Assembly: GCA_964392965.1 (NCBI GenBank)
Contig: CAYMSA010000001.1
Coordinates: 6,689-65,472, forward strand
Reading direction: 5' to 3'
Source: an uncultured Coriobacteriaceae bacterium
GTDB taxonomy: Bacteria > Actinomycetota > Coriobacteriia > Anaerosomatales > Anaerosomataceae
DNA: 58,784 nt
Below the pieces are notes generated by a model. It saw only the letters and a list, made by a program, of their open reading frames with translations, was not told the DNA's origin and searched no databases. Below are positions 1 through 58,784 of the stretch, in pieces (the stretch's first letter is position 1; each line of letters opens with the position of its first letter). Made by a program: the position numbers and the translations under genes.

Positions 1-680
1 AGCAGTGCGGCGGCGTGACCCTCGGCCACACCCTCGTAGAAGTGCTCGAGTGTGCCGGCCCCGCCTGACGCGATGACCGGAAGCGAGACCGCGTCCGCGA
101 TCGATCTCGTGAAGGCGATGTCGTATCCGGCAAGCGTTCCGTCGCCGTCCATACTCGTCGGTAGCAGCGTCCCGGCACCGAGGCGCTCGCACTCCTGCGC
201 CCAGGCCACAGCGTCCATACCCGTCTGCTGCTGGCCGCCGCTCACCACCACCTCGAAGCCAGACGGCATCGCAGGATTGCGTCGACCGTCGATGGCCACG
301 GTGAGGCGGTCCGGGCCGAACCCGGCGGACGCCTCAGCCACGAGCGCGGGTCGCCTGACGGCGGCGCTGTTGATCGAGACGCGACTCACGCCCGCCGAGA
401 AGAGCGCCTCGATGTCGGCCACGGAGGTGATGCCGCCGCCGACGGTGAGTGGCACCTCGCCGAGTTCCGCCGCGACGGCACGCGCCCAATCGAGCCGCGT
501 CGTGCGGTTCTCGACAGTCGCGGCGATGTCGAGCATCGCGACCTCGTCGGCCCCCGCTTCGCGGTAGAAGCGCGCGTTCTCCACGGGGTCACCGGCGTCG
601 CGCAGCCCGACGAAGTGGACGCCTTTGACCACGCGTCCGTCCTTCATGTCCAGACACGGAATGATCCTCACGACATCCAT
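1..680 (-). CDS. hisF: Imidazole glycerol phosphate synthase cyclase subunit HisF (3' end truncated by window edge)
   Basis: Reverse-complement translation from ATG at 680..678 reads MDVVRIIPCLDMKDGRVVKGVHFVGLRDAGDPVENARFYREAGADEV..., the canonical HisF N-terminus. The frame stays open to the window edge, so it is absent from the ORF track (no stop in window). Confidence 0.85.
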   Translation of the reverse strand, partial: MDVVRIIPCLDMKDGRVVKGVHFVGLRDAGDPVENARFYREAGADEVAMLDIAATVENRTTRLDWARAVAAELGEVPLTVGGGITSVADIEALFSAGVSRVSINSAAVRRPALVAEASAGFGPDRLTVAIDGRRNPAMPSGFEVVVSGGQQQTGMDAVAWAQECERLGAGTLLPTSMDGDGTLAGYDIAFTRSIADAVSLPVIASGGAGTLEHFYEGVAEGHAAAL

Positions 681-758
681 GCGTGTTCCTCTCACTGCCT
701 TCGCGCCTGCCTGCCATCAGGCGAAGAGCATCGGGCTGGCCCGACGGCCCCTACCAGA

Positions 759-1568
759 TCACCTGAACGATCCGGTGCTCCTCCTGTGCGCCAGCGTCGT
801 GTAGATGCCGCCGACGACGAAGGCCGCGATGCAGATGCCTGCAGCGTAGATGACGGCCGGATAGGCACCGCCGAAACCGTCGACACCGACGTGCTTGATG
901 ATGATGCCGAGGTATGCCCACACGAGGACCAGGCCGTAGGCGATGTCCCGGTTGCGGAGGATCACCGCAAGCCCGATGAGCGCGCCTATGACGATCAGGG
1001 CGACCGCCCACGTGGCCTCCGCGATACCGAATGCGCCCCAGCCGAGACTTACGAGCCAGACGGTAACGTTCGCAATCGTCGCGACGGTGATCCAACCGAA
1101 GTACACGCTGAACGGCACCCGGATGAAGAAGGTCTCACGCGCCGAGAGGTTCGCCTTGCGGACCTCCGTGGCGATGGCGATCAGACACACAAGGATGACG
1201 AGCATCATCAGAAGTGAGAGCGCGATGAGATCGTAGTGCCAGGCGAAGATCCACACCGTGTTTGCGAGCGATGAGACCGCGAAGATGACGCCAACCTTCT
1301 TTAGAAGGGCATCATGTCCGCGAGCCGACGGGTCCCTGAAGAGCCCAAGCTGATAGAGCGTGTGACATGCCAGCAGGATGTAGATCACTCCCCAGATCAC
1401 GAAGGTGATGCCGGCGGGCGCGAAGAGGTTGCCGTACGCATCGGACACCTCCCCGGTCAACCGCCCGTTGAGCGGCAATGCGTTGGCGAGACCGTTCACA
1501 ACGACCATCAGCACGAACGTGACGGCCACCAGCGCCTTGCTCCCTGTGGTTCTTCTTGCCGTCGCCAT
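759..1568 (-). CDS. TspO/MBR-like tryptophan-rich integral membrane protein (long form)
   Basis: 269-aa multi-TM protein. N-terminal block NGLANALPLNGRLTGEVSDAYGNLFAPAGITFVIWGVIYILL and Trp-rich helices (WIFAWHY, YFGWITVATIANVTVW) resemble the long TspO/MBR-related family. Recognised from memory only. Confidence 0.5.
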   Translation of the reverse strand: MATARRTTGSKALVAVTFVLMVVVNGLANALPLNGRLTGEVSDAYGNLFAPAGITFVIWGVIYILLACHTLYQLGLFRDPSARGHDALLKKVGVIFAVSSLANTVWIFAWHYDLIALSLLMMLVILVCLIAIATEVRKANLSARETFFIRVPFSVYFGWITVATIANVTVWLVSLGWGAFGIAEATWAVALIVIGALIGLAVILRNRDIAYGLVLVWAYLGIIIKHVGVDGFGGAYPAVIYAAGICIAAFVVGGIYTTLAHRRSTGSFR

Positions 1569-1796
1569 ATTCGCTCCCCTGTCGCATGCGCCGGACCGAC
1601 CGCCCCCGCACCCTGCTCGCCCGGAGACGCACCCCTGTCTCGGGGACTATACCCCATCGTTCGGACAGACCGCTCCACGTCCGGTACCCTGACAGGTGCG
1701 GTTGAACGGATGCCGAACGCGTGCCGCGGGCCGACTCGGTGACCACTTGAGACCACGCCGGCTGACCACCAGCCGGTGCGCTGAACGGAGGAGACT

Positions 1797-2273
1797 ATGA
1801 GCCGCCTGAAGCCAGGTGACCTCGCCCCACGATTCACGCTGCCTGATCACGCGGGAACGGCGTTCTCGCTCGAAGACCTCTACGGGGCCGGCAACGTTCT
1901 GCTGGTCTTCAACGTCGGCTTCGTCTGACCGCACTGTGTGAACCACATGGCGCAGTTGCGCCACGACTTCGAGCGGTTCGAAGCGTTGGGTACGCAAGTC
2001 GCAGTCATCGTCCCCAATGGCCCGAGGACGATCGCCCGGCACGTCGACCGGTGCGACCCTCCCTACACGATTCTGAGCGACAAGGGGTCGCGAACCGCCG
2101 CCGCATACGGCCAGACCATCGGGCGCCTGCGCGTGGGCGCCCCGGCGCTCTTCATCGTGAACTGCGAAGGCATCATCACCTGGGCGTACTATGCGACCTC
2201 GCTCACCGAGGAGCCCGACAACTCCGGTCCACTCGGGAGGCTTGAGACGATCGGGGGCTCCGAGGGTAGCTGA
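1797..2273 (+). CDS. Thioredoxin-fold AhpC/TSA (peroxiredoxin-like) protein with in-frame TGA at 1926..1928; candidate selenoprotein (U-P-H-C redox motif)
   Basis: ATG 1797 is preceded by GGAGGAG (1787..1793). It is in the same frame as track ORF 1938..2273, with a single TGA between them. Joined protein: MSRLKPGDLAPRFTLPDHAGTAFSLEDLYGAGNVLLVFNVGFV-[TGA]-PHCVNHMAQLRHDFERFEALGTQVAVIVPNG...; the stop lies exactly at the first position of the CxxC-type redox motif. Confidence 0.6.
1941..1970 (+). promoter_or_regulatory. Candidate bacterial SECIS-like hairpin downstream of the in-frame UGA
   Basis: Core GGCGC-AGUU-GCGCC within 1949..1962 (GGCGCAGTTGCGCC is self-complementary), extendable by flanking pairs. 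It begins about 20 nt after TGA 1926..1928 and has a G in the apical loop. Confidence 0.4.
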
Positions 2274-2301
2274 GTCCCGGCGCGGAGCCTCTCCGACGTG
2301 T

Positions 2302-2332
2302 GACAAGCCGGACTCTGTACGTCCGGCTTGTC
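2302..2332. terminator. Perfect 12-bp hairpin between convergent genes (bidirectional terminator candidate)
   Basis: GACAAGCCGGAC-tctgtac-GTCCGGCTTGTC, located between the stop of the peroxiredoxin-like gene (2273) and the stop of the DUF2779 gene (2401). No U-tract. Confidence 0.55.
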
Positions 2333-2400
2333 ATCAGCCACTGCGCTTGCGCCGGGTATCGTCGGACCACCGTTTCCCGGGCACTGACGCGACACCGCGC

Positions 2401-3957
2401 CTACCCGCAGGCGACCGCGTCCGCGAGACGAAGACGGAGCGCCTCAAGCAGCTTGGCTGTGGCCAACGTGTCGAGCTCGCAGTAGCGCTCCAGTTCGGCG
2501 AGTGTGCGAGCAGCCTCATCGAAATCCGCCTGGCCTCGCACTGTCCGGAGATAGCGAACGCTCGCCGTCTGCCCGTCGGCGATTTCGAGCCCCTCATAGG
2601 TGAGGCCCGGGCACCACGCAGGGAGCACATACTTGATACTCGTGCGGCCCTTCGCGTCAGGATGTCGCGTATGCCTCCGGACGACCGCCTCGAGGTCGAA
2701 CAGCCGTCCGCGCACCGCGTGGATTCCCGGTGCCAGATCGGGACACGCCTCGGCAAGCCCCTGGAGAACGCGGTCCTCGTAGGCTGTGTAGTGAACGACT
2801 GAGCCGTATTCGCCCAGGTCCGCAAGCAACCGCGACGTGAGCACGCGGCGCGGATCCTCACCGGATGCGACGACCGACGAGTCATCGGCTCCGTGAAGGT
2901 AGCCCCGATGGGTGAGGCGTCCGTCTTCTTCTTGGACGTGCACGGAGTACTGAAACGGTACCGTCTGGTAGGGCCGAGTGCCGGGCCACATCGGCAGCGC
3001 GGGTGCGATTGTCTCGAAGTCGAGATGCACAACGGGCCATTCGAGCCGGGCAAGGTCGGCCTCGAGACCGGGCGCGTCCAGCATCGGCTCGCCCGAGCGC
3101 ACCACGTGAAGCACATCCCGCTGGAGCGCCGACAGACCGGAGAAGTCGTCCGGCACGTCGGTGATGGAGAGGATGCCCTGCTCGAGGAGCGCGTGCAGTA
3201 CCGACTCCTTGAGGTGAGGCAGCTCTGTCACCGGATGCTGCTCGGGAAGGAACTCACGACAGTACCCGACGAACTCGCACGCATACGGGGTGGAGCACTG
3301 TGTGCCGATGCGCACCTGCGGTTCCGTGCCATCGAGCATCGCTTGCAGCCCACGCAAGACCGCAGGGACTTCCGGCATGAACTCCCGGGCGCGGGCGGTG
3401 ACGTCGACGATCGCGAACAGGCGATGAGGATCGTAGCCGCCGCCGGGATACACGTACGTGGTGTCCAGGTGCACGATGTTGATGCTGCGCAGTGGGATGC
3501 CGGCGCCCTCGACGACGTAGGCCTGCATGGCCGCATCGGTGACATGCTGGTCCTTGAGCGAACCGGTCGACTTCACCTCATAGAGATCCCATCGCCCGTC
3601 GTCGCCTCGAGCAAGGATGTCGACCCGCGCGAACCCGCCATCGAACTGAAAGGCCGGTTCGTAGAGTGTGCCTGCTCCTTCAGCGAGCAACCGCCGGGTG
3701 GATGCGAGAGCCTGCGCCGCGTGCAGATAGTCCTCGGTGACCTCCGTGCCTCCCGGGAAGAGGCCCTGCGCGACACGTCCGACCTCGGTACCCTGATCGA
3801 AGACCGCCTGCTGCGCTTCCGTGACCGGCGGCGCGAGGTCTCGACGATGCACGCTCAACCAGAGGGCCTTCTCACACTGAAGGCCCTTCTGGAAACGCGA
3901 CTTCGACAGCGTGCGTGCCACCAGCCTCACCCTTTCGACGCCCTCATCGTACGACAA
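2401..3957 (-). CDS. DUF2779-type protein: N-terminal Cas4/RecB-like PD-(D/E)XK nuclease with Cys cluster plus C-terminal RNase H-like/exonuclease-like domain
   Basis: 518 aa. N-terminal FQKGLQCEKALWL, D..YEVK nuclease-like core (WDLYEVKSTGSLK) and a distal CSTPYACEFVGYC cysteine triad (Cas4-like 1+3 Cys arrangement). C-terminal HLDFETIAPALP...VPFQYSVH block is typical of DUF2779. Confidence 0.6.
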   Translation of the reverse strand: MSYDEGVERVRLVARTLSKSRFQKGLQCEKALWLSVHRRDLAPPVTEAQQAVFDQGTEVGRVAQGLFPGGTEVTEDYLHAAQALASTRRLLAEGAGTLYEPAFQFDGGFARVDILARGDDGRWDLYEVKSTGSLKDQHVTDAAMQAYVVEGAGIPLRSINIVHLDTTYVYPGGGYDPHRLFAIVDVTARAREFMPEVPAVLRGLQAMLDGTEPQVRIGTQCSTPYACEFVGYCREFLPEQHPVTELPHLKESVLHALLEQGILSITDVPDDFSGLSALQRDVLHVVRSGEPMLDAPGLEADLARLEWPVVHLDFETIAPALPMWPGTRPYQTVPFQYSVHVQEEDGRLTHRGYLHGADDSSVVASGEDPRRVLTSRLLADLGEYGSVVHYTAYEDRVLQGLAEACPDLAPGIHAVRGRLFDLEAVVRRHTRHPDAKGRTSIKYVLPAWCPGLTYEGLEIADGQTASVRYLRTVRGQADFDEAARTLAELERYCELDTLATAKLLEALRLRLADAVACG

Positions 3958-4053
3958 GGCACTGACACCGAGGTTGGCGACCGGCGAGCCGACCCGCGTG
4001 TGGGCGACGACCGGCTCTCGACGAAGCGGTGAACGGCCCTCGGCGGCTTCTCG

Positions 4054-4743
4054 TCAGTCCCGGCGGAGTCCGATGAACTGCACGAGGTAGAGGACCGAGA
4101 TCAGGGCTGATGCGACGTAGGTGAGCGCCGCGGCCGTGAGCACGTTGCGGGCGCCCGCCTCCTGGCCCGGAATGACCGAACCCGTCGTGGTGAGCGCAGC
4201 GAGCGCGCGCCTGGAGGCGTCGAACTCCACCGGCAGTGTGACCACCTGGAAGAGCACCGCCGCCGCGAAGAGGATGATGCCGAGGTTCACGAGCAGCGTG
4301 GAGAACGAGCTGCCGAGGCCGAGCACCAGGCCGAGGATCACGAGGATCGGGCCCGCCTGGGAGCCGAGGTTGGCGACCGGGACGAGCGACATGCGCAGAC
4401 GGGCGGGCAGATAGCCACGGGCATGCTGGACGGCGTGGCCCGCTTCGTGCGCGGCCACGCCTGCGGCCGCTACATGGCCGCCGTTGTAGACGTCGTGCGA
4501 GAGTCGCAGCACGTTCGCCCGGGGATCGTAGTGGTCCGTCAGATTTCCGGGCGTCAGCTCGATCGCAACACCCATGAGCCCTTCGGAATCGAGAACCCGC
4601 CGGGCCACGGCCGCGCCGGTGAGACCGGGCGGCAACGACTGTTGACTGCTCCTGCGATACGCACTGCTGACGTAGGACTGAGTGATGAGGCCGAGCACCA
4701 TCGCCACGATGAAGATGAGCCAGCCTCCGGGACCGAAGATCAT
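4054..4743 (-). CDS. Membrane-anchored zinc metallopeptidase (Zn_peptidase_2/YpfJ-like family)
   Basis: HEAGHAVQH zinc motif, an N-terminal TM helix and two C-terminal TM helices; 229 aa. Confidence 0.8.
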   Translation of the reverse strand: MIFGPGGWLIFIVAMVLGLITQSYVSSAYRRSSQQSLPPGLTGAAVARRVLDSEGLMGVAIELTPGNLTDHYDPRANVLRLSHDVYNGGHVAAAGVAAHEAGHAVQHARGYLPARLRMSLVPVANLGSQAGPILVILGLVLGLGSSFSTLLVNLGIILFAAAVLFQVVTLPVEFDASRRALAALTTTGSVIPGQEAGARNVLTAAALTYVASALISVLYLVQFIGLRRD

Positions 4744-4900
4744 CGCGTGACTCCTGTTCTACCTGACTTCCTCCGGCTGAGAGAAGAGAGCACCGCTCCC
4801 GAAGATCGGAATCGGTGTTACATAAGAATACCCTGAAGGGAGCCCGAACGCACGTTCTCCACAGGATTCACACAGGTCGGCTCCGAGCAATGCCCGAGGG

Positions 4901-4937
4901 CCGGCCGCAGCCCACGCAGTCCGCGGGCTGCGGCCGG
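4901..4937 (-). terminator. 13-bp GC hairpin downstream of the ferritin-like gene
   Basis: CCGGCCGCAGCCC-acgcagtccgc-GGGCTGCGGCCGG, 22 nt past the stop at 4959 on the minus strand. No U-tract. Confidence 0.5.
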
Positions 4938-4958
4938 GGTGGCCCCTACAGGTTGCCT

Positions 4959-5249
4959 CTACAGCATCTCCTCGACTTCCTCGGCACCCTCGGCATAGAA
5001 CTTCGCTTCGTCGGGATCGAGCTCGTAGAGCAGGCGCAGAAACTCGCCGGCGTGGACCCTCTCCTCGTCGGCGATGTCCTTCAGGACACGTGCGGCGAGG
5101 TCGTTGTCCGTCGACTCGGCGAGCTGCATGTACAGCTGCACGGCCTCGTACTCGGCGGCGATCATGAACCGGATCGCACGCACGAGCTCCTCATGCGTGA
5201 CCGTACGCCCCGCCGCGGCGCCGCTGAAGGGATTACTGAACTCGGGCAT
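4959..5249 (-). CDS. Small ferritin-like/rubrerythrin-fold protein (EncFtn-like half-ferritin)
   Basis: 96 aa. AAEYEAVQLYMQLAE ... DIADEERVHAGEFLRLL gives the E..(A)..Y and EE..H di-iron ligand pattern of the roughly 100-aa encapsulated-ferritin-like family. The C-terminus (EEVEEML) shows no obvious encapsulin targeting peptide. Confidence 0.6.
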   Translation of the reverse strand: MPEFSNPFSGAAAGRTVTHEELVRAIRFMIAAEYEAVQLYMQLAESTDNDLAARVLKDIADEERVHAGEFLRLLYELDPDEAKFYAEGAEEVEEML

Positions 5250-5338
5250 GGCAGACGCTCCTTCCAGGTGATGGCTACGATGGTGCTATACCCATCACCC
5301 GGGCGAGTTGCGTCCGCCAGCATCAATCGGAAGGGGCC

Positions 5339-6637
5339 TCAGCGCGAGCCGATCTCGCAGAGCACCTCTTCGGCCGCCTGTGTCATCAGGTCAATGTCAT
5401 CGTCGGTGTGTCCGAGCCCCACGAACGTCGCCTCGAACTGGCTCGGCGCGAGCATGATGCCGCGCTCGAGGAGCCCGCGGAAGTACGCTCCGTAGCGCTC
5501 CGTGTCGCTCGTCGACGCGCTCGTCCAGTCACGCACCTCGGTGCCGGTGAAGAAGAGACACGCCATCGAGCCCACGCGCGTCAGGAAGGCATCGACACCG
5601 GCCCGCTCGACCGCCTGCCGGAGTCCTGCTTCCAGCCGCGCGCCCTTGCGCTCGAGTTCCTCATAGACGCCGGGCTTCGCAAGCTCGCCGAGCATCGCGA
5701 GACCGGCGACCATGGCCACCGGATTGCCCGAGAGCGTCCCCGCCTGATACACGGGACCGACCGGCGCGAGGCACTCCATGATCTCCCGGCGTCCACCGAA
5801 GGCACCCACCGGGAAGCCCCCGCCGATGATCTTGCCGAGTGTGGTGAGGTCGGGCGTGACACCGTAGCGCTCCTGCGCTCCGCCCCTCGCCACCCGGAAC
5901 CCGGTGATGACCTCGTCGAATATGAGCACGACGCCGTGACGGTCGCAGAGCTCACGCAGTCCGGCGAGGAAGCCGTCGGCAGGTGGGACGACCCCCATGT
6001 TGCCCGCGACCGGCTCCACTATGATGGCGGCTATCGTATCGCCGTCAGCCTCGAGCGCTGCCGCCACGGCATCGAGGTCGTTGTAGGGCAGTACGATGGT
6101 GTCAGCGGCAGCGCCCTTCGTGACGCCGGGCGTGCTCGGGATGCCGAGCGTCAGCAGGCCGCTCCCCGCGGCCACCAGCAGCGCGTCCGAGTGACCGTGG
6201 TAGTTGCCGTCGAACTTGATGAATCGGTCCCGGCCCGTGTAACCCCGAGCGAGGCGGATGGCGCTCATCGTTGCCTCGGTGCCGCTCGAGACCATCCGCA
6301 CCATCTCGATTGAGGGGACCGCCTCCACGATCGCCTCGGCCATCCTGACTTCGAGCTCGGTGGGGGCACCGTAGCTCGTGCCCCGATCAAGCTGCCCACG
6401 AACCGCGTCGAGCACGGCATCTGGCGCATGGCCGAGGATCATCGGTCCCCAGGAGGCGACGAAGTCAAGGTACTCGGTGCCGTCGACGTCCCATACGCGC
6501 GCACCTTTCGCGCGATCGTAGAACACCGGCCCCGTTCCGACGCTGCGAAAAGCACGCACCGGCGAGTTGACGCCACCCGGTATCACGCGCTCCGCCGCGT
6601 CGAAGAGCTCCGCCGACCGAGTCCGCTCGTGTGTCAT
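5339..6637 (-). CDS. hemL: Glutamate-1-semialdehyde 2,1-aminomutase
   Basis: [34 protein letters not shown]...; PLP-lysine region [18 protein letters not shown]. Start trimmed from track ORF (6748) to Met38 at 6637, which has an AAGGGA RBS upstream. Confidence 0.92.
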
Positions 6638-6735
6638 CGTTGAGTCCCTTCTTTCGTGCATGTCAGTCCGGCCCGTCGCCTGGTTCCCGGGCATCAGCCT
6701 CGGGCGGCCCAGCGCGAACAGCTCCCCGGAGACGC

Positions 6736-8034
6736 CTAGCTCTGCCACCCCTCGGGGACGTACGCACAGTACGGCTCCTCGGCCAGGTAATCACCGGTGA
6801 GTGCGAACGCGCGGGCCCGGCATCCGCCGCAGACCGCCTTGTACTCGCACGCACCGCACTTGCCCTTGAGGAGCGAGTAGTCTCGAAGCTCGTTGAAGAC
6901 CTTCGACTCGGTCCAGATCGTCGAGAACGGCTGCTCCCGGACGTTGCCGAGCTGCATGTCGAAGTACCCGCACGGCTGCACATCGCCCGTGTGGCTGATG
7001 AAGCCGAACGTGATACCCGCAAGACAGCCACGCGTCATCGCGTCGAGCCCGTACTCCTCGCGTGTCACCTTCCGGCCCTCGGCCTTGGCAAGCTGCCGGA
7101 TGATGCGATAGTAGTGCGGCGAGTCAGTCGGCTTGAAGTGGAGCGGACTCGTCTTCTGGCGGTGGTACGCCCAGGTGAGCACGCGCTCGTACTCTTCGGG
7201 TGGGAGCTCCTCATCCACGAGCTGACTGCCGCGCCCCGTCGGAACGAGCATGAAGATGTGGAACGCGTCTACACCGAGCTCCTCGGCAAGGTCGTGGATC
7301 TCCTCGAGCAGATGCGCGTTGCGCTTCGTGACGGTCGTGTTGATCTGTACCCCGACGCCATGGCGCTTCGCTCGCCTGATGCCCTCGACGGACTGATCGA
7401 AGCAACCCGGCTGGCCGCGGAAGGCGTCGTGCCCCTCGGCCGTGGGGAAGTCGATGGAGACCGAGATGCGCGGGATGCGGTGCACGGCCATCGCTGCGGC
7501 GACCTCGTCGGTGATGAGCGTGGCGTTCGTGCCGATCACGGGCATGGCGCCCCGCTCGTGGCAGTAGTCCACGATGTCCCAGATGTCGGGTCGCATGAGC
7601 GGCTCGCCGCCGGTCAGAATGATGATGGGGTTGCTGATCGTCACGATGTCGTCCACGACCCGCTTGATCTCCTCGAGCGTCAGCTCGCCCGCGTAGTGCC
7701 CGAACTCGGACGCTGCCCTGCAGTGAGCACACGAGAGATTGCAGCTCCTCGTTATCTCCCAGGCGATGATGCGAGGTGCCTTGATGCCCGTGCGCTCCTC
7801 ATACGCGAGGGCGTCGGCTCCCCCACCCGGCCGGAAGCCGACGCTGCGCGCTCCGCCATGTCGCTGGCGCTCGCCCCCCGCCCCGCCGAGATGCCCGGGG
7901 TGCCCTGCAGCGGGATATCCCATGGGCACCGCAGCCGCCTGCGTCCCGCATGGGGCGAGGGCTTCCGCCAGCTGTTGCTCGTCGATCGGGCCGGAGCCAG
8001 CGGGTGCGCCGATCGGGTGGCTGCGATCCGTCAT
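6736..8034 (-). CDS. ahbD: Radical SAM/SPASM enzyme, AhbD/NirJ2-like (putative anaerobic coproheme decarboxylase, heme synthase)
   Basis: [20 protein letters not shown] (CxxxCxxC), [33 protein letters not shown], and a C-terminal Cys-rich SPASM region ([18 protein letters not shown]). Gly/Pro/His-rich N-terminal extension. ATGA overlap with the hemB stop. Confidence 0.7.
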
Positions 8035-9017
8035 GACCTGTCCTCCAGGAGCCAGCGAGCCGCGTCCTTCGCATGGTAGGTGATGACGAGGTCGGCTCCT
8101 GCGCGTTTCATCGCCGTGAGCGTCTCGAGCACGATACGCCGCTCATCGATCCAGCCCTGCGCGGCCGCCGCCTTCACGAGCGCGTACTCGCCGCTCACAT
8201 TGTACGCTGCGGTCGGATAGCCGAAGCGGTCCTTCACCAACCGTAGCACGTCGAGGTAGGCGAGCGCGGGCTTCACCATGACGATGTCGGCACCCTCGGC
8301 GATGTCGAGAGCGGTCTCGCGGAGCGCCTCCTCCGCGTTCGCCGGGTCCATCTGATACGCCTTGCGGTCACCGAACGCCGGGGCGCTGTCGGCTGCCTCG
8401 CGGAAGGGTCCATAGTAGGCCGACGCGTACTTGGCCGAGTACGCCATGATCGGCGTCTCGGCGAAACCCTCGGCGTCGAGCGCGGCACGGATCGCGCCGA
8501 CACGTCCGTCCATCATGTCCGAGGGCGCCACCATGTCCGCACCGGCACGCGCGTGTGAGACCGCGACGTCGGCGAGCATGCCGAGCGTCACGTCGTTGAT
8601 GACGCAACCGTGCTCGTCGAGCGCGCCGCAGTGCCCGTGGCTCGTGTACTCGCACATGCATACGTCCGTGATCACCGTGTACTCCGGGTCGTGCGCTTTG
8701 ATCGCCCGAATCGCCTGTTGCACGATACCTTCGGGATCGGCGGCTCCACTCCCTATCTCGTCCTTCACATCGGGTAGTCCGAAGAGAAGCACCGCCGGCA
8801 CGCCGAGCGTCTTCAGCTCGTCGATCTCGGAGGGCAACTGGTCGAGTGTCAGTTGGAACACGCCGGGCATCGACGAGACCTCGTCGCGGGCACCGGTGCC
8901 GAACTTCACGAACAACGGATAGACGAGGTCGCCCGTGTCGAGGGCGGTCTCGCGCACCATCGATCGCAACGTCGCGGTGCGGCGCAGACGCCTCGGGCGA
9001 TACCGTGGGAACTCCAT
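8031..9017 (-). CDS. hemB: Porphobilinogen synthase (delta-aminolevulinate dehydratase)
   Basis: RPRRLRRT...[28 protein letters not shown], active-site [12 protein letters not shown]. Confidence 0.93.
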
Positions 9018-9026
9018 GGGTCCTCC

Positions 9027-9863
9027 TCAGGACTTCGTGCCGGTCTGTCTCATCTTGAAGTGGGCGACGATCGCATCGACCAGCCCTGCCACGGTCGACG
9101 GCACCGCCTCGATGGCGGCGGGGACCCCTCGCTCCACAAGCGCGCCGGTCGTGATCGGGCCGATGCTCGCGGCCACGGCGGTGGCCATCACGGATGACAC
9201 GTCGAGACCCCCCGCTTCGAGCCACGCCATGAAATGCCTGACCGTCGACGGGCTCGTGAACGTCACCACCTGCACGGCTCCCGCGGCGAGCGTCTCGAGT
9301 GTGGCAGGAGCCGGAATCGCCGGCACCGTTCGGTATGCCGGGACGACATCCACGATAACACCTCTGGCCCTGAGGGAATCGGGCAGGATCTCGCGCGCTT
9401 CCTCCGCACGCGGGACAAGCACCCGCGAGTCGGCGCCGACACCTGCCGCGCCGAGCGCCTCGAGGAGCCCCTCGGCGCGGTAGTCCTCGGGCATCATGTC
9501 CGGCTCGAGTCCTGCCTCCTGCAGCCGTTCGGCGGTGCCTGAGCCCACCACGGCGATGCGCAGGCCCGCAAGCTGACGAAGGCTCACGCCGAGAGTGTTC
9601 GCCCGGCCGAGGAACCTGTCGACCGCGTTGACGGACGTCAGGACGATCCAGTCGTAGCGATGCAGGGCGATGAGCGCCTCATCCATCGGACGAGGGTCGG
9701 GAGGATCGATGATCGCGATCACCGGGGCGACGAGGACCGTGGCGCCGAGGCCCTCCAGTGGCTCCGCCAGCGCGGAGGCCTGGTGGGCCGTACGCGTCAC
9801 CAGCACGACGACACCGGCGAGCGGGCGAGTCGGATCGAGGGCGGCCTGTGGCTCCCGTGACAC
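9027..9863 (-). CDS. hemD: Uroporphyrinogen-III synthase
   Basis: 278-aa HemD-only protein (VVVLVTRTAHQASALAEPLEGLGATVL...; VTFTSPSTVRHF), positioned between hemC and hemB. Confidence 0.8.
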   Translation of the reverse strand: MSREPQAALDPTRPLAGVVVLVTRTAHQASALAEPLEGLGATVLVAPVIAIIDPPDPRPMDEALIALHRYDWIVLTSVNAVDRFLGRANTLGVSLRQLAGLRIAVVGSGTAERLQEAGLEPDMMPEDYRAEGLLEALGAAGVGADSRVLVPRAEEAREILPDSLRARGVIVDVVPAYRTVPAIPAPATLETLAAGAVQVVTFTSPSTVRHFMAWLEAGGLDVSSVMATAVAASIGPITTGALVERGVPAAIEAVPSTVAGLVDAIVAHFKMRQTGTKS

Positions 9864-9872
9864 GTCCGCTCC

Positions 9873-10832
9873 TCAGGTCCCGACGCGTTCGTCACGATCG
9901 CTGGAAGCACGGACCTCGGCCAGCGGTTCGGCGGCGCCGAGTTCCAGCAGACGCGTGGTCATCGCCCGCCCCAGCGACTCAGGATCACCCACACTCCCCG
10001 TCATGCGCTCACGGATGATACGGGTGCCGTCCACGCTCCCTACCAGCGCGTCCATCACGAGTGCCTCCGCCTCCAGGCGGGCGTATGCCCCGATAGGCAC
10101 CTGGCAGCCACCCTCGAGCAGCCGCATGACCGTCCGCTCGGCGGTGACGCACTCCATCGTCGCGGAGTCGGCGATTCGCTCCATGAGCCCGGCCACCCAC
10201 GAATCGTCTTCGCGGATCTCGATGCCGATGGCGCCCTGGCCCACGGCAGGTACCATCTCATCGACCGAAAGACGGTGCGTGATGCGGTCGGCCCACCCCA
10301 TGCGCGTGATACCGGCACTCGCGAGGACCACGGCGTCGACCTCTCCGCGCTCGGCTTTGAGCATCCGCGTATCGAGGTTGCCGCGCACGTCCACGATCTC
10401 GACGTCCGGACGCAGCGCGCGCACCTGGGCGACCCGCCGCAACGACGAGGTGCCGATGCGGGCGCCACGAGGCAGCGCCTGCAGGTCGCAGGACCTGCTG
10501 CCTACGAGCACATCGCGCGCATCAGCCCGCTCGGGCATGGCCGCGATGATGAGTCCATCCGGCAGTGTCGTGGGGACGTCCTTCATCGAGTGCACGCACA
10601 GATCGACCCCACCGGCCAGAAGCTCGACCTCGAGCTCCTTGGTGAACAATCCCTTGCCGCCGACCTTGGCGAGCGGGACGTCGAGCACCTTGTCGCCCGT
10701 CGTCTTGATGACTCTCAGGCTTACAGACGCGCCGGTCATCGGCTCCAACAGCGAGCGCACATACTCGGCCTGCCAGAGAGCGAGCTTGCTTCCGCGCGTA
10801 CCGATCACCAGGGCGGATCGCTCACGCTCCAC
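9873..10832 (-). CDS. hemC: Hydroxymethylbilane synthase (porphobilinogen deaminase)
   Basis: IGTRGSKLALWQAEYV, KTTGDKVLD, GKGLFTKELE, VHSMKDVP, GCQVPIGAYA. Confidence 0.93.
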   Translation of the reverse strand: MERERSALVIGTRGSKLALWQAEYVRSLLEPMTGASVSLRVIKTTGDKVLDVPLAKVGGKGLFTKELEVELLAGGVDLCVHSMKDVPTTLPDGLIIAAMPERADARDVLVGSRSCDLQALPRGARIGTSSLRRVAQVRALRPDVEIVDVRGNLDTRMLKAERGEVDAVVLASAGITRMGWADRITHRLSVDEMVPAVGQGAIGIEIREDDSWVAGLMERIADSATMECVTAERTVMRLLEGGCQVPIGAYARLEAEALVMDALVGSVDGTRIIRERMTGSVGDPESLGRAMTTRLLELGAAEPLAEVRASSDRDERVGT

Positions 10833-12186
10833 AGCAGCCCCGTTCTTCGGCCTCGGCCTGTTCGGTGTACTCGCCCGTCGTCCCTGACGCGATGACCGTT
10901 CGTATAGCCCTGCAGCGGGTCTCGTCCAGACAGTCGACGCCGAACAGGTCGCGGGCCACCTCCGTGTATGCGTACGCCTCCTGCCAGGAGGAGGCCTCCC
11001 GCAGGCGTGTGGTCGGTTCGTGGAGCAGCTTGTTGACGATACGTCGCGTCAGGCGCTCCACTGCCGCCGTCTCTTCAGCCGAGAGCCCGAGCCGTCGCAC
11101 CGTCTGAGCGACCTCCTGCTCCCTGATCTCCTCGGCACGACCCCGTATGGCCTTCACCGTGGGAACGACCTGCATCCAGCCGACCCACTCGAAGAAGGCA
11201 CGCATCTCCTCGTCGATGATCGCCTCGGCGCGGCCGGTCTCCGCACGGCGCCCCTCCATGTTGCAACGGACGACGCCGGAGAGGTCGTCGATATCGCACA
11301 GGTGCACGCCAGGGATCTCGGCGACTGCGGGGTCGATGTCCCGGGGCACCGCGATGTCGATAAGGAAGAGCGGCGCAGTCCGCTGGCTCATCACCCGGGC
11401 AAGCCCGTCGCGGGTGATGAGACACTCGGGCGATGAGGAGGAGGAGATGACGATGTCCGAGGCTGCGATTGCCTCGTAGAGCTGTTCGAAGGGGAGGGCC
11501 AGGCCGGAGAAGGCGCTCGCGAGCTCACGTGCGCGCTCGAACGTCCGGTTGACCACGAGTACCTGTGCGGCGCCCTGCCCCGCCAGATGCTTGGCTGTGA
11601 GCTCGGCCATCGCGCCAGCACCGACGAGCAGGACGGTGCGACACTCGAGGGAACAGAGGATCTGCCTGCCCTTCTCCACCGCAGCGTAGCCGACTGAGAC
11701 AGCCGAGCGGCTGATGCCCGTCTCCATCCGGACGCGCTTACCCACTTCGAAGCTCTGGCGGAAGAGGCGGTTGAGGACGCGACCCGTCGTCCGGGCTTCG
11801 GATGCGGCCCGGTACGCCTCCTTGAGCTGTCCGAGTATCTGCGCCTCCCCCACCACCATGGAGTCCAGCGAGGAGACGACCCGGAAGAGGTGGCGCACCG
11901 CCCGCTCACCCATCATCACGTACAGATAGCGCTTGAAGTACTCGGAGTCCAGCCGATGGAAGCTGTCGAGGACATCGAGGACCAGGCCCGGTCCGTCACA
12001 CGAGGCAGACGTCACCGCGTAGATCTCGGTGCGGTTGCACGTGGAGAGGATCACGACCTCGTGCACGTCCTCCTGCTCGCGAAACAACTCAAGCGCCTTG
12101 TCCTGTGCGTGCTTCGGGAAGGCCAACTGCTCGCGAACCTCGATGGGTGCTGTCTTGTGGCTGACACCGATGACGAACAGACGCAT
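10822..12186 (-). CDS. hemA: Glutamyl-tRNA reductase
   Basis: MRLFVIGVSHKTAPIEVRE, ILSTCNRTEIYAV, NAD-binding VLLVGAGAMAE. TGATG overlap with the hemY stop. Confidence 0.93.
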   Translation of the reverse strand: MRLFVIGVSHKTAPIEVREQLAFPKHAQDKALELFREQEDVHEVVILSTCNRTEIYAVTSASCDGPGLVLDVLDSFHRLDSEYFKRYLYVMMGERAVRHLFRVVSSLDSMVVGEAQILGQLKEAYRAASEARTTGRVLNRLFRQSFEVGKRVRMETGISRSAVSVGYAAVEKGRQILCSLECRTVLLVGAGAMAELTAKHLAGQGAAQVLVVNRTFERARELASAFSGLALPFEQLYEAIAASDIVISSSSSPECLITRDGLARVMSQRTAPLFLIDIAVPRDIDPAVAEIPGVHLCDIDDLSGVVRCNMEGRRAETGRAEAIIDEEMRAFFEWVGWMQVVPTVKAIRGRAEEIREQEVAQTVRRLGLSAEETAAVERLTRRIVNKLLHEPTTRLREASSWQEAYAYTEVARDLFGVDCLDETRCRAIRTVIASGTTGEYTEQAEAEERGCCGA

Positions 12187-13763
12187 CAGGACCGCTTCCT
12201 TCCCGGAGCCGCACCCGGCAGAGCCGGGTCCTCTTCAGAGACGATGCCCCATTCGGCGAACAACTTCGTCACCGCCGCCTCACCACTCTCGATGCAGTTG
12301 GGAATGCCGACACCATGGTACGCACCGCCCGCGAGCGCGATGCCTGTAAGCGCGTCGAGGCGCCGCTCGATGACCGACACACGGTCCAGATGCCCGAGCG
12401 TGTACTGGGGCATCGCCCGCTCCCATCGGTAGACCTTCGCGAAGACGGGCTGCGCATCAGGCTCGATGCCGAGCAGCTCCACCATCTCGCGCCGTACCGA
12501 CTCGATCATCTCGGCGTCCGTCAGCTCCATGAGGTGCTGGTTCTGCGGTCCGCCGATGAAACCGCGCAACAGCACACGATTACCAGGAGCGCGGTCCGGC
12601 CACTTGGACGACGACAGGGTAAGGGCGAGCACCGAGCGCTTCTCCACCAGAGGACACAGGATACCGAACCATCCACGGTCGAATGGACAGTCTTCGGCGC
12701 GAAACGCCATGGGGACCGTCGCGGAGGAGGAGTACGGGATGCAGGCGAGCAGGTCGGCAGCCTCCGGGTCCACGCCGGCGAGGAGGTCGGACGCCGCCCA
12801 GGCCTCGGTCGCGACGACGACCGCATCGGCCTCCAGCGCCTCGCCCGTGTCGAGCTCAACCCGCCAACGGCCATCGGCGAGGCGGTCCAGCGGCGAAGCG
12901 GCCACTCCGGTCATGATGCGCTCCGGCCCCACGGCCTCGCCGAGTGCGTCGGTAATCCGCTGCATCCCGCGCTCGAAGCTGTTGAAGAAGGCCCAGGGTT
13001 TCCCGCCGGGAGGCGCAGGATGCCGCCTGCGCGCCTCCTCGCGGCGCTTGCGCTCGGCGAGGAAGCCGAGGATGAGCGAGCCGTGCTCCTGCTCCATCTC
13101 GAGGAAGTTGGGGAAGGTGGCCGCCAGCGACATCCGCGAGGGGTCGGAGGCGTGAACGCCGCCGACGAGCGGTTCGGCGAGACGGTCGAGCGCCTCGCGT
13201 CCCATACGGCGCACCACGAAGCTCTCGAGGCTCTCGTCGTGGTCCCGGGCGCTCTCACCGGGCGCCCAGCGTGACTTCCTCGGCAGGACCAGGTCGAGCG
13301 CCATCCGGAACTTCGCCGGCCACGAGTAGAGCGACGTGGTGGCGAACGGCACGATCTTCGTCGGCGCGAACATCATGATGCCATCGGGGACCTCGATGAG
13401 ACGATGGCCCTTCACGATGAGCGTCTTCTTGTTCTCCTCGCGAGCGGGCACGATCTCGTCGGCGATGCCGAGCATCCCCGCTACGCGACGCACCGCCGGC
13501 TTGGCGGCGACGAACGCGTCCGAGCCGCCGTCGACGACGTACTCGCCGCCACCGGCCCCGGAGATGATGTCCGTGCGGAGCTTTCCGCCGAGACGGTCGC
13601 TTTTCTCAAGGAGCAGACAGTCGACGTCATAGCCGGCCTCGGCCGCGCGCCGCACCTTGTACGCGGCCGCCAGCCCCGCCGCACCGCCGCCGATGATGAT
13701 TACCTGCCTCACAGACGTCCTCTCAAGTGCCCCCGGCAGCTCACCGGTGCACGTGGTCCTCAT
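12186..13763 (-). CDS. hemY: FAD-dependent coproporphyrinogen/protoporphyrinogen oxidase (HemY/CgoX type)
   Basis: IIIGGGAAGLAAAYKV dinucleotide fold and C-terminal GVGIPNCIESGEAA, typical of HemY. ATGA overlap with the hemH stop supports the 13763 start. Confidence 0.85.
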   Translation of the reverse strand: MRTTCTGELPGALERTSVRQVIIIGGGAAGLAAAYKVRRAAEAGYDVDCLLLEKSDRLGGKLRTDIISGAGGGEYVVDGGSDAFVAAKPAVRRVAGMLGIADEIVPAREENKKTLIVKGHRLIEVPDGIMMFAPTKIVPFATTSLYSWPAKFRMALDLVLPRKSRWAPGESARDHDESLESFVVRRMGREALDRLAEPLVGGVHASDPSRMSLAATFPNFLEMEQEHGSLILGFLAERKRREEARRRHPAPPGGKPWAFFNSFERGMQRITDALGEAVGPERIMTGVAASPLDRLADGRWRVELDTGEALEADAVVVATEAWAASDLLAGVDPEAADLLACIPYSSSATVPMAFRAEDCPFDRGWFGILCPLVEKRSVLALTLSSSKWPDRAPGNRVLLRGFIGGPQNQHLMELTDAEMIESVRREMVELLGIEPDAQPVFAKVYRWERAMPQYTLGHLDRVSVIERRLDALTGIALAGGAYHGVGIPNCIESGEAAVTKLFAEWGIVSEEDPALPGAAPGRKRS

Positions 13764-14725
13764 CGATCCAGCAGTTCACGGGCCGCCCGCGCAATCGCGC
13801 ACGCCAGCCGGGGATCCGCATTCGGCAGTGCCGAGCGAACGAACGAGACGCCGGCTTCCTCGGCCACCGAACGTGCTACGACGTCGAGATCGTAAAGCGT
13901 CTCCATGTGGTCCATCACGAACCCTACCGGCACGACGACGACACCTCGATGGCCCGCTGCCGGCAGGAGTCTTATCACATCGTCGAGGTCCGGCCCGAGC
14001 CAGTCACCGCCGCGGGCACCGCGCGACTGGTACGCAAGCAGCCACGGCCGCGCCCCGGCCGCCGCGCCGAATGTCGGGACGCCGGGAATCGGCTCGCACC
14101 GTGCGCCGCCTGCAAGACCAAGCCGCCCGGCGATCTGTGCGACCACGGCCTCGAGGCCGCGTACGTACGCGTCGTCGCGGCGCGCCTCCTCGGCTGGCAG
14201 GCTGTGCGCGGTGAAGACGAGCGGCGCGCCCGGCACATCACAGGCCGCGAGCGCATCGAAGATCGCACGGCAATGCAGGTCGACGAAGACCGGCGATTCG
14301 CAGAGAAGCGGCACCTCGACCGAGCTCACCCCGGGATGCCCGAGGAGCGCGTCAGCCAGCGCCTCGCGATAGCTGTCGACCGTGATCGCGGCAGGATACG
14401 GCGAGAGCGAGACCAGCGCGATCCGATCCGCGCCCTGCGAGACGAGCGCGTCCACGGCATCCGCGATGTACGGGCGCCAGTACCGCATCCCCACCTCCAC
14501 CGGAAGCGGGGTGCCCGCTGCTGCGAGCTCGGCCGAAACCGCCCCGGCAAGCTCGCGTGCGGTGAGGAGAAGCGGTGAGGACCCGCCGATCGCCGCGTAG
14601 CGCGCAGTGACGCGCGCGACGAGGTCAGCCGACGGCTCCCGACCCGTGAGCTCGCGCAGGAATGGCGCGACCGCTCCAGGCGAGTCGGGTCCGCCGTATC
14701 CCGCGATGAGAATGCCGCCGCGCAC
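13760..14725 (-). CDS. hemH: Ferrochelatase (HemH/CpfC type)
   Basis: GYGGPDS, SPLLLTARE, VFTAHSLP, PVGFVMDHMETLYDLD. Confidence 0.9.
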   Translation of the reverse strand: MRGGILIAGYGGPDSPGAVAPFLRELTGREPSADLVARVTARYAAIGGSSPLLLTARELAGAVSAELAAAGTPLPVEVGMRYWRPYIADAVDALVSQGADRIALVSLSPYPAAITVDSYREALADALLGHPGVSSVEVPLLCESPVFVDLHCRAIFDALAACDVPGAPLVFTAHSLPAEEARRDDAYVRGLEAVVAQIAGRLGLAGGARCEPIPGVPTFGAAAGARPWLLAYQSRGARGGDWLGPDLDDVIRLLPAAGHRGVVVVPVGFVMDHMETLYDLDVVARSVAEEAGVSFVRSALPNADPRLACAIARAARELLDR

Positions 14726-15796
14726 CTACACCGAGCCCCTGATCCGCCGGGAGTGCTCGTGCACCGCGTCGATCATCGTGCGGACCTTCGCAGGGTCGCT
14801 CGTCTTGTGGATGCCATGGCCGAGGTTGAAGACGTGCCCGGGGCGCGAGCCGACCGCCTCGAGTATCTCGGCCACCATACGCTCAAGCTCGTCGTCCGGA
14901 GCGAACAACGCGACCGGGTCGATGTTGCCCTGTATCGCGAAGCGCGGATCGATCCTCCGCACGGCGTCGCGCATGTCCAGGCGCCAATCGATACCGAGCA
15001 CATCGCCCCCCGCCTGCTGGACGAGGTCGAGCATCGACGTCGCGCCATTGGGGAAGTGGATGACCGGCACGCCACCTGCCGCGACCGCCGAGCCATGCGC
15101 GGTCACCGCGTCGATCACCCGGCGGGTGTAGGGGAGCACCGACCGCTCGTAGTCCCTCGGAGCCACGTAGCCGACCCAACTGTCGAAGAGCTGTACGACC
15201 TGGGCACCGGCGTCGATCTGCGCCGACAGGTAGGCGATCACCGTGTCCGAGATCTTCGTCATGAGCTCGTCCCAGGCAGCTGGCTCACCCCACATGAGTG
15301 CCTTCGTGTGTTCGTAGTCGCGGGTGCCGTGCCCCTCGATCATGTAACTTGCCAGGGTGAAGGGTGCCCCGGCGAAACCGATGAGCGGCACCTTGTGTTC
15401 CAGCTCCCGCCGGAGCAGAGCTATGGCCTCCATGACGAAGCCCGTGTCCTCCAGCGGATCGGCCACCTTGAGCTGCCGGACGTCCCGGGCGCTACGCACC
15501 GGATTGTGGATCACCGGGCCTTCGTTCTTCGCAAACTCGAGATCGAGGCCCATGCCGGGAAACGACACCAGGATGTCACTGAAGAGGATGGCCGCGTCCA
15601 CCTCAAACGCGTCGACCGGCTGCAGGGTCACCTCGACGGCCAGCTCGGGCGTGCGACACATCTCGAGGAAGCCGTACCGCGCACGCAGGGCCCGATACTC
15701 GGGCATGTAGCGACCGGCCTGCCGCATCATCCAGACGGGCGTGCACTCGGTGGGCTCCCGGCGGACGGCTCGGAGGAAGAGATCGTTGTAGGGCAT
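14726..15796 (-). CDS. hemE: Uroporphyrinogen decarboxylase
   Basis: PVWMMRQAGRYMPEYRALR, ILFSDILV, FDSWVG, HVFNLGHGI. Confidence 0.93.
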   Translation of the reverse strand: MPYNDLFLRAVRREPTECTPVWMMRQAGRYMPEYRALRARYGFLEMCRTPELAVEVTLQPVDAFEVDAAILFSDILVSFPGMGLDLEFAKNEGPVIHNPVRSARDVRQLKVADPLEDTGFVMEAIALLRRELEHKVPLIGFAGAPFTLASYMIEGHGTRDYEHTKALMWGEPAAWDELMTKISDTVIAYLSAQIDAGAQVVQLFDSWVGYVAPRDYERSVLPYTRRVIDAVTAHGSAVAAGGVPVIHFPNGATSMLDLVQQAGGDVLGIDWRLDMRDAVRRIDPRFAIQGNIDPVALFAPDDELERMVAEILEAVGSRPGHVFNLGHGIHKTSDPAKVRTMIDAVHEHSRRIRGSV

Positions 15797-15927
15797 AGGC
15801 TCGAATCCTCGTCTGTTCGACGAACGGCGTCAGGCGCCTATGCTACCACGGGCGATAGGTGCTCTCGGCGCGTGCTACCCTAACGGTTGCGCAACTACCG
15901 ATCGCTCGTCTTCCGGAGGCTCCGTTC

Positions 15928-17124
15928 ATGGCCCACATCCGCTCGCTCTTCTTCGAAGGACCACTCGCCGAGGTCGAAGACAAGGCGCTCAAGGCAGCCC
16001 GGCTGGGACGGCCTTCGGACGTCATCTGGAACATCACGAACCGCTGTAACCTCCGGTGCGACCACTGCTACATGGCAGCAGACGCGCATGCCCTTCCCGA
16101 TCAGCTCTCCGACGCAGAGGCGATCGACCTGGTCCGGCGGATGGGCGAGGCAGGTGTGCCCGTCGTCTTCCTCTCGGGCGGCGAGCCTATGATGCGCCCG
16201 AACTTCTGGGAGATCCTCGCCGAGGTCAACGCCCAGGGCGTGCGCCCCACGATATCCACGAACTGCACGCTCATCGACGATGCGGCCGCGAGGCGCCTGA
16301 AAGAGTACGGTGTGCGCTGGATCGCCACCTCTCTCTACGGGCCCGCCGACTTCCACGACACGATGGTGGGTGTCCCGGGCACCCACGCACGCGTCCTCGA
16401 TGCCGTGCGCGCACTGCGGGCTGAAGGCGTCGGCGTGGTGCTCAAGACCGCCCTCTCGCGCCACACCTGGCCGTACATCTACGACATCATCCAGACAGCT
16501 AAGGACCTCGACTGCGGGCTCGTCTACATCTGCGACCTCATCACCTCGGGCAGGAGCGCGGGCGAGGACGACGCGCGCGTCTCGACCACCCAATGGCGGG
16601 AGCTCGCCGACTTCATCGTGGAGGACATGCTCGCCCCCGACGTGACGCTCGAATACGACGTGGGCGCGCTGCCCTCGGTCGTCCCCTACATCGCCGAGCG
16701 GTTCACCGAGCGCGGCGTCGATGTCACGAAGGGCTTGGAGCGCCTGAAGATCATGAGCGCATGTCCTGTCGGCAAGGGACACATGACCATCACCTCGGAG
16801 GGCGGCATCATGCCGTGCCAGTTCGCCCAGGACTGGATCGTGGGCAACGTCCGCGACATGTCACTCGCCGAGGCCACGCGCGCCCTGCACGCGATCGACC
16901 TCGAGGAGTGCACGGGCGCGTGCGCGCCCTCGGCATGCACGTACTCACGCATCTGCCGGGGCTGCCGCGTGAAGGCCTGGCAACGCGAGGGCGACTACCT
17001 CGCCGAGGACACCACGTGCATCCTGTACCCACGGTCCACGGAGTCGCCGGTCGATATCCCCGGCGTCTCGAATCCCGCCCATCCGTCGGCTGGCGGTCCC
17101 TGCCATATGATGGGCGGCTGCTGA
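15928..17124 (+). CDS. Radical SAM/SPASM enzyme, AhbC/NirJ1-like
   Basis: VIWNITNRCNLRCDHCY (CxxxCxxC), FLSGGEPMMRPN, C-terminal Cys-rich region (CPVGKGHMTITSEGGIMPC ... CRGCRVKA). Start trimmed to Met24 (15928), preceded by GGAGG. Divergent from hemE. Confidence 0.65.
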   Translation: MAHIRSLFFEGPLAEVEDKALKAARLGRPSDVIWNITNRCNLRCDHCYMAADAHALPDQLSDAEAIDLVRRMGEAGVPVVFLSGGEPMMRPNFWEILAEVNAQGVRPTISTNCTLIDDAAARRLKEYGVRWIATSLYGPADFHDTMVGVPGTHARVLDAVRALRAEGVGVVLKTALSRHTWPYIYDIIQTAKDLDCGLVYICDLITSGRSAGEDDARVSTTQWRELADFIVEDMLAPDVTLEYDVGALPSVVPYIAERFTERGVDVTKGLERLKIMSACPVGKGHMTITSEGGIMPCQFAQDWIVGNVRDMSLAEATRALHAIDLEECTGACAPSACTYSRICRGCRVKAWQREGDYLAEDTTCILYPRSTESPVDIPGVSNPAHPSAGGPCHMMGGC

Positions 17125-17213
17125 CGCCGCTCCCCTCACGAGAACCCCGTGCCGCTTACACCCGTCTCACGCATGGGTAGCATCGTAGGAGGACTCACCC
17201 GAGGAGGTCTCTC

Positions 17214-17672
17214 ATGTGGCTCACATCAGCATCCAGATCCACCTGGCGCATTGCGCTCGTGCTGGCGGCGATAGCCCTCGCCGCTCTCGCTCTTGTCGGC
17301 TGCACTTCCGATGGAGGCAACAGTTCCGGAAACAGTGACGGCGCATCCGATGGCGGCGGCGCTGACACCGGCAGGGCCCCGGGGCTGTGGGACAAAGGTG
17401 ACGGCACGTCCGAGGCCATCGGCATGCTCCAGTGGATCGACCTCGAAGGAGGGTTCTGGGCGATCGTCGACAACACCGCCGACGGGGACGGCACGGTTGT
17501 CGTGGTGATCCAGAACGCCGACGAGTTCACCAACACGATCGCGTCGCTGAAGGGCCGCATGGTCATCGCGACGGGCACGATCCACGAAGGTCCGTCGATA
17601 CGCATGGCCGGACCCGAGATGATCGCTGACTCCATCGAAGCGTTCGACGCTCCAGCCGGAGCGGCCGAGTAG
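17214..17672 (+). CDS. Small secreted lipoprotein, function unknown
   Basis: Signal peptide with lipobox LVGC, then a Gly/Ser/Asp-rich linker and a roughly 90-aa globular domain. Confidence 0.6.
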   Translation: MWLTSASRSTWRIALVLAAIALAALALVGCTSDGGNSSGNSDGASDGGGADTGRAPGLWDKGDGTSEAIGMLQWIDLEGGFWAIVDNTADGDGTVVVVIQNADEFTNTIASLKGRMVIATGTIHEGPSIRMAGPEMIADSIEAFDAPAGAAE

Positions 17673-17726
17673 ACAGCCGTGCGCACATGGCGCGCCCGCA
17701 CCCAGTAGGCGTGCCATCTGGCCGTG

Positions 17727-18155
17727 CTACTTCACGAACAGCCCGGCGATCTTCATGTCGGGCGCGAACGTGATCGTATAGGTGAGCGTCTTCTCGGCGT
17801 ACGTGGCCTCGGCCACCACGGCAGCGTAGTCGGTGCCAGTCTTCTTGTCCGAGCTTCCGACGACGGCCATCTTCGAGACCTCGGAGAAGGTACCCGCCTC
17901 GTCTACGAGCACGTACACCTGCTGCATGACGTCGTCGGTCAGCGCGTTGGCGACCTCGTCGGTGCTCATGGCCTTGATGGACCCGGTGTCCCCGGCGTTC
18001 ACCAGCTCGATGACGTCGAGCGCGGTCGCTTCGACGACCTCCTGATCGAACGCGTCCGAAAGCGCAGTGCTCCCGCAGGCCGTGAGTGCGACAAGCGCCA
18101 GTACCACGATGGTGGCCGTCATCGCGATACGCAGGGTGCTCGATACCCGTCTCAT
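17727..18155 (-). CDS. Lipoprotein, DUF3887-like
   Basis: Start trimmed to MRRVSSTLRIAMTATIVVLALVALTACGS (lipobox LTAC). The mature part (FDQEVVEATALDVIELVNAGD...TYTITFAPDMKIAGLFVK) resembles DUF3887. Confidence 0.5.
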   Translation of the reverse strand: MRRVSSTLRIAMTATIVVLALVALTACGSTALSDAFDQEVVEATALDVIELVNAGDTGSIKAMSTDEVANALTDDVMQQVYVLVDEAGTFSEVSKMAVVGSSDKKTGTDYAAVVAEATYAEKTLTYTITFAPDMKIAGLFVK

Positions 18156-18315
18156 GCTCCCACCCTCCCAGATCCTCGGACCGACTCTGGCCGAACGACC
18201 GCCGGACGGCGATGTCGCCACGTGAAGCGGACACGCTTACGATACCCCATCGGCATTCATCAGTGGTGCTCACGCACGGTGTGTCGCTCAGAGTCGCTGA
18301 GACGTGCAGGGCTTC

Positions 18316-18345
18316 TTGACGCTGTCACTCAGGCTCTGCTAGCGT
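18316..18345 (+). promoter_or_regulatory. Candidate sigma-70-type promoter for the fmdE leader
   Basis: TTGACG (18316..18321), 18 nt spacer, TAGCGT (18340..18345). A weak -10; by-eye call only. Confidence 0.3.
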
Positions 18346-18432
18346 TTGGATGCCCGCACACCGCCGACGGTGTGCATGCGGAACCGATCCGCGAGCACTG
18401 CGAGCATGACCGCACTCACGAGGGCCATTCGA

Positions 18433-18470
18433 GGCCGCGAGCAACGCTGACGTTGCCGTGGTCTTTTTTT
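18433..18470 (+). terminator. Strong intrinsic terminator inside the 5' leader of fmdE (attenuator, riboswitch expression platform, or 3' end of a small RNA)
   Basis: GGCCGCG(A)GCAACG-cuga-CGUUGCCGUGGUC followed by U7 (18464..18470), the only long T-run I found outside coding sequence in the window. It lies 38 nt upstream of the fmdE ATG (18509), with no plus-strand gene upstream to terminate. Confidence 0.65.
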
Positions 18471-18508
18471 GTTGCCGTACGCACAGGCGCCCGGGAAGGA
18501 CGAACGAC

Positions 18509-19192
18509 ATGGCCATCACCGAACCGTACTCGACCGGCAACTCGCCGAGCGAACGCCTCGATCCGCAGGTACGCGAGCGCCTGCCGGTCGACCTACAGAG
18601 AGCGATCGACTTCCACGGGCACTTCTGCCCCGGACTCACGATCGGCTATCGTGCGGCCACGATCGCGATGGCCGCGCTCGGCGTCGAACGGGGCACCGAC
18701 GAGGAGCTCCTCGGCATCGTGGAAACGGACGCCTGCGGCGTAGACGCATTCCAGTACCTGACCGGATGCACGCTCGGCAAGGGGAACTTCATCTACCGCG
18801 ACTACGGTAAGCAGGCGTTCACCGTCGCCCGCCGTCGGGATGGCAAGGGCGTACGCGTCGCCCTGCGAGCGGACGCCTTCCCGGCCGATCCGGAGCACTC
18901 GAGGCTCAGGGCGAGGGTTCTCGCAGGTGAGGCCACGCCCGAAGAGCGGGCGCGTCACCAGAGACACCACATCGAGCGGGCCATCGCCCTTCTAGAGGCT
19001 CCGGCCAAGGCCGTGGTCACGCTCACGGAGGTCGATGTGGAGATGCCGCCGAAGGCCGGTCTGTTCGACTCGGTCGTGTGCGCGGTCTGCGGCGAGGCGG
19101 TCATGGAGCCTCGCGCGCGGGTGCGCGACGGTGAGCCATGCTGCATACCCTGCTCCACGCGGTACGGCCGTGGCTGGGAGATCAACGCGTGA
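18509..19192 (+). CDS. FmdE-family protein (formylmethanofuran dehydrogenase subunit E-like domain plus C-terminal zinc ribbon)
   Basis: AIDFHGHFCPGLTIGYRA, ETDACGVDAFQYLTGCTLGKGN, C-terminal CAVCGE...CCIPC. Start trimmed to Met18 (18509) with a GGAAGGA RBS. Confidence 0.75.
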   Translation: MAITEPYSTGNSPSERLDPQVRERLPVDLQRAIDFHGHFCPGLTIGYRAATIAMAALGVERGTDEELLGIVETDACGVDAFQYLTGCTLGKGNFIYRDYGKQAFTVARRRDGKGVRVALRADAFPADPEHSRLRARVLAGEATPEERARHQRHHIERAIALLEAPAKAVVTLTEVDVEMPPKAGLFDSVVCAVCGEAVMEPRARVRDGEPCCIPCSTRYGRGWEINA

Positions 19193-19282
19193 CGTCTGCG
19201 ATCTGACGGAACGCTGTGGCACCACCTGTGAAGAGTGAAGACGTTGTGATGTGCGACGTCGGCCATCGGGAGAGGATCGGAC

Positions 19283-20425
19283 ATGAAGAGGCATTGGTTG
19301 CATGCGGGACTTGCGCTCATGGTGATCAGCGCACTGGCTGCGCCGATGGCGGTGTCAGGATGTGCCACGCGAGATGCGAACGACGATGCTCCTCAGACGT
19401 CGCAGCAGCCCGGAGCACCCATGCAGGTGACCGACCTCCTCGGCCGCCAGGTGACCGTGCCGACCGACATCGACGCCATCGCGGCGATCGGATCCGGCTC
19501 GCTGCGAATCGTCGTGTACGCCGATGCCGCAGACATGGTCGTGGGCATCGAGCAGAGTGAGACGAAGGCGCCGATCGCCCGTCCTTACACGCTCGCCCAC
19601 CCGGAGCTGCTCGAGCTCCCCATCATCGGCGCAGGTGGCCCCGACTCGGCACCTGACGCAGAGGCGCTCGCGAGCGCCGCACCTGACGTCATCTTCGCCG
19701 CTCAGATGCTCGACGCGGTGAGCGCCGACGAACTCCAGCGGGCAACGGGCATCCCGGTCGTCGTGCTCAGCTACGGTGACCTAGGCAACTTCAGCGCTGA
19801 CTTCTTCACGTCGCTCGATCTCGTGGGCAAGGTCCTCGGCAGGACCGAGCGCACCGACGCCGTCGCGGCATTCATCGAGGGCGCACTCGACGACCTGGCC
19901 ACCCGCACGGCTGACATCCCCGAGGTCGAGCAGCCGACGGTCTTCGTGGGCGCGCTCGGCTACAAGGGGCTGCACGGTCTCGAGAGTACGCAGGCGCGCT
20001 ACGCACCCTTCGGCGCGCTCAAGGTGAGAAGCGTGACGGCCGATCTGCAGCAGTCCGGCAGCGTCATGATCGACAAGGAACAGCTGCTCACATGGAATCC
20101 CGACTACCTCTTCGTCGACCTCTCGGGGCTGTCGCTCGTGCGCGAGGACGTCGGCACGAACGGTGCTCTCTACCGGGGGCTCTCGGCGGTCCAGAACGGC
20201 AGGGTCCACGCGCAGCTGCCGTTCAACAACTACTCAACCAACGTGGGTACTGCGCTTGCCGACGCCTACTACATCGGGAGCGTCCTCTATCCCGAGCGCT
20301 TCGCGGACGTCGATCCTGCCGCCAAGGCCGACGAGTTCTACACGTTCCTCGTCGGCGCCCCCGTCTACGAACAGCTGACCGCGATCTACGGGCCCTTCGG
20401 CCCGATCGACCTGCTGGCCGACTGA
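19283..20425 (+). CDS. ABC transporter substrate-binding lipoprotein, FecB/BtuF (iron-chelate/corrinoid) class
   Basis: Lipobox VSGC. IDAIAAIGSGSLRIVVYA, PDVIFAA, NPDYLFVD blocks are typical of the periplasmic-binding-protein (Peripla_BP_2) family. Confidence 0.75.
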   Translation: MKRHWLHAGLALMVISALAAPMAVSGCATRDANDDAPQTSQQPGAPMQVTDLLGRQVTVPTDIDAIAAIGSGSLRIVVYADAADMVVGIEQSETKAPIARPYTLAHPELLELPIIGAGGPDSAPDAEALASAAPDVIFAAQMLDAVSADELQRATGIPVVVLSYGDLGNFSADFFTSLDLVGKVLGRTERTDAVAAFIEGALDDLATRTADIPEVEQPTVFVGALGYKGLHGLESTQARYAPFGALKVRSVTADLQQSGSVMIDKEQLLTWNPDYLFVDLSGLSLVREDVGTNGALYRGLSAVQNGRVHAQLPFNNYSTNVGTALADAYYIGSVLYPERFADVDPAAKADEFYTFLVGAPVYEQLTAIYGPFGPIDLLAD

Positions 20426-20432
20426 GAGACAC

Positions 20433-21500
20433 ATGGCCCGTCAGCCGAAGACACGTCGCACCTACGCCGCCTACACGCGCCACAAGGCGATCGTGACACT
20501 GCTGCTCGGCGTGGCGTGCGTGTGTCTGGCTATCCTCGCCGTCCAGGCGGGTTCGGCCGGCCTGACAACCACTGAGGTTCTGCGCACGCTGCTCGGGATG
20601 GAGACGGGCGTCAACAACGCCATCGTCTGGAACATCCGTCTGCCGAGGGTGCTCGGCGCGATCATCGCAGGCGCGGGCCTCTCGATCGCGGGTGCCGTCA
20701 GCCAGAGCGTGCTGCGCAATCCCCTCGCATCGCCGTATACCCTTGGAATATCGCAGGGTGCGGCATTCGGGGCGGCGGTCGCGATCATCGGTTTCGGGGC
20801 CGGATCGATGGGCAGCCAGGCCATCGACGCGGTGCGCGTGCTCGACGTCGGCCCGGTGACTGCCTGCGCCTTCCTCGGCGCGATGATCGCGACGCTCGCC
20901 ATCATCGGGATCGCACGGCACCGGGGGACCTCCCCCGAGACGATGGTGCTCGCTGGTGTGGCCCTCGGCTCGCTCTTCTCGGCAGGCACGGTGCTTCTGC
21001 AGTACTTCGCCGAGGACACGCAGGTGGCGGCCATCGTCTTCTGGACGTTCGGCGACCTGGGACGCGCGTCCTGGCGTGACCTCGGCGTGATGGGTGTCGC
21101 CGTCCTCATCGGCCTCGTCTACTTCCTGTGGCACCGATGGGACTACAACGCGCTCGAAGGCGGTGTGGAGTCCGCCCAGGGCCTCGGCGTGAACGTTGCG
21201 CGGATCCGCATGATCGGCATGCTCGTAGCCTCGCTCGTGACCGCCGCCGTCGTCTCGTTCCTCGGTATCATCGGATTCATCGGACTGGTGGGGCCGCATC
21301 TCGTGCGGCGCGTGCTCGGGGACGACCACCGGTACCTCCTGCCGGCCTCGGCCTTCGCCGGCGCGCTCCTGTTGCTCGCCGCCGACACGGTGGCCCGGAC
21401 GGTCATCTCGCCGGTCGTCCTGCCGGTGGGCGCGATAACCTCGTTCCTCGGAGCACCACTCTTCCTCTACCTGCTCGTGAGCAGGAAGCGATCGCTCTGA
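20433..21500 (+). CDS. FecCD-family ABC transporter permease
   Basis: 355 aa, about 9-10 TM segments. RLPRVLGAIIAGAGLSIAGAVSQSVLRNPLASPYTLGIS signature of FecCD/BtuC. Confidence 0.85.
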   Translation: MARQPKTRRTYAAYTRHKAIVTLLLGVACVCLAILAVQAGSAGLTTTEVLRTLLGMETGVNNAIVWNIRLPRVLGAIIAGAGLSIAGAVSQSVLRNPLASPYTLGISQGAAFGAAVAIIGFGAGSMGSQAIDAVRVLDVGPVTACAFLGAMIATLAIIGIARHRGTSPETMVLAGVALGSLFSAGTVLLQYFAEDTQVAAIVFWTFGDLGRASWRDLGVMGVAVLIGLVYFLWHRWDYNALEGGVESAQGLGVNVARIRMIGMLVASLVTAAVVSFLGIIGFIGLVGPHLVRRVLGDDHRYLLPASAFAGALLLLAADTVARTVISPVVLPVGAITSFLGAPLFLYLLVSRKRSL

Positions 21501-22249
21501 TGCTCAAGGCCGACGACATCCGTTTTTCGTACGGTGCCGAGCACGTCCTCGAGGGTGTGAGCATGCGCGTCGAGCCGGGACGGTTCATGGCGATACTCGG
21601 CAACAACGGCGCCGGGAAGTCGACGCTCCTCAAGTGCATCAACGGCATCCTGCGGCCGCACCGCGGGACGGTGCTGCTTGATGAGTTCGACGTCGCTCAC
21701 CTGTCGCAACGCGAGATCGCGCGAGTCGTCGGCTACGTGCCGCAGCGGACGGAGGCCGCCCGGCTCACCGTATACGACGCCGTGTTGCTCGGCAGAAGGC
21801 CACACATCTCGTGGGACGCCTCGCGGCACGACCATGAGATCGTGGAACGTGTTCTCGACGAGCTCGACCTCACTGATCACGCTCTGCGCTACATCAACGA
21901 GCTCTCCGGTGGCGAGCTCCAGAAGACCGCCCTGGCACGCGCGCTCGCCCAGGAGCCTCGTGTGCTCCTGCTCGACGAGCCGACCGCAAGCCTCGACCTC
22001 CGCAATCAGCTCGATGTCCTCGCCACGGTGCGACGGATGATGGACGAGCACGACGTCGCCGTGGTGGCGGTCATGCACGACCTGAACCTCGCACTCCGGT
22101 TCGCCGACGTCTTCTGCTTCCTGAACGCCGGCGTGGTGGCCGCATGCGGCAGTGCCGAGGTGGTGACGCCCGAGACCATCGCGAAGGTCTACGGTGTGAC
22201 AGTGGACATCACGCGGGTGAACGGGGTGCCGGTCGTCGTCCCCGTGTGA
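21500..22249 (+). CDS. ABC transporter ATP-binding protein (FecE/BtuD class)
   Basis: ATG overlaps the permease stop (TGATG). Walker A GNNGAGKST, signature LSGGELQK, Walker B LLLDEPTASLD. Track ORF 21128 has a spurious 5' extension. Confidence 0.88.
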   Translation: MLKADDIRFSYGAEHVLEGVSMRVEPGRFMAILGNNGAGKSTLLKCINGILRPHRGTVLLDEFDVAHLSQREIARVVGYVPQRTEAARLTVYDAVLLGRRPHISWDASRHDHEIVERVLDELDLTDHALRYINELSGGELQKTALARALAQEPRVLLLDEPTASLDLRNQLDVLATVRRMMDEHDVAVVAVMHDLNLALRFADVFCFLNAGVVAACGSAEVVTPETIAKVYGVTVDITRVNGVPVVVPV

Positions 22250-22285
22250 GACGCCGGCCCGGAGCCTCCGCCCCGAACCGGCGTC
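22250..22285. terminator. 8-bp hairpin with large loop between convergent genes
   Basis: GACGCCGG-(20 nt)-CCGGCGTC immediately after the ATPase stop. Confidence 0.3.
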
Positions 22286-22313
22286 CACAAGAAACCTGTG
22301 TCGTAGCAGTGGG

Positions 22314-23081
22314 TCAGCCGGCGAGCCACCCGCCATCGATGTTGTAGTAGCCACCAGTGATGAAGCTCGCATGATCCGAGCACAGGAAGGTGATCAGGTC
22401 TGCGATCTCCTCCGGTTCTGCGAAACGCCTCATCGGCGTGACTGACTTGAGGTAGCCCACCATCTGCTCGTTCTCGAACAGCCCGGTGGTCATACCCGTC
22501 TTCACCACACCGGGTGCGATGCAGTTCACGCGTACACCGGCCTCCGCGTACGTGAGCGCAGCCGACTTGGTCAGGCCCCGCACCGCATGCTTGCTCGTGG
22601 GGTACGAAGGGTCACCGGCGCTCCCACGCTCCCCATTGATGCTGGAGAGGTTGACCACCGCACCGCCGCCGGAGGCGAGGATGGCAGGGATGCCGTACTT
22701 CATCCCGAGGAACGTGCCGGTGACGTTCACTTTCATGATCCGCTCGAACGCCTCGAGGGGCAGCTCATGCAGCGGAATCTGCGGTGCGGAGGACGAGAGC
22801 CCGGCGTTGTTCACCAGGTAGTCCATCCGGCCGAACTCATCCACCGCAGCGGCGACCATGGCCTTCACCGAAGGTTCATCGCCCACATCCACTTTCACTG
22901 CGAGCGCACTCCCGCCCGCATCATCGATCATGCGAACGGTTTCTTGAGCCCCCTCAAGGTTGTAGTCCGCTACGCAGACTTTCGCCCCGCCATCCGCGAA
23001 CAGCCTCGCCGTGGCACGTCCGATGCCCGAGCCACCACCTGTGACCAGGGCGACCTTCCCGTCGAACCTACCCATGCGCAC
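22314..23081 (-). CDS. Short-chain dehydrogenase/reductase (classical SDR)
   Basis: VTGGGSGIGR, NNAG, catalytic YPTSKHAV, PGVVKT. Confidence 0.85.
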   Translation of the reverse strand: MRMGRFDGKVALVTGGGSGIGRATARLFADGGAKVCVADYNLEGAQETVRMIDDAGGSALAVKVDVGDEPSVKAMVAAAVDEFGRMDYLVNNAGLSSSAPQIPLHELPLEAFERIMKVNVTGTFLGMKYGIPAILASGGGAVVNLSSINGERGSAGDPSYPTSKHAVRGLTKSAALTYAEAGVRVNCIAPGVVKTGMTTGLFENEQMVGYLKSVTPMRRFAEPEEIADLITFLCSDHASFITGGYYNIDGGWLAG

Positions 23082-23292
23082 TCCTTCCGTACGATACCCT
23101 GACCAGGAACCAGGGGCTTCTGAAGGCGATTACATACCATGCTGCAGGTGTGCCGCAAGCAGGCGGGTGCCCCTCCTTGCTCAGGCATTTTCAGGTATTC
23201 GTACAGCCGGCTCGCCGACCCCTGGCCCGTGCTAGGATGCGGCTCAGACGCCTGATGCGTCCCCATGTGCACGTCGACAGAAGGGAGCGGTC

Positions 23293-24051
23293 ATGACCGA
23301 CTTCGCAGGGAAGGTGGCCCTCGTCACAGGTGGTGGCTCGGGCATCGGCCGAGAATCGTGCCTGGGTTTCGCCCGGGGCGGCGCCAGAGTGGTCGTCTGC
23401 GACATCAGTGAAGCCGGTGGTAACGAGACGGTGGATCTCGTCAAGGCCGCTGGCAGCGATGCGGTGTTCGTCAAGTGCGATGTGTCCGACCCCGCCCAGG
23501 TCGAAGCAGCAGTCGCCCGTGCGGTCGAGGCGTTCGGCGGCCTCAACATCGTCGTGAACAACGCCGGCATCGGTGGAGCCGCTGCCCCCACCGGGGAGAT
23601 CGACATCGCCGACTGGAACAAGGTCATCGGCATCAACCTCAACGGCGTCATGCACGGCATGCGCTTCGGCATCCCCGCCATCCTCGCCTCCGGCGGCGGC
23701 GCGATCGTGAACATCTCGAGCATCCTGGGCCTCGTCGGTTTCGCAGGAAGCCCGGCGTACGTGGCGAGCAAGCACGCCGTCGCAGGACTCACGAAGGCAG
23801 CAGCCATCGAGTACGCCGCGAAGGGCATCCGCATCAACTCGATCCACCCCGGCTTCGTGGACACGCCGCTGCTGGCAGGCGCGATTCCGCAGGGCTCGGA
23901 CATCGCCGCGTTCATCGCGAGCAAGCACGCCATGAACCGCTTCGCGACTCCAGACGAGATCGCGAACGCGATCGTCTGGCTCGCATCCGATGAGGCATCG
24001 TTCGTCACCGGCGCGCAGTTCGCCATCGACGGCGGCTATACCTGCCAGTAG
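23293..24051 (+). CDS. Short-chain dehydrogenase/reductase (classical SDR), paralog of 22314..23081
   Basis: VTGGGSGIGR, NNAG, catalytic YVASKHAV, PGFVDT. Shares the GIPAILASGGGA(V/I)VN(L/I)SSI block with its neighbour. Confidence 0.85.
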   Translation: MTDFAGKVALVTGGGSGIGRESCLGFARGGARVVVCDISEAGGNETVDLVKAAGSDAVFVKCDVSDPAQVEAAVARAVEAFGGLNIVVNNAGIGGAAAPTGEIDIADWNKVIGINLNGVMHGMRFGIPAILASGGGAIVNISSILGLVGFAGSPAYVASKHAVAGLTKAAAIEYAAKGIRINSIHPGFVDTPLLAGAIPQGSDIAAFIASKHAMNRFATPDEIANAIVWLASDEASFVTGAQFAIDGGYTCQ

Positions 24052-24074
24052 CACCCCTCCACACAGAGCGATCG

Positions 24075-24109
24075 CGGCCCCGGCACCTCTACGGTGACCG
24101 GGGCCGTTT
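24075..24109 (+). terminator. 9-bp GC hairpin followed by TTT
   Basis: CGGCCCCGG-(14 nt)-CCGGGGCCG-TTT, 24 nt after the SDR stop and convergent with the YqhA-like gene. Confidence 0.45.
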
Positions 24110-24169
24110 CATGAGCACATGCCAGCGAGTCACCCATCGGTGCGCCGGATCCGCTGCGACAAGACACGG

Positions 24170-24670
24170 CTACGAAGGCCCGCGCTTCCCGCCGTTCAGG
24201 AAGTAGCCCATCGCCGCGACGACTGCCGCGATACCCACGCCCTGGTACGCGAGCGCCTGGGGTTCGGTACCCTTGATGACGAGGCCGAGGAACGAGACCG
24301 CGAGCACGACCGACACGACACCCACGAGCTTGCTCTTCAGATCGTCGAGCGAGTGGATGGTGAGCCACTCGGGCAGCTCGGCCGAGTCATCGATGAAGAG
24401 CTCGTAGAGTCCGAGCGACATGATGTAGAGCACCGTTGCAAGCAGGAAGACGTCCGCGAGCTCGATGAAGTCCAGGACCGCTTCCGTCTTGGCCAGCTCA
24501 CCGGTGATGGCGTGGCCGATGACCTTCACGGTCTCGACAGCGGCCATCACCGTAAGGGTGACGGCACCCAGGAAGAGGCCGAGGACCGGCACGCCGATGA
24601 CGAAGCGCGTGTGCGACAACAGTCGCCCCTTCGCCCTGGGTTCGTCGTTCTCGGGCTGATCGTTCATCAC
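24170..24670 (-). CDS. YqhA/UPF0114-family membrane protein
   Basis: 166 aa, 4 TM segments. FIELADVFLLATVLYIMSLGLYELFI and LDDLKSKLVGVV blocks are typical of UPF0114. Confidence 0.55.
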   Translation of the reverse strand: MMNDQPENDEPRAKGRLLSHTRFVIGVPVLGLFLGAVTLTVMAAVETVKVIGHAITGELAKTEAVLDFIELADVFLLATVLYIMSLGLYELFIDDSAELPEWLTIHSLDDLKSKLVGVVSVVLAVSFLGLVIKGTEPQALAYQGVGIAAVVAAMGYFLNGGKRGPS

Positions 24671-24717
24671 TCGGCCTCCTTCCTGGTTTCGCGTCTCGGC
24701 GGACGGACTTCCGTCGG

Positions 24718-25623
24718 CTAGAAGACGGTGACGACCGATCCGCCGAACTCCTGGTCGATGAACTGCTTGACCTTCTCCGAGGTGAGCGCCTTCACGAGCG
24801 CCTGGATCGCGGGGTCGTTCTCCGTGCCCTCGGCGACGGCGATGATGTTGCCGTAGGTCTCAGCGGCCAGGCCATCGGCTGCCTCACTCGCCAGTGCGTC
24901 GGCCACCGAAAGGCCCGCCGAGAGCGCGTAGTTGCCGTTGATGACACCGAAGTCCACGTCCTTGAGCGTGGCCGGGATGGCGGCCGCTTCCATCTCGACG
25001 AACGTGATGCCCTTGGGATTCTCGGCGATGTCGTTGACGGTGGCCTTCACGCCCGCATCCGCCTTGAGCGTGATGATGCCCTCCTGCTCCAGGAGGAGCA
25101 GCGCGCGTGCCTCGTTCGTGGCATCGTTGGGGACGGCTATCGAGCCGCCCTCAGGCAGGGCGTCGAGCGATGCGGTCTTGCCCGCGTACAGGCCGAGCGG
25201 CTCGAAGTGGATGGCCGCCGCCGAGACGAGCCTGGTGCCGTTCTCGGCGTTGAAGTCCTCCAGGTAGGGCAGGTGCTGGAAGTAGTTCGCATCGATCTCA
25301 CCGGTGTCGAGATCGGTGTTGGGGAGCACGTAGTCCGTGTACTCGATGATCTGGAGATCGATTCCCTCCGCCGCGAGGTCCTCCTTGACCTGCTCGAGGA
25401 TGATCGCGTGCGGCGTCGTGGAGGCGCCGACCTTGAGGACCGTGGTCTCACCGCCAGCTTCGGGTGTACCAGTGGCCTCGCCGCCTCCTGAGCTGCCACC
25501 CGAACCGCCGGAGCAACCGGCGAGCCCGAGGATGCCGAGCGACAGGACGAGGACGAGCGCGAGCGCGCTGGTGGTGAAGCGCCGCCTACGCGCCGATGGT
25601 GCGATGGTTCGTGGTGATTTCAT
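24718..25623 (-). CDS. metQ: Methionine ABC transporter substrate-binding lipoprotein (MetQ/NlpA family)
   Basis: Lipobox LAGC. LKVGASTTPHAIILE, ANYFQHLPYL, VPNDATNEARALLLL. Confidence 0.85.
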   Translation of the reverse strand: MKSPRTIAPSARRRRFTTSALALVLVLSLGILGLAGCSGGSGGSSGGGEATGTPEAGGETTVLKVGASTTPHAIILEQVKEDLAAEGIDLQIIEYTDYVLPNTDLDTGEIDANYFQHLPYLEDFNAENGTRLVSAAAIHFEPLGLYAGKTASLDALPEGGSIAVPNDATNEARALLLLEQEGIITLKADAGVKATVNDIAENPKGITFVEMEAAAIPATLKDVDFGVINGNYALSAGLSVADALASEAADGLAAETYGNIIAVAEGTENDPAIQALVKALTSEKVKQFIDQEFGGSVVTVF

Positions 25624-25676
25624 ATTCTCCGACCCTTTCTCTCAAGCGGCCCCTCCGGAGTCGCTGTCTCCCTGTG

Positions 25677-26345
25677 CTAGCGGTTGCGCTTGTCGAGCGC
25701 CCGCGCGATGAGGTCGCCCGCGCTCTGGATGATCTGCACGAGGACGATCAGGATGACGATCGTGGCAATCATCACGTCGTCCTGGTAGCGGTAGTAGCCG
25801 TAGCGGATGGCGATGTCGCCGAGTCCACCCGCGCCGATGGCCCCCGCCATCGCCGAGTAGCCGAACAACGTGATGAGCGTGATCGACGCGCCGCGGACGA
25901 TCGACGGCAGACTCTCCCGCAGCATGACCTTCCCGATGACCTGGCGCACAGAGGCGCCATACGACAGCGCCGCCTCGATCACGCCGGCGCTCACCTCGGC
26001 AAGCGAGCTCTCGACGAGCCGTGCAACGAAGGGCGTCGCCGCGAAGACGAGCGGTACGATCGCCCCCTTCGTGCCGAGCGAGGTCCCGACGAGGAGCCGC
26101 GTCACGGGAATGAGCGCCACGAGCAGGATGATGAAGGGGATCGAGCGTCCGATATTGACGATCCACCCGAGCACCGCGTTGAGTCCAAGGTGCGGCTTGA
26201 GCGACCCGGGCGCGGTTATGGTGACGAGTACGCCGAGCGGTACGCCGAAGAGGTACGTGATGGCGGTCGAGACCACCGTCATCACGAGGGTCGCGAGTGT
26301 GCCTTCGAGCAGAAGTCCGCCGTACTGCGCGAGGAAGTCACTCAT
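25677..26345 (-). CDS. metI: Methionine ABC transporter permease
   Basis: 222 aa. GRSIPFIILLVALIPVTRLLVGTSLG and AMAGAIGAGGLGDIAIRYGY are MetI hallmarks. Confidence 0.88.
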   Translation of the reverse strand: MSDFLAQYGGLLLEGTLATLVMTVVSTAITYLFGVPLGVLVTITAPGSLKPHLGLNAVLGWIVNIGRSIPFIILLVALIPVTRLLVGTSLGTKGAIVPLVFAATPFVARLVESSLAEVSAGVIEAALSYGASVRQVIGKVMLRESLPSIVRGASITLITLFGYSAMAGAIGAGGLGDIAIRYGYYRYQDDVMIATIVILIVLVQIIQSAGDLIARALDKRNR

Positions 26346-27084
26346 CCCAACGCACCTGCCCCAGAAGTCGCTTCGTCACGTCGTTGCGCGGACTCGCCAG
26401 AACCTCGGCCGCATCGCCCTGTTCCACGATTCGCGAGCCGTCGATGACCGCGACCCGGTTGCAGATCTTCTCGACGACGCCGATCTCGTGCGTGATGACG
26501 ACCATCGTGACGCCGGTCTCCCGGTTGATCTGCCGCAACAGCTTGAGCACCGAGTTCGTCGTGAGACTATCGAGTGCGGACGTCGCCTCGTCGCACAGGA
26601 TGACCCGCGGGTGGTTGGCGAGCGCCCGGGCGATGGAGACACGTTGCTGCTGCCCTCCCGACAGCTGCGACGGGTACTGCCGGGCCTTCTGCGAGAGGCC
26701 GACGAGCTCGAGCAGCTCGCGCCCCCGCGCCTCGCGGTCGGCAACGCTGTCGCCACGGATCTCAAGCGGGAACGTCACGTTCTCGAAGACCGTCCGCTGT
26801 GCGAAGAGGTTGAAGTCCTGGAACACCATGCCGATCGTGGCACGCAGATCCGAGAGTTGCCGGCCGGTGAATCCCGTCACGTCCACGCCGTCGATGATGA
26901 CCGAGCCGGACGTGGGCCGCTCGAGGAGGTTGATGCACCGGACGAGCGTGCTCTTGCCCGCGCCGCTCATGCCGATGATGCCGAAGATGTCGCCGTCCTC
27001 GATGGTGAGGTTGATGTCCTCGAGCGCCGTGTGCCGCGTACCCCGGGTATCGAACGTCTTCGAGAGGTTCTTGATCTCGATCAT
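26338..27084 (-). CDS. metN: Methionine ABC transporter ATP-binding protein, short form lacking the C-terminal NIL domain
   Basis: MIEIKNLSKTF..., Walker A GMSGAGKST, LSGGQQQRVSIARAL, ILCDEATSALD. Start trimmed to Met118 of the track ORF (alternative ATG at 27153). The protein ends about 30 aa after the H-loop region. Confidence 0.82.
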   Translation of the reverse strand: MIEIKNLSKTFDTRGTRHTALEDINLTIEDGDIFGIIGMSGAGKSTLVRCINLLERPTSGSVIIDGVDVTGFTGRQLSDLRATIGMVFQDFNLFAQRTVFENVTFPLEIRGDSVADREARGRELLELVGLSQKARQYPSQLSGGQQQRVSIARALANHPRVILCDEATSALDSLTTNSVLKLLRQINRETGVTMVVITHEIGVVEKICNRVAVIDGSRIVEQGDAAEVLASPRNDVTKRLLGQVRWDE

Positions 27085-27449
27085 GCGCCGGCGCTCCGGA
27101 CGCCCGAGCGGCGTGGCGAACGCAGGGTACGCCGAGGCCACCGACCGCGACATGCCGGGGCGAGCTGCAGACGAACCGACGTATGTGAGTTGACGTTCAT
27201 CACCGCGCCATTCTAGCCGCTCCGCGCTCGGCTGTGCACCCGCGCGCGACGCGAGCTCGGCGGCCGTTCGAGCGGACCCGCCCCGGCCTTTCGGACGATG
27301 TGACCCCTCCGATCGGTAACGTCGCTGGTCGACTGCCACGTTTGCCGCTATGCTGACGAGGTTGTGACACCTCCGGGCAGCCGTCCGGAGCCCATATCTC
27401 CGAGGCGACCGACCGCCCGTCCGCGCGAACACCACGAAAAGGGGTCGAA

Positions 27450-28307
27450 ATGGCCACCGAGAAGATCGCGATCCTCGTCGACTCCGGCTCAGACGTCCCG
27501 AAGGAGTACCGCGACAAGTACCACATGTACATCGTTCCGCTGACGATCATCTACCGCGACGGCGAATATCGGGACGGCATCGATATCCAGCCTGAGGACG
27601 TGTACGCACGCTTCTCCGAAGAGATTCCCTCCACGTCGCTCCCGAGCCCGGGCATGGTGGCGGACATCTTCAAGCGGATCCGCGCAGACGGCTACGACAA
27701 GGTGGTGGCCATCGCCATCTCAAGCGGTCTGAGCGGTACGTACGGCGTTATGAAGAGCTGCGGCCCTGCGCCGGAGGGTCTCGAGACCTGCTACATCGAC
27801 ACGAAGAACATCGGCATCGGCAGTGGCTTCTCGGCGATTCTGGCCGCACAGCTCATCGAGCAGGGACTCCCGTTCGCCGAGATCTGCCGTGAGGTGGAAC
27901 GGGTCGCACACCAGACGAAGCTCTTCTTCTGCGTCTCCACGCTCGAGTACCTCGCCAAGGGCGGACGGATTGGCCACGTCTCGGCCATGCTCGGCACGTT
28001 CCTGAACCTCAAACCCGTTATCTCCTGCAACGAGGAGGGTGTCTACTACACGGTCGCCAAGACGCGCGGACGCAAGAAGTCCCTCGCCCTGGCTGTCGAG
28101 AAGGCCGTGCAGTTCGCGCAGGGTGCCCGTCGGTACAACATCACCGTCATGCACGGTGACGCGCAGGAGGAGGCCGACGCGGTCATAGCGGCCCTCAGGG
28201 CCCAGCTTCCCGACTCGGGCATCTCGATCGAGGGACAGATCACACCGGCGCTCGTCGTACACACTGGTCCGGGACTCATCGGCGTCGGCGTCCAGCTGCT
28301 GGACTGA
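27450..28307 (+). CDS. DegV-family fatty-acid-binding protein
   Basis: KIAILVDSGSDVP, STSLPSPG, ISSGLSGTY, STLEYLAKGGRIG. Confidence 0.88.
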   Translation: MATEKIAILVDSGSDVPKEYRDKYHMYIVPLTIIYRDGEYRDGIDIQPEDVYARFSEEIPSTSLPSPGMVADIFKRIRADGYDKVVAIAISSGLSGTYGVMKSCGPAPEGLETCYIDTKNIGIGSGFSAILAAQLIEQGLPFAEICREVERVAHQTKLFFCVSTLEYLAKGGRIGHVSAMLGTFLNLKPVISCNEEGVYYTVAKTRGRKKSLALAVEKAVQFAQGARRYNITVMHGDAQEEADAVIAALRAQLPDSGISIEGQITPALVVHTGPGLIGVGVQLLD

Positions 28308-28436
28308 CCGCCCAACTGGTAGAAGGTGTATAGTCCGGAGAGCGCAGCCGCCGGGCATCTGCGGGGTGCACCCGTATCGGTCTCAGAACCCGCCCGTGCG
28401 GTGCGTCGAATGACGTCGGCACAAGCGGGAGGATTC

Positions 28437-29195
28437 ATGAGCACACTCCTGGCGGTGAACGGACTGCGGAAGTCCTACGGAGAGCTCGAAGCCGTCAAGG
28501 GCGTAGACTTCCACATCGATTCCGGGGAGATCTACGCACTCATCGGCCCGAACGGGGCTGGCAAGACAACCGTGCTCCGCATGGTGGCGACCATCCTGAA
28601 GCCTTCGGCAGGGACGATCACACTCGATGGGATCGATGCCGCGCGGGATCCCGCCGCCGTCCGCAAGATCATCTCGTATCTGCCTGAAGAGGCAGGCGCG
28701 TACAAGAACATGCGCGCCATCGACTACCTGCGGTTCGTCGCCCGCATCTTCTACGCGGACCCGCAGAAGGTGGCTGCAGCGGTGGAGACCGCGCGTGACG
28801 TCTCTGGCCTCGGCGACCGCCTCGGCGACAAGCTCGGTTCGTACAGCAAGGGCATGACGCGTAAGTTGCTGCTCGCGCGAACGGTCATGACGCATCCCCG
28901 GCTCGCGATACTCGACGAACCCACGAGCGGCCTCGACGTCCTGAACGGCCTGGAGATTCGGGACCGCGTCCGGGAGCTCGCCGGCCAGGGCATGTCGGTG
29001 CTGCTGTCCAGCCACAACATGCTCGAGATCGAGTACCTCGCGGACCGCGTCGGCATCATCGACCGGGGCGTCATCCGCGACACGGGCACACCCGCCGAGC
29101 TCAAGGAGCGGCACGGCGCCGATAACCTCGAGGCGGTCTTCGGCATCCTGGCTGGCCGCTCGCGCTCGTTGGCCAGGGAGGCGGTGGCCCGATGA
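28437..29195 (+). CDS. ABC transporter ATP-binding protein (ABC-2/NatA-like exporter)
   Basis: Start trimmed to Met38 (GGGAGGA RBS). GPNGAGKTT, YSKGMTRKLLLAR, AILDEPTSGLD. Confidence 0.85.
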   Translation: MSTLLAVNGLRKSYGELEAVKGVDFHIDSGEIYALIGPNGAGKTTVLRMVATILKPSAGTITLDGIDAARDPAAVRKIISYLPEEAGAYKNMRAIDYLRFVARIFYADPQKVAAAVETARDVSGLGDRLGDKLGSYSKGMTRKLLLARTVMTHPRLAILDEPTSGLDVLNGLEIRDRVRELAGQGMSVLLSSHNMLEIEYLADRVGIIDRGVIRDTGTPAELKERHGADNLEAVFGILAGRSRSLAREAVAR

Positions 29196-30478
29196 GAACC
29201 TTCTTCGTGCTCGTACACAAGGAGCTCAGGGAGCTCGTCACCATGCAGATGCTCGCGCCGTTCATCGCGGTCATCGCCATCTTCTTCGCCTTGAGTGGCG
29301 TCATCGGATCGGCCGGTGAAGATGCGGCCAGTGCACGGATCACCGTGATCGACAACGACAGGACACCCTACTCGGCGGTGGTCGTCGCCTCACTCGAGAG
29401 CGTGGGCCTTGCCGTCGATATCGCCGAGGGCACTATGGAAGACGTGGCGAGCACGCACGCCGGCAAGGGGACCGCGCTCTTCGTGCAGGTCCCGGCGGGC
29501 TTCGCCGAGTCGCTGCGCGCCGGTGAGTCGGGCGATCTTGCAGTGCGCACGGTCATGAGCGACTTCTCGCTCATGGGTACGCAGTCCTCGGCACAACTGC
29601 AGGCAGGCCTCGCGATAGCCGGCCAGGCGCTCGTCACCCAGGTGATGACGGACGAGGGAGTCGACCTCCCGGTCACGCTCGTACAACAGCCCCTGCGCGT
29701 CACCGAGAGCGTGACGGTTGGGGAGAACACCGCAGCGACGAGTGCGGCGGCTGTCGCCGGTTTCATCAGCCAGCAGACGGTCTTCATCCCTATCGTGCTC
29801 TTCGTCGTGATCGTCTTCGCGGCCCAACTCATCGCGACGACGATCGCTACGGAGAAGGAGAACAAGACGCTCGAGACGCTGCTCTCCTACCCGATCAGCC
29901 GCACGGCACTGGTCACCGCCAAGATGGTGGCGGCCGGAATCGTCTCACTGCTTGCGGCGGGCGCGTACATGGTGGGCATGCGGCAGTACATGACCGGCCT
30001 TGAGGCCGGGATGGGCGGCGGGGGCTCGGAGGGCATCAGCCAGGCCACCCAGGTGGCGATGCGAGAGCTTGGTCTGACGCTCGGCGCGACGGACTATATG
30101 ACGCTCGGCCTGTCGCTCTTCGCCGGCATCCTGCTCGCGCTCTCGATCGCGATCATCCTCGGCGCGTTCGCCGAGAGCGTGCGCGCGGTAGGTGCACTCA
30201 TCACCCCGCTCATGGTGCTGCTCATGGTGCCGTATCTTCTCACGATGTTCGTGAACCTCGAGACCGCCTCAACGGTCCTCAAATGGGTGGTACTCGCCAT
30301 CCCGTTCACGCACCCGTTCCTGGCGGCCCAGAACCTGTTCCTCGGTAACGACGCCGCGGTATGGGCGGGCATCGGCTACCAGGCGGTGTGGTTCGTGGCG
30401 TTTGCGATCATCGCCGCCCGTATCTTCTCGAGCGACCGCATCCTCACCATGAAGCTCGCGCTGCGAGGCAGGAAGTAG
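29192..30478 (+). CDS. ABC-2 family transporter permease (NatB-like)
   Basis: 428 aa. N-terminal TM helix, a large extracytoplasmic loop, then 5 C-terminal TM helices. ATGA overlap with the ATPase. Confidence 0.7.
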   Translation: MRTFFVLVHKELRELVTMQMLAPFIAVIAIFFALSGVIGSAGEDAASARITVIDNDRTPYSAVVVASLESVGLAVDIAEGTMEDVASTHAGKGTALFVQVPAGFAESLRAGESGDLAVRTVMSDFSLMGTQSSAQLQAGLAIAGQALVTQVMTDEGVDLPVTLVQQPLRVTESVTVGENTAATSAAAVAGFISQQTVFIPIVLFVVIVFAAQLIATTIATEKENKTLETLLSYPISRTALVTAKMVAAGIVSLLAAGAYMVGMRQYMTGLEAGMGGGGSEGISQATQVAMRELGLTLGATDYMTLGLSLFAGILLALSIAIILGAFAESVRAVGALITPLMVLLMVPYLLTMFVNLETASTVLKWVVLAIPFTHPFLAAQNLFLGNDAAVWAGIGYQAVWFVAFAIIAARIFSSDRILTMKLALRGRK

Positions 30479-30500
30479 CGAGACACAGCAGAGAGACGAG

Positions 30501-30541
30501 AGCGCCGTCGCCCGGAGCATCATGCCCCCGGCGACGGCGCT
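30501..30541. terminator. 12-bp perfect GC hairpin (extendable by an outer 8-bp GAGACACA/TGTGTCTC stem, 30480..30549)
   Basis: AGCGCCGTCGCC-(17 nt)-GGCGACGGCGCT between convergent genes. Confidence 0.55.
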
Positions 30542-30589
30542 TGTGTCTCCCGGCACTATGTCCACTGCCGGAATCGCAATCGCCGAGTA

Positions 30590-31450
30590 CTACTCGCCCG
30601 GCGCGTGGTCCCATCCGAGGACGAGAACACCTCGGTCGTAATCGGCCATGAAGGCGACCGTCACGCGGTACTTCCCGTCGACCCACGTCACCATATGTGC
30701 GTCACGATCGATGGCGAACTCCTCCTTGTCCGCGTAGCGCTCCTCGAAGTACGAGTAGCAGCCCTCGGTGTCGAGATCCACCTTGCCGTCACCGTCGAGG
30801 TCCACGACGTCGAAGTGCTTCGTGTATTTCATGTCGTTGTCCTCGTACGTGACCCGGTAGTACATGTCCTCGAAGAAGTCGAAGCATGCCGGGACCTCAA
30901 CGAGGTCCGCAGGGTAGTCGGCCAGGAACGGATTCACCTCGGTGACCTCGGCTCTGGGGAGATCAACGCTCATGTAGACGATGTTGTAGCTCTCCTGCTC
31001 ACCCGTGTTGATCCACACATCGTACTTGCCGATGGTGCCCACGACGATGTCTCCGACTGTGGACTCCTCGTCGATCGTGTCCATCAGGCCCTTGTAGTAC
31101 TCCCGGACTTCGGCGATGTCGGCGTCGGTGTGGTAGACGACGTGATACGTGTTCCGCAGGCCGCCCTCCACGGCAGCCCACTGCGGATCGTTGCGCACCG
31201 AGTAGTACACCAGGTCGAGCATCGTGCTCTTGTAGAGCGGCACGACGTCCTCGGGGTAGCCGTCCAGGAGTGTCACCTCCCAGGTATCGGCCGATGTGAG
31301 CTCGCTGGTGTCTCCGGTCGACTCCCCCTCGCCCGCCGTCGCTGTCGGTTCCTGCTGGCTGCCCGCGTCCTTCCCGTTCGCCCCCGCACATCCCGACAGC
31401 GCCAGCAGCCCACTCAGAAGCAGCGCTACGACAAGCGTGATCGGCCTCAT
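30590..31450 (-). CDS. Secreted lipoprotein, function unknown (contains a DxDxDG Ca-binding-like motif)
   Basis: MRPITLVVALLLSGLLALSGC lipobox and DVVDLDGDGKVDLD motif. No family recognised. Confidence 0.55.
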   Translation of the reverse strand: MRPITLVVALLLSGLLALSGCAGANGKDAGSQQEPTATAGEGESTGDTSELTSADTWEVTLLDGYPEDVVPLYKSTMLDLVYYSVRNDPQWAAVEGGLRNTYHVVYHTDADIAEVREYYKGLMDTIDEESTVGDIVVGTIGKYDVWINTGEQESYNIVYMSVDLPRAEVTEVNPFLADYPADLVEVPACFDFFEDMYYRVTYEDNDMKYTKHFDVVDLDGDGKVDLDTEGCYSYFEERYADKEEFAIDRDAHMVTWVDGKYRVTVAFMADYDRGVLVLGWDHAPGE

Positions 31451-31632
31451 CCAGCTTCCTCTCTCCTCGATACGCACGAATCAGCGCGACATCAGGCGAT
31501 ACACTCCAGACGTCGTGGGTTATCCTCACTCTCGCAGAGTGTATCGGCAAGATGCTCCGCTCGCCTTGAACGCACAACAGGTCTGCGCGTCCAGGATTCC
31601 GGCGGAGAACGAACGTCGGAAGGCGTGACCCC

Positions 31633-33258
31633 ATGACACACCCACAGCTGCTCGCGGCAATGAGCGCTCCCGAGTTCTACCCGCACTGCCCCGATGAGGT
31701 CGAAGTCATCCAGACGCACATCTCGTTCGTCTTCCTGGCAGGTGACTTCGTCTACAAGGTGAAGAAGGCGGTCGACTTCGGCTTCCTGGACTTCACGACA
31801 CTCGAGAAGAGACGCCACTACTGCAACGAAGAGCTACGACTCAACCGTCGCCTGGCACCGGATACGTATATCGAAGTCGCGGAGATCGTCGAGCGCCCTG
31901 ACGGCAAGCTCGTCCTTGGCGGACCGGGCACCGTCGTGGATCACGCCGTTGTCATGCGGCGGCTTCCCGAAGAACGGATGCTCAAGAACCTCCTGAGAAG
32001 TGGTGACGTCTCCCCCGCCGATATGGATCGTATCGCGCGGACGATCGCCGACTTCCATGCCCGGGCACAGACCGGCGGAACGGTGGATGGAGCCGGTGGA
32101 CCTGCCACGATCGCGCGCAACCACGACGAGAACTTCGAGCAAACGCGTCGGTTCATCGGTGTGACTGTTCCGCCGCACCAGTACGAGTTCATCCGCTCGG
32201 CGACGCTCCGCTTCCTCGAGACGCATGCGGACCTGCTCCGCGAGCGGGTCACCGCGCATCGCACGCGCGACTGCCACGGCGACCTCCACATCGAGCACAT
32301 CTGTCTGCTCGACACGAGCGTCGTCGTCTTCGATTGCATCGAGTTCAATGAGCGCTTCCGCTGCTCGGACGTCGCCGCCGAGGTCGCCTTCCTCGCGATG
32401 GACCTGGACTTCAACGGCTACCCTGAGCATGCCCGGGCCTTCGTCGACGCGTACGTGAACCACTCGGGAGACGGCGGCGTCCGGCTCCTGCTCGACTTCT
32501 ACCGCTGCTACTACGCGTTCGTGCGCGCCAAGGTGACCGGCTTCAGGATCGACGAGCCCGGCATCTCGCCCGCCGAACGCGAACGCCTCACACAGACGGC
32601 GAAGCGCTACTTCGACTTCGCGTACACGTACGCTGGCAGGCCGGAGCGCCCGGTACTCGCGCTCATGACGGGCCTCATGGGAACGGGCAAGAGCGTCATC
32701 GCCCGGGAACTGGCGCCACGCCTGGACGCGGAGCTCATCCAGATGGACGCGCTGCGCAAGGAGCTGCTCGGCATCCCCGCCAAAGAACATCACTACGAGG
32801 CGTTCGGGCAGGGCGTCTACTCGCTCGAAGTTACACAGCGCACGTACGCCGAGGCACTGACACGGGCGCGCACAGCACTGTCGGCAGGACGATCGGTCGT
32901 CATCGACGCCTCATACGGTCGCCAGCGCGACAGGAATGCAGCGGCACGGCTGGCCGGGGAGACCGGTGCTTCCGTCATGGTGATCGAGTGCCGTTGTGAC
33001 GAGACGATCGTGCGGTCACGACTCAATGCACGGGAAGCGCTGCCCGGGGAGGTGTCTGACGGTCGTTGGGAGATCTATGCAGCACAGAAAGCAGCGTTCG
33101 AGCCGGTCACCGAGGTGACACCCGGAACGCATGTCGTGCTCGATACGGCGATGAGACTCGAATACTCCATCGATACGGTGCTACGCCAGAGCAAAGGACT
33201 CCCGCCAGCGGATCCGGATGCCCGGTCATGGACATGCGCCGACGGGAGCCCCCTGTGA
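31633..33258 (+). CDS. Fusion protein: N-terminal APH-like (aminoglycoside/choline-kinase fold) phosphotransferase plus C-terminal P-loop (AAA_33-type) kinase
   Basis: N-half: VIQTHISFVFLAGDFVYKVKK and catalytic CHGDLHIEHICL (HGDLH). C-half: Walker A MTGLMGTGKSVIAREL, then VVIDASYGRQRDR. Confidence 0.7.
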   Translation: MTHPQLLAAMSAPEFYPHCPDEVEVIQTHISFVFLAGDFVYKVKKAVDFGFLDFTTLEKRRHYCNEELRLNRRLAPDTYIEVAEIVERPDGKLVLGGPGTVVDHAVVMRRLPEERMLKNLLRSGDVSPADMDRIARTIADFHARAQTGGTVDGAGGPATIARNHDENFEQTRRFIGVTVPPHQYEFIRSATLRFLETHADLLRERVTAHRTRDCHGDLHIEHICLLDTSVVVFDCIEFNERFRCSDVAAEVAFLAMDLDFNGYPEHARAFVDAYVNHSGDGGVRLLLDFYRCYYAFVRAKVTGFRIDEPGISPAERERLTQTAKRYFDFAYTYAGRPERPVLALMTGLMGTGKSVIARELAPRLDAELIQMDALRKELLGIPAKEHHYEAFGQGVYSLEVTQRTYAEALTRARTALSAGRSVVIDASYGRQRDRNAAARLAGETGASVMVIECRCDETIVRSRLNAREALPGEVSDGRWEIYAAQKAAFEPVTEVTPGTHVVLDTAMRLEYSIDTVLRQSKGLPPADPDARSWTCADGSPL

Positions 33259-34163
33259 AATCGGCACTCGACTGCATTCCCTGCCTGCTCAGACAGGCAC
33301 TCGAAGCACTGAGGATGGCCACAGATGATCCGGACGTCCACCGGCAGGTGCTGCACGACGTCCTGTCCTTCATGGCCGACACAGGGCTGCACGAGTCACC
33401 TCCGCGCCTTGCGCAGCAGATGCACAGACTGCTGCGTGAAGCGACCTGCGTGGACGATCCGTACCGGGAGGCCAAGGCGCGTCACAACACGATCGCGCTC
33501 GGGTTGCTTCCTGAGTTCAGCAAGCTCGTCGCGACAGCCCCGGACCCCCTGGACATGGCGATACGTCTGGCGATCGCCGGCAACGTGATCGACATGGGCG
33601 TGAAGCAGGAGACCACGGAATCCGATATCCGAATGGCCCTGGAGCAGGCCCGGCAAAGGCCACTCTTCGGCGATGCGACTGCCCTCCGCAGAGCGCTCGT
33701 AGACGCCCGGGATGTCCTGTACCTTGCGGACAACGCCGGAGAGATCGTCTTCGACCGCCTGCTCGTCGAGCAGATCGGACCCGAGCGGGTCACCGTAGTG
33801 GTCCGCGGTGCACCGGTGATCAACGATGCGACGCTCGCCGATGCCAGCGACGCCGGTCTGTGCGACCTCGTCCCCGTCACCGATAACGGCTCGGATGCCC
33901 CTGGAACACTGCTCTCGTACTGCGACGAGGCGTTCCGCCGCCGGTTCGCCGACGCCGGACTCATCATCGCCAAAGGCCAGGGCAACTACGAATCACTCAG
34001 CGAGACCGACCGGCGGGTGTTCTTCCTCTTCAAGGTCAAGTGCGCGCTCGTCGCCGACGATGCGGGCATGCCTCTCGGCGCGCATGTCGTCATCGACTCA
34101 CGACGGCCACCGGACCCGTCCCGGGACCACAAGCATCAGGAACCGGCCGGGGTGCGGCCGTGA
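33228..34163 (+). CDS. DUF89 (ARMT1-like damage-control phosphatase) family protein
   Basis: CIPCLLRQALEA, DPYREAK, LYLADNAGEIVFD, IIAKGQGNYESL motifs. The start is either ATG 33228 or GTG 33255 (GTGA overlap with the upstream stop). Confidence 0.7.
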   Translation: MDMRRREPPVKSALDCIPCLLRQALEALRMATDDPDVHRQVLHDVLSFMADTGLHESPPRLAQQMHRLLREATCVDDPYREAKARHNTIALGLLPEFSKLVATAPDPLDMAIRLAIAGNVIDMGVKQETTESDIRMALEQARQRPLFGDATALRRALVDARDVLYLADNAGEIVFDRLLVEQIGPERVTVVVRGAPVINDATLADASDAGLCDLVPVTDNGSDAPGTLLSYCDEAFRRRFADAGLIIAKGQGNYESLSETDRRVFFLFKVKCALVADDAGMPLGAHVVIDSRRPPDPSRDHKHQEPAGVRP

Positions 34164-34531
34164 AGCACATCGCGTAGCGCGGTCTCGATACCTGCATCCG
34201 ACACTCCCAGGAGACGTGCCTCGCCGACGAACGCCGCCGCGAGTGACGCGAGCCGTGTCTGCCGTTCGACCGCCGGCAACACATGGGCCGGGGCCAGCAC
34301 GGTGGTCCCGCCACCTCGTCGCGTGGCGACGAGACCCGCCGCATCGAGCTCTGCATACGCCCGCATGACGGTCCCCGGCGCCACGCCGAGGTCGGACGCG
34401 AGCTGCCGAACGGTGGGCAGGCGCGTGCCCTCCGCAAGCCCCCCTGAGCCGATGGCGGTTGCAAGCTGCCGCCGCAGCTGCTCGTAGGGTGGCGTGGGGT
34501 CCCGGGGGTCGAGTCGTAGCGCAAGCGTCAT
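34136..34531 (-). CDS. GntR-family transcriptional regulator, short YtrA-like subfamily
   Basis: PPYEQLRRQLATAIGSGGLAEGTRLPTVRQLASDLGVAPGTVMRAYAELDAAGLV winged-HTH with a short C-terminal domain. Start trimmed to Met17; 4-bp overlap with the upstream membrane-protein gene. Confidence 0.8.
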   Translation of the reverse strand: MTLALRLDPRDPTPPYEQLRRQLATAIGSGGLAEGTRLPTVRQLASDLGVAPGTVMRAYAELDAAGLVATRRGGGTTVLAPAHVLPAVERQTRLASLAAAFVGEARLLGVSDAGIETALRDVLHGRTPAGS

Positions 34532-35448
34532 GATGTCCGCACCGCCCCGCTGCCGGGGACGAGGACGAGGACTGCACACCAGATCGCAACGACGATCGAC
34601 GCGATCACCAATAGGCCGAAGAGTATTCCACCGAGCCCGTACCAGACGCCGAACTCGTGCATCCCGCCCACGCTCAGGCCCGCCCCTGCCGCGACGCCTG
34701 CGAGACTCAGGCTCGCCACAAGACCGATTGCCGCAACCACCCCCTCGGCGGTCTGGCGACGCAAGGCATCGTCGGCGGACACGAGCTGTGAGTCGGAGCC
34801 GTTGCGCGGACGAAGGGCGGTCAACCGGAGCGCGAGCAGGCCGAGGAGCAGGACGATCGGCAGTCCGATGCCGAGCGCGACCGTGTAGAACGCTCCCGGA
34901 AAGGGCGTCTGAGTACTACTCACGGGAACGGGCTCGAATCCTCCCCCCGAGGCGATCTCCTGCACGCCGGTGACGGTGAACGCGCGCTCGCGACCGAACT
35001 CGTCCACGTCGGCCACGACAGTGCTCCATGCGCCGGAGGCGAGAAGTAGCGCCAGAAGCACCGTGACAGTGACGCTGAGCGCGCGCGGGACGTAGTCTCG
35101 CACTCGCCGGTGCTCGATGCCGGCAACGCCCTCGGTGCGTGCCCCTCCGTAAGCGAGCTGCTGGCCACCCATGATCGCGACGAGCATCACGATGCCCGCC
35201 GCCGGAGGCGCCGCGAACAGACCCCGGCCCAGCTCGCCGAGGCCTGTCACCACGGTGAACGTCACCACTGCGAGAGCGAAGCCCACGTAGCGGGCGGCCA
35301 TCGTCGAACGCCGCAACGACGCGAGCCCGGGGTAGCGCTGCGCATCGAGCACGACGGCTCGATTGCGACGAACCGCCCATACCACGATGATCACGCCCAC
35401 CACGACGGGAACGAACGGGATGAACATCACCAAGAGCCGGGGCACCAT
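34528..35448 (-). CDS. Polytopic membrane protein, function unknown (first gene of the GntR operon)
   Basis: 306 aa with at least 7 hydrophobic segments. AAGGAGG RBS at 35454..35460. Confidence 0.6.
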   Translation of the reverse strand: MVPRLLVMFIPFVPVVVGVIIVVWAVRRNRAVVLDAQRYPGLASLRRSTMAARYVGFALAVVTFTVVTGLGELGRGLFAAPPAAGIVMLVAIMGGQQLAYGGARTEGVAGIEHRRVRDYVPRALSVTVTVLLALLLASGAWSTVVADVDEFGRERAFTVTGVQEIASGGGFEPVPVSSTQTPFPGAFYTVALGIGLPIVLLLGLLALRLTALRPRNGSDSQLVSADDALRRQTAEGVVAAIGLVASLSLAGVAAGAGLSVGGMHEFGVWYGLGGILFGLLVIASIVVAIWCAVLVLVPGSGAVRTS

Positions 35449-35457
35449 GGTCGCCTC

Positions 35458-35481
35458 CTTGTATCACCTATATGGTACAAG
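35458..35481. promoter_or_regulatory. Candidate GntR/YtrA operator: imperfect 24-bp palindrome plus an extra half-site at 35517..35525
   Basis: CTTGTATCA-cctata-TGGTACAAG (8 of 9 symmetric), abutting the RBS of the membrane-protein/GntR operon. TGATACAAG at 35517..35525 is the exact reverse complement of the left half. AT-rich island in a GC-rich background. Confidence 0.5.
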
Positions 35482-35631
35482 CACCGTAGCACAGGCCTGG
35501 AGATGTGTCACTACCCTGATACAAGTTGGCACACCGCAGCCCGGGTGACGGGAGTGACGATAGTCATCGGGACGAGACCGTTGACCGACCGTTCAGGTGG
35601 GCGCCGCACACCGGAACCGCGCGGGTGCATA

Positions 35632-37269
35632 ATGATGCGGTTACACCGGCGTCACATGATGCCGAACCGCGTCCCTCTGGCGGACAGTATCGGGGGCAAC
35701 GAGATGCTTGATCGAAGCGCGTTGGACGGTCGACGACCGGGGGGCACCCGGCACGTGCTGACCGGCCTCACGTCGTGGATCGTCATCCTTGTGGCAGCGT
35801 TCTGCCTGGTCAGGTTCCCGCGGTCATGGCTCATCGTGGCGGCCGTCTTCCTCGGACTCTTCCTTCTGCGCGCCATCGTGGTGCTCGTCTATGCGATCCT
35901 GAGCGACGGAACCTGTCGCACATGGGACCGCGCCGATTGGGCCGAGGATGAGGACTCCCCCCGCCACGGCGGGCTCTCCCCCGCTGACGTCCGGCATGTC
36001 GTCCTCGTCCCCAACTACAAGGAGCCGGTTTCGCTGCTCCGCCGCACGCTCGACGCCCTTGCGGGGCAGCATCGGGCGAGTGAGCGCCTCATCGTCGTCC
36101 TCGGGATGGAAGAGCGTGAACTGGACGCAGCGATCAAAGGTGAGCTCCTCGCGCACGAGTACGAGGGCCGCTTCCTGGACGTGATGGTGACGGTCCATCC
36201 GGCCGGGCTGCCAGGTGAGGTACCCGGCAAATCGTCGAATCAGGCGTGGGCGCTCAAGGAGGTCACCCGGCGGATCGGGGAGCTCTCCATCGATCCCGAT
36301 CGCGTCACGATCACCTCATGCGACGCCGACTCGGTCATGCACCGGCACTACTTCGCCGCGCTCTCCCGGCTGTTCGCCGAGGCGGAGGACCGCCATCTAC
36401 GCTTCTGGCAAGCACCGATGCAGTATTTCAACAACATCTGGCGCGTCCCGGCGCCCATCCGTTTCAGCACCTGGTTCGGCCAGGCGTGGATGCGCGCGAA
36501 CCTCCTCATGCCCTTCTATGCGAGCTTCCCCATCTCCACGTACAGCCTCTCGCTTCGGCTCGCGGTGGACTCGGGCGGCTGGGATCCCGGTGTCATTCCG
36601 GAGGACTGGCACATGTTCCTGCAGTGCTTCTTCGCAAGCGGTGAGCGTGTACAACTCAGCCCCATCTTCCTTCCGACGAACGCCGACGCGCCTGAAGGAG
36701 ATACCTGGATCTCGGGCATGAAGACGGCGTTCCAGCAGTGTGTCCGACACTCCTGGGGAGCGGAGGACGTCGGTTTCGTCGTGCGCGAGATGCGCCAGCG
36801 TGGCTTTGGCTGGAGGGCCGTGGTCCGCTTCGGGCAGGTGTACTCCGATCACGTGTTGCGCGCGGTGGGATGGTTCCTCGTGGTGGGCGCCTACCTGCTC
36901 GCCGCAGGCATGCACCCTGAGTACCAGGGCATCCTGAACGGCACCGTCTTCGACATCGGGCGTAGGGCCGCTGTGCTCGGCCCGATCTTCAGCATCGGCG
37001 CGGTCGTCATGATCGGCACACTTCTGTTCGAGATGAACCGCCAATCGATACCGCGCGAGATCCCACGTCTTCGGGTCCTCGCCGAACAGGTCCTGATGTG
37101 GATGTGCCTGCCGGTTCTCGGCTTCTACCTGGGTATGCTTCCGACGATGCAGGCCCAGACGATGTTGTTGCTCGGCCTACCGCTGACCTACAAGGTCACG
37201 CCAAAACGCGTCGCCGCCTCCCAGGATGCGACCGCCCTCGCGGCGCAGCAGCGCGCGAGCGAAATCTAG
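35632..37269 (+). CDS. Membrane-embedded processive family-2 glycosyltransferase (cellulose/chitin-synthase-like)
   Basis: VLVPNYKEP, TSCDADS (DxD), IPEDWH, QQCVRHSWG (QxxRW-like), with TM helices at both ends. Start uncertain (ATG 35632, 35635, 35656 or 35704). The track ORF start at 35110 is antisense read-through of the neighbouring gene. Confidence 0.7.
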   Translation: MMRLHRRHMMPNRVPLADSIGGNEMLDRSALDGRRPGGTRHVLTGLTSWIVILVAAFCLVRFPRSWLIVAAVFLGLFLLRAIVVLVYAILSDGTCRTWDRADWAEDEDSPRHGGLSPADVRHVVLVPNYKEPVSLLRRTLDALAGQHRASERLIVVLGMEERELDAAIKGELLAHEYEGRFLDVMVTVHPAGLPGEVPGKSSNQAWALKEVTRRIGELSIDPDRVTITSCDADSVMHRHYFAALSRLFAEAEDRHLRFWQAPMQYFNNIWRVPAPIRFSTWFGQAWMRANLLMPFYASFPISTYSLSLRLAVDSGGWDPGVIPEDWHMFLQCFFASGERVQLSPIFLPTNADAPEGDTWISGMKTAFQQCVRHSWGAEDVGFVVREMRQRGFGWRAVVRFGQVYSDHVLRAVGWFLVVGAYLLAAGMHPEYQGILNGTVFDIGRRAAVLGPIFSIGAVVMIGTLLFEMNRQSIPREIPRLRVLAEQVLMWMCLPVLGFYLGMLPTMQAQTMLLLGLPLTYKVTPKRVAASQDATALAAQQRASEI

Positions 37270-37315
37270 ACCTGAACGGGTACGCCCGGCCGATGGTCAA
37301 GCCGGGCGCCTTGCA

Positions 37316-37350
37316 GAGGACCCTGTCCGGTACTACCGGACAGGGTCCTC
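37316..37350. terminator. Perfect 15-bp hairpin, preceded by a second 8-bp hairpin at 37283..37308
   Basis: GAGGACCCTGTCCGG-tacta-CCGGACAGGGTCCTC ends 1 nt before the DUF5320 stop codon. Lies between convergent genes. Confidence 0.65.
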
Positions 37351-37569
37351 TCATGCGGTCTCAATCTCCTTGATGCGCGCTTCCATCCACTCGATCTCGG
37401 CGCGCAGGACGTGGACCTTGTGCTGGAGTACACGCTTCTCGGTCTCGGGATCGGTGATGGCTTCCTCGCCGAATGGAACCATCAGCCCCCATCCACCGAA
37501 TCCTCGCGGGGCCCCGCGCCCGCCCGTGTGCCCCCCGCCAGCAGGCATCATCGGATCGCTGCCAGACAT
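37351..37569 (-). CDS. DUF5320-like small protein (Gly-rich N-terminus plus C-terminal coiled coil)
   Basis: MSGSDPMMPAGGGHTGGRGAPRGFGGWG...ETEKRVLQHKVHVLRAEIEWMEARIKEIETA. Start trimmed to Met19 with a GAGGAGG RBS. Confidence 0.55.
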   Translation of the reverse strand: MSGSDPMMPAGGGHTGGRGAPRGFGGWGLMVPFGEEAITDPETEKRVLQHKVHVLRAEIEWMEARIKEIETA

Positions 37570-37672
37570 AGTAGACACCTCCTCGCCACGTCGCCTACCG
37601 TGAGCGTACCCTGCGCGGCTCACGCGCTAACTGCGAGACGCGACGTTACGCCCGACGAAGGACCTCGGCGCT

Positions 37673-39382
37673 CTACGGCGTGTCGTGGCGACCCTGGGCC
37701 CTGAGCTTCGCCCACGTATCCTTGAGGGTAAGCGTGCGGTTGAAGACAGGTGCGCCGGGTGCCGAGTCAGGGTCGGCGCAGAAGTAGCCGAGCCGCTCGA
37801 ACTGGACGGTCTCGCCGACTTCGGCATCGGCAAGCGACGGTTCCACGTAGCAGCCACGCAGCACGGTCTCCGAACCAGAATCGAGCGCCTCAAGCACGTC
37901 TCGTCCGTCCCGGCCGGGATGCGAATCGGCGAACAGATGGTCGTACAACCGAACCTCGGCAGGCACGGCGTGCGCTGCAGAGAGCCAGTGCAGCGTCGCC
38001 TTCGGCCTCCTGCCATCGGGTGCATTGCCGCCGCGCGTCGCGGGGTCATAGGTGCACCGGAGCTCGGTCACAAGGCCGGTTTCGTCCTTGATCACCTCGT
38101 GGCACGTGATGAAGTACGCCGAGCGCAGCCGCACCTCGCGACCTGGCGCGAGGCGGTAGAACTTCTTCGGCGGATCCTCCATGAAGTCACCGCGCTCGAT
38201 GAAGAGCTCACGGGAGAACGGCACCTGCCGGGTACCGGCCGACTCATCCTCGGGATTGTTGGTGACCTCCATCTGCTCGACGAGGTCTGCGGGGTAGTTC
38301 TCGATGACGACCTTGACGGGGTCGAGCACGGCAAGGCGGCGCAGGGCCGTCCGGTTGAGCACGGTGCGCACCGCATACTCCAGCATCTCGATCTCGGCGG
38401 TGCTGTCCGCCCGGGCGACGCCGACCATCGCGGCGAAGTCGCGGATAGCCTCGGCGGGAAAGCCCCTGCGGCGGATGCCGGTGAGCGTGGGCATCCGCGG
38501 ATCGTCCCAGCCGCGAACGCGCCCGTCCTTCACGAGTCTCAGGAGCGTGCGCTTCGAGAGCACGGTGTGCGTGAGATTGAGGCGGGCGAACTCGTACTGG
38601 CGCGGCTTCGACGGCACCGGGAGGTTCTCGATGAACCACTCGTAGAGCGGGCGGTGGTCCTGGAACTCGAGTGTGCACAGCGAGTGCGTGATGCCTTCGA
38701 TGGCGTCCGACTGCCCGTGTGCGAAGTCGTACGAGGGGTAGATGCACCAGGCATCGCCGGTGCGAGGATGCTCGGCGTGCACGATGCGATAGAGCACGGG
38801 GTCGCGGAAGTTGATGTTGCCCGAGGTCATGTCGATCTTGGCCCGCAGGACACGCGAGCCGTCAGGAAACTCGCCCGAGCGCATGCGCTCGAAGAGGTCC
38901 AGGTTCTCCTCGACCGACCGGTCACGCCAGGGGCTGTTCTTGCCGGGCTCGGTGAGCGTGCCCCGGTACGCACGGATATCCTCGGCGGAGAGGTCGTCGA
39001 CGTACGCCTTGCCGGCGCGGATCAGATGCACGGCCCACTCGTAGAGCTGCTCGAAGTAGTCCGACGCGTGGTGCAGATGCTCGCCCCAGTCGAAGCCGAG
39101 CCAGCGCACGTCGGCCTTGATGGCGTCGATGTACTCCTGCTCCTCCTTGGCGGGGTTGGTGTCGTCGAAGCGCAGGTGGCACCGTCCGCCGAACTCCTGC
39201 GCCATGCCGAAGTTCAGGCAGATGGACTTCGCATGCCCGATGTGGAGGTAACCGTTGGGTTCCGGAGGGAACCTCGTCACGACGCCGTCGACGCGACCGG
39301 CGGCCAGGTCGGCGGCGATGATGTCGCGGACGAAGTTGCTGCGCTCGGAGGTCTCGGTGGGGTTGTTCGTGTCGTTTTCCAT
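37673..39382 (-). CDS. glnS: Glutaminyl-tRNA synthetase
   Basis: [30 protein letters not shown] (HIGH), LTHTVLSKR (KMSKS-type), and the C-terminal anticodon-binding region typical of GlnRS. Start trimmed to Met72 (39382). Confidence 0.88.
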
Positions 39383-39585
39383 AGGCGCGAAGATAGCACA
39401 CAAGCGGAGGCTCCGCCTCAGGATCACGCCCTCGCGCGGTCGCCCGTGAGTCAGCGGACATCCCGGCCACGCGGTCTCTCCGGCACGGCCATCCGCTGCT
39501 CCCCTCGTGGTGCCGAGCTGAAATCCGGCTGAACATATGCACCTCGGCCACAGCTGACGCGTACAATCGGCCTGGTGAAACGACG

Positions 39586-40443
39586 ATGGGAACACACGTG
39601 ACGACGCGCGTCCCCGATACGACCTTCAGGCACGCACGACCCGCAGCCGATCGCCCGACGGGCGACCGCGTCCTGCTCGTGGATGACGAACAGGCGATCC
39701 TCGACCTGTTACGGCTCGTGCTCGAACGTGAAGGGTTCAAGGACGTGGTCACCGCCGTGACCGCCTCGGAGGCGATGGCCGCCATCGCGGTGACTCCTCC
39801 CGCGCTCATCGTCCTCGACGTGATGCTGCCCGACGGCGACGGCTACTCACTCGCAGCCCGCATGCGCGAGACGTGCGATGCGCCGATACTCTTCCTCACC
39901 GCCAGGAGCTCGGACCTCGACAAGCTTACCGGCTTCGGTGTGGGCGGAGACGACTACGTGACCAAGCCGTTCAATCCGCTCGAGGTCGTCGCGCGTATCC
40001 GCGCGCTCATGCGTCGCATCACCGGCTCCCCGGCCGTCCGGGACGAACGCGGTTCCGGCGTGCACGATTTCGGCGGCTTCGTCCTGAACGAGGCCGAGTG
40101 CCGACTGACCGTCGGCGGTCGCGACGTGGCCACCCCTGCGCGTGAGTTCCAACTGCTGGCCTTCCTCTGTCGCCATCCCGGGCGGGTCTTCTCCAAGCGC
40201 CAGTTGTACCGGCAGGTGTGGGGCGAGGAAGCGCTCGGCGAGGCCGACGACAACACCGTGCAGGTGCATATCCGCCGTCTTCGGGAGAAGATCGAGCCGG
40301 AGCCCGGCGAACCACGCTACCTGCTCACGATGCGCGGGCTCGGCTACAAGCTCGTCCGGCCCGCTGCCGGACCGCCGGAAAGCGACCGGTTGCCGATGGC
40401 CGACGAAACACACGGCACCCGTGGTCCGGGAAGTGCCCGGTGA
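39586..40443 (+). CDS. OmpR-family response regulator
   Basis: [30 protein letters not shown], winged helix [11 protein letters not shown]. The N-terminal 27 aa are uncertain (alternative GTG 39598). Confidence 0.85.
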
Positions 40444-41906
40444 GACTCCAGGGACGCCTCACCGGGCACTTCCTCAAGCGCGTGGCGCTGCTCATCGGTG
40501 CGCTCGGCACGGTGTTCATCGTCTGGGGCGTGATCCTGCTCGCCAACTCCGGCCATCTCTCCGTCAGAGAGTACACGCCGCTGCAGCTCCTCGAGCAGGC
40601 CGAGGAGGGGGCGACGCTCACGCCCGAGGGCGATCTGGCGCTCTCGGCCGAGACCTCGGCCACCATCCTCGACGGCGCCCACTGGCTGCAGGTACTCGAC
40701 GAAGACGGCGCGGTCATCTCGGACATCAAGGCACCGGAGGCGGCGCAAGATCACTACACGCCCGGCGAGCTCGTGCTCTACCGGCAGAGCCCGGAGCGGA
40801 TCGGACAGGCCGCGCTACACACATGGATGGCGACGGTCGAGGACAGAAGCTTCACGTTCGTGCTCGGCCAGTCCGAAGACACCGTGACACAGCGCCTCGG
40901 CCGCTATGCCCTCACCTCCGACGGTGCCTCGCTCGTGGACCTGACGGTGCTCATCGTCGCTGGCATGGTGGTCGTGTTCGGCGTGGCGGGGATCTTCGCC
41001 CGCACGCTCTCCAAGCCGATGAACCACATGATGCGCTGGCTGAGCGCACTGGCCGAGGGTGACTACGCCGAGCCGGTGGACCGCAAGGGGCACCCCGTCA
41101 GCCGCACCCGCGACGGCCGCTCGCGCCGCAAGCCCTACCGGACGTACCGCGAGGTCTTCGACTCGCTCGACGTGCTTACGGGCGAACTCCGTCGCGCCCG
41201 CACGGAGAGCGAGCGTCTCGACGCCGCCCGTGAGGAGTGGATCGCGGGCATCACGCACGACCTCCGCACGCCGCTCACCTCGGTACGTGGCTACGCGGAC
41301 GTACTCGCGAGCGACTACGAGTTCGACCCTGCCGAGGTCCGCCGCCAGGCCGCGATCATCGCTCGGCAGGCGGAGCACCTGCAGGAGCTCATCGACGACC
41401 TCATGCTGACGTTCCGCCTGAACGCGGACGCGCTGCCGCTCTCCCGCACGCGGACGGACCTCATCGAGCTTGTCCGCGATGCCGCAGTGGATCTCGCGAA
41501 CGACCCGAGGGCGGGAGGATGCGAGGTCGTTTTCGATGAGCCGCCCGGCACGGGTGAGGTGGCCGTAGATGTGGACCCGATGCTCTTTCGTCGGGCCGTC
41601 AGCAACCTACTCACGAACGCAGCGGTGCACAATCCCACCGGGACCACGGTGCGCATCCGCGTGATGAGGGACAGCGGCTCCGCGCAGGTCAGCATCGCCG
41701 ACGACGGCACGGGCATGGACGCCGCGACGCTCGAGCGCCTGTTCGACCGCTACTACCGGGGCACGAGCACCGAGTCCATGAGCGACGGAACCGGCCTCGG
41801 CATGGCCATCGCGCGGCAGATAGTCGAGGCGCACGGCGGCACGCTCGAGGCATCAAGTGCGGCCGGGGCAGGAACGACCGTCACGCTTCGGATTCCGGCA
41901 CCGTAG
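40440..41906 (+). CDS. Sensor histidine kinase (two TM helices, HAMP-like, HisKA, HATPase_c)
   Basis: GTG start overlaps the RR stop (GTGA). H-box EWIAGITHDLRTPLTSVRGY, N-box LLTNAAVHN, G-boxes DDGTGM and GTGLGMAIARQIVEAHGG. Confidence 0.85.
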   Translation: MRLQGRLTGHFLKRVALLIGALGTVFIVWGVILLANSGHLSVREYTPLQLLEQAEEGATLTPEGDLALSAETSATILDGAHWLQVLDEDGAVISDIKAPEAAQDHYTPGELVLYRQSPERIGQAALHTWMATVEDRSFTFVLGQSEDTVTQRLGRYALTSDGASLVDLTVLIVAGMVVVFGVAGIFARTLSKPMNHMMRWLSALAEGDYAEPVDRKGHPVSRTRDGRSRRKPYRTYREVFDSLDVLTGELRRARTESERLDAAREEWIAGITHDLRTPLTSVRGYADVLASDYEFDPAEVRRQAAIIARQAEHLQELIDDLMLTFRLNADALPLSRTRTDLIELVRDAAVDLANDPRAGGCEVVFDEPPGTGEVAVDVDPMLFRRAVSNLLTNAAVHNPTGTTVRIRVMRDSGSAQVSIADDGTGMDAATLERLFDRYYRGTSTESMSDGTGLGMAIARQIVEAHGGTLEASSAAGAGTTVTLRIPAP

Positions 41907-42013
41907 CGGACCAGCCCACACGGAACGCCACTCGCGAGTTCAACCGGAGTTCAGCTTCCGTTGTGCCTGGCTTCAGGCCACGCCTCCACACTTGCATCAG
42001 GAGGTGGTGCGAC

Positions 42014-42928
42014 GTGGATACCCCTGTCGTCGAGACACATGCACTCACCAAGCGGTACGGAACCCGGGCGGTCGTCGATCACATCGATCTCAAGGTCGAG
42101 CCCGGGCAGATCTACGGTTTCCTCGGCCTGAACGGTGCCGGCAAGACCACGACCATCCGCATGCTGATGGGCCTCATCCGCCCGACCGAAGGGGAGATGC
42201 GCCTCTTCGGCACCCCGGTGCCCGCCGAGCGGCTCCGCGTCATGCGTCGGGTGGGCTCGCTCGTGGAGAGCCCGAGCTACTACGGACACCTGAGCGGTCG
42301 GGACAACCTGCGTGTGCTCGCGGTCATGCTCGACATACCCGACCGGCGCATCTCGGAGGTCCTGGAGATCGTGCGGCTGTCGTCGGAGGCGAAGAAGCGG
42401 GTCAAGGACTACTCGCTCGGCATGAAGCAGCGGCTCGGCATCGCCGCTGCGCTCCTCGGCTCTCCCGAGCTCCTCGTCCTCGATGAACCGACGAACGGCC
42501 TGGACCCGGCCGGCATCCACGAGGTGCGCGACCTCATCCGTCGCATGCCCCGGGAGCACGGCATGACCGTGCTCGTCTCGAGCCACCTGCTCGCCGAGGT
42601 CGACCAGATGGCGACCTCGGTGGGGGTCATCCACGCCGGGCGCCTCGTGTTCCAGGGGCCGATCGAGAACCTGCGTGCGCGCAGCCGTGGGCACGTCCTC
42701 GTGACCGTCGACCGCCCCTCGGAGGCCCTCGCGCTCCTCAACGGTCAGGGCCGCGATGTGCGCATCGAGCAGGGTATGCTCCGGCTGGACTCGACCGCGC
42801 ACTCGGACGCCGCGCGGCTGGTCAAGGCGCTCGTCGAGCGTGACGTGGCCGTCTACCGCGTCGAGGAGCGGCAGCGCACGCTCGAGGAGATCTTCCTCGA
42901 GCTCACGTCCGAAGCGAGCCTGGCATGA
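42014..42928 (+). CDS. ABC transporter ATP-binding protein, lantibiotic/bacitracin-protection (LanF/BcrA-like) class
   Basis: GTG start after CAGGAGGTGG. GLNGAGKTT, YSLGMKQRLGIAAAL, LVLDEPTNGLD. Confidence 0.8.
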   Translation: MDTPVVETHALTKRYGTRAVVDHIDLKVEPGQIYGFLGLNGAGKTTTIRMLMGLIRPTEGEMRLFGTPVPAERLRVMRRVGSLVESPSYYGHLSGRDNLRVLAVMLDIPDRRISEVLEIVRLSSEAKKRVKDYSLGMKQRLGIAAALLGSPELLVLDEPTNGLDPAGIHEVRDLIRRMPREHGMTVLVSSHLLAEVDQMATSVGVIHAGRLVFQGPIENLRARSRGHVLVTVDRPSEALALLNGQGRDVRIEQGMLRLDSTAHSDAARLVKALVERDVAVYRVEERQRTLEEIFLELTSEASLA

Positions 42929-43779
42929 ACCCCGCAACGCCCGCCCGGGCACCACGCCTGCCGAGGACCGGCAACCCTGCACGCGCCGACGAGAACCGCA
43001 CCCGCAGCGTCTCGTTCGGTGCGCTGCTCGTCGCGGACTGGCGTCGCATCCAGCACACCTGGATGCTCCCGCTCACGGTGATCGGCCCCGCCGGCGTGAC
43101 ACTCCTCGGCGTCGTTCTCTTCCTCCTGCGCGGCGAGTGGCTGCTCGCAGGATTCGACCCGGCGCGTCACTCGGGACTCGATATCGTCCTCGCGCAGCTC
43201 GGCCTCATCGAGGTCTTCGCGCTCTGCCTCGGCACGACACTCCTCGCGTCGATGATCGTGGATGTCGAGCACCGCTCGGACACGTGGAAGACGCTCTTCG
43301 CGCTCCCCGTCGGCCGGTGGAAGGCCTACCTCGCGAAGTTCACGTGGGTCGCCGTGCTCCTGGCGGTGGCCTCGCTCCTCATGGCGCTCGGCTACGCGGC
43401 CATCGTGTACTGGCAGGGCATCGACCCGGTGGCATGGGACACACTCGCGGGCGTGGTCTTCTTCCCCTGGGTCGGAACGCTCCCACTCCTGGCCTTTCAA
43501 CTGTTTGTCTCGACCGGGCTCAAGAACCAGGCCCTCCCGCTCGCACTCGGCATCATCACGCCGATGTTCGGGATGGGGCTGAGCGGGCTTCCCGTCTGGC
43601 TGCCGTGGCGCCTTCCGGGCGAGGCACTTGACGTGGCCGCGGCAGCCGGAGCAGTCTCCCTCGGCTCGAACATCACCACGTCGCTCTCGGCGACCGGAAT
43701 CGTGGCAGCCGCCGTCTGTGGCGTCGTGATTCTACTCGCCGCCGGCATCGCCATGCTCGACCGGAAGGAGATCGTATGA
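42925..43779 (+). CDS. ABC-2 permease, LanE/MutE-like
   Basis: 284 aa, 6 TM segments. ATGA overlap with the ATPase gene. Size and topology match lantibiotic-immunity permeases. Confidence 0.6.
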   Translation: MNPATPARAPRLPRTGNPARADENRTRSVSFGALLVADWRRIQHTWMLPLTVIGPAGVTLLGVVLFLLRGEWLLAGFDPARHSGLDIVLAQLGLIEVFALCLGTTLLASMIVDVEHRSDTWKTLFALPVGRWKAYLAKFTWVAVLLAVASLLMALGYAAIVYWQGIDPVAWDTLAGVVFFPWVGTLPLLAFQLFVSTGLKNQALPLALGIITPMFGMGLSGLPVWLPWRLPGEALDVAAAAGAVSLGSNITTSLSATGIVAAAVCGVVILLAAGIAMLDRKEIV

Positions 43780-44540
43780 GCGCGTCCGCGCAAGGAACCG
43801 CCACGTTCGGGCGCGCTCTGCGGGCCGAGCTGCTCAAGGCCCCGTGGCTGCTGTTGGGCTGCCTTGTCGTGGGTGGAGGCATTGTGGCCATCCTCCTGAG
43901 TGGCGACGCCCCGGCCCTGGAGTCCGAACACTGGCAGTTGTCCTACCAGTTCGCCGTCATGCAATACGCGTGGCTCTTCTACCCGCTGCTCGCCGGGGTG
44001 TTCGCCGCCCTCCTCTGCCGGACGGAGCACATCGGCGGTGGCTGGAAGCAGCTGCTCGCCCTGCCGGTGCGAAGGAGCAGCGTCTACCTCGCCAAGTACC
44101 TCCTGCTCGCGGCGCTGCTGGCCGCCACCAGCATCGTCTTCGGCCTCGGCTTCGTGGGTGCCGGACTGCTGAAGGGACTGCCAGGTATCGTCCCATGGGG
44201 GATCATCGGACGCTCGGTCCTCGCCGGATGGGTGGCCGTGCTTCCCCTTGCGGCGCTGCAGCTATGGGTGTCGAGCCGCTGGAGAAGCTTCGGCGCCGCA
44301 CTCGCACTCAACGTCTGCTGCACGCTCCCGGCGATCTTCGCGGCACAGTCCGGCGAGTACGGCCCATGGTACCCGTGGGCCCAGCCGCTGCTCGCGATGC
44401 TGCCGGACCGTGCGGAGATCTCGGCCGGCGGACCACTCTCGATCGCGCCTGAGACGTTCTGGCTCGTCATCGTCGGCGGCTTCGTTGTCGCACTCGCGGG
44501 TGGGCTTCTCACCATGGTGCGCACTGACGTGCCCTCGTAG
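43776..44540 (+). CDS. ABC-2 permease, LanG/MutG-like
   Basis: 254 aa, 6 TM segments. ATGA overlap with the preceding permease gene. Confidence 0.6.
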   Translation: MSASAQGTATFGRALRAELLKAPWLLLGCLVVGGGIVAILLSGDAPALESEHWQLSYQFAVMQYAWLFYPLLAGVFAALLCRTEHIGGGWKQLLALPVRRSSVYLAKYLLLAALLAATSIVFGLGFVGAGLLKGLPGIVPWGIIGRSVLAGWVAVLPLAALQLWVSSRWRSFGAALALNVCCTLPAIFAAQSGEYGPWYPWAQPLLAMLPDRAEISAGGPLSIAPETFWLVIVGGFVVALAGGLLTMVRTDVPS

Positions 44541-44586
44541 TACGCGAAGCCGCGCACTCCCGGCCCTCCCCCTCCAGTCACGACGA

Positions 44587-44629
44587 GCGAGGCTCCCTCG
44601 GCGGAAAGAACCTGCCGAGGGAGCCTCGC
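44587..44629. terminator. Perfect 16-bp hairpin between convergent genes
   Basis: GCGAGGCTCCCTCGGC-ggaaagaacct-GCCGAGGGAGCCTCGC. Confidence 0.65.
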
Positions 44630-44678
44630 GTCCACTCACGTGCCGACCCGGATTCCGGGCCTGCCGTCACTCATCCCG

Positions 44679-47360
44679 TCACAGCGTGAACGAGATCATC
44701 CTCATGTGCTCTTCCCTGCCATCATGAATGGCGAAGCCGAGAGCTTCCACGAACGGCTTCATCGCGGGGTTCTCGACCATGACGTCGCCCCAGATCTTCT
44801 TGATGTGGCGCTCACGGGCGACCTCGATGATCGCGTTCGTGAGCTTCGTGCCGAGGCCCATACGCTGGTAGTCGTCGCGCACGAGGATCGCGAACTCGGC
44901 GACCTCGGCATCGGCGGCATCGGCCGTGAGGCGCGCGACGCCGATCATCTTCGGCTCGCGGCCGTCCTCCGGCTTGGTCACGGCGACGAGCGCGATCTCG
45001 CGGTCGTAGTCCACGTGGCAGTACTGCACCAGCATCGCCTTGGTGACCTCTTTCACGAAGCCGAAGAAGCGATACTCGGCCGTGGTGGGCGAGAGCGAAG
45101 CGATCATCTCGCGCCACAGCGACTCGTCCTCGGGACGGATGGCCCTGATGAGCACAGGCTCATCGCCGATAGCGGCGTCCCAGTGGTACTTGCTCGGGTA
45201 CATCGGGATGACGAGGTGCGATCCCGGTGCCGAGATCTTGCGGACCTCCTTGGGGTCGATGACGATGCGCGCGTCGAGAGCGCACAGACCGTCGGCGCGC
45301 ACCTGCAGCGGGTTCACGTCCATCTCGACGATCTCCGGGAAGTCAACCAGCAGGTAGCTCATCTTGACGAGCACTCGCTCGAGCGCGACCATGTCGACCG
45401 GCTCGGAACCGCGGTAGCCCTCGAGCAGCTTCGAGACCTTCGTGCTCTGGATCATGTTGCGCGCGAGCGCCTGGTTGAGCGGCGGGAACTCGACGGCGAC
45501 GTCACGGTAGAGCTCCACGCCGGTGCCGCCCATGCCGAACATGAGCGCCGGACCGAACGTCGGGTCCTTCTTGGCTCCAAGGATGACCTCGTGCCCGCCC
45601 CGGCTCATCTCCTGGACCGTCACGCCGATGATCTCGGCTTCAGGCATGGCCTCTCCCACGCGGGTGAGGATCTTGTCGTACTGCTTGGCGGCCTCGTCGG
45701 CGGAGCGGATGTTCAGGGCGATGCCGCCCACGTCGCTCTTGTGGGTGATGTCGTTGCTGAGGATCTTCATGACCACCGGGAAGCCGATCTCCTCGGCGGC
45801 CTTGGCGCTCTCCTCGGCACTGCGGCAGATGACGGTCTTCACCGTGGGGATCTCGTAGGCATCGAGAACGTTCTTCGCCTCGAACTCCGAGAGAATCGTC
45901 CGACCTTCGTGCACGACCTCGGTGAAGATGGCCTTGACCGCGTCGCGGTCCGGCTCGAAGTACGGCAGGATGTCGGCCGGCGTCTCGTAGAGGTTCGCGA
46001 GGCTGCGGGTGTACTCGTACATGTTCATGTACGCCTTGACCGCCGCCTCAGGCGTGGCGAACACCGGTACGTGGGCCTTGCGGAAGAGGCCGAGGGCCTC
46101 GTCCACCATGATCTCGCCCATGAACGACGTGAGCATCGGCTTGTCGCCTGTGCGGGCGACCTCGATGAGCGCCTTGGCCGAGGCCGTAGGCTCGCTGTTC
46201 GCCTGCGGCGTGAGAATCGCGAGGATACCGTCGCAGTTGGGGTCGTCCATGAGCGCGCGCGCTGCCACGGCATAGCGCTCGCCGGGAGCGTCTCCGAGTA
46301 CGTCGACGGGGTTCACGCACGAAGCCGCCGCCGGAAGTGCCGCCTCGAGCCGCTCGATCGTGCGGGGCGAGAGCTCGGCGAGCTCGCCGCCGAGTGAGAG
46401 GAGGCGGTCGCTTGCCATGACGCCCGGGCCGCCCGCGTTGGTGAGGATGGCGAGGCGAGGGCCGCGCGGGTTGCTCAGGCGGCTGAGCGCCTCGCTCGCG
46501 TCGAAGAGGTCGGAGACCTCGTCGACGCGCACGACACCGGCACGGCGGAAGATCGCGCTGTACAGGGTGTCGTCACCGGCGAGCGCACCGGTGTGGCTCG
46601 CCGCCGCGAGCGCGCTGCGCGCGGTGCGGCCGCTCTTCACGACGATGATCGGCTTGCTCTTGGCGAAGCGGCGCGCCGCACTCATGAACGTGCGGGCATC
46701 CGTGATCGACTCGATGTAGAGGATGATGCTGCTCGTGTTGGGGTCGCTACCGAAGTAGTCGATGAGGTCGCCGAAGTCGACGTCCATCATGCTACCCACG
46801 CTCACGAAGGCGCTGAAGCCGACATTGTTGGCGGTGGCCCAGTCGAGGATCGACGTTCCGAGCGCACCCGACTGGCTGATGAACGCGACGCGTCCGGCGC
46901 CCGGGACGACGGCGGCGAACGTCGCGTTGATGTTCAGCGGCGGCCGTGCGTAGCCGAGGCAGTTGGGCCCGAGGATGCGGATGCCGTACTCCTTCGCGAG
47001 CTCCGCGACCTTGCGCTCGAGGGCCGCGCCCTCGGGGCCGACCTCCTTGAAGCCCGCGCTGATGATGATCATGCCGCCAACGCCCGCCTGACCGCACTGC
47101 CGCACGGTCTCGAGGACCGACTTGGCCGGCACGGCAACGACCGCCATGTCGACCTTGCTGGGGACGTCCTTGATCGTCGGATAGGCCTGGATGGCCTGGA
47201 CCGCGTCCGCGTTGGGGTTGACCGGGAACACCACTCCCTGATACTCGGAGCTGATGATGTTCCTCAGCAGGATGTAGCCGATCGACCCTTTCCTGTTGGA
47301 GGCGCCGATGACGGCGATGCTACGGGGGTTGAACAACCTGTCGAGATCGTGTTCGCTCAT
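44679..47360 (-). CDS. Pat-type bifunctional protein: ADP-forming acyl-CoA synthetase-like (CoA-binding, succinyl-CoA-ligase fold, ATP-grasp) plus C-terminal GNAT acetyltransferase
   Basis: FNPRSIAVIGASNRKGSIG, FISQSGALG, an ATP-grasp region, and a C-terminal GNAT motif A YQRMGLGTKL. Start trimmed to Met57 (47360) with an AAGGATGGG RBS. Confidence 0.8.
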   Translation of the reverse strand: MSEHDLDRLFNPRSIAVIGASNRKGSIGYILLRNIISSEYQGVVFPVNPNADAVQAIQAYPTIKDVPSKVDMAVVAVPAKSVLETVRQCGQAGVGGMIIISAGFKEVGPEGAALERKVAELAKEYGIRILGPNCLGYARPPLNINATFAAVVPGAGRVAFISQSGALGTSILDWATANNVGFSAFVSVGSMMDVDFGDLIDYFGSDPNTSSIILYIESITDARTFMSAARRFAKSKPIIVVKSGRTARSALAAASHTGALAGDDTLYSAIFRRAGVVRVDEVSDLFDASEALSRLSNPRGPRLAILTNAGGPGVMASDRLLSLGGELAELSPRTIERLEAALPAAASCVNPVDVLGDAPGERYAVAARALMDDPNCDGILAILTPQANSEPTASAKALIEVARTGDKPMLTSFMGEIMVDEALGLFRKAHVPVFATPEAAVKAYMNMYEYTRSLANLYETPADILPYFEPDRDAVKAIFTEVVHEGRTILSEFEAKNVLDAYEIPTVKTVICRSAEESAKAAEEIGFPVVMKILSNDITHKSDVGGIALNIRSADEAAKQYDKILTRVGEAMPEAEIIGVTVQEMSRGGHEVILGAKKDPTFGPALMFGMGGTGVELYRDVAVEFPPLNQALARNMIQSTKVSKLLEGYRGSEPVDMVALERVLVKMSYLLVDFPEIVEMDVNPLQVRADGLCALDARIVIDPKEVRKISAPGSHLVIPMYPSKYHWDAAIGDEPVLIRAIRPEDESLWREMIASLSPTTAEYRFFGFVKEVTKAMLVQYCHVDYDREIALVAVTKPEDGREPKMIGVARLTADAADAEVAEFAILVRDDYQRMGLGTKLTNAIIEVARERHIKKIWGDVMVENPAMKPFVEALGFAIHDGREEHMRMISFTL

Positions 47361-47788
47361 ACGCCCATCCTTGTCCGTTTGTGGCCTGCGATCCGAGGCA
47401 CCCACGCTGGCCGCAGCGTTGCGCGCAAGCGGGCGCCGAATGATGCACGCGGGGGTATCGATCCGGACCCGGTCCCTAGAGCACGCCGAATCCATCCCCG
47501 CTTTCGCAACCTGAAGCATCGGTGTCATCTAATCATGTGCGGCCGCAGGCTCGGATACGGGCGCTCGTCCCGGTGCGGGGGGCGGCGGTGGATTCTCGGT
47601 GAACGGCACCGCTCTGACGACCGGATGAGCGGTCGTCCGGGGGACCTCTGTCCGCTCCGACGCACGACACTCCCGCACCCGAGCGGGTACGATGGTACGC
47701 ACACCACGGCACGCACGCCCCGTCGGGGCACCCGTGCCGTACCCGACGATGACGCATCCGGAAGCAGCGGACACATGAAGGAGCACGC

Positions 47789-49810
47789 ATGCTTGACACC
47801 GGCAAGATGGAGGCACCGGCCGTGCCGATCGACGCATCGCTCTTCGACACCACCGTCACACCGGGAGACGACTTCTTCCGTCATGTGAACGGCGGCTGGC
47901 TCGACGCCAACCCCGTGCCTCCCGAGTACGGCGCCTGGGGGGCGTTCCACGAACTGAACGAGCGCAACGAGCACCTGCTTCGCGACCTCCTGGAGGCGGC
48001 CGCCCGCGACGGGGCAGCCCCCGGCACGCCCGCGAAGATGGCGGGCGACTACTACGCGGCCGCCATGGACGACGATGCGGTCGAAGCAGCAGGAACAACG
48101 CCACTTCGGGCATACCTCGATGCGATCGCCTCGGTACGTTCGCTCGGCGACCTTCCCACCGCGCTTCGGGCGCTCCTCAGTGTCGGGGTGGGCGCGCTTC
48201 ATACCGTGGAAAGCTCGGCGGACTTCGATGACCCCGACGTCTACCTCGCCTACATCGGCCAGGGCGGCCTCGGCCTGCCCGAGCGCGGCTACTACCTGCG
48301 CGACGACGATGCCACCCGCGCGCTGCGGGAGGCCTATCGCGAGCACATCGCGGCGCAGCTCGCGGCCCTCGGAGAATGTGACGGCACGCCTGCCGAGGCT
48401 GCCGGCGACATCCTCGCGTTCGAGACGAAACTGGCCGTGGCCTCCTACTCCCCCGAACAGCTGCGCGACGTGCAGCTCACACTCAACCGCTTCGCGGTCG
48501 ACGCACTCGATGAGCTCATGCCCGGCTTCGGGCTGCGCGCGCACATCGTGGCACTCGGCGTGTCCTCGACCAGCGTGAGCATCGACAACCCCGGCTTCTT
48601 CACGGCCCTCGGCCAGACACTCTCCGAGACGCCGCTCGAAACGCTCCGCGACTACCTGCGCTGGCAGCTCGTGCGCACATACGCCAACGCGCTCCCGTCC
48701 CACTTCGCCGACGAGGCGTTCGCGTTCTACGGCCGCACGCTCGGCGGCCAGCAGGAGCAGCGGCCGCGCTGGAAGCGCATGCTGCAGGCGGCGACCGCCG
48801 ACATCGGCGAGCAGGTGGCGCAGCTCTTCGTGGCGGCCACCTTCCCCGAGGAGGCGAAGCGCCGCTGCGAGAACCTCGTCGACCACCTGCTTGCGAGCAT
48901 GGGACGCGCGATTCGCGATGCCGCATGGATGGCCGAGCCGACACGGTCGCGCGCACTCGCGAAGCTCGCCGGCTTCACGTACAAGATCGGCTATCCGGAC
49001 GTCTGGCGTGACTACTCGGCCCTCACCATCGAGCGCGGGCCGCACGCGCAGAATCGCATCCGCGCCGCCGCCTTCGAGCACGAGCGGCAGATGCGCCGCC
49101 TCGGCACGCCGGTCGACCGCACCGAGTGGGAGATGCCCGCGCATCTCGTGAACGCTTACTACCATCCCCTCCTGAACGAGGTCGTGTTCCCGGCCGGCAT
49201 CCTGCAGCCGCCGTTCTTCTACGCCGAGGCCGACGACGCGGTCAACTACGGCGCCATCGGCACGGTCATCGGTCATGAGATCACCCACGGCTTCGACGAC
49301 CAGGGCAGCCGCTTCGACGCCACGGGCGCGCTGCGCGACTGGTGGACCGCAGAGGCGCGCGCCGAGTTCACCCGGCGTGCCGAGGTGCTCGTGGCGCAAT
49401 ACGACGAGTACGAGGTGGCCGAGGGCGTGCACGTGAACGGCCGGCTGACGCTCGGCGAGAACATCGCGGACCTCGGCGGGGTCAAGGTCGCCTACTCGGC
49501 GCTCAAGGAGGCCATGCGGGAGCGAACGGCCCGCGCGGCTGACGGGGACGCCCTTCCTGCAGAGAACGGCGCGCCGTTGATCGACGGGCTCACCGCCGAG
49601 CAGCGGTTCTTCATCGCCTACGCGACGATGTGGCGCCAGAACGTGACCGAGGAGTACACGCGGCTCCTGGCGAACATCGACCCGCATTCGCCGGCCCGGT
49701 TGCGGGTCAACGCGGTCCTCGCCAACGTCCCGGCCTTTGCCGCCGCTTTCGAGCTGGACGACAGCGCGAAGCTCGTGCGTCGGGGCGAGGAGCTCGTGAG
49801 CATCTGGTAA
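47789..49810 (+). CDS. pepO: M13-family zinc metallopeptidase (PepO/neprilysin-like)
   Basis: DDFFRHVNGGWL, NAYYHPLLNEVVFPAGILQPPFF, HEITHGFD, GENIADLGG, C-terminal ELVSIW. Confidence 0.9.
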   Translation: MLDTGKMEAPAVPIDASLFDTTVTPGDDFFRHVNGGWLDANPVPPEYGAWGAFHELNERNEHLLRDLLEAAARDGAAPGTPAKMAGDYYAAAMDDDAVEAAGTTPLRAYLDAIASVRSLGDLPTALRALLSVGVGALHTVESSADFDDPDVYLAYIGQGGLGLPERGYYLRDDDATRALREAYREHIAAQLAALGECDGTPAEAAGDILAFETKLAVASYSPEQLRDVQLTLNRFAVDALDELMPGFGLRAHIVALGVSSTSVSIDNPGFFTALGQTLSETPLETLRDYLRWQLVRTYANALPSHFADEAFAFYGRTLGGQQEQRPRWKRMLQAATADIGEQVAQLFVAATFPEEAKRRCENLVDHLLASMGRAIRDAAWMAEPTRSRALAKLAGFTYKIGYPDVWRDYSALTIERGPHAQNRIRAAAFEHERQMRRLGTPVDRTEWEMPAHLVNAYYHPLLNEVVFPAGILQPPFFYAEADDAVNYGAIGTVIGHEITHGFDDQGSRFDATGALRDWWTAEARAEFTRRAEVLVAQYDEYEVAEGVHVNGRLTLGENIADLGGVKVAYSALKEAMRERTARAADGDALPAENGAPLIDGLTAEQRFFIAYATMWRQNVTEEYTRLLANIDPHSPARLRVNAVLANVPAFAAAFELDDSAKLVRRGEELVSIW

Positions 49811-49855
49811 TTGGCAGAAGCCTCACGGCGCCCGACCGCGCAGGCACGCGACGCC

Positions 49856-50593
49856 CTAGCCGAGAGGACTCGCCCCGAGGTCGATCGTGCGGCCGACTCC
49901 GCCCGCAAGACAGCGCTCGCCATACGCGCGCTCGAACGCGGCCCGGGCGAGATCGCCGGTGCAGTGCGTGGGTACGACATCGGTCACGCCGAGGTCCGTG
50001 AGCGCACGTACGGCCAGGTCGATCTCATCGGCCCGGGCATGCAGCAGATGGAAGCCGCCGATCGCCCAGCGGATCGGTCCCCCGGCGACCGACACACCGC
50101 GTTCGACGATCCGCGCGATGCCGGGATGGGCGCAGCCCGTGACGACTGCGGAGACGTCCCCAGAGGTCAGCACGAGCGCATGCTCGACCGGCTCGGCCCC
50201 GAGCATGCCCGTCGAGAAGAGACCGGGGGCGAGCTCCTGTGGCTCTGCGCCGACGACCACGACCTCCCGGCAGAGGGTCTCCAGGTCGCGCACGAGGAAT
50301 CGCGAGAAGCTCTCGTGCACCACGACGGTGACCTCCGGGTTCTCTTCGAGCACCGAGTCGAGCCCGCCCACGTGGTCCCAGTGAGCGTGCGACAGGAACA
50401 CAAGATCCACGGCACGCGGAGACACGCCGAGGGCACTCATGTTCCGCAGCAGTAGACGACCGTTGCTGCCGGTGTCGAACAGGATAGTCCGGCCCTCGGC
50501 CTCGATGAGCGCCGCGAAGCCCCAGAGCGTGCGCAGCCCCTCCTCGCCCGGACGATTATCGAACAGTATGGTCACCCGAGGCGATGCAGCCAC
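49856..50593 (-). CDS. MBL-fold metallo-hydrolase, COG1237-type
   Basis: ILFDNRPGEEGLRTLWGFAALIE, ILFDTGSNG, FLSHAHWDHVGG, VVTGCAHPGI, IGGFHL. Confidence 0.7.
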   Translation of the reverse strand: MAASPRVTILFDNRPGEEGLRTLWGFAALIEAEGRTILFDTGSNGRLLLRNMSALGVSPRAVDLVFLSHAHWDHVGGLDSVLEENPEVTVVVHESFSRFLVRDLETLCREVVVVGAEPQELAPGLFSTGMLGAEPVEHALVLTSGDVSAVVTGCAHPGIARIVERGVSVAGGPIRWAIGGFHLLHARADEIDLAVRALTDLGVTDVVPTHCTGDLARAAFERAYGERCLAGGVGRTIDLGASPLG

Positions 50594-50658
50594 CCGTCAC
50601 ACCCTCTCTTCGACAGCACGGTCACGCGGGCGGCCCGACGGCGAGGCACCCTGCACCC

Positions 50659-51894
50659 TCACATGTTCCGCGCGATGTGACCGGTGAGCTCGCCCATGCG
50701 ATACGTGTAGCTCCCCAGCTCGTTATCGTACCAGCCGAAGACCTTCACGTGCGTGAGCGGGATGCGATGCTCGCGCAAGAGCGTTGCACCGTCCGGCTGT
50801 ACCTCGGGAATCCGGATGTCCACGAAGCCCGTGCGTGTGTGCGTTTCGACGGCCTCGATGACCACGGCAGCGTCATCCCCCAGGATGTCCGCCGAGACGT
50901 TCTGCTCCTCGCTGAACTTGAGAAGCCCTCGCGCCTCTCCCTCGGCCGCCTCGCGATAGATGGCGTTGATGGCGTCGCGATCGATCGTGACCGTGCCATC
51001 GGGCAGCGCCTCACTCTGGAAGGTCACGTTCAGGACGATGAGGCTCACGCTCGCGGTGGGGATGCGCACCGAGTCGGCCATGAAGCCGATCCGCGCGATC
51101 TCGGGCATGACCTGCTCGAGCGCCTTGGCGGCGTTCGTGGAGGTCAGCACGATGTTGTTCATCGCCGAGCGTGTCTTCCGCAAGTCGGTGGCGCCCGCAG
51201 CGGGAACGGCGTCGAGAACGGGCTGACTGTTGGTCACCGCATGGACGGTGCTCATTCCCGCCGTGATCATGTTCTTCGTGAGGTCGCGCGCGAGGAGCGG
51301 CCGCATCATATGCGCGAGTGCGGTCGTCGTGCAGGATGCCGCCGAGACGAGCGTATGCCGCCCGGGATCGAAATCCATGTGGTTGATACCGTTGATGAGC
51401 ACGACCGCGTCCCCGGGCAGCGCCGCGCCCTTCGTCTTGCTCTTGAACGGTGAGCTCTGGATGACCGTCCGCGCGCCCGCGGCGAGGTGACCCCTGAGCG
51501 CACCCTTCGGGTCCTCGGCGTCGGCGTGCGGATCGCGGAACTTGCCGGTGCACTCCACCACGAGACTCACGCCGTGCTCGCGCCAGGGGATGTCCTTGGG
51601 ATTGCGCGCCTGGCGCAGCACGACGATCTCCTTACCGTAGGCCCGGATGAGCCCCGCCTCCTCGTCGACGACGTCGATCTCCTTGCGGCCACGATGGCCG
51701 AAGAGGTAGCGCTGGAGCGAGCCGTACGTACTGTCCTTGCTCAGGTACTGCACGACCGCATCGAGGGAGGTCCCCACCTGACGGCCCTGATTGATCACGA
51801 ACCGGTCGAAGTCCTCATGGGCAAGGTGGTACCAGAGTGTGAGCTTCCCGATCCTCCCGAGTCCGTTTATGCCGAGTGTCCGTGTCATGCCCAT
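50659..51894 (-). CDS. Divergent, elongated glyceraldehyde-3-phosphate dehydrogenase-family enzyme (substrate unverified)
   Basis: LGINGLGRIGKL (Rossmann), SAASCTTTALAH (catalytic Cys motif, SCTTN variant), STVHAVTNSQ, NNIVLTSTNAAKALEQVMPE, GWYDNELGSY. At 411 aa it is about 75 aa longer than classical GapA, with insertions. Confidence 0.65.
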   Translation of the reverse strand: MGMTRTLGINGLGRIGKLTLWYHLAHEDFDRFVINQGRQVGTSLDAVVQYLSKDSTYGSLQRYLFGHRGRKEIDVVDEEAGLIRAYGKEIVVLRQARNPKDIPWREHGVSLVVECTGKFRDPHADAEDPKGALRGHLAAGARTVIQSSPFKSKTKGAALPGDAVVLINGINHMDFDPGRHTLVSAASCTTTALAHMMRPLLARDLTKNMITAGMSTVHAVTNSQPVLDAVPAAGATDLRKTRSAMNNIVLTSTNAAKALEQVMPEIARIGFMADSVRIPTASVSLIVLNVTFQSEALPDGTVTIDRDAINAIYREAAEGEARGLLKFSEEQNVSADILGDDAAVVIEAVETHTRTGFVDIRIPEVQPDGATLLREHRIPLTHVKVFGWYDNELGSYTYRMGELTGHIARNM

Positions 51895-52026
51895 CGATCC
51901 TGCCTCCTGTCCGCTCGATCGCGATTCCCATCCGGGAGACGCCCGGGAGTCGATCCGGAAACCGACGGGAGATCCCTCCCCCTTCTCAGTACCGGATACC
52001 CCGCTCGTACCCGATAGCGATGCCTG

Positions 52027-55000
52027 CTACCCCAACTCCCCGGAAGCGTCCTCTTCCTCTGAGGCATCGTCGCCGCCGGATGGCTCAACTTCTCCCGACG
52101 CCTTCGACGACCGCGAGCGAATCGGCAGGTGGCCCCGGTAGATCGCTCCGGTTCGCCCGTCGATGGAGAGCCACTCGCCCGCCTCGAGTCTCTGCCCCGC
52201 AAGGAAGGCGACCCCCTCCCGCTCGATCACCTCGAGCTCCCTGCAGTCGACCACCGCCGTCTTGCCGAGGCGCCGGGCCGTGACCGCCGCGTGTGATGTC
52301 GCGCCGCCGCGTGCCGTCAGGAGTCCGGCTGCTCGCGCGATCATCGCGATGTCCTCGGGAACCGTGTCCGGTCGCAGCAGGATGACAGGGGCGGGGGGGA
52401 CCTCCCCGAGCAGCCGGTCGATCTGCTCGGTGGTGATCGCCGCCCGTCCGGAGAAGGCCCCGCCTGCCACTCCCGTGCCCATCGCCACTGGCGGACCCGA
52501 CGCAACCGACGCGGTATCGAAGTAGGCGCTCTCCTGCGTCTGTTCCTGGACCATCGCACGCTTCTGGAGGATGTAGAGGTCCTCACCGGACGATGACTCG
52601 AAGGTGAACTCGATCTCCTGCGGGTCGAACTCCCTTCCGTGCACGAGATTGTGGGCCACGTCGAGAAGCGCGCGGTACACGTCCGGGTAGTCCTTCTCGA
52701 GCGAGTGCTCGACGTTGCGGTAGATGGGACTGCTCAGGCGCTGCGTCTCGGAGATCGGCAGCGGGAAGACGAGTCCGCCGACGAGGTCCTCGCCCTGACT
52801 CCGTGCAGTGAAATCACCGAAGAGCCGCACCCGCCGGCTGTAGGGCTCGGTGGGATCGTGCGTGAACGTCACGCCCGAGCCGGACTCACGGCTGCGGTTG
52901 CCGAACACCATCCGCTGCACGATCACGGCGGTACCCCACTCGGGTGCGATGTTGAGGTACTCGCGGTAGAGCGTGGCCTCGGGCGAGTCCCACGACTCCA
53001 GGACCTTCCGCACGCAGGCGATCACCTGCCTGAACGGGTCATCCTCGAACGCGACGCCGATCTCCCGGGCCCGGCTCTTGTACGCGAAGGCGAGTTCGCG
53101 CATGTGTGCCGCCGTGAAGTCGAACTTGCGCTCGATGCCGTAGCGCGTCTTGAACTCGTTCATTATGCCGTCGAAGAAGTCCCGGTCCGCACCCGAGGTC
53201 ATGGCCCAGGACTGCAGGAAGCGGCGATACGAGTCCCAGGCCGCCCACTCGAAGCCCGGCGTGCGCGCAAGCGCCTCGGCGAGGTCGTCGTTCAGCCCTA
53301 CGTTCACGAAGGTCGCCATCGAGCCAGGCATCGATATGGCCGCTCCCGAACGGATGGAGAGCAGGAGGAGGTGCTCCGGATCGCCCAGACGCAGACTGGT
53401 CGCGCGCTCGAGGTTCCCGAGAGCGGCGCGGATGCGCTCGATCGTGTCACGATAGAGCGGCCGGTGCGCGAAGGCGGGCCGGGCGGCGAAGAGCTCGGTC
53501 GTGAGGACGAACCCCTCCGGCACGCGATGCCCATAGGACGCCATCTGCTTGAGGCCGAGCCCCTTGAAGCCGAGCGTGCGCTGGTCGTCGACCTCCGGTC
53601 TTGCCACGTGGATCGGCGAGACCAGCCGCTCGGGGTCGTAGTTCATCATGCACGTCAGAGCCCGGTCTCTGAGGCCCACCGCGAGCGTCGAGAGCTGGCG
53701 CAACGCTGCGGCCACGTAGCGATCGAGTGCCTGCATGCCGAGCGCCGCGACCAGGACCTCCCGGAGCGCCGCCTCGGCAACAGCGTCGGGAGCAAGCCGA
53801 CGGGCCTCGGACTGTCGCGTGTCGTGCTCGAGGATCGTGCGCAGAACCTGGTCGTGGCTGAGTACCGACGTCCGCGAGAGCTCGGTCACGGCACCCACGA
53901 TGAACTGGAACACGTTCTGGTACTGGTGAAACGTGAAATTGCGGCTCTCAAGCCCGGACTCCAGCAGTCCGAGGTTGGTGGTGAGCGCGTGGGAATCGAG
54001 GCCGTCGACGACGAGTGCTCGCTCGAACTGCCGCACCACGGCGGCCATGCGGCGCAGCGAATCGTGGGTGATGTACTCTTCCACTCCACCGGCGACGAGG
54101 TCCTCGAGTAAGCGGCCTACGAGGCGCTCGACCCGGAAAGAGAGTCCTAGCGCCTCGAACTTGGGTTCGCTGTAGTTGCCGTACATCGACGGTATGCCCG
54201 CGGCGATGTGCCGCTTGTGATAGATGCTCTCGGTCGCCTCCGAGGGTGTGGGATCGCACACGATCTCCTTGAGCCGCTCGAGCACGGTGAGCGACGCGTC
54301 CAGCAGCCGATCGCGCGACGATGCCCCGGGCAGCCGCTGCCAGTCGGCAAGCGCTCGCGTGAACCGCTGACGGACACGCCCGTCGAGAAGCAGGTGCGCC
54401 TCCACCGCCGGTGCAAGATCACCGGTCGAGAGTGAGTACTTCTGGGCCAGGAGCTGATGCGTCCGCAGCATCAACAGCACGCGGCGGGAGGCGGCCTCGG
54501 CAACCGCACTCGCAGAGCCCGCCCCGGTCACCCGCTCCTCCAGGTCACCGTACGCAAGCCCGGCGAGCCGGTCGATGAACTCCCCCGCGTCAATGCCGTC
54601 GAGGCCGCCATCCCACTCACCCACGATCGCCGAGAGCACCTGGTGCGGTTCTTCGGCCCAGTGGAGCTCGTCACGAACGGCCGTTAGAGCCGCCGGCGAG
54701 AGGTACTCCTCGAGTCCTGAGGAATCGAGCGTCGTCCAGTAGACGAGCGCGGCCTTGCTGAACGCCACCAGCCGGTTGGACGACTCGGCATGTGACTGCT
54801 TGCGCAGGAAGTGCGTGAGCGTGTCCTTGCGGCCGCAGATCTCATCCATCTCCGTCGAGACCGCCCGGAGTTCACCCTCGGCACCGAGATCGCGGAAATA
54901 GACCGGGAACGCCCGGAGCAGCTGCTTGGCGACGAAATAGATGGACCGGATGTCAGCGTTGAGGAAACGCGTCACATCACGCTGGAAGAGGTCGGTGTCC

Positions 55001-56268
55001 GCCACATGAACACCGCCGAGGCGCAGCTGGACGTTCAGGGCCGCAGCCAGCCGTTCGTACAGCGACGGATTCGACTCGATGATGTGCATCCAGCAGCGAA
55101 TCTGCGGCAGATGGAACGGGTTCGCCACCGTCTGCCACTCATCGGTCGCGCCACCGATGTCCGGGTACTGGAACCGCACCGAGAGCAGGTCCTCGATGAG
55201 GTGGTCCGCGGCGCGGGCGTTTCCGGACTGGCCGATAGCGACACCCACGACCTCGTAGCACTGGAACCGCATCAGCAGGAACTGACTGTCGTGCGAACGG
55301 AAGAACCGGGTGAGCCGGCTCAGAACGCGCTCCGGGTCGGTGTGCTGCCCCGGTTCTGCGAGCTGCTTCACCACGCCCAGCAGGTCGACCATCACCTGGC
55401 TCTGCCGGTAGCCGAGCGTATCGTCCTTGAGGAAGTAGAGGCACACGGTGAAGCGATCCTCGAGGTCCTCCACCCTGAAGATGCGGTCGATGGCCTGGTC
55501 GAGGATCTCGGAGAAGAGCGGCAGCCCCGCCGAGAAGAGTCCGGCGACCGGTGCCCGCTCGGCCGCCTCCATGAGTCCGGCCATGCGTTCGGGCGCCAGG
55601 AGCGAGAAGTGTGCCGCAGCAACGGCGGGTGCCCCGAGTCCCGCCTGCCCTGAACCCGCCCACTGCGGCACGGGCAGGCGCTCACGCAGCCGGCGGTAGC
55701 CGAGGGCGAGCAGGTCCCGGTAGAGCCGGGCGAAGGGCGCCTCGAGCGCGGGGTGCGCCACCGCTCGCTCGGCGAGAGCGCGCAACAGGCCGTCGCGGTC
55801 GAGCAGAGCGCTGGGGTGGCGGCCGAGGGCGCCGGAGAGTCCCTGTGCCACCGCGAGCAGGGTGTCGTCGTGCGGGCCCGGACACGACGGCCCGTCCAGG
55901 ACACGGGCGCTCCACGAGAGCAGCTGGCGGATGAGGAGTGAGGTCTGGTGTGATGAAAGCGGTTCGGCCAGCAGCCCAACGGCCAGCTCGGCCAGCAGCT
56001 TGACGCACCGGTCGCATTCCTCCGAGCGCTCGAAGTACGCCCAGTCACGCAGCAGGAGTGTCTGCAAGCCGTCGATGAGATGGTCGACGTTGCGAAACGT
56101 ATGGAAGTACTCGGCGAGCACCGCCGAGAGGTCGGCGCTCACACCATGGAAGCCAGCGACCGCCTGCATCAACGGCAGGTAGCGGTCGGGAACGACCACC
56201 TCCTGGGCGGTGCCGGCGATGTTGGCCCGGAGTGCACCGGAATCGAACGGTACTTCCACGGGTTTCAT
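52027..56268 (-). CDS. 1413-aa multidomain protein: uncharacterised helical N-terminal region (aa 1 to ~890) fused to a PPDK-type nucleotide-binding ATP-grasp domain (aa ~897-1245) and a PEP-utilizer phosphohistidine swivel domain (His1326); no PEP/pyruvate TIM-barrel domain
   Basis: PPDK_N motifs: GFKGLGLKQM, SIRSGAAISMPGSMATFVNVGLND, GTAVIVQRMVFGN, SGSGVTFTHDP, SQGEDLVGG, QEIEFTFES..LYILQKR. Swivel domain: LLTARGGATSHAAVTARRLGKTAVV (His codon at 52291..52293). The protein ends about 85 aa after the His. Confidence 0.75.
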   Translation of the reverse strand: MKPVEVPFDSGALRANIAGTAQEVVVPDRYLPLMQAVAGFHGVSADLSAVLAEYFHTFRNVDHLIDGLQTLLLRDWAYFERSEECDRCVKLLAELAVGLLAEPLSSHQTSLLIRQLLSWSARVLDGPSCPGPHDDTLLAVAQGLSGALGRHPSALLDRDGLLRALAERAVAHPALEAPFARLYRDLLALGYRRLRERLPVPQWAGSGQAGLGAPAVAAAHFSLLAPERMAGLMEAAERAPVAGLFSAGLPLFSEILDQAIDRIFRVEDLEDRFTVCLYFLKDDTLGYRQSQVMVDLLGVVKQLAEPGQHTDPERVLSRLTRFFRSHDSQFLLMRFQCYEVVGVAIGQSGNARAADHLIEDLLSVRFQYPDIGGATDEWQTVANPFHLPQIRCWMHIIESNPSLYERLAAALNVQLRLGGVHVADTDLFQRDVTRFLNADIRSIYFVAKQLLRAFPVYFRDLGAEGELRAVSTEMDEICGRKDTLTHFLRKQSHAESSNRLVAFSKAALVYWTTLDSSGLEEYLSPAALTAVRDELHWAEEPHQVLSAIVGEWDGGLDGIDAGEFIDRLAGLAYGDLEERVTGAGSASAVAEAASRRVLLMLRTHQLLAQKYSLSTGDLAPAVEAHLLLDGRVRQRFTRALADWQRLPGASSRDRLLDASLTVLERLKEIVCDPTPSEATESIYHKRHIAAGIPSMYGNYSEPKFEALGLSFRVERLVGRLLEDLVAGGVEEYITHDSLRRMAAVVRQFERALVVDGLDSHALTTNLGLLESGLESRNFTFHQYQNVFQFIVGAVTELSRTSVLSHDQVLRTILEHDTRQSEARRLAPDAVAEAALREVLVAALGMQALDRYVAAALRQLSTLAVGLRDRALTCMMNYDPERLVSPIHVARPEVDDQRTLGFKGLGLKQMASYGHRVPEGFVLTTELFAARPAFAHRPLYRDTIERIRAALGNLERATSLRLGDPEHLLLLSIRSGAAISMPGSMATFVNVGLNDDLAEALARTPGFEWAAWDSYRRFLQSWAMTSGADRDFFDGIMNEFKTRYGIERKFDFTAAHMRELAFAYKSRAREIGVAFEDDPFRQVIACVRKVLESWDSPEATLYREYLNIAPEWGTAVIVQRMVFGNRSRESGSGVTFTHDPTEPYSRRVRLFGDFTARSQGEDLVGGLVFPLPISETQRLSSPIYRNVEHSLEKDYPDVYRALLDVAHNLVHGREFDPQEIEFTFESSSGEDLYILQKRAMVQEQTQESAYFDTASVASGPPVAMGTGVAGGAFSGRAAITTEQIDRLLGEVPPAPVILLRPDTVPEDIAMIARAAGLLTARGGATSHAAVTARRLGKTAVVDCRELEVIEREGVAFLAGQRLEAGEWLSIDGRTGAIYRGHLPIRSRSSKASGEVEPSGGDDASEEEDASGELG

Positions 56269-56384
56269 ATCCTGGATAGTACCCGCCTGTGGAGACTGCT
56301 AGCCGGATGGGTGTTCGCCGTTGCTTGACCCGAGTGTGCGGGTACGTTCAGCACATATCGACCACCGGGAGAGGCAGGAGCACG

Positions 56385-56822
56385 ATGACCACGGGCAAAC
56401 TTGCGCTGCTCTATCTCGCAACCACGGTCGCGTTCTTCGCCATCGACTTCGTCTGGCTCTCGACGATGACCTCACGTGTCTACCAGCCCCGCCTCGGACA
56501 CCTGCTCGCCACTCAGCCACGCCTCGGGGTCGCCGCCGGCTTCTACCTCCTGTATGTGCTAGGAGTCGTAGCGCTCGCGGTCGTCCCCGGACTGAAGGAG
56601 GGTGCGGCTCTCGGCGCTCTCTGGCGGGGCGCACTCTTCGGCCTGGTCGCCTACGCCACGTACGACCTCACCAACCTCGCCACGCTGCGCGACTGGCCAG
56701 TGGACATCACGCTCATCGACCTCGTATGGGGTACCGTGCTCACCGGCGCCGTGGCGACGATCGGGTACTACGCGGGCCGGCTCATCGGGATCCTGCCGAC
56801 GGATGGCGTACTGCCGGGCTGA
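56385..56822 (+). CDS. DUF2177-family membrane protein
   Basis: Start trimmed to Met33. FFAIDFVWLSTM, FYLLYVLGVV, AYATYDLTNLATLRDWP, IDLVWGTVLTG match my memory of DUF2177. Confidence 0.6.
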   Translation: MTTGKLALLYLATTVAFFAIDFVWLSTMTSRVYQPRLGHLLATQPRLGVAAGFYLLYVLGVVALAVVPGLKEGAALGALWRGALFGLVAYATYDLTNLATLRDWPVDITLIDLVWGTVLTGAVATIGYYAGRLIGILPTDGVLPG

Positions 56823-56946
56823 CGAGTCAACCGCAAAGCTCGCGCACCTTCCGGCGATCGGGTCACCGCAGACCTCCCGACTGCCGCAGCAGTCGTGTCG
56901 CCTCAGTTCGTCTCATCCCCGCCGGCCGATTCCCCTACTCGTCACT

Positions 56947-57738
56947 TCACCCCTTCTTCGGCGGCAGGGGTACCAACGCGCTCGTACGGGCCTTGTACTC
57001 GGCCCAGCCCGGCTTCTCCTCCATGGAGCGCTCGGCGAGCGGGATTCCCGAGATCTTCACCAGCAACCACGTGATCGTGATCGGCCCGATGAGTCCCACC
57101 CACCCACCGGGTATGGTGAGAACGGCGATCGCAAGTCCCCACCACATCGTCGCCTCGCCGAAGTAGTTGGGATGTCGGGTGTATCTCCACAGACCATCGG
57201 TCATGATCGTGCCGCGATTGGCCGGGTCGGCGAGGAACGCCGCCAGCTGTGCGTCGCCGACGGACTCGAAGAGGAACCCCGCGGCCCAGACGAGCACGCC
57301 GAAGACGCCCAGGACGCCGAACGCCACATCTCCCGAAGCCGCTACCAGCAGCGGAGAAGAGATCAGGAGCATGAAGATGCCCTGGAGCATGAACACCTGC
57401 AGGAACGACCGGGGCAGGAGCCACTTCCCCCACTCCTCGCGCCACTTCGCGTACCGTCGGTCTTCACGAGCGCCTGGTCGGAGATTGCGGCGCGCCACAT
57501 GCCACGCCAGGCGCCCTCCCCAGACGAGCACCAGCACGCTCATGACGTACTGGCGAAGCGAGGGCGCATCCGTGCGGATGAGCAACCACCCGGCGATCAC
57601 GATGAAGCCGATTCCCCATGCGACGTCCGCCAGGTCGTTGCGCTTGACGGCGGTTGCGACGACGAACCATGCGGTCATGTAGATGAAGACCAGTCCTGCT
57701 ACTTCAGCGACGATTCGCCAGAGCTCCTGTGTCGGCAT
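56947..57738 (-). CDS. DUF1295 / steroid-5-alpha-reductase-like membrane protein
   Basis: DVAWGIGFIV, LVLVWGGRLAWHV, GLWRYTRHPNYFGEATMWWG. Confidence 0.7.
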   Translation of the reverse strand: MPTQELWRIVAEVAGLVFIYMTAWFVVATAVKRNDLADVAWGIGFIVIAGWLLIRTDAPSLRQYVMSVLVLVWGGRLAWHVARRNLRPGAREDRRYAKWREEWGKWLLPRSFLQVFMLQGIFMLLISSPLLVAASGDVAFGVLGVFGVLVWAAGFLFESVGDAQLAAFLADPANRGTIMTDGLWRYTRHPNYFGEATMWWGLAIAVLTIPGGWVGLIGPITITWLLVKISGIPLAERSMEEKPGWAEYKARTSALVPLPPKKG

Positions 57739-57791
57739 CTCGTGATACCTCCCTCATCCCGGTGGTGACGCGGACATACCGACGCGTGCTG

Positions 57792-58649
57792 CTAGAGGGG
57801 CTCGACGGTCTCGTACGCGAGTCCTATGGCCGGATCGACGTGGATCGCGATGGCCGCGCTCACCGGCCGCACCGGTGCGATCATGCCGGCCACGGGAGTA
57901 ATCGCCTCGGCGGCGAACCGCTCCGCCTCCTCGAAGTCGGCCACCGCCTGCACGGCCACGCGCGCCAGCCCACAGCGCGCCACGTCCTTCTGCATGATGG
58001 CGACCATCCTTCGAAGCGCCTGACGACGCGAGCGGACGACGCCCGCGATACCGGTGACGCCGTCGGCGGCGGTGAGGACCGGTGCGATGTGGAGAACGTG
58101 CCCTAGAAGCGCAGCCGCTCCCGAGATGCGCCCTCCCCGCGCCAGATGGTCGAGGCTCTTGGGCGCGAAGAGGTACCGGGAGCGCGCGATCGACGCCCTG
58201 GCCGCGGCTTCACACGCCTCGAAGTCGCCGCCCGAGCTGGCGCACTCGGCAGCGGCGAGCACCGCGAAACCCTCCTGCATCGAGTTGGACTTCGAATCCA
58301 CGAGCGCCACCCGCGCGCCAGGATACGCCTCGCGCGTGAGTGCGGCGCCCAGCTCGGCCGAGGCGAACGTGCCGCTCAGACCCGCGGAGACGAAGACGCC
58401 GACGACGTCATCGCCTGCCTGCACCGCCGAGGAGAAGACCTGCGCGAACATCTCGGGCGACGGCTGCGATGTGGTGAGGCCCGGAGCGCCCTCGGCGATA
58501 CGACGATGGAGCGCGAGGACGTCGATCTCGCTCTCGGGCGTTGAGGTGCCGCCCTCCACCACCTCGATCGGCACAACGCGGATGCCAAACCGCTCGATCT
58601 CCTCGGCGGCAAGCGAGCTTGTCGAGTCGGTGACTACCGTGATGGCCAT
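57792..58649 (-). CDS. DegV-family fatty-acid-binding protein (second paralog)
   Basis: Start trimmed to MAITVVTDSTSSL. TSQPSPEMF, VSAGLSGTF, KSLDHLARGGRI. Confidence 0.85.
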   Translation of the reverse strand: MAITVVTDSTSSLAAEEIERFGIRVVPIEVVEGGTSTPESEIDVLALHRRIAEGAPGLTTSQPSPEMFAQVFSSAVQAGDDVVGVFVSAGLSGTFASAELGAALTREAYPGARVALVDSKSNSMQEGFAVLAAAECASSGGDFEACEAAARASIARSRYLFAPKSLDHLARGGRISGAAALLGHVLHIAPVLTAADGVTGIAGVVRSRRQALRRMVAIMQKDVARCGLARVAVQAVADFEEAERFAAEAITPVAGMIAPVRPVSAAIAIHVDPAIGLAYETVEPL

Positions 58650-58784
58650 TGGGTCTCCATGTCCTCCGTCGGGGTAGGCCCCCGGACACTTCGCCGAACC
58701 CCCGATGTACTGCGGAGTCACCACAGTTGTTCCCGAGTGCGGCCAGATTCATCCAGCGACTGCCGATTCGAAGGCTCGCGGAGT

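Follow-up and report, generated by a model that had tools for sequence, protein, structure and literature searches.

A nine-gene heme operon combining a coproporphyrin-type front end with an AhbD orthologue in an uncultured Coriobacteriia bacterium

Organization of the heme operon

The window analyzed here is a stretch of 58,784 bp from one contig (CAYMSA010000001.1) of an uncultured Anaerosomatales bacterium (GCA_964392965.1). Between positions 5339 and 15796, nine contiguous ORFs were found on the minus strand in the order hemE-hemH-hemY-hemA-hemC-hemD-hemB-ahbD-hemL, all of them scoring far above curated cut-offs (Pfam and NCBIfam profiles, in the case of ahbD at the level of radical SAM/SPASM), which bears out the arrangement described in an earlier sequence-only reading. 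A second radical SAM/SPASM gene, here called rSAM2, lies next to hemE in divergent orientation. The features are:

14726..15796, minus strand: hemE, uroporphyrinogen III decarboxylase, 356 aa, first gene of the operon (TIGR01464 437.7 bits, cut-off 303, and PF01208; about 80% identity to hemE of relatives)
13760..14725, minus strand: hemH, short soluble-type ferrochelatase, 321 aa, probable coproporphyrin ferrochelatase CpfC (PF00762 211 bits)
12186..13763, minus strand: hemY, FAD-dependent porphyrinogen oxidase, 525 aa, probable CgoX (TIGR00562 264.6 bits, cut-off 98)
10822..12186, minus strand: hemA, glutamyl-tRNA reductase, 454 aa (TIGR01035 472 bits)
9873..10832, minus strand: hemC, hydroxymethylbilane synthase, 319 aa (TIGR00212 351 bits)
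9027..9863, minus strand: hemD, stand-alone uroporphyrinogen III synthase, 278 aa, without CobA methyltransferase domain (PF02602 206.6 bits)
8031..9017, minus strand: hemB, porphobilinogen synthase, 328 aa (NF006762 505 bits)
6736..8034, minus strand: ahbD, orthologue of the radical SAM/SPASM heme b synthase, 432 aa (TIGR04545 490.9 bits; CNLSCAHC and seven SPASM cysteines)
5339..6637, minus strand: hemL, glutamate-1-semialdehyde aminomutase, with ATG 6637 as probable start (TIGR00713 612.8 bits)
15797..15927, no strand: divergent intergenic region of 131 bp between hemE and rSAM2 (GGAGG 8 nt before ATG 15928)
15928..17124, plus strand: rSAM2, second radical SAM/SPASM gene, 398 aa, candidate accessory enzyme of an oxygen-free coproporphyrin route (own clade beside AhbC and AhbD)

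The start/stop overlaps named in the sequence-only reading can be read directly from the DNA, with ATGA at hemH/hemY (13760-13763) and hemB/ahbD (8031-8034), TGATG at hemY/hemA (12184-12188), where the hemA start overlaps the hemY stop, and 11 nt shared by hemA and hemC (10822-10832). The hemE and hemH genes abut with zero spacer, and the 9-nt spacers of hemC/hemD and hemD/hemB each contain a GGAG. Terminator-like hairpins within the operon are at chance level (3 seen against 2.9 expected). The hemL ORF is open back to a GTG at 6748, but its start is most likely the ATG at 6637 (or 6661), which leaves a gap of 74-98 nt after the ahbD stop at 6736; the TIGR00713 model begins at residue 45 of the long ORF, and an AAGGGA Shine-Dalgarno-like site accompanies ATG 6637. 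We infer that the nine genes form one transcript. In all sampled relatives, hemE-hemH-hemY and hemA-...-hemL are separate operons, and their fusion into a nine-gene unit, a new observation, is found only in this genome.

A probable coproporphyrin-type front end

The genome has HemE, a HemY-type oxidase and a ferrochelatase, and lacks HemF and a true HemN, as in the coproporphyrin-dependent pathway of Firmicutes and Actinobacteria (HemE/UroD, HemY/CgoX, HemH/CpfC, HemQ/ChdC). The solved structure nearest to HemY is that of B. subtilis HemY (3I6D). Two tandem hemY genes are seen in relatives, and the copy in this operon is the counterpart of the distal one (67-73% identity to the second hemY, 56-61% to the first). 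HemH is nearest to the solved coproporphyrin III ferrochelatases of Listeria and Bacillus, and conserves the Tyr of GYGGP, typical of CpfC, the His of AHSLP and the METLYD motif. The families and nearest structures support the proposal that HemE, HemY and HemH constitute a coproporphyrin-type front end encoded in one operon. HemY may prefer coproporphyrinogen III, and HemH coproporphyrin III.

HemY-type oxidases are described as O2-dependent. The sequence-only reading saw such an enzyme as an awkward fit. The unease is justified: CgoN, HemF, cytochrome bd and heme-copper oxidases are all missing from the genome, and those members of the order that have been cultured live as obligate anaerobes (PMC9686372). 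In contrast to the known coproporphyrin pathway, the host leads an anaerobic life without terminal oxidases and lacks ChdC, the hallmark terminal enzyme, which is also missing from the order and from nearly all of the class.

Genome-wide absences

The assembly consists of 157 contigs and is 96% complete. ChdC (PF06778) was found neither in the window nor in this genome as a whole, so that its absence, first noticed in the operon, holds at both levels. Genome-wide searches likewise returned no AhbA/B, AhbC, uroporphyrinogen methyltransferase, HemF, CgoN (DUF1444 homologue), terminal oxidase (cytochrome bd or heme-copper oxidase) or true HemN (CxxxCxxCxC); only a HemN-like protein with HemW-like cysteines is encoded. 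With the controls detected, none of 41 genomes from the Anaerosomatales-like order has ChdC, and in the class it is absent from 400 of 401 Coriobacteriia genomes, the sole match being one 97-aa fragment. A demand for heme is indicated by the NrfHA-like, Cgr1-like and other multiheme cytochromes that the genome encodes.

In relatives, the siroheme genes occupy conserved slots: a cobA domain on hemD, which is a 514-aa CobA-HemD fusion in siroheme-type genomes and stands alone here, ahbC inserted between hemD and hemB, and ahbAB separating ahbD from hemL. All these slots are empty in the window and the sequence is unbroken, therefore an assembly gap cannot hide siroheme genes there.

Identity of the AhbD orthologue

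The 432-aa protein encoded between hemB and hemL scores 490.9 bits with TIGR04545, 9 below the curated cut-off of 500, with the next best family at 335; nine orthologues of the same tight clade pass this cut-off (up to 511.6 bits). Its radical SAM cysteines (C98, C102 and C105 of CxxxCxxC) and the SPASM cysteines C337, C355, C393, C396, C402, C405 and C423, which fit two auxiliary [4Fe-4S] clusters, are invariant in 38-39 orthologues. An AhbD-like gene is present in 39 of 41 genomes of the order, always in the position hemB-ahbD-(ahbAB)-hemL, and this slot is shared with sister genomes having CobA-HemD, AhbC (697 bits, above its cut-off) and AhbA/B. In the tree, the AhbD clade of the order joins the named heme b synthases, apart from AhbC, and AhbD from siroheme-only genomes nests among coproporphyrin-type AhbD with short branches. 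By slot and tree, the radical SAM protein noted earlier as AhbD-like is an orthologue of the AhbD of sister genomes with a complete siroheme pathway, and it may act on coproheme, producing heme b.

Compared with AhbD of the siroheme-dependent (Ahb) pathway of Desulfovibrio and Methanosarcina barkeri (TIGR04545), the family, clade, radical SAM motif and seven-cysteine SPASM domain are the same, while the N-terminus is extended by about 85 low-complexity residues that include a conserved cysteine, the score falls just short, and AhbA/B, AhbC and the methyltransferase are missing. Siroheme-type, coproporphyrin-type and mixed genomes occur side by side in the order and have one AhbD in common, which is also new here.

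The divergent radical SAM gene

The best NCBIfam matches of rSAM2 are all tetrapyrrole radical SAM enzymes, far under their cut-offs (AhbD 184 bits). An assignment to AhbC (TIGR04546, 12,18-didecarboxysiroheme deacetylase) was rejected, with 158 bits against 650, a separate clade and no case of rSAM2 alongside a true AhbC. Its clade is separate from both AhbC and AhbD with support of 100. Among 99 genomes of the order, it is present in 65 of 68 coproporphyrin-only ones (hemY, no AhbC) and in none of 29 bearing AhbC, and it switches between presence and absence within one genus and within three families; on the available tree, this amounts to only 3 independent contrasts (sign test p = 0.25). 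Archaeal (Bathyarchaeota-like) relatives align over the full length with 36% identity and lie beside an AhbD/NirJ2-like gene in all six loci examined, with hemE following in two. One archaeal genome with such a pair contains no HemY or HemH homologues.

Proposed pathway and alternatives

We consider it likely that these nine genes cover the whole route to heme b in an obligately anaerobic member of the Coriobacteriia, with a coproporphyrin front end and AhbD at the terminal step. HemA, HemL, HemB, HemC and HemD would produce uroporphyrinogen III, which HemE would decarboxylate to coproporphyrinogen III. The HemY-type flavoenzyme would oxidize this to coproporphyrin III, the short CpfC-type ferrochelatase would insert iron, giving coproheme, and AhbD, with its radical SAM and two auxiliary Fe-S clusters, would convert the propionates of rings A and B to vinyls using SAM instead of peroxide, yielding heme b. 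Gene identities, order, coupling, missing alternatives and AhbD orthology are observed. As neither the genome nor essentially any other of the class has ChdC, AhbD would be left as the sole terminal enzyme, and coproheme would have to come from HemY and HemH since AhbA/B, AhbC and the methyltransferase are absent. The AhbD orthology and these absences support the hybrid pathway with a predicted O2-independent last step that had been suggested from the operon. Against it count the 9 bits lacking in the TIGR04545 score, the HemN-like radical SAM gene elsewhere in the genome, and an oxidase step described as O2-dependent in an organism without sign of aerobic life.

The HemN-like gene could point to the classical protoporphyrin route, where the decarboxylation of coproporphyrinogen III falls to this enzyme or to rSAM2 in a HemN-like role, HemY and HemH work as protoporphyrinogen oxidase and protoporphyrin ferrochelatase, and AhbD is a relic or has another role. 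The gene scores above the threshold of NF006385 ("coproporphyrinogen III oxidase family protein"), and in several families of the order hemY has a copy of it at a distance of 0.1-4 kb. However, its protein has CxxxCxxCxF, with Phe replacing the fourth Cys of true HemN as in the heme chaperone HemW, and with the HemN model, whose cut-off is 325 bits, it reaches only 102. It is also present in 41 of 41 genomes, including siroheme-only ones without hemE, which therefore cannot make its supposed substrate, and genomes that have lost all other Ahb genes still carry AhbD, its catalytic cysteines being invariant. This route seems improbable to us. Even less credible is an artifact of a fragmented and incomplete metagenome bin, either by missing ChdC or a siroheme branch or by a chimeric joining of two operons. 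The number of contigs, the completeness and the two separate operons of all sampled relatives would allow it, but ChdC is equally absent in 37 high-quality relatives and from the class (one fragment in 401 genomes), the siroheme slots are empty within contiguous sequence, and a chimera would not create the TGATG overlap shared by the hemY stop and the hemA start.

An extension of the preferred pathway, rather than a strict rival, is that HemY is insufficient under anoxia and rSAM2 provides an oxygen-independent step between HemE and AhbD, most economically from coproporphyrinogen III to coproporphyrin III, alone or with HemY. We regard this as possible but doubtful. It is favored by the place of rSAM2 in its own clade of the tetrapyrrole-modifying radical SAM/SPASM group, its occurrence in most coproporphyrin-only and in no AhbC-bearing genomes, its position beside hemE, the archaeal loci with the AhbD/NirJ2-like neighbor, one in a genome without HemY and HemH, and the absence of CgoN, the alternative candidate. 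On the other hand, HemY is kept, often duplicated, in nearly all genomes bearing rSAM2, which is unexpected for a replacement; rSAM2 stands alone without heme-gene neighbors in relatives; eleven genomes keep hemE-hemH-hemY without it; the contrasts are few; and we know of no earlier example of a radical SAM porphyrinogen oxidase.

Relation to known systems

Heme synthesis without O2 or H2O2 in strict anaerobes using the Gram-positive coproporphyrin route is only partly solved, AhbD being assumed to replace ChdC in them. Reviews (PMC13564367, PMC10114771 and PMC10548856) that summarize a bioinformatic prediction by Dailey et al. 2015/2017 place AhbD in anaerobic Gram-positive bacteria that use the coproporphyrin pathway and lack other Ahb enzymes, with ahbD co-localized with hemY/hemH. 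The hybrid is thus already predicted in the literature and less novel than the sequence-only reading implied. The same gene combination is found here, with ahbD accompanying hemY/hemH and the other Ahb genes missing; what is added is that it is the rule for a whole order, which also holds siroheme-type and mixed genomes with the same AhbD, and that the nine genes are fused in one genome. The order is a natural experiment: some sister genomes take the siroheme route, some the coproporphyrin route and some both, all end with the same enzyme, and cultured obligate anaerobes of the order are available.

To our knowledge, CgoN of Bacillaceae is the only oxygen-free coproporphyrinogen oxidase described so far. 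In Priestia megaterium, this enzyme (YtpQ, DUF1444) oxidizes coproporphyrinogen III independently of oxygen (PMC10965808), and rSAM2 would address the same gap in the coproporphyrin pathway, anaerobic oxidation of coproporphyrinogen III, as a radical SAM/SPASM candidate rather than a flavoprotein, in a genome without DUF1444 homologue. The data single out the rSAM2 family as a concrete, new candidate for the oxygen-free middle step. We tentatively suggest that rSAM2 defines a third family of tetrapyrrole radical SAM enzymes next to AhbC and AhbD, and that it supplies the oxygen-independent function so far lacking from the coproporphyrin route of strict anaerobes; in the simplest case it would be a coproporphyrinogen III dehydrogenase forming coproporphyrin III. 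Such a role, if true, would explain its near-universal presence in Anaerosomatales genomes relying on hemE-hemH-hemY, its lack of co-occurrence with the siroheme branch, and the Bathyarchaeota relatives beside an AhbD-like gene, with hemE next in 2 of 6 loci, including a genome without HemY.

Organization of the heme operon

Nine minus-strand ORFs fill positions 5339-15796 of the window (G+C ~67%), and their families were assigned without ambiguity by Pfam and NCBIfam matches.

Genes of the heme operon in transcriptional order
HemE, minus strand, TIGR01464, 438 bits
HemH, minus strand, PF00762, 211 bits
HemY, minus strand, TIGR00562, 265 bits
HemA, minus strand, 472 bits
HemC, minus strand, 351 bits
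HemD, minus strand, PF02602, 207 bits
HemB, minus strand, 505 bits
Radical SAM/SPASM protein between HemB and HemL (6736-8034), minus strand
HemL, minus strand, 613 bits

The hemH/hemY junction and that between hemB and the radical SAM gene (ahbD) are ATGA overlaps, hemY and hemA overlap in TGATG, and hemA and hemC share 11 nt, while hemE and hemH abut directly and hemC/hemD and hemD/hemB are separated by 9-nt spacers with GGAG. The ORFs, their families and the sequence at the junctions bear out the nine-gene coupled operon proposed in the sequence-only reading, including its overlaps, except that hemL most probably starts at ATG 6637, leaving a gap of 74-98 nt after ahbD. The first residue of the long ORF that the HemL model covers is 45, and ATG 6637 has a ribosome-binding site. 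Terminator-like hairpins inside the operon show no excess over chance.

A 96-aa gene (4959-5249, minus strand) lies 89 bp downstream of hemL, with a Rubrerythrin match of 32.5 bits and an EncFtn-like match below cut-off (20.2 vs 27 bits). In one relative (locus L200), a rubrerythrin gene follows the orthologue of the second radical SAM gene described below.

The joining of hemE-hemH-hemY to hemA was not seen in any of 80 genome loci, 20 hemE regions and 12 close metagenome loci, so among these the nine-gene fusion occurs only in this genome. The TGATG overlap at hemY/hemA argues against a chimeric assembly. In this genome hemY is present once only, as the distal type, and an AhbA/B remnant is missing, from the window too. 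In most coproporphyrin-type relatives hemH is followed by a tandem pair of hemY paralogues (L125:10609-13499 in genome G002; loci L126-L142 and L201-L210), whose products have 55-60% and 67-73% identity with the HemY of the window; a single hemY is found in mixed-type genomes and in this one.

Heme genes in the whole genome

The source genome (1.94 Mb, 157 contigs, 96% complete, with the window within contig 1) has no match to ChdC, so the absence of chdC noticed earlier holds beyond the window. Neither AhbA/B, AhbC, HemF, CgoN/DUF1444, cytochrome bd nor heme-copper oxidase had a match in the whole genome, and uroporphyrinogen methyltransferase had none above cut-off; every one of these searches detected its controls.

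Two HemN-like genes are present. The first (L007:1-1344, minus strand, contig 67) encodes a radical SAM protein nearest to the anaerobic heme-degrading methyltransferase ChuW/HutW, below cut-off (167 bits vs 400), and may have a role in anaerobic heme turnover. The second (L187:1396-2700, minus strand, contig 84), downstream of purD, matches NF006385, 'coproporphyrinogen III oxidase family protein', above cut-off with 494 bits. Its motif, CxxxCxxCxF, lacks the fourth Cys of true HemN, as does that of the heme chaperone HemW; it reaches 102 bits on the HemN model against a cut-off of 325, and this HemW-like protein occurs in 1-3 copies in 41/41 sampled genomes of the order, including those without hemE. 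It was therefore ruled out as a coproporphyrinogen dehydrogenase or decarboxylase. Several families have one of the copies close to hemY, at a distance of 0.1-4 kb (e.g. contigs G026:C14 and G039:C44).

The organism needs heme, since the genome encodes NrfH/NrfA-like, Cgr1-like and other multiheme cytochromes. The NrfH/NrfA-like nitrite reductase (L184, contig 54), the Cgr1-like tetraheme protein (L185, contig 13) and a five-CxxCH cytochrome (L183, contig 16) are the predicted main users of c-type heme.

AhbD as the probable last step of a hybrid pathway

On TIGR04545, the family model of the heme b synthase AhbD, the 432-aa radical SAM/SPASM protein reaches 490.9 bits, just under the cut-off of 500, vs 335 on TIGR04053, 329 on NirJ2 and 207 on AhbC. 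It carries CNLSCAHC and a SPASM domain, and the three radical SAM and seven SPASM cysteines are invariant in 39 orthologues. Annotations of its close homologues, from Coriobacteriia metagenome bins, read heme b synthase or radical SAM protein, and some of these homologues are fused to AhbA/B-type domains. No AhbD structure was found in PDB by sequence, the best match being PqqE. Residues 1-88 form a Gly/Ala/Pro-rich N-terminal extension outside the family model, found order-wide; its acidic motif, IDEQQLA or IDEQEMA, was found by pattern in 14/39 sequences, and its cysteine C29 is conserved in 36/36 aligned sequences.

HemY is nearest to B. subtilis HemY (3I6D) and HemH to the coproporphyrin ferrochelatases of Listeria and Bacillus, with the CpfC-type Tyr and the catalytic His kept. 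Coproheme would here come from HemY and HemH only, and AhbD would convert it to heme. In the tree, the AhbD sequences of the order form one tight clade, with the siroheme-type ones nested among the others, and this clade joins the named heme b synthases, apart from AhbC. It is thus natural to infer that AhbD has the same coproheme-to-heme activity here as in the siroheme-only sisters, where it must do so. The genome inventory, the relatives and the AhbD tree all support the suggestion of a hybrid pathway with an O2-independent end.

Such a hybrid is a known, published prediction: according to reviews, the anaerobic last step is one for which an AhbD-like enzyme 'might be responsible', and ahbD is found co-localised with hemY/hemH (PMC13564367, PMC10114771, PMC10548856). 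In the literature searched, we found no experimental test of AhbD in an organism with the coproporphyrin route. The present case is valuable for its clean natural experiment within one order, for an AhbD that has no ChdC as back-up and is the sole candidate for the last step, and for a specific candidate enzyme for the anaerobic step as yet unsolved.

Pathway types in the order

Those members of the order that have been cultured are obligate anaerobes and possess multiheme cytochromes; heme synthesis is not a topic of their description (PMC9686372). We sampled 40 further genomes from 17 families (41 with the genome under study). None of the 40 has ChdC, while 39/41 have an AhbD orthologue. Among 401 Coriobacteriia genomes, ChdC is represented by one 97-aa fragment. 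This sole Chlor_dismutase match (G078:C2:126225-126416) covers 66 positions in a 97-aa open frame and is probably a remnant or contamination.

Both hemE and hemY occur in 33/41 genomes, in the relatives as a separate operon (hemE-hemH-hemY or hemE-hemH-hemY-hemY). Uroporphyrinogen methyltransferase is found in 12/41 and strong AhbA/B in 11-12 of 41, with a further 12 having a diverged AhbA/B-like remnant beside ahbD. The core operon has a siroheme-type form, hemA-hemC-(cobA~hemD fusion)-ahbC-hemB-ahbD-ahbAB-hemL, and a coproporphyrin-type form, hemA-hemC-hemD-hemB-ahbD-(remnant)-hemL. From these forms and the gene counts, the order is a mosaic in which some genomes are siroheme-only, some coproporphyrin-only and some mixed.

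In the twelve genomes with the remnant, which have neither methyltransferase nor AhbC, the AhbA/B-like ORF is intact but strongly diverged (PF17805, E ~1e-10 to 1e-13) and lies between ahbD and hemL (e.g. L145, L147, L149, L153, L154, L156, L165, L167). This ORF may be a leftover or may have taken on another function.

A second radical SAM gene and the oxidation step

HemY-type oxidases are described as O2-dependent and CgoN is absent, which justifies the unease already voiced about an O2-dependent step in this operon. Divergent from hemE lies a second radical SAM/SPASM gene, rSAM2 (15928-17124, plus strand), whose 398-aa product is read from ATG 15928, behind a GGAGG ribosome-binding site. 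The protein matches AhbD, NirJ1, AhbC and NirJ best, with every score well under cut-off, and in the tree it falls in a third clade (support 100) with archaeal sequences; family score and tree rule out a displaced AhbC. The family is small when clustered at 50% identity.

Among 99 genomes of the order at least 90% complete, rSAM2 is present in 65/68 with hemY and without AhbC, and in 0/29 with AhbC (18 siroheme-only, 11 mixed), where weak matches proved to be cross-matches to ahbD itself. The state switches inside one genus and inside three families. This mutual exclusion is suggestive but unproven, because the AhbD gene tree yields only 3 independent contrasts (p = 0.25).

The nearest relatives outside the order are from Bathyarchaeota-like archaea (36% identity over full length), where the rSAM2-like gene is directly upstream of an AhbD/NirJ2-like gene in 6/6 loci, followed by hemE in 2. 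Clade, distribution in the order and archaeal neighbours together make it possible, if rather doubtful, that rSAM2 is a tetrapyrrole enzyme that acts with HemE and AhbD and can replace the siroheme branch; O2-free oxidation of coproporphyrinogen III would be its simplest role. We know of no precedent for this chemistry by a radical SAM enzyme. HemY is retained alongside rSAM2 almost everywhere, which speaks against such a role, as does the isolated position of the gene in relatives, away from heme genes; the small number of contrasts is a further caveat. Nor was a precursor peptide seen around it in relatives. At locus L087 unrelated genes separate it from ahbD, at a distance of 5 kb.

The archaeal genome of L266 has no homologue of HemY or of HemH-type ferrochelatase. 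Examples of the cluster seen in the six archaeal loci are L266:7453-11266, L268:6873-10262 and L271:83-3357. The pair is usually preceded by the genes of an Lrp/AsnC regulator and of an unknown protein of 181-226 aa, and this small protein has no counterpart adjoining rSAM2 in the window.
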